Shown here piece by piece: positions 1 through 64,000 of a stretch of DNA of 64,000 nt. Under the pieces are notes generated by a model. The model was not told where the DNA came from. It saw nothing but the letters and a program-made list of their open reading frames with translations, and did not search any database. This stretch comes from Alphaproteobacteria bacterium. GTDB lineage: Bacteria > Pseudomonadota > Alphaproteobacteria > JAUHZC01. Made by a program: the position numbers and the translations under genes. Location: the NCBI GenBank assembly GCA_023898725.1, contig CP060236.1, positions 672,852 through 736,851 on the forward strand, written 5' to 3'. The stretch's first letter is position 1, and the number at the start of each line of letters is the position of its first letter.

Positions 1-156
1 CAATCGAATACCAATTCGGATAGCTTTAGCCATGATTTAATCCAACAATTTTGTTTTCTTTATGAACTCAGGTATCATGCTTGTCAACCAATAAAATGCT
101 TGTGAGTATGTGGGAAATGGGTAAAATGCCCTGTAACAAGGAAAGGTTTACATGCA

Positions 157-1659
157 ATGCAGATCAGTTTTGTCGATGAAATTAGTACACCAAGTGACTC
201 GATTATTGTGGGGGTTTATCAGGGAAAGGCCTTTACTGCCTCTGCAGAGTGGCTGGACAATGAGACAGATGGTTTGTTAAGCCGCACATTGAAAGCGAAT
301 CACTTTAAAGGTTCGTTAGGGGAGGTATTTGCGATACCCTCTCCACAGGGTTTGTCTGGTGTCCAACGGGTTCTTCTGGTTGGATTGGGGCAGCCTGAAA
401 AACTGACACCAATAGCCTATCAGCAAGCGGGTGCCGCTGCTCAACTTATGATGTCGCGTACGCCTGACAGTGGTGCGATATTTTATGCCGATTCCTGTGC
501 TGTTGCCCACTTATCAGGAGCCACTGTTGCTGTGAATGTGGCTGTAGGTATGTCTTTGCGCAGCTGGCGCTTTGATCGCTATAAAACAAAGTCCTCAACG
601 GAAGAACTTTCCCATTTAGTGTCTGTGAAAATTGTGACCGAAGAGGCAATTGCCGCTGAGGAGCAATTTAATACTGAGGCCTCTGTCATAGAGGGGGTGC
701 AGTTGACACGGACCCTCGTGAGTGAGCCTCCGAATACAATCTACCCAGAAAGCATGGTTAGTCAGGTTCTCGAACTTAAAAAAATAGGCCTAGAAGTAGA
801 GATTCTTGGCGAGAAGGCCATGCGTAAGCTGGGAATGAATGCTCTGTTGGGTGTTGCTGAGGGGAGTGCAAAAGAAGCGCAGCTTATTATTATTGAGTGG
901 CGCGGTGCAGAAGATCCAAGCGAAAAGCCCATTGCTTTTGTGGGTAAGGGCGTCACATTTGATTCTGGCGGTCTCAGCTTGAAGCCTCCTAAGAGTATGG
1001 AAACCATGAAGTATGACATGGCAGGATCAGCTGTTGTGGCGGGGTTGATGCGGGCCCTGGCCGGACGTAATGCACCAATTAATGCGATTGGTATTATGGG
1101 AATGGTTGAAAACATGCCGTCTGGAAATGCCCTACGTCCGGGTGATATTCTCACGTCGATGTCGGGTCAAACAATCGAAGTTCTAAATACGGATGCGGAA
1201 GGTCGCTTGGTGTTGGCAGACGCTCTTTGGTACACGCAAGAGCGTTTTAAACCACACACAATGATTGATCTTGCTACGTTGACGGGCGCTATTGTTGTTG
1301 CGCTTGGTCATGAGCATGCAGGGCTGTTTAGCAATGATGACACGCTTGCCGCTAATCTTCAAAAAGCTTCTGAGGCAGTTGACGAGCGCTTGTGGCGACT
1401 TCCTCTTATGGGTGCCTACGATAAGGATATTGATTCTGATATTGCTGATGTGTGTAATATTCAAAAAACAGCAGGAGCAGCGGGCAGTATCACGGCCGCG
1501 CAGTTTTTACAGCGCTTTGTGAATAATGTACGATGGGCACATCTTGATATTGCTGGGGTTGCCGATTCATCAAAGGATCGACCGCTTTCTGCTAGAGGGG
1601 CGACTGGATTCGGGGTACGTCTTCTCGATCGTTATGTCCGTGAGTTTGTCGAAAAGTAA
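157..1659 (+). CDS. pepA: Leucyl aminopeptidase (M17 family)
   Basis: 500-aa ORF with the M17 signature NTDAEGRL and the VGKGVTFDSGG motif. pepA-holC synteny. Confidence 0.9.
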   Translation: MQISFVDEISTPSDSIIVGVYQGKAFTASAEWLDNETDGLLSRTLKANHFKGSLGEVFAIPSPQGLSGVQRVLLVGLGQPEKLTPIAYQQAGAAAQLMMSRTPDSGAIFYADSCAVAHLSGATVAVNVAVGMSLRSWRFDRYKTKSSTEELSHLVSVKIVTEEAIAAEEQFNTEASVIEGVQLTRTLVSEPPNTIYPESMVSQVLELKKIGLEVEILGEKAMRKLGMNALLGVAEGSAKEAQLIIIEWRGAEDPSEKPIAFVGKGVTFDSGGLSLKPPKSMETMKYDMAGSAVVAGLMRALAGRNAPINAIGIMGMVENMPSGNALRPGDILTSMSGQTIEVLNTDAEGRLVLADALWYTQERFKPHTMIDLATLTGAIVVALGHEHAGLFSNDDTLAANLQKASEAVDERLWRLPLMGAYDKDIDSDIADVCNIQKTAGAAGSITAAQFLQRFVNNVRWAHLDIAGVADSSKDRPLSARGATGFGVRLLDRYVREFVEK

Positions 1660-2150
1660 TGTCGGCTTTCTCTGCTTCTGTAACTATTTATGGGCACCAA
1701 GATCGTCCATTGATTCGGACATTACCACGGTTACTTGAAAAGGTGCTCGAAACAGAGGAGAGGGCTACTGTTCTTGTGCCCCAAGACTTACTCGAGGTTG
1801 TTGACAAAGGATTGTGGACCTATACCCCTCTTGGTTTCCTTCCGCATGGCAAGAAGAGAGAGGGGGTTTCTGGGGACCCCTCTTTGCAACCAATTTGGCT
1901 TACTTCTGTGTTTGAAAACCCCAACAACGCAGGTGTGTTGGTTGTTTTTGATTACCAAGTTGTGGCAGAAAAAGATTTATTAGCGGGAGCCTTTACGCGC
2001 ATCTTGGATTTATTTTCTCTCTCGGATAAGAGTTCAGTGACACATTTTTGCAAGCGCTTAGATGTGTATCGTGCGTTGCATGCGGATATGGTGATGTGGA
2101 AAGATGAAGGTTCTTGGAATAAAGCGCAAGAACTGTTACAAAGTTTCTAG
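1659..2150 (+). CDS. holC: DNA polymerase III chi subunit
   Basis: 163 aa. ATG overlaps the pepA stop (TAATG). Chi-like motifs (LW..., F.PHG, PIWL). pepA-holC adjacency is conserved. Confidence 0.6.
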   Translation: MSAFSASVTIYGHQDRPLIRTLPRLLEKVLETEERATVLVPQDLLEVVDKGLWTYTPLGFLPHGKKREGVSGDPSLQPIWLTSVFENPNNAGVLVVFDYQVVAEKDLLAGAFTRILDLFSLSDKSSVTHFCKRLDVYRALHADMVMWKDEGSWNKAQELLQSF

Positions 2151-2180
2151 ATTAATGTCACTTACTTACGGAGATATATT

Positions 2181-2603
2181 ATGAGTCGTCAACGCACGCT
2201 ATCCATTATCAAGCCAGACGCAACACGTCGCAATCTGACAGGGGCGATCAACAGCTTGATCGAAGCGGCGGGTTTGCGCATTGTGGCGCAAAAACGCATT
2301 CAGCTAACCCCTTCCCAGGCAGCTGCTTTCTATGATGTGCATAAGGAACGATCATTTTTTAGTGAGCTGTGTGCGTTTATGACTTCAGGACCGGTTGTTG
2401 TTCAGGTCCTTGAAGGCGAAGATGCAGTTGCAAGCTATCGTGCTGTTATGGGAGCAACAAATCCTGCCAATGCGGATGAGGGAACAATTCGAAAGATACA
2501 CGCAGAGTCCATTGAGGCAAATTCTGTTCATGGATCAGACAGCGTAGAGAATGCGCGCACTGAAATATCATTCTTTTTTGCTGATAGCGAGATCGTGGGG
2601 TAG
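2181..2603 (+). CDS. ndk: Nucleoside diphosphate kinase
   Basis: 140 aa; TLSIIKPDA and NSVHGSDS active-site region. Confidence 0.9.
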
Positions 2604-2608
2604 TTTCT

Positions 2609-3784
2609 TTGGGGGAGGGAAATTACATTCGGGCAGCGTCAAAAATCCTATGTTTGCTGTTAATGCTAACGTCTTTGTTCTGTTCTCACAGGAATGACGC
2701 TCACAACGTTTTTGTTGTAAAAGGCGTCAGTATCGAATCACATCAGTCAAGCGGTGTAGATGCCCAAATGGATGCTAAGCGCCAGGCCTTGCGTGTGGCG
2801 TTTGCCAAACTTGTGCGCCGGCTGGCGCTTGGTGTTCCTCCGGCTTATTTGTTTGCTTATAACCCTGATCAAATTAATACATTTGTTGAAAGCTATCAGG
2901 TTTCCAATGAGTTGTTATCGCACACATCCTATCAAGCAACCTTTCAGATTGTTTTTTCAAAGCAGGCCATTCTTGATGTTTTTGCTAGTGCAAACACGAA
3001 AGTACTGACGACTGCTCAACCACCTGTATTGGTTGTGCCGATTCTAAAACGTGGTGATAAAGTGTTTATGTGGGGAAACACAAATGTGTGGGGAAAATTT
3101 CTGCGCACCTATGATGCGCATAGCCCGTTGCAGCCTTTTCGCTTGCCCCGTGGTGATCTTTTTGATATGAGCACATGGCCTGTTACGGTCTACCCCACTT
3201 TTCGTCAGAGTATCGGACTTTCTTTCGGTTCTCAATATTATGCAACACGGTTAGTTGTTGCAGAGTTGGTGGCGCAAGATGATGGTCGGGCAGGTCTCAA
3301 CTTAATAGCGTATGATATCGCCACAGGAAATATTCTTAGCACGCAGTCCTTGAATCTTTCGGCCGCGGATGAAGTTGCAATTGAACCCCAAGCCAGCGGC
3401 TATCTCATTGATTTCTTGGAGTCAATCGCAAAGTTCACACAGGGAATTTCTCCTGTTGATCATCAGGCTGAAGAGTTTGTTTTAACCATCCATCATAAAG
3501 GCCTTGATGATTTTGAGAAAATGCTTGATACCATTCTTCGTGTTCCAGGAGTGAGTAATGTGTCGTCTCTGTCCGTAAACACATCCTCGGCAAACCTGCG
3601 TGTCTCATTTGCGACATCTTTCGAGGATCTGATGCGGAACTTTGAGGCAAAGGGATATGGGCTTGTTCGGGTTGATGCCCACATTGTTCTGCAGAAGCGC
3701 GAAGCAGGTACCTTACCGCATGTATCAGGTGCCATTCAAGAAAGCGGATTTATTGAAGAAAGGCCATTGGATTTTTTGGCTTAG
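2609..3784 (+). CDS. Conserved hypothetical exported/periplasmic protein (alphaproteobacterial DUF-type, downstream of ndk)
   Basis: 391-aa ORF with a hydrophobic N-terminus (LCLLLMLTSLFC). No catalytic motifs recognised. Start uncertain. Confidence 0.45.
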   Translation: MGEGNYIRAASKILCLLLMLTSLFCSHRNDAHNVFVVKGVSIESHQSSGVDAQMDAKRQALRVAFAKLVRRLALGVPPAYLFAYNPDQINTFVESYQVSNELLSHTSYQATFQIVFSKQAILDVFASANTKVLTTAQPPVLVVPILKRGDKVFMWGNTNVWGKFLRTYDAHSPLQPFRLPRGDLFDMSTWPVTVYPTFRQSIGLSFGSQYYATRLVVAELVAQDDGRAGLNLIAYDIATGNILSTQSLNLSAADEVAIEPQASGYLIDFLESIAKFTQGISPVDHQAEEFVLTIHHKGLDDFEKMLDTILRVPGVSNVSSLSVNTSSANLRVSFATSFEDLMRNFEAKGYGLVRVDAHIVLQKREAGTLPHVSGAIQESGFIEERPLDFLA

Positions 3785-4101
3785 AATCTTTTTAAAGGAT
3801 GCAAGAATAACACACTTTCGGCGGATTTTGTAAAACTTAGGCATCGCCTGTTCTGGCGGATAAAGAAGAGAAAGCCTTCTGCGCCAAGGGTTATGCGTTA
3901 TTTTCATTAATACAATGCATGCGATATTTGCCTGTTTTATTATTGATAAAAAGAATGCAATATGTGTAGAAGCCCATTTTTTGTTGCAATTTTAACTCAT
4001 ATAAGGTGTGTTTGGCAAAAATGCCACTAAATTTTTAGAAAACATATTTACTTTTCAATGCGATTAAACAAATACTTGCATCAGAAAAATAGTGATACAA
4101 A

Positions 4102-5508
4102 ATGTTTAAAAACCTACGTAATGGGGGGGTATTTAAACAATTTTTACTGACAACTACCTTTGTCATAACAATTTCCTTTGTGGGTAAGCACCCAATTCAC
4201 GCAAGTTCTGCTCCTTTGGCTGACGATGAAAATATCCTGCCAAGCATTGAAAACATTCAGCGCATGCGAACTACTCTCTTTGCCTTACCACCCTTGCAAA
4301 CTAAGGAAGATGCATACGCGGAACTTGGAGACCCAAGTGGGCAAGAGGCTCTTGTTCAAAATTCATACAACTTGGTTACAAGTTTGGGGGTTAAGGTTGC
4401 CGTGGAATCAATTCCCGCGATCGTTCGAGCACTCCTGCGTGACCGCATGAAACTGGCGAGGGAGGCACATAAGCTTTTAAGTATGCTGGGTCAGGTTCAA
4501 GAGGAATCTGAGGCCCTTTGTGTCGAAGTTCGTGGGATTGCGGAGATGTTCCCTGAGCCTCAATCAACGGATTTTGCAAGCCCGACGCGCAGTATTGCCA
4601 GTATTGAGTCTACAGAAAGTGCAGACAGTGCTTCAGGAGAAAGAGGTGTCTCCAATATGCTGGGAGAGAATCGTCATGCGGCACAAAGAAATCTGCGTAC
4701 ACTCAAGGCTGTCGTTAGAAATATGTTGGATCGTATTCGATTTCTTGATCAAGCATCAAGAGATCTTCAGAACAGTAGGCCATGGAATGAAGACACTGCA
4801 ACACCACCAAGGCCTGGAGGAAATTCTATACTGCAAGGATCAGAAGAATCCACCGATGACCCAACGTTACATGATCCTCTAGAAGGCATCACAATTGGTC
4901 TACGGACTTTCTTGGCAGATCATGCAATGGAAGTCTCCTCTGGTGATGATCTGAAAAGTCTTATAACAGGGGTGACCACACTGTGCCGTTCGCAATGCCA
5001 AAAATCCACTGATCTTATGCAACAGGTTGTGGAAACGAAGAAGGTGCTAAAAGATTTTGAAGATATAGATGACACACACACACTGCTTAACCTAGCACGC
5101 AAAGCTGCCACCGTTTCTAAGACACAAAAGACCCTCCTAGCAGAAGAGCGCACGCGTTCGGACAATCTGCAGGCGCGCGTGACTGATTGCGAGGAAAGAC
5201 TTGTGCGCCATGAGACGGCAGAGGCAAAAATACGGGATATTCTCGGTCTTTCGTCTGACATTTCGGCTGACTCTCTTGCCAAAAGGGTAGAAGAGAGCGT
5301 GCGTGAGCGTGAAGAGGCACAAAGGCGCCTTGCCTCTGCGTTAACAAAAGCCCAGGAGGACCTTGTGGCTGCCTTGCAAAGAAGTCAACAAGGTGTTGAA
5401 CCAAGTTCACGTACTCCCCTTCTAGAATCATCTAGGGCTGATTTACCATCTACTGATAACGAAGAGAGGGGTTCGGGAAACTCAGGCGGTTGTTGCTTGA
5501 TTTCATAA
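4102..5508 (+). CDS. Hypothetical exported coiled-coil protein with C-terminal CaaX-like box (…GSGNSGGCCLIS-stop)
   Basis: 468-aa ORF after a ~320-nt AT-rich leader. N-terminal hydrophobic segment with an IHA-SS cleavage-like site. Long E/K/R-rich helical regions. The last residues, CCLIS, were read directly from the DNA. Confidence 0.6.
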   Translation: MFKNLRNGGVFKQFLLTTTFVITISFVGKHPIHASSAPLADDENILPSIENIQRMRTTLFALPPLQTKEDAYAELGDPSGQEALVQNSYNLVTSLGVKVAVESIPAIVRALLRDRMKLAREAHKLLSMLGQVQEESEALCVEVRGIAEMFPEPQSTDFASPTRSIASIESTESADSASGERGVSNMLGENRHAAQRNLRTLKAVVRNMLDRIRFLDQASRDLQNSRPWNEDTATPPRPGGNSILQGSEESTDDPTLHDPLEGITIGLRTFLADHAMEVSSGDDLKSLITGVTTLCRSQCQKSTDLMQQVVETKKVLKDFEDIDDTHTLLNLARKAATVSKTQKTLLAEERTRSDNLQARVTDCEERLVRHETAEAKIRDILGLSSDISADSLAKRVEESVREREEAQRRLASALTKAQEDLVAALQRSQQGVEPSSRTPLLESSRADLPSTDNEERGSGNSGGCCLIS

Positions 5509-5531
5509 CAATTAATTGAAAGGAAGAAAAT

Positions 5532-6278
5532 ATGACTAAAAGATTAACGTGCTTGACGTTATGGGCAGCTATGTCGGCTGTGTCTCTATCGGCGGATAAT
5601 GCTATTGCTCACCCATCGTCGTCACCTGCAGCAGCTGATTCAAAAAAGTGGTCCGTTTTGTTGAGTGTTGATTTGGCTGGAAAAAACCTAACAGTAAGAA
5701 ACCGGATGCAATCGTCCACAACACCTGCCCCTTGGAGTAAAACGACAGAATCAAAACGTGCGGTTCTTCCTGGCTTCACAGTGCAAGGGCATCTGAACAT
5801 AGGCGAGAGTGGTGGCTACTTAGGCGCAGAAATTTCCTACTTGATTGGGGACTTAAAAGCACAATCCAACTCCCCTCATCTTCTATATGTGAATAAGAAT
5901 CACGCGCTTCACCACAGAAGAATGTCGCATATGATCCAAACAGGCCTAATTATTGGAAAGAGATTTGGTGATTCTGCTGTACACCTAAAGGCAGGCGTTG
6001 CTTTTGCAAAAGTTCGTCACAGGACATTCTTTGACCGTAATCAAGTTTCCAATCTTCATTATGACAAAAATGCGACGGGATATTATGTAGGGGTTGGCTA
6101 CGTAAAGAACATTGCTCACAATTTTGCTGTGGGTATAGATTATGAATATGCATTATATAGAACTGAGAAAAAAGCCTTTGATCATCCAGGGGCTGTGCGG
6201 GTTCTTAGAAACAAAGGAAACTTCAAAAGTCAGGCCACGATTGATACCTTGAAGTTGCGTTTCATTTACAAAATATAA
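5532..6278 (+). CDS. Outer-membrane beta-barrel protein (Omp25/Omp31/Hbp-like family)
   Basis: 248 aa; signal peptide (AAMSAVSLSADNAIA). Alternating amphipathic beta-strand pattern with aromatic-rich strands (YYVGVGYV, FAVGIDYEY). Confidence 0.6.
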   Translation: MTKRLTCLTLWAAMSAVSLSADNAIAHPSSSPAAADSKKWSVLLSVDLAGKNLTVRNRMQSSTTPAPWSKTTESKRAVLPGFTVQGHLNIGESGGYLGAEISYLIGDLKAQSNSPHLLYVNKNHALHHRRMSHMIQTGLIIGKRFGDSAVHLKAGVAFAKVRHRTFFDRNQVSNLHYDKNATGYYVGVGYVKNIAHNFAVGIDYEYALYRTEKKAFDHPGAVRVLRNKGNFKSQATIDTLKLRFIYKI

Positions 6279-6295
6279 CTACTTTGTTTGCTAAG

Positions 6296-6322
6296 AAAAA
6301 GCCCCATTTTTGGGGCTTTTTC
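6296..6322. terminator. Bidirectional rho-independent terminator between the OMP gene and recR
   Basis: aaaaagcccca-tttt-tggggcttttt: a perfect 9-10 bp GC-containing stem flanked by A-run and T-run, sited between convergent genes. Confidence 0.7.
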
Positions 6323-6334
6323 TATGTGCAAGAA

Positions 6335-6934
6335 TTAATCAGGTAACTTTTGCCGAGCATTGTATGCTGCGTGTAACGTTCCATCATCCAGATAATCCAA
6401 CTCACCACCCATGGGCACACCTTGTGCAAGAGAACTCACATAAAGATTAAGCCCTTCGAGATGCCGGCGCACATACTGGGCTGTTATCTGACCGTCAAGT
6501 GTTGCGGGCAGAGCAAGCACAATTTCTGTAACACAAGGAGTCGCCCTCAAGCGATTTTTGAGAGACTCTAGGGTTAAGTTATCGGGTGTTACTCCATCAA
6601 TGGCGGATAGCACGCCTCCTAAAACATGGTAGCGCCCTTTAAAAAAGTGAGCCCGTTCTAATGCCCATACGTCTGCAACATCCGTGACCACGCAAATAAT
6701 ATGATTGTCACGGTCTAGATTTGTACAGATGTGGCAACAATCGTTGCTGTCAAGGTTATGGCAAATCTTACAGTTCCGTAGCGTATCATGCACGGTTTGC
6801 ATGCGGTTAATAAGGGGTTCTAAGATGGTTTCCCGGTGTTTCATCAAATGTAAGGCAATGCGTCGCCCTGAACGGCTCCCCAGACCGGGAAGCTTAGCAA
6901 ACATCTGAATAAGTTGGTCGATTTCTTTGGCCAT
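6335..6934 (-). CDS. recR: Recombination protein RecR
   Basis: 199 aa; C4 zinc finger CKICHNL…CCHIC; Toprim-like C-terminus. Sits in the recR-ybaB-dnaX cluster. Confidence 0.9.
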   Translation of the reverse strand: MAKEIDQLIQMFAKLPGLGSRSGRRIALHLMKHRETILEPLINRMQTVHDTLRNCKICHNLDSNDCCHICTNLDRDNHIICVVTDVADVWALERAHFFKGRYHVLGGVLSAIDGVTPDNLTLESLKNRLRATPCVTEIVLALPATLDGQITAQYVRRHLEGLNLYVSSLAQGVPMGGELDYLDDGTLHAAYNARQKLPD

Positions 6935-6954
6935 TAGGGGGCTATCTCTTGCCT

Positions 6955-7278
6955 TTAGAAGGGTAAATGCATGCCATCGGGCAAATTGAGTCCTGCACCT
7001 GCTTTTTCCATTTCTTTATTTGCTGCTTCCTCAGCCTTTGCAAAGGCATCGTTGTAAGCAGCAAGGATCAAATCCTCAAGGATTTCTCCTTCATCAGGCT
7101 TCAGAAGAGACGCGTCAATGGCAATGTGTTTCATAACACCTTTCCCGTTTACCGTGATGGACACAAGTCCAGCGCCTGATTCTCCTGTGGCCTGTATCTG
7201 TGTTACAGATTCTTGGGCTTTGGTAACTTGTTCCTGCATTTTTTGAGCTTGTTTCATAAATTGGGCAAAATTACGCAT
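6955..7278 (-). CDS. ybaB: Nucleoid-associated protein YbaB/EbfC
   Basis: About 107 aa from the ATG preceded by an AAGGA SD. The longer ORF start to 7293 is a TTG. Typical MKQAQKMQ N-terminus. Confidence 0.8.
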   Translation of the reverse strand: MRNFAQFMKQAQKMQEQVTKAQESVTQIQATGESGAGLVSITVNGKGVMKHIAIDASLLKPDEGEILEDLILAAYNDAFAKAEEAANKEMEKAGAGLNLPDGMHLPF

Positions 7279-7296
7279 CGGCGATCCTTTCAATAA

Positions 7297-9006
7297 CTAT
7301 GGGGTTGGTTTTACATCAACAACAGCAGCTCCGGGAAATATTTCCAGTGCCTGTGTTACAAGGGGATATTCTTCTGCTTTTTTTAATTTTTTGCCATGAT
7401 CGTGGGCGTTGCGCTCTGCTGTTGTAGGGAAATCTTTCTGCATATCCTCTGTTTGTGGCTGCAGAGTAATATCCCATGGTGTACCAAGCGGAGCAAGAAT
7501 AGCCTGAAGGCGTTTGACGAAGTCTTTGGGAACAGTGGGATCAACGGCAAGTACTAGTTTCCCGGGACCAGCATCGAGGCAGCGTACATGGTGTAATAAG
7601 TGAGAGTGGATTAGTGGCTCGCGTGCCTCTGAAACGTGTGCACACACACGGTCAAAAATACTTGTATTAGCAGCCATAGGCTTGTTTTCTGGATATCTCT
7701 CATCGGCTTTCTGTAAGGAGGGAGAGGTGCGAGTTTTTTCCTTTGCTAAGGGTTCAGCCTGGCTTGTGAGAGGGATAGGAGAGGGTTGTGGTGTATGTTC
7801 GCGAGTGTCTTCTTCGGGGGCGAATTCCCTTGATGCTAATTCTCTTGGTGTAGGTAAGTTTGCCACATAACACAAACGAATAAAGGCCATCCGAGCAGCA
7901 GCAAGGGGAAGGAGGGCGCGGGCGATATCATCGTAACTCGTACGCACAATATCCCAAAAACGGTTTAATCCATCAATGGTTACATGTGGAAGAACTTTTA
8001 GTGCCTGTTGCTGTAAGTCTTTTTCATGAATCCAATAGGTAATGTATTTATCCCCAGCTGCTTTAGCTGTTGTAAGAATGTGTATAAACTCCATCAAATG
8101 CCGAAAAAGGCTTAAAAGATTTACCCCTTTTTCGTAATGATTATCAAGCTTCTCAAGGCTTATGGCAATTTCCCCCTTCATGAGATGAAAGGCAAGGTCA
8201 GCAATGTGCTGATGACTGGCAAGGCCAAGCATATGCTGCACCTCTTGGGCACCAAAACTGTTATTAGTTGTGTTTGCTACTTGATCCAAAATCGAAAGCC
8301 CATCACGGGCGGATCCCTCCGCGGCTTGAGCAATGAGCCTAAGCGCCGTTGAGTCCGTCGTGATTGATTCTTTTTCGCATACATTAGCAAAGAGCCCAAT
8401 CAAATCGTCTTCCCGAAAGCGCTGAAGGTCAAAGCGCATGCATCGGGATAAAATAGTTGCGGGAATTTTCTGTACTTCGGTCGTTGCAAAAAGGAACTTT
8501 ACATGAGCAGGAGGCTCCTCCAGGGTTTTCAGCAGTGCGTTGAAGGCACTTTTCGACAACATGTGCACTTCATCAATAATGAAAATTTTATAACGCCCCA
8601 AAACAGGTTTAAAGCGTGAGGAGTCAATGATTTCACGAATATCATCAACGCCGGTTCGGCTAGCGGCGTCCATTTCAATAACATCGATATGTCTGTCTGA
8701 CTCTATGGCCTTACAGTTCTCACAGACACCACAGGGGGTGAGCGTGGGTGCCTCCGCTTGGCTACAGTTGAGACAGCGTGCCAAAACACGGGCTGTCGTT
8801 GTTTTTCCTGTTCCACGAATGCCATGAAAAATGAACGCATGCCCCAATCGGCCATTAGTAAGAGCGTTAGTTAAAATGCGAACCAATATCGGCTGACCTT
8901 TGATATCCTCTAAGGTGCGCGGGCGATATTTGCGCGCAAAGACCTGATAGCTGGATAGTATATTTGACACAGTACGCTTATAACAAAACCTCTCAATTCT
9001 TACCAT
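7297..9006 (-). CDS. dnaX: DNA polymerase III subunit tau/gamma
   Basis: AAA+ Walker A GIRGTGKTT; zinc module CGVCENC. The SYQVFARKYRP N-terminus suggests the true start may be a GTG about 40 nt downstream of the annotated ATG. Confidence 0.9.
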   Translation of the reverse strand: MVRIERFCYKRTVSNILSSYQVFARKYRPRTLEDIKGQPILVRILTNALTNGRLGHAFIFHGIRGTGKTTTARVLARCLNCSQAEAPTLTPCGVCENCKAIESDRHIDVIEMDAASRTGVDDIREIIDSSRFKPVLGRYKIFIIDEVHMLSKSAFNALLKTLEEPPAHVKFLFATTEVQKIPATILSRCMRFDLQRFREDDLIGLFANVCEKESITTDSTALRLIAQAAEGSARDGLSILDQVANTTNNSFGAQEVQHMLGLASHQHIADLAFHLMKGEIAISLEKLDNHYEKGVNLLSLFRHLMEFIHILTTAKAAGDKYITYWIHEKDLQQQALKVLPHVTIDGLNRFWDIVRTSYDDIARALLPLAAARMAFIRLCYVANLPTPRELASREFAPEEDTREHTPQPSPIPLTSQAEPLAKEKTRTSPSLQKADERYPENKPMAANTSIFDRVCAHVSEAREPLIHSHLLHHVRCLDAGPGKLVLAVDPTVPKDFVKRLQAILAPLGTPWDITLQPQTEDMQKDFPTTAERNAHDHGKKLKKAEEYPLVTQALEIFPGAAVVDVKPTP

Positions 9007-9069
9007 AGGTATTTGCTAAGTGCCAGATGTAATCACAGAAGGTTGCGCGCGGGGTTGTTCGTGATTTAT

Positions 9070-9417
9070 TCAGATAATTTTGCCACCAACATACCCTATG
9101 ATGACGGGATTGAGAACAAAACCAAGCATCGCGCGTGTTGTGCTTACATGATACGCATAGTCGTATGCACGCCGCACAAAAAGAACCCAAGGTTTGGTGC
9201 AAACAATAAAACCAAGAGTGAAAGAAGTAAGAGCAGAAATTAATACCCCTAAATGGATCAATAAAGTTCCTCCGCTATTCATTAAAATGAATGAGTTTGG
9301 GTTACACCCATGAATCGCATGAAATGTTTGGAAAAATGCATACATGGCTAAGGCTATATTACAAAACCCCAAGAGTGTCCCCAAAGAAAGACAAATATAA
9401 ACAAAAAATACACGCAA
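9070..9417 (-). CDS. Hypothetical small integral membrane protein
   Basis: 115-aa ORF with 3-4 hydrophobic helices, downstream of atpF on the same strand. Not in the atpI position. Confidence 0.3.
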   Translation of the reverse strand: MRVFFVYICLSLGTLLGFCNIALAMYAFFQTFHAIHGCNPNSFILMNSGGTLLIHLGVLISALTSFTLGFIVCTKPWVLFVRRAYDYAYHVSTTRAMLGFVLNPVIIGYVGGKII

Positions 9418-9678
9418 TAAAATAGAACCAAATCACTTTATTCAATAATATTGAAATATAATTACTTTATTGTTAAATAAATAAAATAATATTGAACTGT
9501 TTGATTTTTCTGTAGAAATTGGATAAAAAACACCACAGCTGTACACGTGCTAAGAAGACTGTTTCTTTATATATAAGACTTGAATTATACTTGCGGACAG
9601 GCTAGATAAGGGGAGAAGGCTCGGTGTGGGTAGTCAAGGCGCTAATCCGGCGAGATTCGAAAGAAAGCACCCGTAACG

Positions 9679-10251
9679 TCACGCGCTAGGTCGTGTCGAG
9701 CCTTCACCTTTTTCATGCTTGTCCCTATTTTTCAGTTCTTTTCTCATGTGCGTGATCATGGCGTGTGTGTATTTTTTTTGAAAATCGAGCGTCTCTTTGG
9801 AATCATTCGTAAGTACCGAAGTCAGTTCTTCAATCAGCTTATCGGTGCCCGCTATAGCAACTATACGACGCTCGCGATCGAGTGTGCGATCGATAGATGC
9901 AATGGTGTGTTTCTGCCAATGGGCTCGTTGGGCAATGTTATGTGTTCGCATATGATCAATTATCATTCGCGTTTCTGCGTCTTTGCGATCGATGATCTTT
10001 TGAACTTCCGCCTGCTTTTGTGCCAGTGTGTCTGTATGCGCGCGGGCATTGTTTTTTCTCTCAGTGAGTGTTTGAAATGTTTCTGCTAGTGCGGATTGCT
10101 GGTTTGTAACCCCCTTGCGCACCCATGGCCAGGCTGTGCGCCACAAAAACAGGCACGTAACTATAAAAGAGCAGACAATCCAAAATTCAGGCTTTTGTTG
10201 TGCAGAGATCATGAAAGAATCGTAAATAGGAATCATGCGCCTGTAATCCAA
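9679..10251 (-). CDS. atpF: F0F1 ATP synthase subunit b
   Basis: 190 aa, single N-terminal TM then a long charged helix. Overlaps the upstream b-prime gene. Completes the atpB-E-F-prime-F order. Confidence 0.75.
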   Translation of the reverse strand: MDYRRMIPIYDSFMISAQQKPEFWIVCSFIVTCLFLWRTAWPWVRKGVTNQQSALAETFQTLTERKNNARAHTDTLAQKQAEVQKIIDRKDAETRMIIDHMRTHNIAQRAHWQKHTIASIDRTLDRERRIVAIAGTDKLIEELTSVLTNDSKETLDFQKKYTHAMITHMRKELKNRDKHEKGEGSTRPSA

Positions 10252-10670
10252 GATTTACAGATATGTTTATGAATATCATCCCGTACGCCGCTGAGATTTT
10301 TATCCATAGCTAGCGCTTCATTGCCAATCTTTTTCATCTCAAACCGCAGGCGTTTGCGTTCGTGCGCAAAGATTGCAGCCCGCGCCGAGATGTTTTCTTG
10401 ACTAAGGGCGTGGCGTTCGTGAGAAAGAAGCTTCCGTAGTGCCTCCTTTGACTGCCGTGTGATCTCTGCAATAGCTGCAGCACGTGTGTGATTGCTAGCC
10501 TCAATTTTCTCTATGTCGTATATTTTTGCATTAATCGTGTTTTTACGGGTTTGGATAAGTGTAATGTATTGCGGTATCACAACACGATGCAGGGTAACAA
10601 CGAGTACTAGCAGACTGACGAATAACCAAAACAATTGTGAGGAGTAGGTACTAATATCCAGTTGTGGCAT
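10233..10670 (-). CDS. F0F1 ATP synthase subunit b-prime
   Basis: 145 aa, N-terminal TM plus charged helix, positioned between atpE and atpF as in alphaproteobacteria. Confidence 0.7.
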   Translation of the reverse strand: MPQLDISTYSSQLFWLFVSLLVLVVTLHRVVIPQYITLIQTRKNTINAKIYDIEKIEASNHTRAAAIAEITRQSKEALRKLLSHERHALSQENISARAAIFAHERKRLRFEMKKIGNEALAMDKNLSGVRDDIHKHICKSWITGA

Positions 10671-10685
10671 GGGTGTTCTCGTGTC

Positions 10686-10907
10686 TTACCGCAAGATCAT
10701 GATTGCCAAAACGAATGCCAATAGAGCCACCACCTCAACAAGACCAGCCCCAACATATCCAATGGTTGCATATTTTTTTTCAGCACTGGGGTTTCGTGAT
10801 AATGCTCCCAACCAAGCGGCAAAAATATTGCCAAGGCCAATACCTGCCCCGAGGGCGGCAAACATTGCAATGCCTGCGCCAATAAACTTTGCTGATGATG
10901 CGTCCAT
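10686..10907 (-). CDS. atpE: F0F1 ATP synthase subunit c
   Basis: 73 aa, two TM hairpin with the conserved carboxylate in GAGLVEVVALLAF. Confidence 0.9.
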   Translation of the reverse strand: MDASSAKFIGAGIAMFAALGAGIGLGNIFAAWLGALSRNPSAEKKYATIGYVGAGLVEVVALLAFVLAIMILR

Positions 10908-10948
10908 GTTAATCTCCTTATTAAATTTTCTACTTTAATTGCTAGGTC

Positions 10949-11674
10949 TTAATGCATCTCTCTTGCGTCATGAATGTATACACACGAAAGAATAGTAAAG
11001 ATATATGCCTGCAAGCATGCCACAAAAATCTCGAATAACATAAACAATACGTTGAAAAACATGGGAATAATGCCAACAAGCCCTAAGCCTACAGAAAATC
11101 CTGCAAAAATTTTTAAAACAATGTGTCCAGCAAACATGTTTGCAAAAAGGCGAACCCCAAGGCTAATGGGCCGAAACATATAGGAAATAACTTCAATGGG
11201 AATAATAATGGGAGCAATCACAAGGGGGACACCACTTGGCATAAAGCGTTTGAAAAACCTGAATCCATGCCGCATAAGTCCCAAGCCTGTCGCTACAATA
11301 AACATGAAGATAGCCAGCGCAAGTGTGACGACAAATTGGCTGGTGACCGTGTAGGAAAAAGGGACAATACCCAGAAGATTAATCGTTGCAATAAAAAAGA
11401 AAAAACCAAAAACAAGAGGAGCAAGGCGTGTGCTTTGCGCCCCTATGATATCGTCTGTGAGGTTCTTTGCAAATCCGAGAATTGCTTCGACAACATACTG
11501 AAAAAGAGATGGTGACGTTACAGCCGCTGAGGATAGCCCTGTAATCAAGACGCCCAGGATGAGACTTACCCCGATAAGCATAAAAAGGCTCGCATTCGTG
11601 AAGGATATATCTACACCCCAAAAGCTAATGGGGTAGATTACCTGAATCAAAAATTGGTGTAAGGGATCAGACAT
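10949..11674 (-). CDS. atpB: F0F1 ATP synthase subunit a
   Basis: 241 aa polytopic membrane protein with the conserved R in LGVRLFANMFAGH. Confidence 0.9.
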   Translation of the reverse strand: MSDPLHQFLIQVIYPISFWGVDISFTNASLFMLIGVSLILGVLITGLSSAAVTSPSLFQYVVEAILGFAKNLTDDIIGAQSTRLAPLVFGFFFFIATINLLGIVPFSYTVTSQFVVTLALAIFMFIVATGLGLMRHGFRFFKRFMPSGVPLVIAPIIIPIEVISYMFRPISLGVRLFANMFAGHIVLKIFAGFSVGLGLVGIIPMFFNVLFMLFEIFVACLQAYIFTILSCVYIHDAREMH

Positions 11675-11762
11675 AAAGTGATACTATAAGAGAAATTACG
11701 GAAACTCAAAGGAAAATTCTATTCTTTGATTTCAAAACACCAAGAAAGTTTTACTTTTTATA

Positions 11763-12632
11763 ATGAAGAAAAATCATAGGGGAATTCCCTTTATAAAAAT
11801 GCATGGCCTTGGAAATGACTTTATTTTTGTTTTTCAGTCGTCTTTCTTACCGCAGGCACCTGATCGTGAAACCATTATTCGCATGTCTGATCGCATGCGT
11901 GGTATTGGTGCCGACCAGTTGATTTGGGTTGAAGATTTCAGTAGTGTAACAGTGGCCAAAATGCACATTTTTAATCGTGATGGCACTATAGCCAAGGCAT
12001 GTGGGAATGCAACGCGGTGTTTAGCGTACCTCTATGCACAAAAATTTCAACAGACTAACGTTATGATTCATACACCGGGAGGCGGAGTATCCTGTCGGGT
12101 GCACAGTGTTGAGGCTGTTTCTGTAACAATTCCTGCCCCGATTGTTGGTTTCTCCGCTGTGCAGGGGGTTGGCAGCTATGATTATACCCAATCTCCTGTG
12201 TCCCTTCCTTCTCTTTACAGTCTTGTTTTTGTCCAAACGGGTAATTTTCACATGATACACGTGGTGGATTCTCTTCCTGACGACGAGACGTTGATTGCTT
12301 ATGGACGGTGGTTAAATAGTTCCCACCCAAACTTTCCTTCAGGGATTAATGTTGAGTTTGTGAAATTTTTCGATGCTACACACGGACGCATGCGTGTTTA
12401 TGAACGAGGAGCGGAGTGTATCACCCAGGCGTGTGGGACAGGGGCATGCGCCAGTGTCTTTGTGGGAGCGCAACAGGGATACTGCGATACAGAAGTTATT
12501 CTTTCCCTTGATGGTGGAGAGCTGCGTATATCTGTGAAAGAAAATAATCAGCTTGAGATGATAGGGGCAGTTTGTTATGTATTCGATGGTATTTATCTAG
12601 ATGGAGGTGAATATCATGCGAGGAGTTCATGA
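11763..12632 (+). CDS. dapF: Diaminopimelate epimerase
   Basis: 289 aa; KMHGLGNDFIFV and catalytic Cys motifs (ACGNATRC, ACGTGACAS). Confidence 0.9.
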   Translation: MKKNHRGIPFIKMHGLGNDFIFVFQSSFLPQAPDRETIIRMSDRMRGIGADQLIWVEDFSSVTVAKMHIFNRDGTIAKACGNATRCLAYLYAQKFQQTNVMIHTPGGGVSCRVHSVEAVSVTIPAPIVGFSAVQGVGSYDYTQSPVSLPSLYSLVFVQTGNFHMIHVVDSLPDDETLIAYGRWLNSSHPNFPSGINVEFVKFFDATHGRMRVYERGAECITQACGTGACASVFVGAQQGYCDTEVILSLDGGELRISVKENNQLEMIGAVCYVFDGIYLDGGEYHARSS

Positions 12633-12635
12633 ATA

Positions 12636-13928
12636 ATGGGAACCAATGTCCCGCAAACACAGATAAAAGTTGTGACTTTTGGGTGTCGCTTGAATACTGT
12701 TGAGTCTCAAGTTATGGCATCTCATGCCCATGCGCATAAACTGGAGAAAACCATTATTATCAACACATGTGCCGTAACAAATGAAGCCGAGCGCCAGGCA
12801 AAGCAAGCTATTCGAAAACTGAACCTTGAGCATCCGGATCACAAGATTATTGTAACGGGGTGTGCGGCACAAATTAGTCCCTTGACGTATGGAAGTCTTC
12901 CTGGGGTCACGCGCGTTCTGGGTAATCACGAGAAAATGCTGCCTGAAAGTTATGCATCACATGGTGCAGGCATTGATGTTGGCAATATCATGGAGATAAA
13001 AAAAAATACCTATCCCCTGCTCGCGTCCATGACAGAAGGGTGTACGGAAAGGTCACGAGCATTTGTGCAAATACAAAATGGATGCAACCATAGGTGTACA
13101 TTTTGCACTATTCCTTTTGGCAGGGGAAACAATCGGAGTATTCCTCTCGCACAGCTCATTCGTCATGTCCGTGAACGTGTAGATGCCGGAATAAAAGAAG
13201 TTATTTTGACCGGTGTTGATATTACGGATTATGGTTCTGATCTTCCTGGGAAACCAACGTTAGGAATGCTTGTCGCCCGCATGCTGAGACATATTCCTGA
13301 TCTTCCTCGGCTGCGTCTATCTTCATTGGATCCTGTCGAGGTGGATGAAGACCTGTATGGGGTTCTGGGCCAGTCACAACGGATTATGCCGCACTTTCAT
13401 ATTAGTTTACAATCCGGAAATGATATGATTTTGCAACGGATGAAGCGTCGTCACGCGCGTCATCACATTGTTGCTTTTTGTGCCCGTGTGCGTGCGTTAC
13501 GCCCTGATGCTGTTTTTGGTGCAGACATCATCGCTGGTTTTCCTACAGAGACGGATCAGCAGTTTGCTGACTCACTGTCCATTATTGAGGAATGCGATAT
13601 TACACATATCCATGCGTTCTCGTTTTCTCCGAAGGCGGGCACTCCGGCTGCGCGCATGCCACAGCTGGATCGGCGCGTCATTAAGGACCGCACGGGTCAG
13701 TTACGGACATTGGGTGCGTCTAAGCTTGCCTCCTACGTCTACGAGAAGCTCCGCTCAGGAGATTCGTTGCGTGTTCTTTGTGAAAAACGTAATCAGGGCT
13801 ACACGGAGGACTATATTAAAGTTTCGTTCCGTGAGGATGTCACTCCTGGAGAGCTCATTATTGCTAAGCCCTATGACATAAGCGGCAATACGTTGCTTGT
13901 TTCACATACAGGATCACGAAAGGTATAA
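12636..13928 (+). CDS. mtaB: Radical-SAM methylthiotransferase, MtaB-type (tRNA t6A37 methylthiolation)
   Basis: 430 aa; N-terminal MTTase domain (TFGCRLNTVES, INTCAVTNEAE). Radical SAM CNHRCTFC motif. dapF-mtaB-ftsY synteny. Confidence 0.75.
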   Translation: MGTNVPQTQIKVVTFGCRLNTVESQVMASHAHAHKLEKTIIINTCAVTNEAERQAKQAIRKLNLEHPDHKIIVTGCAAQISPLTYGSLPGVTRVLGNHEKMLPESYASHGAGIDVGNIMEIKKNTYPLLASMTEGCTERSRAFVQIQNGCNHRCTFCTIPFGRGNNRSIPLAQLIRHVRERVDAGIKEVILTGVDITDYGSDLPGKPTLGMLVARMLRHIPDLPRLRLSSLDPVEVDEDLYGVLGQSQRIMPHFHISLQSGNDMILQRMKRRHARHHIVAFCARVRALRPDAVFGADIIAGFPTETDQQFADSLSIIEECDITHIHAFSFSPKAGTPAARMPQLDRRVIKDRTGQLRTLGASKLASYVYEKLRSGDSLRVLCEKRNQGYTEDYIKVSFREDVTPGELIIAKPYDISGNTLLVSHTGSRKV

Positions 13929-13929
13929 A

Positions 13930-14865
13930 ATGAGTTGGTTGCAGAAACTTAAAGAAGGTTTTACAAAAACGACAACAACAATTACGCGGGGCATCTCAGA
14001 TATTGTTACAAAAACAAAGCTGGATGATGATACCTTAACAGCACTAGAGGAGTATTTAATCACAACAGATATGGGCCCACAAGTTGCGGGAGACTTGTGT
14101 GGTTACCTGCGCAGCAAACGTTTTGCAAAAGAGATTACTGCTGATGAGGTGCGGGGGTTCCTGGCTGAGCATGTGGCTGAAAAACTGGAGCCTTATGCAA
14201 AACCAATTGCGTGGAGTAATGAACCTGGTGGTACAGATCCTGATGTTTTAATTGTAGTGGGTATTAACGGAGCAGGAAAAACAACGACTATTGGAAAACT
14301 TCTTCCATATTTGAAAAAACAGGGGAGAACTATCCGGGTTGTTGCCGGTGATACTTTTCGTGCTGCAGCGGTTAATCAATTACGGGCTTGGTGTGAGAAG
14401 GCGGATATTCCAATTGCCTCAGGGGTCGATGGTGCCGATGCCGCGGCGCTTGCCTACCAAGAAATAGTCACAGCCAAAACCACAGGAGATAACCTTGTCG
14501 TTGTTGACACAGCCGGACGTTTACACACAAAGAAAAATCTGATGGAAGAACTGTCTAAAGTTATCGCTGTGACCCGTAAACTGGTAGATGCAAAGCATAT
14601 TCATTGCGTTATGGTTCTTGATGCAACGAGCGGGCAAAACGTCCTACAGCAGGTCACCACCTTTCAAGAGTATATTCCTCTCACAGGCATTATTATGACA
14701 AAACTAGACGGAACGGCCAAAGGAGGTGTGCTGCTTAATGTTGTGCACACAAAGCAACTGTGTGTACATTTCATAGGCGTGGGTGAATCAGCTGATGCCC
14801 TCCAAGCAATGAGCGCAGATGCCTTTGCGCGCAATCTTTTCGGTCTGGGTGAGGTAACCAACTAG
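13930..14865 (+). CDS. ftsY: Signal recognition particle receptor FtsY (short form without an acidic A-domain)
   Basis: ATG at 13930, 2 nt after the mtaB stop. GTPase motifs GINGAGKTT, DTAGR, TKLD. Confidence 0.9.
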   Translation: MSWLQKLKEGFTKTTTTITRGISDIVTKTKLDDDTLTALEEYLITTDMGPQVAGDLCGYLRSKRFAKEITADEVRGFLAEHVAEKLEPYAKPIAWSNEPGGTDPDVLIVVGINGAGKTTTIGKLLPYLKKQGRTIRVVAGDTFRAAAVNQLRAWCEKADIPIASGVDGADAAALAYQEIVTAKTTGDNLVVVDTAGRLHTKKNLMEELSKVIAVTRKLVDAKHIHCVMVLDATSGQNVLQQVTTFQEYIPLTGIIMTKLDGTAKGGVLLNVVHTKQLCVHFIGVGESADALQAMSADAFARNLFGLGEVTN

Positions 14866-15305
14866 TCAGGTTTTTCTGTTGTTTGTGTGACAGATTCGCC
14901 TTCAGTGCTGTAGGCAGGAAGTTGTGACAAAGAAGGGTCCTCCTTGAGCACAGTTATTTGAGCCCGCGCAAGAAACTCCTTGCGCTTGAGTTCTGTGTTT
15001 TTGGCAATGAGCATTGAACGACGTTTGCGTAGCTCTTCTTCTGTTGCGAGGGGAATTTCTTGGGTATCAAGAAAAGCTGCGGCTGAAATGGGCTCTTTAA
15101 GAGGAGGTGTCTGTGTGATTTGTGCCTTGATCTTCTCTAAGTCTTTTTTGTCAGCAGAGACATCTGTGGAAGTTTTTTGAGGAGTAGAGGCTTTCTCCGC
15201 TGTAACTGGCTGGGCAAATGCGTGTGAAAAAGTTAAGGCTATGAGTGCAATCAAGCAACTGTGTGTCCATATATTTATCATCAGCGGTCTCTCTTCTCTT
15301 GTCAT
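14862..15305 (-). CDS. Hypothetical exported protein (operon member 7)
   Basis: 147 aa, signal peptide (CLIALIALTFSHAFA), K/E-rich. Overlaps the upstream gene by 4 nt. Confidence 0.5.
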   Translation of the reverse strand: MTREERPLMINIWTHSCLIALIALTFSHAFAQPVTAEKASTPQKTSTDVSADKKDLEKIKAQITQTPPLKEPISAAAFLDTQEIPLATEEELRKRRSMLIAKNTELKRKEFLARAQITVLKEDPSLSQLPAYSTEGESVTQTTEKPD

Positions 15306-16036
15306 TTCTCAGCATTAATTTTTGCAGACTGGTCTGGTAATCCCGAAACAGTTGCTTTTTGAACGAATTCTTTGATGGTACCAACTGCAGCACCTAAATC
15401 TTTGAGAACTTCTTCTGCTTGGGGAAGGGGTTCCGAATATTGGGCACGCCATTTTGCATGAATGGTCTGAGCATTATTAAGCCTTTCTTCACTTTTTTTG
15501 AGCATTGCCTGAAGCTTTTCAAGGTCTGTAGTCTCGGAGGCATCTCTTTGAATATTGCGTACATCAAGAAGCTCACTCAAAATCTCTGTAATCACTGACT
15601 TGCGTTCACTATCGATCACTTTTCGTGCTTCTTGATCGATGAGCTTCTGTTGGGAGGCTTTCTCACGGTCTTCCAGATCTTTTTCTCTTTGTTTTGCCCG
15701 TTCCTCAAACTTTGCACGAATAGCGCGCAACTTCTGATGTTTTTTTTGTGCAATACCTATATCTTTTGCCGCTTTGCGACGTGCTGCGTGTGCTTCTGTA
15801 CGTTTGGTTGCTAATTCATGCTGTGACTTCTTCAGCAACATACTGGCTGTATCAGTTTGTTTGCTTAGTGTTTCCATTTCCATGTGATCGGCTTCTGCTT
15901 TCAACTTTTGGGCCTCCGCAGATTTTACAGGATCAGCTGTAGGGGTTCCAGGTATATCAACAGCGATACAGGGTGACACACATAACAAAAGTCTCAGATA
16001 AGAAGCAAGTAGAGGAATAAAGCGATTATTGTGCAT
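15302..16036 (-). CDS. Hypothetical exported coiled-coil protein (operon member 6)
   Basis: 244 aa, signal peptide, long K/E/R/Q heptad-like helix. Overlaps member 5 by 11 nt. Confidence 0.5.
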   Translation of the reverse strand: MHNNRFIPLLASYLRLLLCVSPCIAVDIPGTPTADPVKSAEAQKLKAEADHMEMETLSKQTDTASMLLKKSQHELATKRTEAHAARRKAAKDIGIAQKKHQKLRAIRAKFEERAKQREKDLEDREKASQQKLIDQEARKVIDSERKSVITEILSELLDVRNIQRDASETTDLEKLQAMLKKSEERLNNAQTIHAKWRAQYSEPLPQAEEVLKDLGAAVGTIKEFVQKATVSGLPDQSAKINAEK

Positions 16037-17111
16037 GAGATTTTTCCTTGGCTAAAATTTTTGTAGACTCAGTGTTATACTCTTTTCCCTCAGGAACGGT
16101 GACTTTGAGACAGTTGTGGAATTCTTTGAAGAGTTGTTTCCAGCACCCGCTATCGTTTTTGGATTTGCAACTCCAGAAGTGCAGTCTATAACGACTGATA
16201 CACTCACTCTCTTTACGAACACCTTTAAAGTTTCCGTATAGTACCATGCCTTGACGTTTCTGCTCAGAAATTTTGAGCTTCTCTTCCACTTCAGCTTGTG
16301 TGCGCAGTGCTTCTTTTTTGCTCACCGTTTCTTTAATAGCTGCAGGAATTACTTTTTCATGGCATGTGAGTTTTTCGGCTTTTCGGGCCTCTTCAACAGC
16401 TTTCTTAATCTTTTTCTCACAGCTCATCTTTGATTTCGCCAGCTGAGATTCATAGTTAGATGCAAGCTGTTTTTTCAAATCGGCCACAGCTCGTTCAATT
16501 TCTTGACGCATATCGCGTTGCTGTTTCTCAAGAAAAGCTTTTTCCCGCTCTTCTATTGCTTTTGATTTCAAGGCATATTCTTTTTTAATCTTTTCCAGCG
16601 AATCTTTGTGCTTTCTTGTGACCTCTGGTGCAGATCCCCCTTCTGTTGTTGACTGTAGTTGAGTGGTGACGGCCTTTTCAAGCTTTACTTGACGGGCTTC
16701 GATGGCTTTTTCTTTATCATCCAGAGAGGCAATCTTTTGGTGCAGCTCTTCATTCATCTTTTTATTTTCGTCATGGACTTTTTTAAGATTATCGCGGGTT
16801 TCTTTGTTTTCTTTTTCCATACGTGTTCCCACAGATGCCAAAAATTCTTGTAGGGCCTTACTGTTGGCTTCAAGTCGGGCAATTTTTGCTTCGGAAAGGC
16901 TCTCTGGTCCTGGCGTGGTGTGGTTCCCTTTAGCGTTTGATGAGGATGCAGTAAATTCTAATTCATCTGTGTTTTCATAACCAACTTCGGCAAGAAGCGC
17001 CAAGTACTCTTGTTGCTTGGGCAAGTCTGATGATGGCTGTTCGCGCGCACCGACTGATAGGAGTGGCGAAAAGATCAGAAAAAAAACGGAGAGCGTGGCA
17101 ATGGTGCGCAT
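16026..17111 (-). CDS. Hypothetical exported coiled-coil protein with Cys-rich C-terminal domain (operon member 5)
   Basis: 361 aa, signal peptide MRTIATLSVFFLIFSPLLSVGA, about 200 aa of coiled coil, then a C-terminus with 6 Cys. Confidence 0.5.
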   Translation of the reverse strand: MRTIATLSVFFLIFSPLLSVGAREQPSSDLPKQQEYLALLAEVGYENTDELEFTASSSNAKGNHTTPGPESLSEAKIARLEANSKALQEFLASVGTRMEKENKETRDNLKKVHDENKKMNEELHQKIASLDDKEKAIEARQVKLEKAVTTQLQSTTEGGSAPEVTRKHKDSLEKIKKEYALKSKAIEEREKAFLEKQQRDMRQEIERAVADLKKQLASNYESQLAKSKMSCEKKIKKAVEEARKAEKLTCHEKVIPAAIKETVSKKEALRTQAEVEEKLKISEQKRQGMVLYGNFKGVRKESECISRYRLHFWSCKSKNDSGCWKQLFKEFHNCLKVTVPEGKEYNTESTKILAKEKSHAQ

Positions 17112-17207
17112 GCGTATTTTTTACTCGTTAGAACTATTTCAAATTTTAACAAAAAAAGATTAAGAATCTATTGCTATAGAAGGCCTATACAGGGGTTACG
17201 AAGAGCG

Positions 17208-17882
17208 CTACTGTGACAGAGAGGTGTCGTTTGTTGGTGCTGATGAGGAAGGTTTTTCATCGGCCTCTGTTCTCAGCTCTTCATTTTGGCTGCGCAGCTC
17301 ATCAATTTTTTCTTGTGTGACTTGGTTATCAAGCTTGGTCATATTAAGCATGATTTTGCTTCCCTCGGCATCGTAAGTTGCAATATCAGAAAGCGCTTTT
17401 GCTGAAATAGCTTGTGCGCGATTGATGTCACCATTGAGATACGCTATTTTTTGGTCATTATCATGCACCTCTCGGAGCAACCGCTGCAGTCGGTCTTTCA
17501 ACCACTCACTGAAGTTAGTGTCTGTTTTTGTTTCAGGATATCTTGAAACACACCGTTTTGTAATATCCCAAATTATGTCTTTACAGGCAGAGTTTCCTTC
17601 ACACTCAGATGTAATATCACTAACATTGCGACAGTCATTGAGAGCCATTGCTGCTTCATCAAGAGACTGTGCTTTTTTGTAAAGATTTTTTAGTTGCTCA
17701 TTTGTGACTGTGCTAATTGCTTCTTGAGAGGTATTTTCAATTTCAGCAATTTTACTTTCTACGTCATCAACGCTGACTGTCGGAAGGTCTGTTACCGCAA
17801 CAACAGGTGCGGTCGAGAGAAGACTGAAACAGAACCCCAGACCAAGAATAAAACCCTTGTTTATGTGAGTATTTATCATCAT
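17208..17882 (-). CDS. Hypothetical exported protein (operon member 4)
   Basis: 224 aa, signal peptide, 4 Cys, helical C-terminal half. Its start abuts the stop of member 3. Confidence 0.5.
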   Translation of the reverse strand: MMINTHINKGFILGLGFCFSLLSTAPVVAVTDLPTVSVDDVESKIAEIENTSQEAISTVTNEQLKNLYKKAQSLDEAAMALNDCRNVSDITSECEGNSACKDIIWDITKRCVSRYPETKTDTNFSEWLKDRLQRLLREVHDNDQKIAYLNGDINRAQAISAKALSDIATYDAEGSKIMLNMTKLDNQVTQEKIDELRSQNEELRTEADEKPSSSAPTNDTSLSQ

Positions 17883-18781
17883 CAGGATCCTTCTTTTGTG
17901 GCTTTTTGGGCCTCAGGGGTCTCGGTAGGGACTTTACTAGAATCATCTTCTGCTTCAAGAACAACTTCTGTCTCTTCTTCAACAGCTTTTTCTGTATCTG
18001 GAGTTGTTTTTTTGGCAGAGACATTATCAGATGTCCCCACGGCCTTTTGCTTTGATCCCTGGGTATTGATCACAAGGTCCTCAACAGTTGAGGAGCGTTT
18101 TTGGACATAGCCTTTATGAAAAAACCGTTTTCCGCAGTTTTTATGTAAAGAGTAGTACAGAACCTCCTCACATCCCTTATTTCCGTTACACTGAGGGCGT
18201 AGCTGGGAAAATGTATCGGCACACTCACGATAGAATCCCGCTTTTCGAAATAGGTCATCTGCCTTATTAAACATTGCGATGTATGCATAAAGATGATTGC
18301 GGGCAATAGCTGGTCTGATACACCCTTTGAGTGTGTGGCGTGCTTCTAACGTGCAATTTGAATCGTTAGCGCAGGCTGTTACTTTTGTGTTGTATTGCTC
18401 TGCACAGGCCCTGATGGTGGGGTCATCAATGCTTGAAAAGTCTGTCTTGGGGGGTACTGTTGGTTGTACGTCAGTACTCTTTTTTACAGCAGTGACTGGC
18501 TTTTCTTTCTGAACCTCTTCTTTTTTTGCCGGAGTTTTTTCTTTCTCTGGAGTCTTATCCTCTGGTTTTTTTGTCGCTTCTTTAGTGACAGCTGCAGCAG
18601 GAGCAGGCACAGCGGGAGTAGGCACAGGAGCCGCAGGGGTGTCAGATTTACCCGTAAAGATATCAAGAATTTTCTTGATTGTATCACCACTCTCTGATGT
18701 GGCGTGCACGGAAGCGGTGAGGCTTACCACACATGCAAAAAGAGACATAAATTTTAAATATCTATACATTCCTCGATCCAA
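17882..18781 (-). CDS. Hypothetical exported Pro/Lys-rich, Cys-rich protein (operon member 3)
   Basis: 299 aa, signal peptide, PAAPVPTPAVPAPAA / KEKTPAKKEE low-complexity linker, a central domain with about 10 Cys, and an acidic tail. Confidence 0.5.
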   Translation of the reverse strand: MDRGMYRYLKFMSLFACVVSLTASVHATSESGDTIKKILDIFTGKSDTPAAPVPTPAVPAPAAAVTKEATKKPEDKTPEKEKTPAKKEEVQKEKPVTAVKKSTDVQPTVPPKTDFSSIDDPTIRACAEQYNTKVTACANDSNCTLEARHTLKGCIRPAIARNHLYAYIAMFNKADDLFRKAGFYRECADTFSQLRPQCNGNKGCEEVLYYSLHKNCGKRFFHKGYVQKRSSTVEDLVINTQGSKQKAVGTSDNVSAKKTTPDTEKAVEEETEVVLEAEDDSSKVPTETPEAQKATKEGS

Positions 18782-18892
18782 TTTTGGATACTTTAGAGTG
18801 TAGAGCCTAATTCCTAAGGAATAGTTTATAAAGTGTAGATAAAAATAAATTCTTACTTAACCTTTAGCAAAAAAGAGTAACTATTATTCGTT

Positions 18893-19834
18893 TTATAGGC
18901 TATCAATACGAATCTCAATTCGCCTGTTTTCATAACAGTTGGCTTTGTCTTGAACGGGGTGGTGTTCACCAAACCCAGCTGCAGCAAGGCGTCCAGCAGG
19001 AATTCCTTGTTTTTCAAGTACCGCTACAACAGACATTGCGCGAGCAAAGGAAAGCTCCCAGTTGGATTTAAAGCGGATATTGTTGATTGGAACAGTATCT
19101 GTATGTCCGTCGACGCGTACAATCCAGGGAATAGCATTCGGTAGCTCCAAGAGAATGGTTTGAACAATGCTTGCCAGATCTTTAATTTTGGCCATACCGG
19201 CGGGGGTAAGTTTGGCAGAAGCAGTCTTGAAGAGAAGGTTTGAGTCGAACACAAACCGATCGTCATGTTGGCGAATGCCTTTGATTTTTTCTAATTTTTT
19301 TGAAACCTGCATTAAAAAATCCGAGCGCTTTTGTGCCATTGATACCAGAGCATTGACCTCAGACAGTTTCATTTGGAGGCTTTGTGACTCCTCTTTGAGG
19401 TTGCGTGTTTTTGCTGTTAGCTCAGTTACCATATGCTCAAGATTTTGAATGACCTGCTCTTTTTCTGTAAGAGTTTGCGCATGTGCGACATTTTGTATCT
19501 TTAAGGTATCTATGGTTTGTGTAAGAGACATCTCCCTATTTAATGACTGTAAAAGTGCCTGTTTCATCGCGTGAGAATTAAAGTTGGCGGCTGATAATTG
19601 CGCCCATAGTTTTTTCTTATCAATTGTTTCACGGGTGAGCTTTTGATTCGTCTCATTGAGTTGGGTTTTTTGGTCGCTTACGCGAAGACTTAGGTGTGTT
19701 TGGCCTACAACGAAAACAATAAGTGTAAAGATCACGACAAGAAGCACAGAGGAAAGCGCATCAACAAACCCTGGCCAAAAGTCCTGGTCTGTCGTCTCTC
19801 TGGTAAGGCTTCCTGAAAGCTTGCGTGTTGGCAT
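18893..19834 (-). CDS. MotB/TolR-like membrane protein: N-terminal TM helix with conserved Asp, long periplasmic coiled coil, C-terminal OmpA-type peptidoglycan-binding domain
   Basis: TM segment FWPGFVDALSSVLLVVIF aligns with MotB YADFMTAMMAFF and ExbD PFIDVMLVLL, including the Asp. C-terminus VRVDGHTDTVP…NWELSFARA…GFGEHHP…NRRIEIRI is a canonical OmpA_C. Likely ATG (MPTRKLSG) at 19834, 2 nt after the upstream stop. The longer ORF runs to 19927. Confidence 0.7.
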   Translation of the reverse strand: MPTRKLSGSLTRETTDQDFWPGFVDALSSVLLVVIFTLIVFVVGQTHLSLRVSDQKTQLNETNQKLTRETIDKKKLWAQLSAANFNSHAMKQALLQSLNREMSLTQTIDTLKIQNVAHAQTLTEKEQVIQNLEHMVTELTAKTRNLKEESQSLQMKLSEVNALVSMAQKRSDFLMQVSKKLEKIKGIRQHDDRFVFDSNLLFKTASAKLTPAGMAKIKDLASIVQTILLELPNAIPWIVRVDGHTDTVPINNIRFKSNWELSFARAMSVVAVLEKQGIPAGRLAAAGFGEHHPVQDKANCYENRRIEIRIDSL

Positions 19835-19836
19835 AA

Positions 19837-20097
19837 TCAATAATGTTCCTCTACTAAATCTACGCCCTTGAGCAATATAAGGATAATGGCAAATGGGAAA
19901 AAAAGTACCGACCAAAATAAGAGCCACCCCATGGATCCGCGGTACTCAAGAGTAAGTGTGATATCGTTGAAGTTTAAACCAAGATTTTTCACAGCCAGGA
20001 TAAGAGCAACAGGGGGAAAGGTAAACAAGAATAGAATAAAAAGAACAATGTTTCCCCTGTATGTAAAAGGGTAAGAATATTTTTTGACGATAGGCAT
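19837..20097 (-). CDS. Small 2-TM membrane protein translationally coupled to the MotB-like gene
   Basis: About 86 aa from the first ATG (a TTG-initiated ORF extends to 20109). Two hydrophobic helices, both containing prolines (FTFPPVALIL, FFPFAIILIL). Its TGA stop lies 2 nt before the downstream ATG. Confidence 0.45.
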   Translation of the reverse strand: MPIVKKYSYPFTYRGNIVLFILFLFTFPPVALILAVKNLGLNFNDITLTLEYRGSMGWLLFWSVLFFPFAIILILLKGVDLVEEHY

Positions 20098-20329
20098 AAG
20101 GCAATACAAAATTTTTATGCTAATAAAATATCATATATAGAAGCGTGCAGCAATATGGGGTAGATCCGCCTTCGGGCAAACGATTTGGGTAGCAGGGTCG
20201 TCACCAGATTGGGATTGTTAAAGTCTTGGGGTAAAAAGGTGATTCTTGGAACAAAATCATTGACACTGCATTTGGAATTACGATAAAGGAATATAACTCT
20301 TATAATTACGCAGAAATTTAAGGAAACAC

Positions 20330-20944
20330 ATGTCCAAAAGGATCGAAGCAAAGCACAAGATTGATCGTAGATTGCGCGTGAACCTGTGGGGAAGAGCAAA
20401 AAGCCCCATTAATAAACGCAATGCCCGCCCCGGCCAGCATTCCGCAAAACCTCACAAGGCATCAGAGTATGGTATTCAGCTTATGGCTAAGCAAAAACTT
20501 AAGGGTTACTATGGAAACTTGAATGAGCGTCAATTTCGCAATACCTATGAGCGCGCCGCTCGCGCTAAAGGTGACACGGGCGAGAATCTCATCAGCTTTC
20601 TTGAGCACCGCCTGGATGCCTTTGTGTATAGAGCCAAGTGGTCTCCTACTGTTTTTTCTGCCCGGCAGATTGTGAATCACGGTCACATTACGGTCAACGG
20701 TCAGCGTGTAAATATTCCTTCCTATCGCCTGCGTTTAGGCGACGTTGTGGAGTTGCGTGATACCATGCGCACGAATGTTGTGGTGCTAACAGCCCAACAA
20801 TCACCAGAGCGAGATATTCCAGACTACATTGATGTGGATGCGAAGTCCTTCACAGGAAAGTTTACACGTGATCCTTTGTTGGACGATGTTCCTTATCCTG
20901 TGCAAATGGAACCTAACCTGATCATTGAGTTTTACTCACGCTAG
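20330..20944 (+). CDS. rpsD: 30S ribosomal protein S4
   Basis: 204 aa; typical S4 N-terminus and S4 RNA-binding domain. Confidence 0.9.
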
Positions 20945-21132
20945 TCATTCGTGCTGAGGAATATTTTTTTACGCCCAATAGAAGATTTCAAAAAAGTATA
21001 AACCTGGTCCATGCGATCAGGTTTTTTTGTGAGTACACATCAAAATCCTTTGGAAACCCTAACGAAAAATACCTACTCTTGTTATAAGGGCTTGAGTTTT
21101 TTTAAGAATCGGTTATGTTTCAAGGATCATAA

Positions 21133-21209
21133 GGGCCTGTAGTTCAGTTGGTTAGAACCCACCGCTCATAACGGTGTTGTCGTAGGTTCGAGTCCTACCG
21201 GGCCCACCA
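21133..21209 (+). tRNA. tRNA-Met (anticodon CAU; could be the lysidine-modified tRNA-Ile2)
   Basis: 77-nt cloverleaf read by hand: acceptor GGGCCTG/CGGGCCC, anticodon loop CTCATAA, T-arm GGTTCGAGTCC, encoded 3-prime CCA. Confidence 0.8.
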
Positions 21210-21293
21210 CTAAAATTTCATATCTTCACTTTTTTTCTAAAATACTGTACGCTTATTTGAAGCAGTACAAAAATTTTAAGAAAGTCGCTCTTT

Positions 21294-21779
21294 ATGAAAA
21301 AAATAATATCCGTAGGTTTTCTTGTTCCAGGGTTGGTAATATCCGCTCTTGTGGTGGGTGGGTGTGCCCGTAATATCAGCTCATCGATGTACTCTGAGAG
21401 TTCGGTTGGTAGTGTTGCAGAAACACTGGAGGGAACAATCCTAAAGGTTCGATCTGTAACTGTAAAGGGCGCTGAGAAATTGGGAGAAAACGCAACAGGC
21501 ATGGCCATAGGTGGCCTTACGGGCGGTGTTTTGGGCCATCAGTTTGGTAAAGGTAGAGGGAATATTGCAGCCACAGTCGGCGGAGGGCTACTTGGTGCAG
21601 GTCTTGGTGCCTTAGCAGAAGATGCCCTTACGACGCAGGAAGGCTTGGAGTATGTGGTGCGCCTGACAGATGGACGCTTGAAAACAGTCGTTCAAGGAAA
21701 GGACAATCCAATTGCTGCCGGTCAACGCGTGCTTCTTTATATTTACAGCACAGGCCGTTCACGTGTCGTGGCTTTCTAA
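21294..21779 (+). CDS. Glycine-zipper lipoprotein (SlyB / 17-kDa-antigen family)
   Basis: 161 aa, lipobox VVGGC after the signal peptide. Gly-zipper GGLTGGVLGHQFGKGRGNIAATVGGGLLGAGLGA. Confidence 0.6.
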   Translation: MKKIISVGFLVPGLVISALVVGGCARNISSSMYSESSVGSVAETLEGTILKVRSVTVKGAEKLGENATGMAIGGLTGGVLGHQFGKGRGNIAATVGGGLLGAGLGALAEDALTTQEGLEYVVRLTDGRLKTVVQGKDNPIAAGQRVLLYIYSTGRSRVVAF

Positions 21780-21933
21780 GTGCGCGCGTAATGTCTCGTG
21801 ATATCTATGCACGGGCGTGTAAATCAGTCATTTTTCTTAGTAAGGGTTATGTGTTTTTTTGTGGGAACTGTTGACTTACCCCTAAAGAGCACTTATAGAG
21901 TACTAAATTGTTTTTTAATGTAAGGATTGTTTG

Positions 21934-22068
21934 ATGAAACGTACGTTCCAACCAAGTCGGCTTGTTCGTGCACGTCGCCACGGGTTTCGTTCACGCATGG
22001 CAACACCTGATGGTCGCAATCTTATTGCCCGTCGCCGTCAAAAAGGTCGCAAGCGCTTAAGTGCATAA
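21934..22068 (+). CDS. rpmH: 50S ribosomal protein L34
   Basis: Hand-translated 44 aa [44 protein letters not shown]. Too short for the ORF track. Confidence 0.9.
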
Positions 22069-22156
22069 CCTGATCTTTTCGTTGTTTTCCTGAGTTATTA
22101 TACGTGGCAGACTTTCTGTCTGCCCTTCAGATTTTTTGACTATCTAAAGAATTTCC

Positions 22157-22552
22157 TTGGTATCATTTGGACGCATTCGCAAAAGGCCTCAGTACCAGTA
22201 TGTTTCTCATAGTGGTAACAGGTTTTTTTGCCGCTATTTCTTGCTGCAGGGTGTTTGTACTCCTGCAGATCCCTCTTTGTTAGACGATATGACGAATCAG
22301 CAAAAAGCACAGATCAGATTTGGCTTTATTGTAACACGCAAAAATGGCGGAGCCGTTGTACGTAACCGTATTAAGAGACGCTTAAAAGAAGCGTGCCGCG
22401 CTACGCTGCATAGGCAAAAGCTTTCATTAGACTGCTGTGTTGATATTGTTGTAATTGGAAATGCACGGTGTACTCAGGCACCCTTTTGTGAACTTGTAGA
22501 GTCGCTAGAGAAAGGAATCCAGGACCTTTGCGTGAGGGTTGGTGCGCGATGA
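22157..22552 (+). CDS. rnpA: Ribonuclease P protein component
   Basis: Basic ~120-130 aa ORF directly after rpmH; FGFIVTRKNGGAVVRNRIKRRLKEA RNR-motif region. Start uncertain. Confidence 0.75.
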   Translation: MVSFGRIRKRPQYQYVSHSGNRFFCRYFLLQGVCTPADPSLLDDMTNQQKAQIRFGFIVTRKNGGAVVRNRIKRRLKEACRATLHRQKLSLDCCVDIVVIGNARCTQAPFCELVESLEKGIQDLCVRVGAR

Positions 22553-22782
22553 AACTTTTTACGGCCATAATGTTGGTTTTAATTCGTTTGTATCAACTAA
22601 CGTTTTCTTATTTCATTGGCCGTCAGTGTCGGTTTGAACCAACATGTTCAACCTATGCCTATGAAATGATTCTGAAGAATGGCCTTCTTAAAGGAGGGGG
22701 GATGGCATTAAAACGCTTGAGCAAATGCCATCCCTGGGGTACAACCAATGATCAAAATGAGGATTCTCTTTCTAAAAAGTAA
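22549..22782 (+). CDS. yidD: Membrane protein insertion efficiency factor YidD
   Basis: MKLFTAIMLVLIRLYQ…CRFEPTCSTYA…CHPWG; overlaps the rnpA stop. Confidence 0.85.
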   Translation: MKLFTAIMLVLIRLYQLTFSYFIGRQCRFEPTCSTYAYEMILKNGLLKGGGMALKRLSKCHPWGTTNDQNEDSLSKK

Positions 22783-22816
22783 GAGAATCAGTGTGTAACA
22801 CAAGCGAGAATAAGCA

Positions 22817-24628
22817 ATGAATAGTGATGATAGCAAAAATTTAATCCTAACGCTTGTAATTAGCATGGTTGTGCTGTTCGGGTGGAATGTTTTTTTTGAT
22901 ACGACGCCGATCAAAACAGTCTCAAGTGCATCAGAAGCATCGAAAGTGCTTTCGGAAGATGTTCCGTCTGCTAAAAAATCTTCTGGTTCTTTTACCAATG
23001 AAGATACTCTGCGGTCTCATGCTGATCTCTCAACCTCTGTGTCGCGAGAAGATGTTCTGAAACAAAGTCCTCGTATTGCTATTTCATCACCGACCTTTTC
23101 GGGAACCCTGCGTCTCGTGGGTACACGTCTTGATGATATAACGTTGGAAAAATACAAAGCAAACGTTAATCAAGATGATCCTAAGGTTCGTGTTTTGAAT
23201 CCCCAACGCAGTACCGGTGCGTATTATATTGACATTGGTTGGTTGAGCACGGATCGTACGCAGGAAGTGCCGAATGAGCACACCCCGTGGCGTGCACAGT
23301 CACAAAACCTTTCACCCGGAAATCCTCTTGTTCTGACCTGGCAAAACAGCACCGGGATTGTATTCACCCGGACAATCAGTGTTGATGATAAGTATCTGTT
23401 TACTGTGCAGGACAGTGTTCACAATACCGGCAATACTAATGTAAACATCCAGCAATATGCACTGATAAGCCGCCATGGAACTCCTGATGTATCGAATTAT
23501 ATGGCGGTACATGAGGGGCTAATTGGTTATGTTGGGGGAAAACTTCAGGAACTTAAGTATGCTGACATCCAAGAGAAGGGAAGGCTGGAGTTCCGGACGC
23601 AAGCGGGATGGTTTGGTTTTACGGATAAATACTGGCTAACATCTATTATTGCTGATCCTAAAACCGATCAACCTGTAACATTTCGACATACACGCAATGA
23701 GAGTGACGTCCGCTACCAAGTAGATACCGTAAGCAATGCCCTTGCTGTGAAGCCGGGGGGAACCGTAACAACCACTACGCATGCTTTTGTAGGCCCCAAA
23801 GAACTTAATGTGCTAGACAGTTATGAAGAACTTTTGGGTATTGAGCACTTTGATCTGGCGGTTGACTTTGGTTGGTTCTACTTTATTACAAAACCCATCT
23901 TCCATTTATTGAGCTTTCTCCAAAAAATCCTTGGAAATTTTGGCGTGGCAATTCTTGCCCTCACGGTTATTCTCAAACTTATTTTCTTGCCTCTTGCAAA
24001 CAAATCCTACCGGTCTATGTCCCGAATGAAGGCATTACAGCCAAAACTGGAGAAGCTTAAGGAAACTTACGCCAACGATAAGATGGCCCTGAATCAAGAA
24101 ATGATGGCCCTTTATAAGCGTGAAGGTGTAAATCCTATGGGTGGCTGTTTGCCGATGGTTGTGCAAATTCCTTTTTTCTTTGCCCTATACAAGGTATTGT
24201 TTATATCTATTGAGATGCGTCATGCGCCGTTTTGGGGATGGGTAAGTGATTTATCAGCGCCTGATCCTACAAATATCTTTACGCTCTTTGGCTTGATCCC
24301 ATGGACCCCCCCCAGTTTTTTGATGATGGGTTTGTGGCCCTTGATCATGGGGCTGACGATGGTGCTTCAGCAACGCATGAATCCTGCACCGACAGATCCT
24401 ATTCAAGAAAAAATGTTTATGATTATGCCGGTAATGTTTACCTATATGTTGGCACAGTTTCCTGTGGGCTTGGTGATTTACTGGGCGTGGAACAATATTC
24501 TGACAATTGCACAGCAGTGGTATATTATGAACCAAAACAAGGGACTTGGTTTACGAACGTATGCAGCAGAAAATGGGGACAAAGGTCAAATAATTTCTCA
24601 CAAGCCAAAGTCTCCGAAGAAGAAATAA
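22817..24628 (+). CDS. yidC: Membrane protein insertase YidC
   Basis: 603 aa; N-terminal TM, large periplasmic domain, C-terminal 5-TM core. Sits in the rpmH-rnpA-yidD-yidC cluster. Confidence 0.9.
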   Translation: MNSDDSKNLILTLVISMVVLFGWNVFFDTTPIKTVSSASEASKVLSEDVPSAKKSSGSFTNEDTLRSHADLSTSVSREDVLKQSPRIAISSPTFSGTLRLVGTRLDDITLEKYKANVNQDDPKVRVLNPQRSTGAYYIDIGWLSTDRTQEVPNEHTPWRAQSQNLSPGNPLVLTWQNSTGIVFTRTISVDDKYLFTVQDSVHNTGNTNVNIQQYALISRHGTPDVSNYMAVHEGLIGYVGGKLQELKYADIQEKGRLEFRTQAGWFGFTDKYWLTSIIADPKTDQPVTFRHTRNESDVRYQVDTVSNALAVKPGGTVTTTTHAFVGPKELNVLDSYEELLGIEHFDLAVDFGWFYFITKPIFHLLSFLQKILGNFGVAILALTVILKLIFLPLANKSYRSMSRMKALQPKLEKLKETYANDKMALNQEMMALYKREGVNPMGGCLPMVVQIPFFFALYKVLFISIEMRHAPFWGWVSDLSAPDPTNIFTLFGLIPWTPPSFLMMGLWPLIMGLTMVLQQRMNPAPTDPIQEKMFMIMPVMFTYMLAQFPVGLVIYWAWNNILTIAQQWYIMNQNKGLGLRTYAAENGDKGQIISHKPKSPKKK

Positions 24629-24629
24629 C

Positions 24630-25262
24630 GTGAAGTCTATTACCCCTCGGCAGTTATTTGTAAAATCCTGTGATTTTGTTGGGGGAAGTGGCGATCCATC
24701 GGTTCTCAAGCTGCCTGATTTGCCCGAGATAGCATTTGTTGGGCGTTCAAATGTGGGTAAGTCGTCACTTATTAATGCTCTTTTTAATCGTAAAAACTTG
24801 GCGCGAACATCACGCACACCCGGCCGTACCCAAGAAATAAACTTTTTTAATTTGGGTGGACTGGCCCTCTTTGTAGATTTGCCGGGCTATGGCTTTGCGA
24901 GTGTGCCTATAAAACTAAAGCATGCTTGGCAGAAAGACATGACCACCTATGTGACAACGCGTCGGGGGATGCGGATGCTCTTTGTTTTGGTGGATGCTCG
25001 TCATGGGCTAAAGCCGATAGACTTTGATTTATTTAATATTTTACACGCGTCAGCGACACCTTTTCAGGTTGTTTTGACCAAGACAGATAAAATATCCTCC
25101 GATGAGGTGGAGAGTCGTCAGCTGGAGACACAGAAGTCTGTAGAGGATCATTTTACCTGCGCCCCTGAGGTCCTTGCTGTAAGTGCTGTAAAAAAAACAG
25201 GGTTATCTGCTCTTCAGATGCGTATCTTTCATTTAGTTTTTCCAGATCTTATGATAAAGTAG
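24630..25262 (+). CDS. engB: Ribosome biogenesis GTPase YihA/EngB
   Basis: 210 aa; G1 GRSNVGKSS, G3 DLPGYG, G4 TKTD. Confidence 0.85.
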   Translation: MKSITPRQLFVKSCDFVGGSGDPSVLKLPDLPEIAFVGRSNVGKSSLINALFNRKNLARTSRTPGRTQEINFFNLGGLALFVDLPGYGFASVPIKLKHAWQKDMTTYVTTRRGMRMLFVLVDARHGLKPIDFDLFNILHASATPFQVVLTKTDKISSDEVESRQLETQKSVEDHFTCAPEVLAVSAVKKTGLSALQMRIFHLVFPDLMIK

Positions 25263-25286
25263 TATCCAGATAATCTAGTATAGTCC

Positions 25287-25805
25287 GTGAAAAAATATCT
25301 CTGTCTCTCTTTTGCTCTCAGTGCTTTTTTATCCCCTGTTTTGGCTGAAAGCCCGACACGTCTAGGAAGATTTGGCGCGTGGGATGTCTTTAAAGCAACC
25401 GAAGAGGGAAAACCCATCTGCTATATGACATCATCTGCGACGAAAGCAGAAGGTAAGTATAAAGTGCGTGGTCCTGCGTTCATTATTGTCACTCATCGCC
25501 CCTATCTTAACAGTTATTTCTCAGTAAGCATTGACGCGGGGTATACCATCCATAGTGGCCATAAGATGACTCTTATAGCGCAACAAAAAAGCTATGCATT
25601 TGACCTCGTTCAAGGAGAAACAGCATGGATTTCACAGGCTACAACAGATAAGAAAGTAGCCTTAGCTATTGCTAAGACGTCGGGGAATATTGTGGTTAAG
25701 GGGAAATCTTCTCGCGGAACGTTGACAACAGATACATACTCAACCCGAGGGAGTTTGCAGGCGCTGCGCACCATGTCGCGGGCCTGTCGTGTTGCCATTA
25801 AATAA
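25287..25805 (+). CDS. Invasion-associated locus B (IalB) family exported protein
   Basis: 172 aa, signal peptide. GAWDVFKATEEGKPICYMTS resembles the IalB G-W-V-C…C-M motif region. Confidence 0.5.
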   Translation: MKKYLCLSFALSAFLSPVLAESPTRLGRFGAWDVFKATEEGKPICYMTSSATKAEGKYKVRGPAFIIVTHRPYLNSYFSVSIDAGYTIHSGHKMTLIAQQKSYAFDLVQGETAWISQATTDKKVALAIAKTSGNIVVKGKSSRGTLTTDTYSTRGSLQALRTMSRACRVAIK

Positions 25806-25838
25806 GGCTGACTTAACGTCATCGCAATAAGATCTTTG

Positions 25839-26783
25839 CTACTGCTTTTTGATAGATTTTTTGCTTTCTGAAAGCAGGATTCCTTCTTCGCGAGGGTGCG
25901 CTTCGCTGTGTATTTTAACTAACTGCTCCATATTTACATCAACGTATTGTTGCGTACTTGATAGGTTCGCATGACCTAAAAGGGTTTGTATTTCCCGCAG
26001 GTTCGCTCCATTACCCAGCAGATGTGAAGCAAAGCTATGCCGCAAAGCATGAGGCGTTACCTCATCTGGAAGATTCAAAAGTCTGCGAACGCGCCTCAGC
26101 GATTGTTGAATAACCCCTGCGCTAAGTTTTCCTCCTCGTGCGCCTAGAAAAAGGAGTCTCTCTGACTCCTCAGGAAAGGGACATTGCGCACGATAGCACT
26201 CAATGGCTTGCCTGCATGGGGCAAGCATGGGAACTTCACGATCTTTTTGGCCCTTCCCCCGAATGATGAGTGTGTCTGCAATATCGCGGATGCGAAGTCC
26301 CAGTGCCTCACTGATACGCAATCCCGAGCCATACAAAAGCATAAAAATGGCTCGATCACGCACGTGTACCCATGTGTGCATCCCTGTGGCATCAAGAATT
26401 TTGGTAATATTTACAAAAGTCATTGGCCGCGGCATTTTTTTGGGAATGCGAGGCAATGTCAGATGCGCAAACGCCGATGTTTGGAGGCCTCGTTCACTCT
26501 CAAGATACAGCATAAACGATTTTAAGGCAGAAAGATTACGTGCGAGCGTGCGGTGAGAAACATGGTTGTTCAGGCGGTGAGATAAAAATGCACGAATATC
26601 ACGGGCTTCTAGCGTACGAATAGTCTCCATGGTTATCGTATCATTGGTGTGTTGAGCAAGAAAAACCAAAAAAGCGTGTACATCGCACGCATAATTGAGG
26701 CACGTGTGCTTTGAGCCCCCTTTGGAGACTTTGAGCCATGTGAGCCATGATTGATAGCATTCAACAAAAGATGAAGGAAACAC
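25839..26783 (-). CDS. xerC: Tyrosine site-specific recombinase XerC-like
   Basis: 314 aa; catalytic box HALRHSFASHLL…LLGHANLSSTQQY. RHSFA and GHANLS favour XerC over XerD. Confidence 0.7.
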   Translation of the reverse strand: MFPSSFVECYQSWLTWLKVSKGGSKHTCLNYACDVHAFLVFLAQHTNDTITMETIRTLEARDIRAFLSHRLNNHVSHRTLARNLSALKSFMLYLESERGLQTSAFAHLTLPRIPKKMPRPMTFVNITKILDATGMHTWVHVRDRAIFMLLYGSGLRISEALGLRIRDIADTLIIRGKGQKDREVPMLAPCRQAIECYRAQCPFPEESERLLFLGARGGKLSAGVIQQSLRRVRRLLNLPDEVTPHALRHSFASHLLGNGANLREIQTLLGHANLSSTQQYVDVNMEQLVKIHSEAHPREEGILLSESKKSIKKQ

Positions 26784-26840
26784 GGTGGGCCTTACTTGAC
26801 GGTGGAATTCACAGAACTCTATACTGCATCATCATAATTA

Positions 26841-28847
26841 ATGAGCTTACTATTGTCGAGTCACTCACCCAAATATCTCCGTGCTCATCCGGTTGGCCCT
26901 TACGGGGATGCTTATGACTATGCGTGGGGAGAGCATCTGGATATACACAGGGGGATGTTTGTGCGTGTGCCATTAGGCCGGCAGGAAGTAACTGCTGTTG
27001 TTATTGATTCTTGTGTGCATCCCACAATCGATCCTGCGCGTATTAAAAATATTTCGGCAACATATATGTACGCACTGACAGCCGATTTTTTAACAGTATT
27101 GGAGTGGGTAAGTACTTATAACGTAGTGCCTTTGGGGCAGTTTTTAAAAGCAACGCTGGGAGGAGTTGACCTTGACCATTGCTATCGCCCAATAAAACCA
27201 AAAATACCGAGAGATGCTGAGACCAAGCCTTTGACTTTGAATGCTATTCAAGAAAATGCCTTTCAAATCATCAAAAATGGCTTTGCCGCAGGTACAAAAG
27301 TAGCCTTACTGGATGGCGTCACAGGCTCAGGAAAAACGGAAGTGTACGTGCGCCATGTTTATGATGCCTGGCTCTTAGGAAAGCAGGTATTAGTGTGTGT
27401 GCCTGAAATTGGCCTTACTCCTGCGTGGATATCCCGGTTTGAGGGGAGATTTGCCGCTGATTGTGTTGTATGGCATTCGCGCATGACACCGGCTCAACGT
27501 TATCGGGTGTGGACACGTGTTGTGCGCGGAGATCCTCTTGTGGTTATTGCCACGCGTTCCGGTTCTCTTTTACCCTTTGCCAATCTCTCCTTGATTGTCA
27601 TGGATGAAGAGCACGATGGGAGCTATAAGCAGGAGGAATCCCCCGTTTACCATGGACGCGATGTAATTTTGGCGCGCAGTCATTTTGAGCAAGTAGATGT
27701 GATTTTAAGTACAGCTACGCCAAGCTTAGAAACGTATCATCATACACTGCAGGCGAAATATGTGCATGCAAAAATGCCCGAGCGTGTAGGCGTCAGCACA
27801 CTTCCCTCGATTGAAACGATTGATATGCGCCAAGGTAACGCACGTACTGACGGTGACACGCCTGAGCGATGGCTTCACCCCAAAGTCTTGGTAAAGATCA
27901 AGGAAACCTTGGATCGCCAAGATCAAGTATTTTTATTCTTGAATCGTCGGGGTTATGCTCCCCTCGTGATGTGCGGTTCGTGTGGTCATCGCGTGGGGTG
28001 CCCTCAATGCAGCACAAGCCTTGTTCTTCATACAACCAACAATACGTTACGGTGTCATCATTGTGGATTTTTACAAACGCTCCTTAGGACATGCCCGTCG
28101 TGCCTAAGCGAGGCTCTACTACCGTGTGGTCCTGGTATTGAGCGCCTTGAGTCCTATGTGCACAAGTATTTCCCTGGAACGCATGTTGCTGTTGTATCCA
28201 GTGATCACCTGCGCTCTCCTCGGGAAATGGAGGCCCTTCTTGCGGATGTTGAAGCTAATAAAATTAGACTTTTGATTGGTACGCAAATGTTAGCTAAGGG
28301 ACATCACTTTCCTAATCTTACTTGTGTGTGTGTGGTCGATGCTGATGCTGGATTAATGTCTGAGGATTGGCGTGCCTGTGAAAAAACCTATCAATTAATT
28401 CATCAGGTGGCTGGGCGTGCTGGGCGTGCTGAAAAAGCGGGACATGTGTATATTCAATCTTATCAACCTGAGCATCCTGTTTTACAGGCTTTATGCACCC
28501 ATGATAGAGATGCCATCTATCGTTTGGAACTCGATCAGCGAGAACAAGGAAATCTCCCTCCGTTTGGGCGCATGATGGCTGTTGTTGTCTCGGCAACATC
28601 TCTTGACATGGTGACGGAGTGGGTAAGGCGTATGCGAGATCACATCCCTTTGCACCCTGATGTGCAGGTATTAGGGCCAGCACCGGCACCTCTGGAAAAA
28701 ATTCGCAATCACTACCGGTGGCGCTTTTTGTTTCGGGCTCCCTCTCGTTTCCCCTTAAGTAAGTATGCCGCTACGTGGATGCAAAGCTTGAAGTTTCCCC
28801 GTGCCCTACGGATCAAGCTTGACATGGACCCACAAAACTTTTTGTAA
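26841..28847 (+). CDS. priA: Primosomal protein N-prime (PriA helicase)
   Basis: 668 aa; Walker A GVTGSGKTEVY, DEEH box, Cys cluster CGSCGH…CPQC…CHHCG. Confidence 0.9.
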   Translation: MSLLLSSHSPKYLRAHPVGPYGDAYDYAWGEHLDIHRGMFVRVPLGRQEVTAVVIDSCVHPTIDPARIKNISATYMYALTADFLTVLEWVSTYNVVPLGQFLKATLGGVDLDHCYRPIKPKIPRDAETKPLTLNAIQENAFQIIKNGFAAGTKVALLDGVTGSGKTEVYVRHVYDAWLLGKQVLVCVPEIGLTPAWISRFEGRFAADCVVWHSRMTPAQRYRVWTRVVRGDPLVVIATRSGSLLPFANLSLIVMDEEHDGSYKQEESPVYHGRDVILARSHFEQVDVILSTATPSLETYHHTLQAKYVHAKMPERVGVSTLPSIETIDMRQGNARTDGDTPERWLHPKVLVKIKETLDRQDQVFLFLNRRGYAPLVMCGSCGHRVGCPQCSTSLVLHTTNNTLRCHHCGFLQTLLRTCPSCLSEALLPCGPGIERLESYVHKYFPGTHVAVVSSDHLRSPREMEALLADVEANKIRLLIGTQMLAKGHHFPNLTCVCVVDADAGLMSEDWRACEKTYQLIHQVAGRAGRAEKAGHVYIQSYQPEHPVLQALCTHDRDAIYRLELDQREQGNLPPFGRMMAVVVSATSLDMVTEWVRRMRDHIPLHPDVQVLGPAPAPLEKIRNHYRWRFLFRAPSRFPLSKYAATWMQSLKFPRALRIKLDMDPQNFL

Positions 28848-28895
28848 TGATGAAAAGGGTGTTACTATGCGCTCATTTGATTACGTATAATTCCG

Positions 28896-29399
28896 ATGAA
28901 AACCAGTGATAGAAATCCTCCGATTGTTTGTTTGTCATCCTCAGAAGCGGACACGATAGCAATTGCCCGCGTGACCGCAAATTTTTTTGTTCAGGGGGAT
29001 CTGTGCGCACTGATGGGAGATCTTGGTATGGGAAAATCTGTTTTTGCCCGTGCGGTTATTCACACAATCATGGGCTATGATCTTAACGTCCCCAGCCCTA
29101 CGTATACCCTTGTTCAAACCTATGAGGGAAAAAGATTTCCTCTTATGCATTTCGATTTATACCGTCTTGAAAACTCAGAAGATGTCATAGAGTTGGGATG
29201 GCAGGATCGCTCACATGCCTTGGCACTTGTCGAGTGGCCGGAGAAACTTGACACCATGTATCCGGCTATTTGTTGGGAGGTGATATTTCAAATGAATCAA
29301 GAGGTGCGTGAAATAACAATTTCTCCTCCCCCGGGGTTTGAAGAGAGGTATTGTGAGCTGAAACAGAAGCTTTTGGGATTGTGTGGTGGAAACACATAA
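28896..29399 (+). CDS. tsaE: tRNA t6A37 biosynthesis ATPase TsaE
   Basis: 167 aa; P-loop GDLGMGKSVFARAV. Overlaps the addB start by 17 nt. Confidence 0.8.
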   Translation: MKTSDRNPPIVCLSSSEADTIAIARVTANFFVQGDLCALMGDLGMGKSVFARAVIHTIMGYDLNVPSPTYTLVQTYEGKRFPLMHFDLYRLENSEDVIELGWQDRSHALALVEWPEKLDTMYPAICWEVIFQMNQEVREITISPPPGFEERYCELKQKLLGLCGGNT

Positions 29400-52024: not shown

Positions 52025-52869
52025 GCGCGTTCTCCTGATCGAAAATTAAGGCGGTCTTTGTGAGAAAGACATGTGTCAAGTCCTCGTCCATTTGCAATGC
52101 GGGTATTGCCAGATTGCGGGGCCCGAAGTCCCGATATTTTTAGAAACTTTTTTGCTTGGAGGGGGGTGAATGCGCCTCCATCAGTGTCCGAGCCGTTCAC
52201 TGCACCCAAGACAAGCCAGACCCCCTTCCATCCAAATGGCCTCTCTTTGACGCTGAATGCCGCGTATTGAAAACTGGAATCTGGCATATGTATGTTTGGA
52301 CGCAAAGGCCTATCAGGTGCGATGATATCGGGCAAAGACAGCATCTTGGCTTGAGAAAGGTGTAGCCAGAAAGCAGCGGCTTCACTTTTATGTGGGGCGT
52401 CAAGACCAGCACCACTTATGTGTCCGTCCCCTCTACCAACGGGGCTATCCTGACCAAATACTTGATCCGCCTCAGAAAAATTACCAGGGAGTGCATCAAA
52501 CGTTTCAACGAACTGGATTACTGCCCCGCGGATAGTAGTATATTGACTGATGGCACTTTTGATGCGCGCATCATCGACGCCTCCAAAAAGTTCGCCCACG
52601 CTGTTGCGCAAGAAAAAACCGACAACGACAAGTGCTATAAGTATCTCGATTAATCCAAACGCTGGGAGAGTGGGAGTGAATAAACGTTTGATATGTGCCT
52701 GTATTAGTGAGATGAAATCACCTCTAATCTTAGGCCAACAATGGGGCGATGGCCGTGAAGATGTATGCATTAATGTGTGCTTACACTCATTTGATTGTAG
52801 GTAAGAACCTTTTGTCCTAATCCTACAGGATGGTTGACATGATATAAAGGGCTCTTTGTCTAGCATCAC
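51991..52869 (-). CDS. Type IV pilin-like / pseudopilin protein, second paralog
   Basis: …TPTLPA-FGLIEILIALVVVGFFL has the same motif. True start uncertain: the longest ORF has about 70 aa before the motif. Confidence 0.45.
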   Translation of the reverse strand: MMLDKEPFISCQPSCRIRTKGSYLQSNECKHTLMHTSSRPSPHCWPKIRGDFISLIQAHIKRLFTPTLPAFGLIEILIALVVVGFFLRNSVGELFGGVDDARIKSAISQYTTIRGAVIQFVETFDALPGNFSEADQVFGQDSPVGRGDGHISGAGLDAPHKSEAAAFWLHLSQAKMLSLPDIIAPDRPLRPNIHMPDSSFQYAAFSVKERPFGWKGVWLVLGAVNGSDTDGGAFTPLQAKKFLKISGLRAPQSGNTRIANGRGLDTCLSHKDRLNFRSGERACTVYFRLWGG

Positions 52870-53002
52870 AAATTATTCGCACTACTTTTTTGTATCTTTG
52901 TCCCTTTGGGAAAAATGTCAACAGGATATAGTGAAATTTTAGGAAAACTACTTGGGATGATGGCACAAAAGGTAAAGTCTATAAAAAATAAGCCACAGTA
53001 GC

Positions 53003-53515
53003 CTATTTGCGAAAGCGATCAAGCTGGACAACCTTTTCCCCAGACAGGGTAGGCGGTGGCGTATCTATCGGGACCGAAGCGGTAGGCGTGCCTGCAGAAG
53101 TGATCTTGACCCCTCTTAATCCCTCATCGCGGGATGATGGGGTTCCATCCGGGTTTTCTCGCGTGGAGGGCACAAAGTGTAAGCCGAACTGCACGGAAGG
53201 ATCGACAAAACTGATTAAGGCGCTAAAGGGAACTTCAATTGTTTCAGGTGCGTTATTAAAACTGAGTGTCACGGCGAATCCATCGCTGTTCACTTTGAGG
53301 TCCCAAAACATATGCTGAATAACAATGGTAATTTCATAGGGATGGCGCTCACGCAAAAAAGCTGGAATTTTGACATCATCTCTGTCTGTGCGAAAGGTAA
53401 TATAAAAGTGATGGTCATTTTGTAAACCATCTTGCGCTACGCGTTTGAGGATGCGTGCAATAGATTCAAGGAGTGCTTCTTGGACTATTGCATCGTAATC
53501 AAATGGCATGCTCAT
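53003..53515 (-). CDS. sspB: ClpXP adaptor SspB (alphaproteobacterial type)
   Basis: 170 aa; N-terminal DYDAIVQEALLESIARIL, HFYITF, EITIVIQH blocks match SspB; disordered P/S/T-rich tail. Confidence 0.65.
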   Translation of the reverse strand: MSMPFDYDAIVQEALLESIARILKRVAQDGLQNDHHFYITFRTDRDDVKIPAFLRERHPYEITIVIQHMFWDLKVNSDGFAVTLSFNNAPETIEVPFSALISFVDPSVQFGLHFVPSTRENPDGTPSSRDEGLRGVKITSAGTPTASVPIDTPPPTLSGEKVVQLDRFRK

Positions 53516-53747
53516 GGGTTCCTCTCCTGCCGAATAAACAATACGATCTTTTCATTGCCCCAATACCAGACCCTTAAGAATGTTTTTATAAAGTTTTTCA
53601 CTAGGACAAAGGGGCTACACTTATATCGCGAAGTGTTCTTAGTTAAGAACTATTTTTTTGCCAAACTGGCATTGCACCATATTACGAGCCATTCTATTAA
53701 AGAATAGCAAATTGTCAACATGGTTTTTGGATTTCCACAATCCGCCT

Positions 53748-54938
53748 TTAGGCCCCCGCTCGTTCAGTAAAGAGCCATTTGATAGATGGTGATAGGTTGA
53801 TCAAAGACATTCCCACTTGCCGCATACATCGAATCCCAGGGGTTTTTAGGGCAAAAATCCGGATAATTCCATCTGTTGCGTGGAGCATGATGCGTCGGTC
53901 GGTCATGCGGGCATTCTGAATTGTACATAACACTGTGGGAATATCACCGTCTACAGACATCTGTGCGATGTTATCATATATCGCACGAACATCTTTAAGG
54001 CCGTAGTTTAATCCTTGTCCTGCTACGGGGTGTATAGTCATGGCTGCGTCTCCACATAGCATTACCCGGTTCCGAGCAGGCTGAGGGGAAAACGTTGCCA
54101 CTAGGGGAAATGAGGAGAGGGGTGTATCTAAGGTGTAGGTTCCGTAATCCGGAAAAAGCTCTTCCAATTTATGGGTAAAAACATCCATACTCTGACGGAC
54201 ATAAGAGTCTCCCAAGCGTTTTGCCATAGAAAATACACAGGCCGATTTATTGCCCTGAAGAGGCAAAAATGCCAGCGGGCCCAAAGGTGTGAACACTTCA
54301 ACGGCCCCATTATGATGAGGTTTTGTATGCGTGACATTGCATATGAGGGCTGCGTGGTCATAAGAAAATTTTTCCTCAGAAATTTCAAGTAAACGCTTGA
54401 TCATAGAGTTTTTTCCATCAGCGGCAAAAACGACATTGCCGCGAAGCGTTGTTTTGTGAGGGCCTTTTTGCTGAAGTGTTAGCGTGACGGAATCACTGTC
54501 CTGGTGAACATGTGTAACGGCTGTTTCGGTTTGGTATGTAATCTCAGAACAATCCCGCACAGCCTTGTGTAAGACCTGACAGAGTGCCGTGCTGGGTATC
54601 ATGTATCCGTGCAAATTTTCGCCTGAACTTCCGTGGCGTACAGGATGATCAAAAAGAACCCCCCCCAGACTTCCGGATTCTTGCACGCGAATCGTATGAA
54701 TGGGGGTTGCATGGGGTTTTAATTGCTCCCACACCCCCAAATCACGTAAGAAATCAGCATTTCCGGCACTCAATGCATAGACGCGAGAATCGTTTGCTTT
54801 ATCAAAAAGCGCGAGACCTTTTTCAAGAAGAGTGGTGGGAATGCCCCCCCGTGAAAGGCTTAAGGCCAGGGCCATTCCAACGGGGCCTGATCCAACAATG
54901 AGCGCGTGTACAGACATGCATTGGGTTTTCGTTTGCAA
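53748..54938 (-). CDS. FAD-dependent monooxygenase, UbiH/UbiF/Coq6 family
   Basis: 396 aa; Rossmann ALIVGSGPVGMALAL; DG motif; GDAAMTIHPVAGQGLN FAD-binding fingerprint. Confidence 0.75.
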   Translation of the reverse strand: MQTKTQCMSVHALIVGSGPVGMALALSLSRGGIPTTLLEKGLALFDKANDSRVYALSAGNADFLRDLGVWEQLKPHATPIHTIRVQESGSLGGVLFDHPVRHGSSGENLHGYMIPSTALCQVLHKAVRDCSEITYQTETAVTHVHQDSDSVTLTLQQKGPHKTTLRGNVVFAADGKNSMIKRLLEISEEKFSYDHAALICNVTHTKPHHNGAVEVFTPLGPLAFLPLQGNKSACVFSMAKRLGDSYVRQSMDVFTHKLEELFPDYGTYTLDTPLSSFPLVATFSPQPARNRVMLCGDAAMTIHPVAGQGLNYGLKDVRAIYDNIAQMSVDGDIPTVLCTIQNARMTDRRIMLHATDGIIRIFALKTPGIRCMRQVGMSLINLSPSIKWLFTERAGA

Positions 54939-55029
54939 GGATATGAAATACTAACACACTGTGTAAAAGTTGACAGCTCATCTTTGATATTTTAATGCTT
55001 GTGTAAAAGATCGTGCTGAGTAGTCTTAC

Positions 55030-56862
55030 ATGGGTATAAGAGTTGCGGTTGTTGCGTACCTATTTCTGATAAGTGTTTCAGGAGTAAATGGTGAACAAAA
55101 AGACAGGCTGTATGGAAAAAATCCGTACTTGACTTTGATGGCTTCTCCGCAGATTCCCGCATCAGCCACACACCTACCAGCAGCCAATCCTCATGCCTCT
55201 ATGGGACGTGATACGCACTTGCGAACGATCGTGATTGGCAATGCCTTCGATTGCTTGTTTCCCTTTGCAAATAAAGGAATTCCTGCTTGTGGAAATGGGA
55301 TTACTGACGAGCCTTTGGTATTTGAGCGCCTCATGTACCGTAACCCTGATGAGCCGTTTACCTTTTATCCGTGGTTGGCATCTTACGTAGAAGTGGCCCC
55401 GGATAACAGTTGGGTGCGATTCTCGTTAAATCCTCAAGCAACGTGGGCAGATGGAAAGCCTGTCAGTGCAGAGGATGTAGCGTTTACGTGCGAGGTGCTA
55501 CGTACCCAAGGCCGCATCATTTTTCGCAATCTGTACGCATCTGTTGCACGGATTGTTGTTGAAAACCCTCATACGGTACGCTTTGTTATGAAAGCATGTG
55601 ATCACCCCACGGAGAAAGGGAAAACATACTACTCTCGTGAAAACATCATGGTCCTAGCGGGGATGACAGTTCTACCCAAGCACGTTATTGGCCCACGCCA
55701 CCTAGATGAGATTGTTCAAGAGAAACTGCCTGGAAGTGGTCCATACGCTTACGGTATGGTTGTCAATGGAAGGCGTATTAGTTACGTACGCCGTTCTGAT
55801 TATTGGGGCGATCGTGCGAGACTTATGATTGCCAAGGGGCGGTACAACTTTCAGAAACTGACGTTTACATATTTTCGCGAAGCTAATGTGGGGTTTGAGG
55901 GTTTGAAAGCAGGTGAAGGCGATTTTTTTATTGAAGAAAATATCCGCAGGCGCTTGCGTGGGTATACCTTTGATCGATTCACACGGGGTGATGTTACCTT
56001 GACGTGCGCTTCAAACGTGCAACCGAAGTCAATGCTCGGTTTTGTCATGAACACGCGTCAGTTTCCCTTTGATAACTATCACTTCCGCAAGGCGATGGTG
56101 CTGGCGTGTGATTGGGGGTGGATAGCACATAATCTTTATGGGGGAGCTTATGTGCGTGCGAATAGTTACTTTATGCACACGGATTTTTCTGCCTGCGCAG
56201 GTGACACGTTGGTAGCGGGTAGTTCTGTTGCGCAGGTAAAGAAAGCTCCACCGCTTCACATAAAAAACCCTCGCCGCCGTCATCAGCGTGTAATTCGACT
56301 CTTAAAGCGAGCAGGATGGATTATTAAAAATGGGATCTGTGTTTCTGAAAAAACCGGCGTACCTTTGGAAATGAGTCTTCTTCTTGAGGGCGATGAGCAT
56401 AAACCGGAAGCTATTGCCTATGCTCGTAACCTTAAGGCCTTCGGAATCACTTTGACAATTCACAGAAAAGATTCCGCGCAATATTGGCGGAAAGTCTTGG
56501 CTTTTGACTATCAAATGACCGCTTTTCGGTGGACAGGGTCTCAGTCTCCTGGGGCCGAGCAACGTAATCGCTGGACAACAGAATCTGCAGACATAAAAGG
56601 GTCTTTGAATTTTGCGCAGGTACGCGATGGACAGGTTGATCAGGCGGTCCGCCTTCTTTTGGGGTCACAAACTTACGAAGAACAACGGTCCGCTGCTCAG
56701 ATGCTTGATCACCGATTGTTAAGCCTTTATCTTGTTGTGCCACTGGGTCATCCCGCACAAACATGTGCGTTGCATGCGTCCAACCTTACATTCCTCACAA
56801 AGTCTGATCGACTAAAAATCCCGGAAAAAAGTTTCTGGTGGGATCAAACTGCATCACACTAG
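55030..56862 (+). CDS. ABC transporter substrate-binding protein, family 5 (oligopeptide/YejA-like), orphan
   Basis: 610 aa with signal peptide; size and composition typical of cluster-C SBPs. No adjacent permease or ATPase genes. Confidence 0.6.
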   Translation: MGIRVAVVAYLFLISVSGVNGEQKDRLYGKNPYLTLMASPQIPASATHLPAANPHASMGRDTHLRTIVIGNAFDCLFPFANKGIPACGNGITDEPLVFERLMYRNPDEPFTFYPWLASYVEVAPDNSWVRFSLNPQATWADGKPVSAEDVAFTCEVLRTQGRIIFRNLYASVARIVVENPHTVRFVMKACDHPTEKGKTYYSRENIMVLAGMTVLPKHVIGPRHLDEIVQEKLPGSGPYAYGMVVNGRRISYVRRSDYWGDRARLMIAKGRYNFQKLTFTYFREANVGFEGLKAGEGDFFIEENIRRRLRGYTFDRFTRGDVTLTCASNVQPKSMLGFVMNTRQFPFDNYHFRKAMVLACDWGWIAHNLYGGAYVRANSYFMHTDFSACAGDTLVAGSSVAQVKKAPPLHIKNPRRRHQRVIRLLKRAGWIIKNGICVSEKTGVPLEMSLLLEGDEHKPEAIAYARNLKAFGITLTIHRKDSAQYWRKVLAFDYQMTAFRWTGSQSPGAEQRNRWTTESADIKGSLNFAQVRDGQVDQAVRLLLGSQTYEEQRSAAQMLDHRLLSLYLVVPLGHPAQTCALHASNLTFLTKSDRLKIPEKSFWWDQTASH

Positions 56863-57018
56863 TCTAGAAAACCAACACAGCGTTTTTAGCCATTTTAGCC
56901 AACGATCGTTGATATTAGACACAGGCAAGAGGGGTGCATCTTGTTGACGTAGGGTTACTATTGGTATTTATATGGTTTTATGGTTTACGTTACACATGAC
57001 TGAGGAGCCGCTGATAAG

Positions 57019-57840
57019 ATGAATCAGAATTCGGGAACTTTTCCCCGCACACTCCTTGTTTTGATAGTGATGCTATACGGCGTATTGAGCTATCTGGGGA
57101 TTTGGCAAATCAAGCGTCACCATGAAACGCAAAACGCCATCATCCGCGTGCATGCGAATCAACGTGAACCCATTGTGGATCTGGATGGTGTTTTGACATC
57201 GGTAGCTGCACGTGCTGTTGTTGAGGGTGATGATTTGCGCACCAATCACTACTATCGACGGGTGCGCATTAGTGGAACATTTCAGCATGATCGAGAAATG
57301 CACGTATATCCCCGCTCTCATGAAGTTTCCTACGGTATCAAAAAAGCGGGGTTTGATGTGGTGACTCCCTTTCAATTGGAAAATGGCACGCAGATACTCG
57401 TCAATCGCGGCTGGGTTCCTGTTGATATTGCCCGGGATCAGTTCATGCGTGTTCAAATTGATCGCCCTGAAGGAGAGATAGTGTTGATGGCCACTATTTT
57501 GCCTGTTCCGCGTAAATCGTGGTTTAGTCCTGATAATAAACCTTCTAAAAATCAATGGTTTAAAATTGATTATCACGAAATTGTGAAGCATACAGGAATG
57601 CATCATTTGATGCCGGTCTATGTCATGTGCGAACCGTATCAGCTGAATGGTGACTTATCGCCCCAAAATCTCATACAATTTCCAATAATGCTTGGGTATA
57701 AAGTCAATATTAGAAATACGCATTTGATGTACGCGGGGGTATGGTATTTTCTGAGCTTCGTTCTTTTGGGAATGGCATTGGCTTATTACCGTCGGTGGTA
57801 TCACAGAGCCGACACACATCACACGAGTTTTTTCGTGTAA
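57019..57840 (+). CDS. SURF1-family cytochrome oxidase assembly protein
   Basis: 273 aa; N- and C-terminal TM helices flanking a periplasmic domain; VTPFQLENG…VNRGWVP resembles SURF1. Confidence 0.65.
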   Translation: MNQNSGTFPRTLLVLIVMLYGVLSYLGIWQIKRHHETQNAIIRVHANQREPIVDLDGVLTSVAARAVVEGDDLRTNHYYRRVRISGTFQHDREMHVYPRSHEVSYGIKKAGFDVVTPFQLENGTQILVNRGWVPVDIARDQFMRVQIDRPEGEIVLMATILPVPRKSWFSPDNKPSKNQWFKIDYHEIVKHTGMHHLMPVYVMCEPYQLNGDLSPQNLIQFPIMLGYKVNIRNTHLMYAGVWYFLSFVLLGMALAYYRRWYHRADTHHTSFFV

Positions 57841-57924
57841 AATTCAACAGAATTGGATACACTGCACGAAGGCAATCGTTGCAAAGAGTGTAGGGCAGTG
57901 AGGGTATTTATCGTGAACCGATAC

Positions 57925-59478
57925 ATGCTGTTAGTAGGATGGCTAGTGTTCTTGAGCGCCGCTTCTGTTCCGCTTGTGGCAAAGCCTGTAGACCCTGTGA
58001 GTTTTACCCTTCAGCTAATCCCCGCGCACTCCCCCACGCAAGAGTACCTTGATGTGAAGCTTGTTTTCCATATTGAAAGTGGCTGGAAAATTCTTCACCC
58101 TGATGGTCAGGCTGTTGACGGTATTGCGCCTCGCATTACAACAGATCAAGGAAAAAATATCCGTGATCTCACAATTACATGGCCCCAATCTAAGAGACCT
58201 TTGCGTGATGGAGCGTCGGTTACTATGCGTGTATATCCCCACGATTCGAAGATTCCCGTGGATTTCATTATGCGAATTGTTTTTTCGATTTGTCGGGAGG
58301 AATGTCGTTTTTTTGATGAAAAATTGGCAACACTTTTACCATCACTGCAGGATTACCAGAGGGGGATAACAAGTCTTCCACCAGTGCCGCTGAAAGAAGT
58401 AATGCCCTCTGTTGGGGGAAGCATCGGTATTATTCTTCTGATGGCACTTTTGGGAGGGTTTATTCTGAATTTTATGCCCTGCGTGCTGCCGGTTTTATCT
58501 TTAAAGCTGATGGCATTGACTAAAGGAGATTTTTCCCGGGAAAGCGTCGTTAGAAAATCTCTGGCCACGTTTGCGGGGCTTATGGTGTCTTTTTGGCTTT
58601 TGGCAGTGGCAGTGATATTTTTGCGCAAATTTGGGGTTCATGTTGGGTGGGGAATGCACTTTCAACAACCGGTTTTTGTTGGCATCATGATGATTGTCTT
58701 GATAATTTTTTCGCTCAATATGTTCGGGGTATTTGAGTTTCGGCTTCCTCTTTTTATGGGGATTAATTTTTCAAGGTTTAGAGACACGCTGTGGCGGGAT
58801 TTTGGATTGGGCTTTTTGGCCACAGTATTAGCGACACCATGTTCCGCACCGTTTTTAGGAACCGCGGTGGGCTATGCTTTGACACATGATGCGGCCACAA
58901 TTGTGGCTGTATTTACATTTCTCGGAGTAGGATTTGGGATTCCTTATCTTGTAATAATCCTGAAGCCCACTCTTTATCATTACCTTCCGCGACCGGGACC
59001 CTGGATGCAACGGTTGCGTATTATTCTGGGTGCTAGCCTTCTCGTGACGGTTATCTGGCTGAGCACCGTACTGGTGGGGGAAATTCAGACAGAAAACACG
59101 CATTCAGGTGAGTCTACCGTCATTGATGCAAAAAAGCGTATCCATATCTTTTCACAGATATTACTCGATACACTGATTGCAGAAGGAAAAACAGTTTTTG
59201 TTGATATTACTGCGCGTTGGTGTGTGACGTGTATCGCGAATAAAAAATTCATTCTTTCAGATAGTCGCCTTATTCAAGATTTTAAGGATCAACAAGTCTT
59301 CATTTTACAAGGAGACTGGACACGTCCATCTTCGGAAATTACTCGTTTTATTAACAATCACGGTCGTTATGGTATTCCATTTAATGCTATTTACAGTCCC
59401 AAATGTCCTCACGGTTATGTTTTTCCTGAGGTTTTAACGGTAGAGGCCATTCGGTCGCGCGTAAAAATGTGTCGTTAG
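57925..59478 (+). CDS. dsbD: Thiol:disulfide interchange protein DsbD
   Basis: Signal peptide from the ATG at 57925; N-terminal periplasmic domain; central TM core with Cys pair (MPCVLP…TPCSAP); C-terminal thioredoxin domain with WCVTC. Confidence 0.8.
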   Translation: MLLVGWLVFLSAASVPLVAKPVDPVSFTLQLIPAHSPTQEYLDVKLVFHIESGWKILHPDGQAVDGIAPRITTDQGKNIRDLTITWPQSKRPLRDGASVTMRVYPHDSKIPVDFIMRIVFSICREECRFFDEKLATLLPSLQDYQRGITSLPPVPLKEVMPSVGGSIGIILLMALLGGFILNFMPCVLPVLSLKLMALTKGDFSRESVVRKSLATFAGLMVSFWLLAVAVIFLRKFGVHVGWGMHFQQPVFVGIMMIVLIIFSLNMFGVFEFRLPLFMGINFSRFRDTLWRDFGLGFLATVLATPCSAPFLGTAVGYALTHDAATIVAVFTFLGVGFGIPYLVIILKPTLYHYLPRPGPWMQRLRIILGASLLVTVIWLSTVLVGEIQTENTHSGESTVIDAKKRIHIFSQILLDTLIAEGKTVFVDITARWCVTCIANKKFILSDSRLIQDFKDQQVFILQGDWTRPSSEITRFINNHGRYGIPFNAIYSPKCPHGYVFPEVLTVEAIRSRVKMCR

Positions 59479-59494
59479 TATCGCTTCGTTCCTA

Positions 59495-60781
59495 TCAGGA
59501 AGAGGGGCGATCAGGATGTGTTTCCTTAATAAAAAAAGCAAGGAAAAAGGCCCCCAGCGTTGAGAGAGGAACAACATACAGTGCAGCATGATAATCCATG
59601 TATGTGTAGATATAATCAGCTGGTAAAAGGCCTCCACGAGTGGCGTGACTTTCAATGAGATGTCCAACAAGGGGGTGATAAATAGGTCCTGTCATCATAA
59701 CAATCGCATTTACCATCGCTACGGACACACCGCTCATAGAACGCGGAACAATCTCACAAATAGATGAAAAAGTAAGGATTTTTGCCGTATAAACAAGGCC
59801 TGCCAAAAAAAACAGAACATACATTCCCATCAGCGGTATATCGGCAATAAAAACAATCATAGCATTTGTAGCAAGGGCTAAGACTGAGCCAAGAACCATG
59901 GGGAATCGCCGACTACGCCATAAATCAGAAATAGCTGTGAACAAAGGACTTCCTGCGGCTGCTCCTGCAAACATGCACGTAATCGCCATGGCAGCCATTT
60001 TTTCAGTCGATTGGGTGGCACGTTCCACAAAAGGGACTCCCCACGCTTCGCCCCAGACAGTAATAGGTACGTACATAAGCATGCTATAAGTCCCTATAAT
60101 CCAGGATTGTGGGTTAAGCATAATAGTTTTGAGATTTACCAAAGGGTGATTGTGCGTGCCTGTGGATTTAGGGCAAGACAGAAATTTTTTGGGTGGTGGT
60201 GCGTGAGGAATGAATAAGAGAAGAAGAAGACCCATCACGACCCCCAGTCCTGCAAGTGTCACAATACATGCATGGGGGCCTACAGCATTTACATATAAAC
60301 TTAAGGGGGTCCCTCCCAGAACAGCTCCTAAAGTACCGCAGAGCATAGTAAGGGCGATTGCGCGCGCCAGGAAACGTGTAGGGAGCCAAAGTGTTGCCAG
60401 CTTGACGCAACTCATGAATCCGCACGCTGAGCCCATGCCCATCAAAAAACGTCCAATCCATGCAACGTAAATATTTTTTGCAACAATAAAGAGTAGACAC
60501 CCTATTGCACATAAAAGTGAAGCACTTGATACAAGATAGCGTGGTCCCCAACGGTCAATCGCAAGCCCCAGAGGAAGTTGCATAAGGGCGTATGCCCATC
60601 CATAGGCAGAGATAATTACTCCAAAAGAAGCCGTGTTCAGATTAAGAATATCCATGAGCTCATCATGCAAAATGTTGGGAAAAACACGGACAATAAATTG
60701 GTAACAAAAAAAAGCACTTCCAAGAGCGACGGCGCACCATCCTCTGCGGATCATTGTCTTTTTGTCTGGGTTTTCGGACAT
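59495..60781 (-). CDS. MFS transporter
   Basis: 428 aa, about 12 TM helices, MFS loop motif GLAIDRWGPR between TM2 and TM3. Confidence 0.75.
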   Translation of the reverse strand: MSENPDKKTMIRRGWCAVALGSAFFCYQFIVRVFPNILHDELMDILNLNTASFGVIISAYGWAYALMQLPLGLAIDRWGPRYLVSSASLLCAIGCLLFIVAKNIYVAWIGRFLMGMGSACGFMSCVKLATLWLPTRFLARAIALTMLCGTLGAVLGGTPLSLYVNAVGPHACIVTLAGLGVVMGLLLLLFIPHAPPPKKFLSCPKSTGTHNHPLVNLKTIMLNPQSWIIGTYSMLMYVPITVWGEAWGVPFVERATQSTEKMAAMAITCMFAGAAAGSPLFTAISDLWRSRRFPMVLGSVLALATNAMIVFIADIPLMGMYVLFFLAGLVYTAKILTFSSICEIVPRSMSGVSVAMVNAIVMMTGPIYHPLVGHLIESHATRGGLLPADYIYTYMDYHAALYVVPLSTLGAFFLAFFIKETHPDRPSS

Positions 60782-60936
60782 TACAAACTCTAAGAATCTT
60801 ATGAAGTTTTTGCAAAAAGGAAACCAATCGTCAAATTAAAAATAACATTTTTCTGATTTTCTGAGGATAGATAAGTATAAAAAATTAAGATTTTATTATG
60901 ATTCTTTATTTATAATAAAAAAAAATATTTTTTCCC

Positions 60937-63429
60937 ATGAGAAATTACATACGATTTTTTTTACTGTTACTTTTAAATATTTCTGTATATTCTAATCTTC
61001 AGGCAAAAGAGTCGATTGTTTTTTTTCAATCATCACATGCAGGAGTTAGTCAAGATTTACCTTTTGTAGTTACCAGCTCTAATAGACGGGCAAGTATTCA
61101 GGCAGCCCGGAAAAAACGCGCAGAAGAACGCCAAAAGGCCCGAGAAGCTGCAGCAGCAAAGCGCAAGGCCGATGCGGCAAAGCGCAGGGCTGATCGTGAA
61201 AAGAAAACTGCAAATAGAAAGTCTTCTACAAGGAGTAAATCTACTCGTCCTCGTATAAATCGTACTTCTAACCGCACCTCAAAGAGTACTAAGTCAAATA
61301 CACGTTCTGCGCGCACTGCTTCTAAAAAATCTACCAGGCCCACACGCAGCAGTAAAACATCGGTGAGTTCTTCGCGTGGTGCTAAAAAGAGGGCAGCTCC
61401 AGCTCGTGGGGGTTCTAAGAAAAGGGCAGCTCCGGCTCGTGGGGGTTCTAAGAAAAGGTCAGCTCCGGCCCGTGGGGGTGCTAAAAAAGATTCAGCTCCG
61501 GCTCGCGGGGGTGCTAAAAAGGGGGCAGCTCCGGCCCGTGGGGGTGCTAAAAAGAGGGCAGCTCCGGCCCGTGGGGGTTCTAAAAAAGGGGCAGCTCCGG
61601 CTCGTGGGGGTGCTAAAAAAGATTCAGCTCCGGCTCGTGGGGGTGCTAAAAAAGATTCAGCTCCGGCTCGCGGGGGTGCTAAAAAGGGGGCAGCTCCGGC
61701 TCGCGGGGGTGCTAAAAAGGGGGCAGCTCCGGCTCGCGGGGGTGCTAAAAAGGGGGCAGCTCCGGCCCGTGGAGGTTCTAAGAAAGCCGTCCGATCAGGG
61801 AAGAAAGATAATGAACCAGGCGATGATTCCGCCCGCGACAAGAAATCTGGCGGTTCGGATCAAAAGGGTTCTCGCAAAGGAAAAAGGAAGAAACAATCAG
61901 ACAATAGCCCTGACAGCGATGAACCAGGCGATGATTCCGCCCGCGACAAGCAGTCTGGCGGTTCGGATCAAAAGGGTTCTCGCAAAGGAAAAAGGAAGAA
62001 ACAATCAGACAATAGCCCTGACAGCGATGAACCAGGCGATGATTCCGCCCGCGACAAGCAGTCTGGCGGTTCGGATCAAAAGGGTTCTCGCAAAGGAAAA
62101 AGGAAGAAACAATCAGACAATAGCCCTGACAGCGATGAACCAGGCGATGATTCCGCCCGCGACAAGCAGTCTGGCGGTTCGGATCAAAAGGGTTCTCGCA
62201 AAGGAAAAAGGAAGAAACAATCAGACAATAGCCCTGACAGCGATGAACCAGGCGATGATTCCGCCCGCGACAAGCAGTCTGGCGGTTCGGATCAAAAGGG
62301 TTCTCGCAAAGGAAAAAGGAAGAAACAATCAGACAATAGCCCTGACAGCGATGAACCAGGCGATTTTTATGAATTAGATGAAGATTCCTACGATTTAGAG
62401 GGTAGTGATGATATTGAAGGTCCTCAGGAAAAAAGCTTTTTCGGTTCAGGTGAAACTTTTTCAGGCCTTACAGAAAAATCAAGTACTCTTGCTCAGCAAG
62501 CAAACGCTTCTACGGGAGGGCTTCTGGGACACGTTGCTAGGGGTATCGTGCAGGATGTTGTTCCTCAGAACATGCAGGAAGTTGCTGGGGCTGGGATGGC
62601 AGGTGATACCCAATCATTAGTTGGTATGGCAGCAGGTGTCGCTCCAGAAGGTTTTGTGCAGGACTATGCAAACAGTTATGCAGAAGGTGGTATGGAGGGA
62701 TTCCAGCAAGAAAGTCTTGGTATGGCAGCGCAGGTAGTTCCGGGAAGTGCTGGAAATGCGATCGAAGCGTATCAGCAAGGTGGCATGGAGGGATTCCAGC
62801 AAGAAAGTCTTGGTATGGCAGCGCAGGTAGTTCCGGGAAGTGCTGGGAATGCGATCGAAGCGTATCAGCAAGGTGGCATGGAGGGATTCCAGCAAGAAAG
62901 TCTTGGTATGGCAGCGCAGGTAGTTCCGGGAAGTGCTGGGAATGCGATCGAAGCGTATCAGCAAGGTGGCATGGAGGGATTCCAGCAAGAAAGTCTTGGT
63001 ATGGCAGCGCAGGTAGTTCCGGGAAGTGCTGGGAATGCGATCGAAGCGTATCACCAAGGTGGTATGGAGGGATTCCAACAAGAAAGTCTTGGTATGGCAG
63101 CGCAGGTGGGGGAATATGGATTCCCACAAGAATCATGGAACAAAAGTTTTGAGCATAACGAGGGTAGTGAATTTGGGACTAACGGGATGTTCGGTCTCAA
63201 TGCCGGACATGATGAAGGTTTTTACGAAGACCCCAACGCCGGCCACGGTTATGAACCCTATCAAGATTCCAATGCCGGATATGATGAAGGTTTTTACGAA
63301 GACCCCAACGCCGGCCACGGTTATGAACCCTATCAAGATTCCAATGCCGGATATGACGAAGGTTTTTACGAAGACCCCAATGCCTTCTATGGTGAGGGTT
63401 TTGACCAAAATTATGCTGGTGAGTACTAA
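60937..63429 (+). CDS. Large exported modular tandem-repeat protein (basic N-terminal half, acidic C-terminal half)
   Basis: 830 aa; signal peptide MRNYIRFFLLLLLNISVYSNLQA. Four different repeat families in series (see the repeat features). Preceded by a 155-nt AT-rich region with a poly-A tract. Confidence 0.65.
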   Translation: MRNYIRFFLLLLLNISVYSNLQAKESIVFFQSSHAGVSQDLPFVVTSSNRRASIQAARKKRAEERQKAREAAAAKRKADAAKRRADREKKTANRKSSTRSKSTRPRINRTSNRTSKSTKSNTRSARTASKKSTRPTRSSKTSVSSSRGAKKRAAPARGGSKKRAAPARGGSKKRSAPARGGAKKDSAPARGGAKKGAAPARGGAKKRAAPARGGSKKGAAPARGGAKKDSAPARGGAKKDSAPARGGAKKGAAPARGGAKKGAAPARGGAKKGAAPARGGSKKAVRSGKKDNEPGDDSARDKKSGGSDQKGSRKGKRKKQSDNSPDSDEPGDDSARDKQSGGSDQKGSRKGKRKKQSDNSPDSDEPGDDSARDKQSGGSDQKGSRKGKRKKQSDNSPDSDEPGDDSARDKQSGGSDQKGSRKGKRKKQSDNSPDSDEPGDDSARDKQSGGSDQKGSRKGKRKKQSDNSPDSDEPGDFYELDEDSYDLEGSDDIEGPQEKSFFGSGETFSGLTEKSSTLAQQANASTGGLLGHVARGIVQDVVPQNMQEVAGAGMAGDTQSLVGMAAGVAPEGFVQDYANSYAEGGMEGFQQESLGMAAQVVPGSAGNAIEAYQQGGMEGFQQESLGMAAQVVPGSAGNAIEAYQQGGMEGFQQESLGMAAQVVPGSAGNAIEAYQQGGMEGFQQESLGMAAQVVPGSAGNAIEAYHQGGMEGFQQESLGMAAQVGEYGFPQESWNKSFEHNEGSEFGTNGMFGLNAGHDEGFYEDPNAGHGYEPYQDSNAGYDEGFYEDPNAGHGYEPYQDSNAGYDEGFYEDPNAFYGEGFDQNYAGEY
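61384..61790 (+). repeat. 33-nt tandem repeat, about 12 copies (aa unit APARGG[AS]KK[RGD][AS])
   Basis: gggggtgctaaaaagggggcagctccggctcgc-type units, contiguous with no spacers. Confidence 0.85.
61813..62365 (+). repeat. 108-nt tandem repeat, 5 copies (aa unit EPGDDSARDKQSGGSDQKGSRKGKRKKQSDNSPDSD)
   Basis: Copies begin at 61813, 61921, 62029, 62137, 62245. Copies 2-5 are identical; copy 1 differs by 2 nt. Confidence 0.9.
62687..63110 (+). repeat. 93-nt tandem repeat, about 4.5 copies (aa unit GMEGFQQESLGMAAQVVPGSAGNAIEAYQQG)
   Basis: ttccagcaagaaagtcttggtatggcagcgcaggtagttccgggaagtgct… repeats with period 93. Confidence 0.9.
63205..63420 (+). repeat. 72-nt tandem repeat, about 3 copies (aa unit DEGFYEDPNAGHGYEPYQDSNAGY)
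   Basis: gatgaaggtttttacgaagaccccaacgccggccacggttatgaaccctatcaagattccaatgccggatat with period 72. Confidence 0.85.
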
Positions 63430-63527
63430 GCCCTGAGGAATGAAGGGACATTTCAATTATATTATTCATAATATCTTAACCAAACAATTCTACACTAAAG
63501 AAAACCACATTGTTTTGAGAGAGTATT

Positions 63528-64000
63528 ATGCGTAAAAAAACAAGTGTCCTTTCAGTATTTTTAGTATCATTGAGTCTATTTGGTTTTTCTCATGCTGTGG
63601 TGAAAGCTGAACCTTCTTCAGCGGCTCCTCGTCCTGTGCAAGCAACGGCGCGCAAACGTCCTACCGGTCCTGTTGGATCTCGTCCTGTCACAATGAACTA
63701 TTTGGCAGCGGCTAAGCGTGGGTCAGCGGCTCCTCGTCCTGTGCAGGCAACGGCGCGCAAACGTCCTACCGGTCCTGTTGGATCTCGTCCTGTCACAATG
63801 AACTATTTGGCAGCGGCTAAGCGTGGGTCAGCGGCTCCTCGTCCTGTGCAAGCAACGGCGCGCAAACGTCCTACCGGTCCTGTTGGATCTCGTCCTGTGA
63901 TGCCGTCTGGAATGGCTGGTCAGATTGCCAATTTTGATCGTAGCACGTTGCGTTCGGCTGGTTCTCCTGTGCCTTCTTCTGTGCCTTCTTCTGGTGGAGA
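63528..64000 (+). CDS. Second exported tandem-repeat protein (3-prime partial, runs off the window)
   Basis: ATG at 63528 after an SD-like gagag. Signal peptide MRKKTSVLSVFLVSLSLFGFSHA. 35-aa basic Pro-rich unit SAAPRPVQATARKRPTGPVGSRPVTMNYLAAAKRG repeated 3 times. Confidence 0.6.
   Translation, partial: MRKKTSVLSVFLVSLSLFGFSHAVVKAEPSSAAPRPVQATARKRPTGPVGSRPVTMNYLAAAKRGSAAPRPVQATARKRPTGPVGSRPVTMNYLAAAKRGSAAPRPVQATARKRPTGPVGSRPVMPSGMAGQIANFDRSTLRSAGSPVPSSVPSSGG
63621..63935 (+). repeat. 105-nt tandem repeat, 3 copies
   Basis: The gcggctcctcgtcctgtgca… unit recurs at 63621, 63726, 63831. Confidence 0.85.

Follow-up and report, generated by a model that had tools for sequence, protein, structure and literature searches.

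An orphan alphaproteobacterial protein with a Sec-like signal and a carboxyl terminus of Ras-type lipidation form

The gene X locus and its neighbourhood

The DNA analysed here, a stretch of 64,000 nucleotides referred to throughout as the window, belongs to the MAG of an uncultured alphaproteobacterium, recorded as one contig of 1.107 Mb. Among its features (Table 1) is the gene of an orphan protein, here called gene X, which opens with ATG and closes with a C-terminus reading ...ERGSGNSGGCCLIS before the TAA stop. The mature product is acidic (about 47.5 kDa, pI 5.0). The GC3 of gene X (0.39) is similar to that of the neighbouring genes, so that there is no sign of recent transfer, and a recent horizontal acquisition was rejected on this ground. 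A preliminary description of the locus had placed here an open reading frame with a CaaX-form C-terminus, CLIS, and had named a sequencing error that moves the stop codon as a potential flaw. The reading frame and its ending are confirmed, as the end of the protein, GSGNSGGCCLIS, recurs unchanged in an independent assembly. The window and a separate Logan assembly of run SRR12358676 differ by 0 mismatches over 15,508 compared bases, and the exact protein is present at NCBI. The identical second assembly, together with the NCBI protein, makes a stop-shifting frameshift in gene X unlikely, and on the strength of the former a frameshift artefact at the tail was rejected.

Table 1. Coordinates of gene X, its segments and its flanking features in the window
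Feature	Position	Strand	Identifier or basis
AT-rich region upstream of gene X, 317 nt	3785..4101	+	32.5% GC vs 45.4% for the window
Conserved inverted repeats, TGGCAAAAATGCCA followed by CTAAATTTTTAG; a -35-like element lies shortly downstream	about 4013-4040		three-genome alignment
Gene X, 468-aa orphan protein	4102..5508	+	USO01067.1, H6849_03110, NCBI 'hypothetical protein'
Residues 1-34, Sec-type signal-peptide-like N-terminus (MFKNLRNGGVFKQ / FLLTTTFVITISFVG / KHPIHA↓SS)	4102..4203	+	manual n/h/c-region reading
Residues 35-125, besides the signal the sole region conserved with the orthologue (e.g. VRALL..R..LA)	4204..4476	+	BLASTP, alignment A1
Residues 126-430, variable acidic body, predicted helical, linkers rich in Ser/Thr/Pro, some stretches heptad-like	4477..5391	+	AlphaFold2, heptad scan
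Residues 431-463, predicted disordered acidic Gly/Ser-rich linker (…PSTDNEERGSGNSGG)	5392..5490	+	pLDDT <50, no secondary structure
Residues 464-468, CCLIS: CaaX box C465-L-I-S after a second Cys, C464	5491..5505	+	TAA stop 5506-5508
248-aa outer-membrane beta-barrel protein (OMP_b-brl-like), own signal peptide	5532..6278	+	Pfam PF13505

No Pfam or NCBIfam family reaches its cutoff with gene X. Searches of Pfam, NCBIfam and PDB sequences returned sub-threshold noise only (DUF5917, MAT1, a myosin VI helix), a word-indexed homology search with the protein matched nothing besides itself, tblastn against plasmids gave no match, and internal repeats were not found in the sequence. Other window proteins share this orphan character: more than 10 of the 57 belong to no family and begin with a signal-like N-terminus, a good number of these being repetitive or K/E-rich, and the window also holds other pairs of a barrel and a helical protein and exported K/E-rich helical reading frames. 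A contig of 1.107 Mb and the abundance of orphan exported proteins fit a host-dependent lifestyle, and it is only from these two features that we infer a eukaryotic host.

Gene X is preceded by a gene for an exported DUF2066 protein and by the long AT-rich leader of the preliminary description, which proves to be an intergenic region (Table 1). Both palindromes within it are kept in the window, L002 and L004, with compensatory changes (TGGC/GCCA, GGTA/TACC, TGAC/GTCA), and a simple scan marks positions 4013-4026 as a terminator-like hairpin. L004 represents a third related genome, where the DUF2066 protein is 66% identical and the contig breaks off within the intergenic region, short of X. On the downstream side, the barrel gene starts 23 nt after the gene X stop, behind an AAGGAAG ribosome-binding site, and the simple scan found no terminator-like site between the two genes. 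This short gap and the ribosome-binding site make the barrel gene a probable operon partner of gene X, which appears to have its own promoter region and to be co-transcribed with the barrel gene. The match of the barrel to PF13505 (E 5e-6, 27.2 bits) lies slightly below the 28.7 cutoff, and the mature barrel protein contains no Cys. Type V secretion was considered and rejected: a trimeric autotransporter adhesin, because gene X is predicted to be all-helical and has no Pfam autotransporter domain, and a TpsB-type partner (about 550 aa, Omp85-like), because the partner barrel is of the OMP_b-brl type and only 248 aa long.

Predicted export signal and helical body, and the single orthologue

The hydrophobic stretch at the N-terminus had been described as a Sec signal or an anchor, and the first of these terms is the better supported. 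In our manual reading a basic n-region (K3, R6, K12) is followed by a hydrophobic core at residues 14-27 and by IHA↓SS at 32-34, and the orthologue introduced below has L-S-A↓S as the counterpart of this site. The summed apparent insertion energy of +4.2 kcal/mol indicates that the gene X N-terminus resembles a cleavable signal peptide and not a membrane anchor, and an N-terminal anchor was rejected accordingly. Over the first 28 codons, 20 residues are identical between gene X and the orthologue, six of these 20 being specified by a different codon, which indicates that this segment is translated and constrained. A bacterial lipoprotein with an Lpp-like tether was excluded since there is no lipobox, the first Cys of gene X being residue 140, and a Tat substrate since gene X lacks a twin arginine.

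An exhaustive search of 1.84 billion representatives found a single relative of gene X, a 999-aa protein (P0002) of a second uncultured alphaproteobacterium. It is the positional orthologue, with the gene order holC-ndk-DUF2066-X-OMP-recR-ybaB, and at its locus the barrel gene follows after a 25-nt gap and encodes a protein 43% identical to that of the window. What the two proteins have in common is the Sec-like N-terminus and about 90 further residues (38% identity over gene X residues 1-119, E 2e-19, BLASTP). A genome scan with a DUF2066 alignment returned only the known orthologous contig, two metagenome scans (with barrel alignment A2 and N-terminal alignment A1) gave no match, and no paper was found that mentions run SRR12358676 or the study of the orthologue, ERP117304.

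Beyond the conserved module no alignment with the orthologue is possible: residues 126-430 of gene X stand against about 860 residues there. AlphaFold2 was run without an alignment, and its models of gene X (mean pLDDT 47) and of the barrel (27) are too poor for a fold search. At this low confidence gene X is predicted to be all-helical (helices 104-148, 180-224, 259-321, 325-386 and 389-430), apart from linkers and a tail (431-468) that come out as disordered. L, S, A, E and R predominate in the body, and since lysine makes up only 4.1% it is not really K-rich; of the label 'E/K/R-rich helical', the E, the R and, by the low-confidence model, the helices stand and the K does not. The designation 'coiled-coil protein' applies in part, as a heptad-like signal is seen in only a few segments. 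The protein combines a conserved N-terminal module (about 90 residues), a predicted helical stalk that evolves fast and varies in length, and a tail, predicted to be disordered, with the Cys cassette at its end.

The carboxyl-terminal cassette and chance

The tail of gene X, as far as its sequence tells, matches in form the dual lipidation signals of the Ras type. C464 adjoins the CaaX Cys, C465, downstream of GSGNSGG, and the low-confidence model makes residues 431-468 disordered, as had been proposed from a second Cys and a flexible linker. Over the last 30 residues the net charge is negative. The proposal that CLIS has the form of a farnesylation motif is upheld by an experiment-based data set for yeast farnesyltransferase, where CLIS is classed as 'Prenylation (positive)' (PMC9231725 S1 file); this is a look-up of the tetrapeptide, by which the gene X protein itself would be a candidate substrate. 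A close parallel is yeast Ras2, whose end CCIIS is also of the H-Ras/N-Ras type and shares with gene X the order Cys-Cys-aliphatic-aliphatic-Ser; a single conservative exchange, L for I, sets CCLIS apart from it. Ras2 receives a farnesyl group on its CaaX Cys and a palmitoyl group on the Cys before it, its pentapeptide is also functional when grafted onto another protein (PMC2173492; PMC9927470), and a bare C-terminal -CC, that of yeast Yck2, is palmitoylated as well (PMC2173492). Unlike Ras2, gene X is not a GTPase, is bacterially encoded and has a Sec-type signal absent from Ras proteins, and its lipidation is predicted. A literature search with the tail strings yielded nothing useful.

Could such an ending have arisen by chance in a tail without function? 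For 1,100 proteins of the window's composition, about 1.7 plain C-terminal CaaX boxes are expected, so that CaaX alone is not beyond chance, and bacterial housekeeping proteins with a CaaX ending exist (PMC2916131). The expectation falls to about 0.4 for a CaaX with a farnesyltransferase-type X and to about 0.02 for a CC-aaX ending, which speaks against chance. Among the 57 window proteins no other ends in Cys-aliphatic-aliphatic-X, and one other has a Cys at -4, in the non-aliphatic CRQQ. The orthologue weighs against chance as well: its C-terminal half is otherwise not alignable with gene X, and it ends in PCCVCFGATCC, a string of Cys at the same place that holds five of its six Cys within the last 10 of 999 residues (P about 1.8e-10). 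This non-random cluster in an unalignable half indicates selection on the terminal Cys cluster, and a functionless chance ending is in our judgement very improbable. At the level of the two sequences it is the Cys cluster that is selected, the CaaX box itself not being conserved, a result that runs against the strict claim of the preliminary description, for which conservation in orthologues had been made a touchstone. An acidic stretch, EDEDTSNP, precedes the orthologue's Cys cluster and is analogous to the gene X linker. Rab-type CC/CXC geranylgeranylation was considered for P0002 and rejected: it needs a Rab GTPase fold that is recognised by the Rab escort protein REP, and P0002 matches no NCBIfam family and, judged from its sequence, looks like a long helical, heptad-rich body.

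Possible roles: injection, envelope function or host lipidation

Bacterial proteins lipidated by the host include AnkB and the Pel proteins, SifA (prenylated and S-acylated) and LpdA and GobX (palmitoylated). To our knowledge, the well-studied ones all belong to a small number of cultured pathogens and travel by type III or type IV secretion, and gene X, if lipidated by a host, would follow a known paradigm with an architecture that is unusual for it. Legionella pneumophila AnkB and Pel, found in silico by the same motif logic, have a C-terminal CaaX box that host prenyltransferases use for host-membrane anchoring. They are substrates of the T4SS (Dot/Icm) without Sec signals and have eukaryote-like domains (F-box, ankyrin), whereas gene X has a Sec-like signal, no recognisable domain, a barrel partner and an orthologue without a CaaX box. 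The Cys-rich hydrophobic C-termini of Salmonella SifA and of Legionella LpdA and GobX, a type of ending that bears multiple lipids added by the host, resemble both CCLIS and CCVCFGATCC. The proteins themselves travel by a T3SS or T4SS, possess known domains of enzymatic or adaptor function and show no sequence similarity to gene X.

The preliminary description had taken gene X for a classical effector of this kind, injected by a T3SS or T4SS and farnesylated in the host cytosol like AnkB or SifA. Such a protein would account for the CaaX tail and for the helical, partly coiled-coil, family-less body, and it would follow an established paradigm. It would also agree with a small acidic patch (DNEE in gene X, EDED in the orthologue) 10-17 residues from the end of both proteins, which we take to resemble the Dot/Icm 'E-block'. 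The conserved Sec-like N-terminus, however, would bring the protein to the periplasm before any coupling to a T3SS or T4SS, and T1SS, T2SS, T3SS and T4SS families found no match among the window proteins scanned against Pfam. Moreover, VirB/D4-type signals of alphaproteobacteria are basic and the gene X C-terminus is net negative, and the gene seems to be co-transcribed with one for an outer-membrane barrel. An injected effector is for these reasons improbable, and this part of the earlier interpretation is not sustained.

The main rival to the reading preferred below is a Sec-exported bacterial envelope protein, periplasmic or associated with the outer membrane, that would work with the barrel and use its terminal Cys for disulfides (with an oligomer or partner) or for metal binding, the likeness to CaaX being incidental. 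The Sec-like N-terminus is conserved in both orthologues, the OMP_b-brl gene follows at a spacing of 23-25 nt in both genomes, an exported DUF2066 protein is encoded upstream, and the window also encodes, at 57853-59478, a DsbD-like thiol-redox protein of the periplasm. In the orthologue the tail consists of a Cys string and not of a CaaX box, the other barrel/helical pairs and exported K/E-rich helical reading frames of the window point the same way, and that a CaaX box arose by accident from a conserved 'CC + hydrophobic' tail of other function is not very improbable. Rickettsia RARP-1 offers a precedent: this protein, likewise from an alphaproteobacterium, combines a Sec signal with eukaryote-like features and was initially taken for one that is delivered to the host, as proposed for gene X, and the once-predicted effector turned out to be periplasmic (bioRxiv 10.1101/2022.02.23.481736). 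RARP-1 differs from gene X in having ankyrin repeats and no lipidation motif, and is a cautionary analogue, not a relative. What an envelope function leaves unexplained is the exact CC-a-a-S-stop form, with its expectation of about 0.02 per proteome, and the position of the Cys cluster, which in both proteins closes a disordered tail. The mature barrel, moreover, offers no Cys for pairing, vicinal disulfides are rare, and we know of no bacterial function for an extreme C-terminus that reads Cys-Cys-hydrophobic and follows a flexible acidic linker. We regard a purely bacterial envelope role as rather unlikely, though clearly more credible than injection.

Our tentative preference, held at less than even confidence, is that gene X is a Sec-exported protein, released or displayed at the surface, that is lipidated at its tail by a eukaryotic host. 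The Cys-Cys-aliphatic-aliphatic-Ser ending at the exact C-terminus after a predicted disordered linker, with its low chance expectation, supports lipidation, and we infer a path across the outer membrane to host enzymes. After Sec export, the protein would be released or displayed inside a eukaryotic, probably protist, host cell, where the host farnesyltransferase would modify C465 of CLIS; the -LIS residues would presumably be trimmed and C465 carboxyl-methylated. A host DHHC acyltransferase might then palmitoylate C464, as in the CCIIS of yeast Ras2, and the C-terminal end would thereby be fixed in a host membrane. In P0002, the palmitoylation-type Cys string PCCVCFGATCC could do the same job instead of a CaaX box. 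Precedents exist for the route, as Legionella Sec/T2SS substrates reach the host cytosol (PMC5478897), and an enzyme of the host cytosol acts directly on a Sec-dependent surface protein of cytosolic Rickettsia (PMC12636401). Judged from sequence and from such parallels, anchoring through lipids added by a eukaryotic host is plausible. Against it stand the absence of CaaX from the only orthologue, a Sec signal that leads to the periplasm first, and a window in which no outer-membrane route is visible, the sole hints being two weak prepilin-like reading frames (N_methyl E-values 0.3-0.9). The operon pairing with the barrel and the exported DUF2066 protein upstream likewise point to an envelope role.

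A more elaborate form of host lipidation, which we consider a long shot, would make gene X a surface fibre of an intracellular symbiont. The N-terminal module would dock on the barrel, the stalk (468 vs 999 aa for the two proteins) would project into the host cytosol, and the tip would be farnesylated and palmitoylated by the host, so that an anchor of host-made lipid would tether the outer membrane to a host membrane. If true, host lipidation would here be used without injection, in a Sec-dependent manner, and CaaX tips and Cys-string tips could stand in for each other in different lineages.

Should the envelope function be right, a 'textbook' bacterial CaaX box would by itself be no evidence of an effector, a useful warning. 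If instead gene X is lipidated by its host, host lipidation would extend to a genome-reduced lineage of uncultured alphaproteobacteria that probably live as symbionts of protists, and to a protein that is Sec-exported and has an outer-membrane barrel as its partner, while the orthologue pair would suggest that a CaaX box and a palmitoylation-type Cys string replace each other in evolution.

Reading frame and relatives of gene X

A separately assembled contig (SRR12358676) has 0 mismatches to the window across 15,508 compared bases, and the product of gene X, the orphan reading frame under study, is identical to an NCBI record (USO01067.1, 'MAG: hypothetical protein H6849_03110 [Alphaproteobacteria bacterium]') on a 1,107,460-bp contig; a stop codon displaced through sequencing error, a concern of the preliminary description, is therefore unlikely. 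Antisense ORFs over the gene are short and unsupported, an Rfam scan of the region gives no match, and it holds no notable tandem repeats. Because its GC3 is like that of the neighbouring genes, X looks native to the genome.

X has no significant relatives in Pfam, NCBIfam or PDB, and a word-indexed homology search recovers no protein but X itself. With phmmer, run exhaustively on 1.84 billion cluster representatives, exactly one relative is returned, the 999-residue protein P0002, which matches X over residues 1-120 only (38% identity) and is encoded on a 7.7-kb contig (L002) of an uncultured alphaproteobacterium (GCA_964352755.1). Both loci run holC, ndk, DUF2066-like, X, OMP_b-brl, recR, ybaB, with 57% identity for the DUF2066 protein and 43% for the barrel protein, and P0002 is the positional orthologue of X. 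Of residues 1-28, 20 are identical, six of them through different codons, so that the N-terminus must be translated and under constraint. Over codons 1-15 (window 4102-4146, L002 2624-2668) the DNA is almost identical, where neighbouring proteins are only 43-57% identical, and constraint on the mRNA, besides the peptide, is suggested for this stretch. The remainder of X cannot be aligned with P0002, in which it is twice as long. In a third related genome, with a 66% identical DUF2066 protein, the 2.1-kb contig (L004) ends just upstream of X, and no more relatives came from additional scans of genome and metagenome collections.

Mature X would have a mass of 47.5 kDa and a pI of 5.0. Leu, Ser, Ala, Glu and Arg are enriched, so that of the 'E/K/R-rich' body described earlier the lysine part is not borne out. 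The single-sequence AlphaFold2 model is all-helical at low confidence (pLDDT 47), with disorder in the linkers (150-180, 225-258) and the tail (431-468), and heptad-like periodicity is confined to certain segments.

Gene X and other features of the window (window positions unless stated)
Feature	Position	Strand	Details
Two short inverted repeats	about 4013-4040		TGGCAAAAATGCCA, then CTAAATTTTTAG; upstream of X; kept in three genomes (window, L002, L004)
X ORF	4102..5508	+	ATG start; 468 residues; ends ...ERGSGNSGGCCLIS, then TAA
Signal-like N-terminus	X residues 1-34		MFKNLRNGGVFKQ-FLLTTTFVITISFVG-KHPIHA/SS; basic n-region, 14-residue hydrophobic core, small-residue -3/-1 site
CCLIS, C-terminal pentapeptide of X	5491-5505	+	followed by TAA
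Five successive ORFs	14862-19927	-	signal-like N-terminus each; K/E-rich helical body in most; no Pfam or NCBIfam family
OmpA/MotB-like peptidoglycan-binding protein	18893-19927		adjoins the family-less ORFs
Second OMP_b-brl barrel gene	36933-37649	+	
Signal-peptide protein	37704-38432	+	(AAKKAAEDAAKAE)n repeats; directly follows the barrel gene
Two adjacent signal-peptide proteins	38572-40508	+	367 and 278 aa; no Pfam family for either
313-aa protein	48858-49799	-	signal or anchor-like N-terminus; Kdo/WaaP and RIO-kinase-like matches, weak, near threshold
Two adjacent prepilin-like ORFs	51338-52869	-	'AFGLIE', then hydrophobic helix; Pfam N_methyl E only 0.3-0.9
DsbD-like protein	57853-59478	+	DsbD_TM + thioredoxin-like domain (Pfam scan)
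830-aa repeat protein	60937-63429	+	signal-like N-terminus; no Cys; no Pfam family

The terminal cysteines

From the amino-acid frequencies in the window's 57 proteins, scaled to 1,100 proteins, about 1.7 C-terminal Cys-aliphatic-aliphatic-X endings are expected, about 0.4 with a farnesyltransferase-type last residue and about 0.02 with a second cysteine ahead of the CaaX (CC-aaX). A CaaX ending by itself is thus unremarkable, but the CC-aaX ending of X is noteworthy. No other protein among the 57 ends in Cys-aliphatic-aliphatic-X, and one has a cysteine at -4 (CRQQ).

P0002 ends in ...ALLEDEDTSNPCCVCFGATCC, which is not a CaaX box. The preliminary description had itself tied its strict CaaX claim to conservation in orthologues, and that claim falls here. 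Of the six cysteines of P0002, five nevertheless fall in the C-terminal ten residues (P about 1.8e-10). The two tails also have one layout in common, in which disordered acidic residues (DNEE / EDED) lead through a short polar linker to Cys-Cys-aliphatic (CCL / CCV). The terminal cysteine cluster is thus under selection, inside an otherwise freely evolving region, and the specific CaaX form is not. Pure chance, which could supply a bare CaaX ending, is contradicted by the orthologue's cluster and is very improbable.

Eukaryotic precedents exist for both tails. The positive set for yeast farnesyltransferase, which was derived by experiment, includes CLIS (PMC9231725 S1 file), and CCLIS is one conservative residue away from the CCIIS of yeast Ras2, where the CaaX cysteine is farnesylated, the preceding cysteine is palmitoylated and the pentapeptide is transferable to another protein (PMC2173492; PMC9927470). 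The bare C-terminal Cys-Cys of yeast Yck2 is palmitoylated by a DHHC enzyme (PMC2173492), a precedent for the -CC and cysteine string of P0002. Host-lipidated bacterial proteins are also established, namely AnkB and the Pel proteins (farnesyl), SifA (prenyl and S-acyl), and LpdA and GobX (palmitoyl) (PMC2916131; PMC4951486). X resembles the AnkB/SifA class at the motif level, with membership not established because the CaaX box is not conserved in the orthologue and both delivery and lipidation are putative.

Predicted export, the neighbouring barrel gene and possible access to a host

Of the alternatives 'Sec signal or anchor' given earlier for the N-terminal hydrophobic stretch, the signal is the likelier: the summed apparent insertion energy of the best 19-residue segment is +4.2 kcal/mol, and the N-terminus fits a cleavable signal peptide, not a membrane anchor. 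A lipoprotein reading was rejected, as X has no lipobox and its first cysteine is residue 140. The Sec signal would direct X to the periplasm. A classical injected effector, as X had first been read from its tail, is improbable: both the Sec-like N-terminus, which is conserved, and the acidity of the C-terminus conflict with that reading.

X is followed by a gene for a small outer-membrane beta-barrel protein that carries a signal peptide of its own. Since the gap is 23-25 nt with an RBS in both genomes and contains no terminator-like site, the two genes are probably co-transcribed. The 317 nt upstream of X (32.5% GC) contain the inverted repeats, with compensatory changes in the arms of the first in the three-genome alignment and a -35-like TTGAC element directly downstream; X may have its own regulated promoter, and the repeats might act as an operator or form a small hairpin. 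In the main rival reading, which we rank a little below lipidation by a host, X would be an envelope protein acting with the barrel, its terminal cysteines having a bacterial role; the mature barrel lacks cysteine, which weakens a direct disulfide link. The DsbD-like protein indicates that the periplasm of this small-genome organism retains thiol-disulfide redox machinery, which bears on the fate of exported cysteines. A similar pairing of barrel and exported helical protein recurs at 36933-38432.

Among the window proteins scanned against Pfam, no T1SS, T2SS, T3SS or T4SS family is matched. The prepilin-like pair, whose N-termini resemble the prepilin/pseudopilin methylation motif, is a weak match and the sole hint of a secretion system in the window; it may be a type II secretion or type IV pilus component, or a remnant. 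Precedents for access point both ways: type II substrates of Legionella arrive in the host cytosol (PMC5478897) and the Sec-dependent surface protein Sca2 of Rickettsia is a direct target of a host cytosolic enzyme (PMC12636401), whereas Rickettsia RARP-1, formerly taken as secreted, is in fact periplasmic (bioRxiv 10.1101/2022.02.23.481736).

Genomic setting and significance

Family-less proteins with a signal-like N-terminus abound in the window, and several are K/E-rich or highly repetitive. Together with the 1.107-Mb contig this suggests, without proving, a host-dependent organism. The 830-aa protein consists almost wholly of tandem repeats (APARGGAKK[GD][AS] about 14 times, a 36-aa basic/acidic unit, DSARDKQSGGSDQKGSRKGKRKKQSDNSPDSDEPGD, five times, a 31-aa unit, GMEGFQQESLGMAAQVVPGSAGNAIEAYQQG, 4-5 times, and a Tyr/Asp/Glu-rich unit twice) and looks like a secreted disordered protein. 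The 367- and 278-aa proteins are apparently paralogous, with acidic low-complexity N-terminal parts and a common 'G(K/T)CY' region.

Our tentative preference is that X would be exported by Sec and then released or displayed on the surface, where a eukaryotic host would farnesylate C465 and palmitoylate C464, and that P0002 would carry a palmitoylation-type cysteine string in place of the CaaX. The host-lipidation paradigm itself is already established; X is unusual in that an orphan family, a Sec signal, a putative operon with an outer-membrane barrel and an exchange between CaaX and cysteine string among orthologues come together. The value of the case lies mostly in its offering a cheap and clear experimental test.

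Follow-up and report, generated by a model that had tools for sequence, protein, structure and literature searches.

What do two adjacent genes built largely of tandem repeats encode, and are they genes at all? The question is raised by a locus at the end of a 64,000-nt stretch of alphaproteobacterial DNA (the window), in which gene A is followed by its neighbor gene B on the same (+) strand. The source contig (1,107,460 bp) belongs to the MAG (1.1 Mb) of an uncultured, small-genome alphaproteobacterium, and its size falls within the range of the obligately host-associated Holosporales (0.59–2.8 Mb, 29.5–50% GC), a hint of host association (PMC11909080). Many further orphan proteins with signal peptides are encoded in the window, one of them ending in a CaaX-like CLIS, which we count as another such hint.

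By synteny, each of the two genes was found to have an ortholog in a sister species (contig L003), and the first part of gene A was also recognized in a third species (L004). The gene order DsbD, MFS transporter (−), gene A, gene B is shared by the window and L003, and the genes adjoining the pair (DsbD, SURF1, MFS) have envelope or respiratory housekeeping functions. Arrays were called with Tandem Repeats Finder (TRF), per-copy identity being measured against the array consensus. Signal peptides in genes A and B and their orthologs were assigned by rule of thumb (positive n-region, hydrophobic h-region, AxA-like cleavage site). The features of the locus are:

60782..60936, no strand: intergenic region separating the divergently oriented MFS transporter gene (−) and gene A (+) (three-species DNA alignment and sequence)
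60937..63429, +: gene A, encoding a largely disordered tandem-repeat protein of 830 aa, predicted to be exported (ORF, charge, pLDDT, L003 ortholog)
60937..61005, +: predicted Sec signal peptide of gene A, MRNYIRFFLLLLLNISVYSNLQA, with cleavage before KE (n/h/c-region rule; AlphaFold helix at residues 2–22)
61075..61230, +: long Arg/Lys/Ala/Glu-rich helix, residues 47–98 (pLDDT 72–92; conserved in L003)
61378–61785, +: 33-nt array (TRF, 12.4 copies, 89% matches)
61811–62364, +: 108-nt array (TRF, 5.1 copies, 99% matches)
62419..62802, +: conserved Gly/Ala/Gln-rich core, residues 495–622 (two alignments; 50% identity with L003)
62684–63107, +: 93-nt array (TRF, 4.6 copies, 98% matches)
63198–63384, +: 72-nt array (TRF, 2.6 copies, 97% matches)
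63430..63527, +: spacer between genes A and B (promoter scan; alignment with L003)
63528..64000, +: 5′ part of gene B, encoding a strongly basic, Ala/Ser/Pro/Arg-rich protein, predicted to be exported (sequence, composition, L003 ortholog, AlphaFold)
63618–63898, +: 105-nt array of gene B (TRF, 2.7 copies, 98% matches; per-copy identity 99–100%)
63909..63959, +: beta-thymosin/WH2-like motif, GMAGQIANFDRSTLRSA (columns invariant with L003; L003 copy matches PDB/Pfam)

Invariant non-coding blocks lie upstream of both genes. In the AT-rich region preceding gene A, blocks such as ATCTTATGAAGTTTTT and an A8 tract immediately 5′ of the start codon do not vary among three species; a Shine-Dalgarno sequence is not evident in this interval. 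Blocks in the spacer are conserved with L003, and it contains one sigma-70-like site (63445–63472), weak on its own as the scan found 1 against 2.9 expected.

Tandem arrays and coding status

An initial annotation had described four repeat families in series within an 830-aa ORF and a second repeat gene starting at 63528. TRF recovered all four families, all in frame, and an ORF carrying the 105-nt array does open with an ATG at 63528. Copy numbers of about 12, 5, and about 4.5 were likewise reproduced, whereas the 72-nt and 105-nt arrays comprise 2.6 and 2.7 copies rather than 3. The claim of near-100% identity among copies holds for the 108-, 93-, 72-, and 105-nt arrays (98–100%) and fails for the 33-nt array, the most diverged, with copies 82–97% identical to the consensus. 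Recent expansion or concerted evolution, as initially proposed, fits the observation that copies 2–5 of the 108-nt unit are 100% identical. The remaining 61 kb of the window lacks an array of comparable size or identity, the next best being a 39-nt unit present 3.6 times at 37890–38031. Another envelope-like repeat protein (AEAAKKAAEDAAK) is encoded at 37704–38432.

Repeats of this kind could reflect an assembly artefact, or decaying or non-coding sequence in which the ORF results only from the concatenation of stop-free units. Three short-read contigs end in or at the two genes (L005 at 61456, within the third 33-nt copy; L004 117 nt into gene A; L003 inside gene B), so the arrays do break short-read assemblies, bearing out the predicted proneness to assembly collapse. 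Long spurious ORFs also run across the arrays in other frames and on the opposite strand, and the exact 830-aa product is absent from the protein collection. Against this stands the agreement of L005 (Logan SRR12358675, independent short reads), which matches the window without a difference as far as about 61446 and confirms the 5′ part of the locus only. Neither gene is disrupted, the gene A ORF opening with an ATG; the periods of all five arrays are multiples of 3, as are those of the arrays in L003, and third codon positions hold 21 of the 35 differences in the 33-nt array. In L003 no frame other than the plus-strand one is conserved, with N-terminus, core, and tail all matching, and the non-coding blocks upstream are conserved as well. 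A pseudogene, which the initial annotation had named beforehand as grounds for abandoning its interpretation, is contradicted by an intact 598-aa ortholog of the same architecture in L003. We consider artefact or decay highly improbable.

The two gene A orthologs have in common the signal peptide, a PFV.T motif, the basic helix, the 50%-identical core, a Tyr-rich tail with DP(Y/N)AG, and a charge profile running from about +17 to −10. Between these conserved islands, repeat units and copy numbers differ completely: the L003 arrays have periods of 108 (with a unit differing from that of the window), 24, 27, and 81 nt. Gene A is 28% identical to its L003 ortholog over the alignment, compared with 50% for DsbD and 70% for the MFS transporter. 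At the corresponding site in the next lineage out (L002/L006) the gene pair is absent. Searches of 5.8 billion clustered proteins and 1.84 billion representatives found no true homolog, nor did genome, metagenome, viral, and plasmid scans. Searching the repeats against family databases, as initially suggested, returned no Pfam or NCBIfam family for either protein (the visible part, in the case of gene B). The sole database match, P0005, was dismissed because it reflects only the composition of an unrelated protein with a period of 11 residues. Since signal peptide, domain order, charge blocks, and islands are conserved while repeat units and copy numbers are not, these comparisons indicate that genes A and B are real, selected, fast-evolving, and restricted to a clade.

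Architecture of the gene A product

Residues 1–476 of the gene A product carry a net charge of +76 and residues 477–830 one of −52 (+24 for the whole protein), in agreement with the basic N-terminal and acidic C-terminal halves first described. AlphaFold assigns a pLDDT below 50 to 726 of the 830 residues, and the one structured element predicted with confidence besides the signal peptide is the helix at residues 47–98, which follows a conserved PFV(V/T)T motif. An N-terminus equivalent to the signal peptide is present in L003 and L004. The 33-nt array encodes G(A/S)KK(R/D/G)(A/S)APARG and the 108-nt array DEPGDDSARDKQSGGSDQKGSRKGKRKKQSDNSPDS. Beyond these, the conserved core contains VQ.VVPQ, MAGDTQ.L.G.AA, and an ancestral copy of a 31-residue unit. 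The 93-nt array encodes GGMEGFQQESLGMAAQVVPGSAGNAIEAYQQ, with a weak helix-pair propensity per unit (AlphaFold), and is, judging from the roughly 1.5 copies of the unit in L003, a lineage-specific amplification. The 72-nt array encodes NAGYDEGFYEDPNAGHGYEPYQDS and lies in an acidic tail rich in Tyr and Gly. In the final 130 residues there are 14 Tyr, 27 Asp plus Glu, and a single Lys or Arg; the equivalent tail in L003 is DPYAG/GY-rich.

AlgP and Hc2 are bacterial histone H1-like proteins with Lys/Ala/Pro-rich repeats, and gene A might encode a nucleoid-associated protein of this kind that compacts the organism's own DNA. Its 12 copies of G(A/S)KKxAAPARG are short, Lys/Ala/Pro-rich, and very highly charged, and together with the basic helix and the +76 over 476 residues they resemble such histone-like repeats; a weak, sub-threshold Pfam 'Pro-rich' match points the same way. 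However, the hydrophobic N-terminal signal, conserved in three species, is incompatible with a cytoplasmic nucleoid protein, and the C-terminal 350 residues are acidic. AlgP and Hc2 are cytoplasmic, with neither a signal peptide nor an acidic half, whereas gene A has both. No linker-histone or Hc family matched gene A, and the periodicity behind the P0005 match belongs to an unrelated protein. We regard a histone-like role as very unlikely.

The gene B product and a possible actin-binding motif

Gene B is visible for 157 codons before the window ends, and this part carries a net charge of +23 and is predicted by AlphaFold to be disordered; its ortholog in L003 extends from 5278 to beyond 6444. 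The predicted signal peptide is MRKKTSVLSVFLVSLSLFGFSHA, with cleavage before VV. The export asserted in the initial annotation is thus plausible, given signal-like N-termini in both proteins and their orthologs and AlphaFold helices at residues 2–22 (gene A) and 7–17 (gene B). The 105-nt array encodes SAAPRPVQATARKRPTGPVGSRPVTMNYLAAAKRG and is followed by the beta-thymosin/WH2-like motif, which is unique in all six frames and whose counterpart in L003 is GLAAQIRGFDRSKLRST; both orthologs keep QI..FDRS.LRS.

Among 177,635 PDB sequences, the best three matches to the L003 segment are actin-bound Ciboulot/thymosin-beta4 peptides (E = 0.005–0.096), and Thymosin is its sole Pfam match (E = 0.042), below the cut-off at 14 bits against 24.8. 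The residues conserved between the two gene B orthologs are spaced as in Ciboulot D1, LKSQLEGFDKSKLKNA. The window's own copy gives no thymosin or WH2 match in PDB or Pfam and cannot be told statistically from chance, and the whole proteins give no match to Pfam Thymosin (PF01290) or WH2. Compared with the same references, this copy ranks second and fifth out of 1,189 segments drawn from all six frames of the window, and a two-sequence profile of the motif reaches E = 0.17–0.53.

In WH2/beta-thymosin peptides an N-terminal helix of about 17 residues places conserved hydrophobic residues into the actin cleft, and a C-terminal LKKV/LKKT element contributes basic residues without proline (10.1101/467431). 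The pattern (M/L)xxxIxxF is invariant in both gene B orthologs with the spacing of LKSQLEGF in Ciboulot D1; single-sequence AlphaFold places a low-confidence helix at residues 138–145 and none on GMAGQIANF. At the LKKV position the window has LRSA and L003 LRST, each with Leu and one basic residue and without Pro; neither has the second basic residue, which LKNA of Ciboulot D1 also lacks in the PDB alignment. WH2 predictions have been wrong before, as for Rickettsia Sca2 (10.1101/467431). The gene B motif may bind monomeric actin in the manner of beta-thymosin/WH2 peptides.

Possible roles and comparison with known systems

We give about an even chance to the reading that genes A and B form a clade-restricted cassette encoding two disordered proteins, exported or displayed at the surface, that probably face a host. 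Both products would leave the cytoplasm through Sec by their N-terminal signal peptides and act outside it as extended disordered scaffolds. Sec export of a segment with a net charge of +76 is unusual and counts against this reading. Slipped-strand events or unequal recombination would shift array length and thereby make the scaffold longer or shorter and change its valency and charge, function presumably residing in conserved short motifs and charge blocks. The copy-number (phase or antigenic) variation suggested initially would be a candidate property of the locus, the analysis having covered one strain of the species. Gene A would then be a block polyampholyte. Its long basic helix and its arrays rich in Lys, Arg, and Ser could attach to polyanions, whether nucleic acid, acidic lipids, or the cell surface, and its acidic Tyr-rich tail would be displayed outward or pair with basic proteins, gene B among them. 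Gene B would display its Pro/Arg-rich repeats, followed by the motif that may bind monomeric actin.

Exported, charged repeats could also serve as housekeeping spacers or linkers that span the periplasm, of the TonB, TolA, or SPOR type, with repeats that set length only and no role toward a host. In both proteins, low-complexity sequence that is charged or Pro-rich comes after a signal peptide or N-terminal anchor, and TonB-type spacers also mix acidic and basic repeat blocks. The neighboring DsbD, SURF1, and MFS genes and the second envelope-like repeat protein of the window are in keeping with such a function, and the C-terminus of gene B, beyond position 64000, could carry an envelope domain. 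Gene A, however, has no TonB_C, TolA, OmpA, SPOR, or LysM domain, nor a TolA_C after the spacer, and no envelope role is known for an acidic Tyr-rich tail or an FDRS.LRS motif. Housekeeping envelope parts are usually broadly conserved, whereas this pair is absent from the next lineage, lacks homologs elsewhere, and diverges much faster than its neighbors. We find a pure spacer function rather unlikely.

Returning to the outward-facing pair, its most likely role is at an interface with a host or the environment, where a host-associated bacterium, which may be intracellular, would expose the proteins at its surface or release them. The proteins may act on a host because they are predicted to be exported, fast-evolving, and confined to a narrow clade, and because the gene B motif resembles a eukaryotic actin-binding peptide. 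A more specific proposal, which we hold to be unlikely, is an effector pair directed at the host cytoskeleton and host nucleus, with gene B as a Sec-exported beta-thymosin/WH2 actin binder and gene A as its co-evolving polyampholyte partner. Nucleic acid or membranes would be the target of the basic half of gene A, whose acidic Tyr-rich tail (FYEDP/GYEPY) could act as bait for host kinases or adaptors. If true, this would mark an unrecognised small-genome alphaproteobacterial lineage as an associate of eukaryotic cells, and the pair as effectors of a previously unknown kind. An outer-membrane secretion route is not visible, two weak pseudopilin-like ORFs being the only hint of one, and this too counts against an outward-facing pair.

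Bacterial effectors with WH2 domains include Vibrio VopL/VopF, Burkholderia BimA, Chlamydia Tarp, and Legionella MavH/RavH (PMC9569871, PMC5412564, PMC10381072, PMC13481308). Gene B shares with them Pro-rich repeats followed by a short motif combining a hydrophobic helix pattern with L-(K/R)-x-(T/A/V). It differs in showing a single motif, where nucleators usually have tandem copies, in having one basic residue at the LKKV position, and in scoring below the family thresholds. The WH2 effectors depend on secretion systems of type 3, 4, or 5; for gene B a Sec signal is predicted.

A likeness to the tandem-repeat proteins (TRPs) of intracellular alphaproteobacteria, noted initially, stands as an analogy. 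TRP32, TRP47, TRP75, and TRP120 of Ehrlichia chaffeensis are, like the A/B proteins, alphaproteobacterial and largely disordered; their repeats differ between species in sequence, length, and number, as those of A and B do between the window and L003, short linear motifs carry their function, and they face the host (PMC8112483). True membership of the Ehrlichia/Anaplasmataceae TRPs, as type 1 secreted acidic nucleomodulins, would suit an alphaproteobacterium and is nevertheless contradicted on signal type, charge, and homology. TRPs are acidic proteins that leave by type 1 secretion through a C-terminal signal that is not cleaved, and they lack an N-terminal signal peptide (PMC8112483), whereas A, B, and their orthologs have predicted N-terminal Sec-type signals. 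Gene A, at net +24 with a +76 half, and the strongly basic gene B also depart from the acidic pI of TRPs (PMC8112483), and no TRP appeared among the matches in the 5.8-billion or 1.84-billion protein searches. Membership is extremely improbable.

In Holospora obtusa, an alphaproteobacterial symbiont, the 63-kDa PRP1 and an 89-kDa protein are signal-peptide proteins of novel sequence stored outside the cytoplasm; PRP1, a DNA-binding protein, is secreted into the host nucleus, and the 89-kDa protein of the invasion tip has two actin-binding motifs (PMC9866348). Exposure of such signal-peptide-bearing periplasmic proteins to the host during infection offers a precedent for the A/B pair (PMC9866348), and the two activities have counterparts in the polyanion binding proposed for gene A and the possible actin-binding motif of gene B. 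No sequence relationship was found, and DNA binding by PRP1 is attributed to a D5_N domain rather than to basic repeats. By these comparisons, the A/B proteins are analogs of the Ehrlichia TRPs and the Holospora infection proteins, not members of those families.

Repeat arrays and charge layout of genes A and B

The initial annotation described an 830-aa exported protein built from four families of tandem repeats, basic in its N-terminal half and acidic in its C-terminal half, followed by a second repeat protein. The repeat locus is real and this description is accurate in its reading frame, arrays and charge halves, two details excepted. The features, with arrays as delimited by Tandem Repeats Finder, are as follows:

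60937-63429 (+), gene A, an ORF of 830 codons
61378-61785 (+), array 1 in gene A, 33 nt × 12.4 copies, 89% matches
61811-62364 (+), array 2 in gene A, 108 nt × 5.1 copies, 99% matches
62684-63107 (+), array 3 in gene A, 93 nt × 4.6 copies, 98% matches
63198-63384 (+), array 4 in gene A, 72 nt × 2.6 copies, 97% matches
63528 to beyond the window end (+), gene B, the second repeat ORF
63618-63898 (+), array in gene B, 105 nt × 2.7 copies, 98% matches

All of these periods are divisible by three, and the net charge of gene A is +76 over residues 1-476 and -52 over residues 477-830. The first detail to be amended is the near-100% identity ascribed to every repeat family: copies 2-5 of the 108-nt unit are mutually 100% identical, whereas those of the 33-nt array share 82-97% identity with their consensus, third codon positions holding 21 of the 35 differences. 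The second is copy number, which was put at about three for the 72-nt array and three for the 105-nt array and measures 2.6 and 2.7, respectively, all copy numbers being as read in the metagenome-assembled genome alone. A warning that the arrays would trouble assembly proved apt, as short-read assemblies break at genes A and B in three cases. The GC content, ∼45% across the window, reaches 47-50% in the repeat genes, a rise owed to their Gly, Ala, Pro and Arg codons.

The remaining 61 kb of the window contains no comparable array, the runner-up being 39 nt × 3.6 copies at 37890-38031. This array encodes AEAAKKAAEDAAK in a signal-peptide protein (37704-38432, +) that has no family match and is nonrepetitive in the C-terminal part following the array.

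Single-sequence AlphaFold models, a rough guide only, predict a signal-peptide helix (residues 2-22) and one long confident helix (residues 47-98, pLDDT 72-92) in gene A, with pLDDT below 50 in 726 of 830 residues and a weak helix-pair propensity in the core and in every 31-residue unit. For gene B, disorder is predicted throughout the visible part except in the signal peptide.

Orthologues recovered by synteny

By sequence search alone, genes A and B both look like singletons. Neither has a Pfam or NCBIfam family above threshold, and among 5.8 billion clustered proteins the visible part of gene B has no match and gene A has one, a Logan protein of 733 aa (P0005). We rejected P0005 as a homologue because it is an unrelated high-GC protein with only a compositional 11-residue Ala/Pro/Arg/Gly/Lys periodicity in common. 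Its array, (P/A)AR(D/G)GS(K/R)(M/L)G(P/S)A at residues ∼470-600, equals the GAKKxAAPARG array of gene A in period and is similar in consensus, a likeness that appears to reflect convergent low-complexity sequence. The C-terminal 354 residues of gene A, its less biased half, were also compared exhaustively by phmmer with 1.84 billion representatives and returned four matches, all dismissed as repeat-on-repeat alignments to unrelated repeat proteins. A plasmid tblastn search found no match, and exact-product look-ups returned short-read contigs only, all stopping at the arrays. For the extension of gene B past 64000, metagenome and viral scans yielded no match and genome-collection scans returned only a relative's contig, L004 (retrieved also under the handle L008).

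Using the adjacent DsbD-like gene as an anchor, we read the contigs of its closest relatives. The contig L003 (DsbD 51% identical, MFS transporter 70%) has the order DsbD, MFS (-), a 598-aa gene, and then a plus-strand gene cut by the contig end. L004 has COX3-SURF1-DsbD-MFS followed by the opening 39 codons of an ORF resembling gene A, where the contig ends. The next lineage out (L002 and L006, DsbD 43% identical) has other genes after DsbD; an orphan secreted protein nearby on L002 (19072-20571, -; 499 aa), Ala/Ser/Pro-rich with a coiled-coil C-terminus, has no visible relationship to gene A or gene B.

The 598-aa protein of L003 aligns with gene A over its entire domain plan. Both begin with a signal peptide, a hydrophobic PFV(V/T)T motif and an Arg/Lys/Ala/Glu helix, continue with a Ser/Lys-rich basic region and an acidic block, and share a Gly/Ala/Gln-rich core (50% identical) with the motifs ANA.TGG, VQ.VVPQ, MAGDTQ.L.G.AA and GG..G.Q..SL.MA...PG.AG...AY, in that order, before an acidic Tyr/Gly/Pro tail ending in Y. 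Their charge profiles have the same shape. The arrays differ: L003 has another 108-nt unit (1.8 copies) plus 24-, 27- and 81-nt arrays, and the 31-residue unit present in 4.6 copies in the window has ∼1.5 copies in L003. Identity between window and L003 is 28% over the gene A alignment, compared with 50% for DsbD and 70% for MFS in the same comparison. The conserved plan, the unshared arrays and the low identity of gene A together argue that genes A and B are real genes, selected for architecture and a few motifs, that are restricted to a narrow clade and evolve rapidly through lineage-specific array turnover.

Conservation extends to the non-coding sequence. The intergenic region between gene A and the divergent MFS gene immediately upstream (window 60782-60936; L003 3227-3371; L004 4913-5071) contains blocks invariant in three species, including ATCTTATGAAGTTTTT, TCAAA.TAAAAAT and an A8 tract directly before the ATG, although the flanking proteins are only 50-70% identical among them. 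The gene A start codon has no evident Shine-Dalgarno sequence ahead of it, and the intergenic region has the appearance of a conserved regulatory region for which no known motif is assigned. In the spacer between genes A and B, conserved blocks surround the only promoter-like site of the region (63445-63472), possibly a separate promoter for gene B, and the conserved blocks as a whole suggest regulated expression.

The orthologue, the in-frame array periods, the conserved upstream blocks, and an independent short-read contig (L005, Logan SRR12358675) that is identical to the window up to the array all contradict the idea that the locus is an artefact, whether of assembly or of non-coding sequence. 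More broadly, the gene pair provides a clean case of how disordered repeat proteins can evolve: the order of domains, the charge blocks and the short motifs are retained, and the intervening arrays are replaced and reamplified independently in each species. Word-based and profile-based searches both missed the orthologue that synteny revealed, implying that such proteins are systematically under-reported as singletons.

A conserved short motif in gene B

The gene B orthologues of the window and L003 (5278-6444) have two conserved islands, RP.TM(N/D)Y.AAA.RG.AA and RP.M.SG(M/L)A.QI..FDRS.LRS. The strict pattern F[DN][KR]S.L[KR] has a single occurrence across the six reading frames of the window and a single one in L003, both at the equivalent gene B position. 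The L003 orthologue also has repeated short SRP(S/T).Y(A/R).A(L/A) and SRFRSAA.ASR elements resembling the RPVTMNYLAAAKRG unit of the window, and they may represent degenerate versions of a single helix-forming motif.

A 49-residue L003 segment searched with phmmer against 177,635 distinct PDB sequences has actin-bound peptides as its top three matches: Ciboulot D1 (3u9z, E = 0.0052), a thymosin-beta4 chimera (3u9d, E = 0.016) and a Tβ4/Cordon-bleu chimera (E = 0.096). Its sole Pfam match is Thymosin (E = 0.042), at 14 bits under the 24.8-bit cut-off. The invariant gene B residues are spaced as in Ciboulot D1 (LKSQLEGFDKSKLKNA), down to an LK(N)A-type element that has only one basic residue. 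A WH2 domain is defined by three features, namely a helix at the N-terminus bearing hydrophobic residues, a loop, and an LKKV element containing basic residues, and the WH2 domains predicted in Rickettsia Sca2 proved wrong (10.1101/467431). The window's own gene B segment has no thymosin or WH2 match in PDB or Pfam; a two-sequence profile again ranks the three actin-peptide chains first (E = 0.17-0.53). The window copy outscores 5,000 shuffles of itself, but in a fairer whole-window control it ranks second and fifth among 1,189 six-frame segments, which is chance level, the segment outranking it being a spurious gapped alignment. We therefore downgraded the WH2 claim.

The gene B motif is, judged from its conservation, a functionally constrained short element. 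That it is also an actin-binding module is possible, with our judgment tilting slightly against it, and this candidacy draws on the orthologue and the conservation and not on the window sequence. The thymosin/WH2-like motif provides a specific lead, as binding of the peptide to actin would be a direct and cheap test of association with a eukaryotic host. Other motifs (a nuclear-localisation-like KGKRKK, SH3-like RxxPxxP, and YxxP) were set aside because chance occurrence is too likely in low-complexity sequence.

Genomic surroundings and comparison with known systems

The source genome is 1.1 Mb (contig 1,107,460 bp), inside the span of 0.59-2.8 Mb given for the obligately host-associated Holosporales (PMC11909080). 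Proteins next to genes A and B are identical at every residue to alphaproteobacterial entries from this contig; the neighbours there are USO01118-USO01121. The window otherwise comprises ordinary alphaproteobacterial core genes (leucyl aminopeptidase, DnaX, RecR, PriA, YidC, both ATP synthase operons, alpha-type AddA and AddB, a UbiH-family hydroxylase, SURF1, the DsbD-like protein and the MFS transporter), together with unusually many orphan proteins with signal-peptide-like N-termini. Orphans of the window include:

4102-5508 (+), 468 aa, signal-like N-terminus, coiled-coil-like acidic body, ending ...GGCCLIS*; no Pfam or NCBIfam match
15302-18781 (-), four consecutive ORFs (244, 361, 224 and 299 aa), signal-like N-termini, Lys/Glu-rich coiled-coil or Pro-rich segments, adjoining an OmpA-family gene (18893-19927); no Pfam match in any of the four
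38572-39675 (+) and 39672-40508 (+), adjacent ORFs with a 4-nt overlap, each with a signal peptide and a low-complexity, acidic N-terminal part; no family match in either
51338-52869 (-), two overlapping ORFs with prepilin-like N-termini (AFGLIE...)

The CLIS end of the 468-aa orphan is a CaaX-like box. Such boxes are prenylated by eukaryotic farnesyltransferase and are used by some Legionella and Salmonella effectors. The CLIS end hints at life within a eukaryote. The ORFs at 38572-39675 and 39672-40508 may be paralogues. Those at 51338-52869 weakly match GspG, a pseudopilin of type II secretion, at scores far under the cut-off (E = 0.0013 and 0.066), and could be what is left of a type II secretion or type IV pilus system able to carry Sec-exported proteins across the outer membrane.

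In the best-supported reading, genes A and B form a cassette encoding two disordered, multivalent proteins predicted to leave the cytoplasm by the Sec route and to act beyond it. Slippage or unequal recombination would make the arrays grow or shrink in frame, altering length, charge and motif valency, with function carried by the conserved motifs and charge blocks. A role for gene A as a histone-like nucleoid protein conflicts with the conservation of its signal sequence. A housekeeping role for the pair as envelope spacers is a less likely possibility: gene A contains no envelope domain, and the pair is narrowly distributed. Several features point to a host- or environment-facing role: the narrow clade, fast divergence, 1.1-Mb genome, many secreted orphans and the CLIS orphan. 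Should the two proteins face a host, an uncultured, small-genome alphaproteobacterial clade of no known biology would gain its first effector candidates.

Holospora obtusa offers an analogy of mechanism, not of family membership: in the course of infection it exposes or releases periplasmic proteins that carry signal peptides, among them one that binds host DNA and another with two actin-binding motifs (PMC9866348). The resemblance to tandem-repeat proteins of intracellular alphaproteobacteria proposed in the initial annotation stands in part. Genes A and B are like the Ehrlichia TRPs in their disordered, species-specific repeat logic and unlike them on every defining feature tested, namely secretion by a type 1 system through a C-terminal signal, an acidic pI (PMC8112483) and homology. 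The locus is a new clade-restricted variant in a known class of exported, disordered tandem-repeat proteins.
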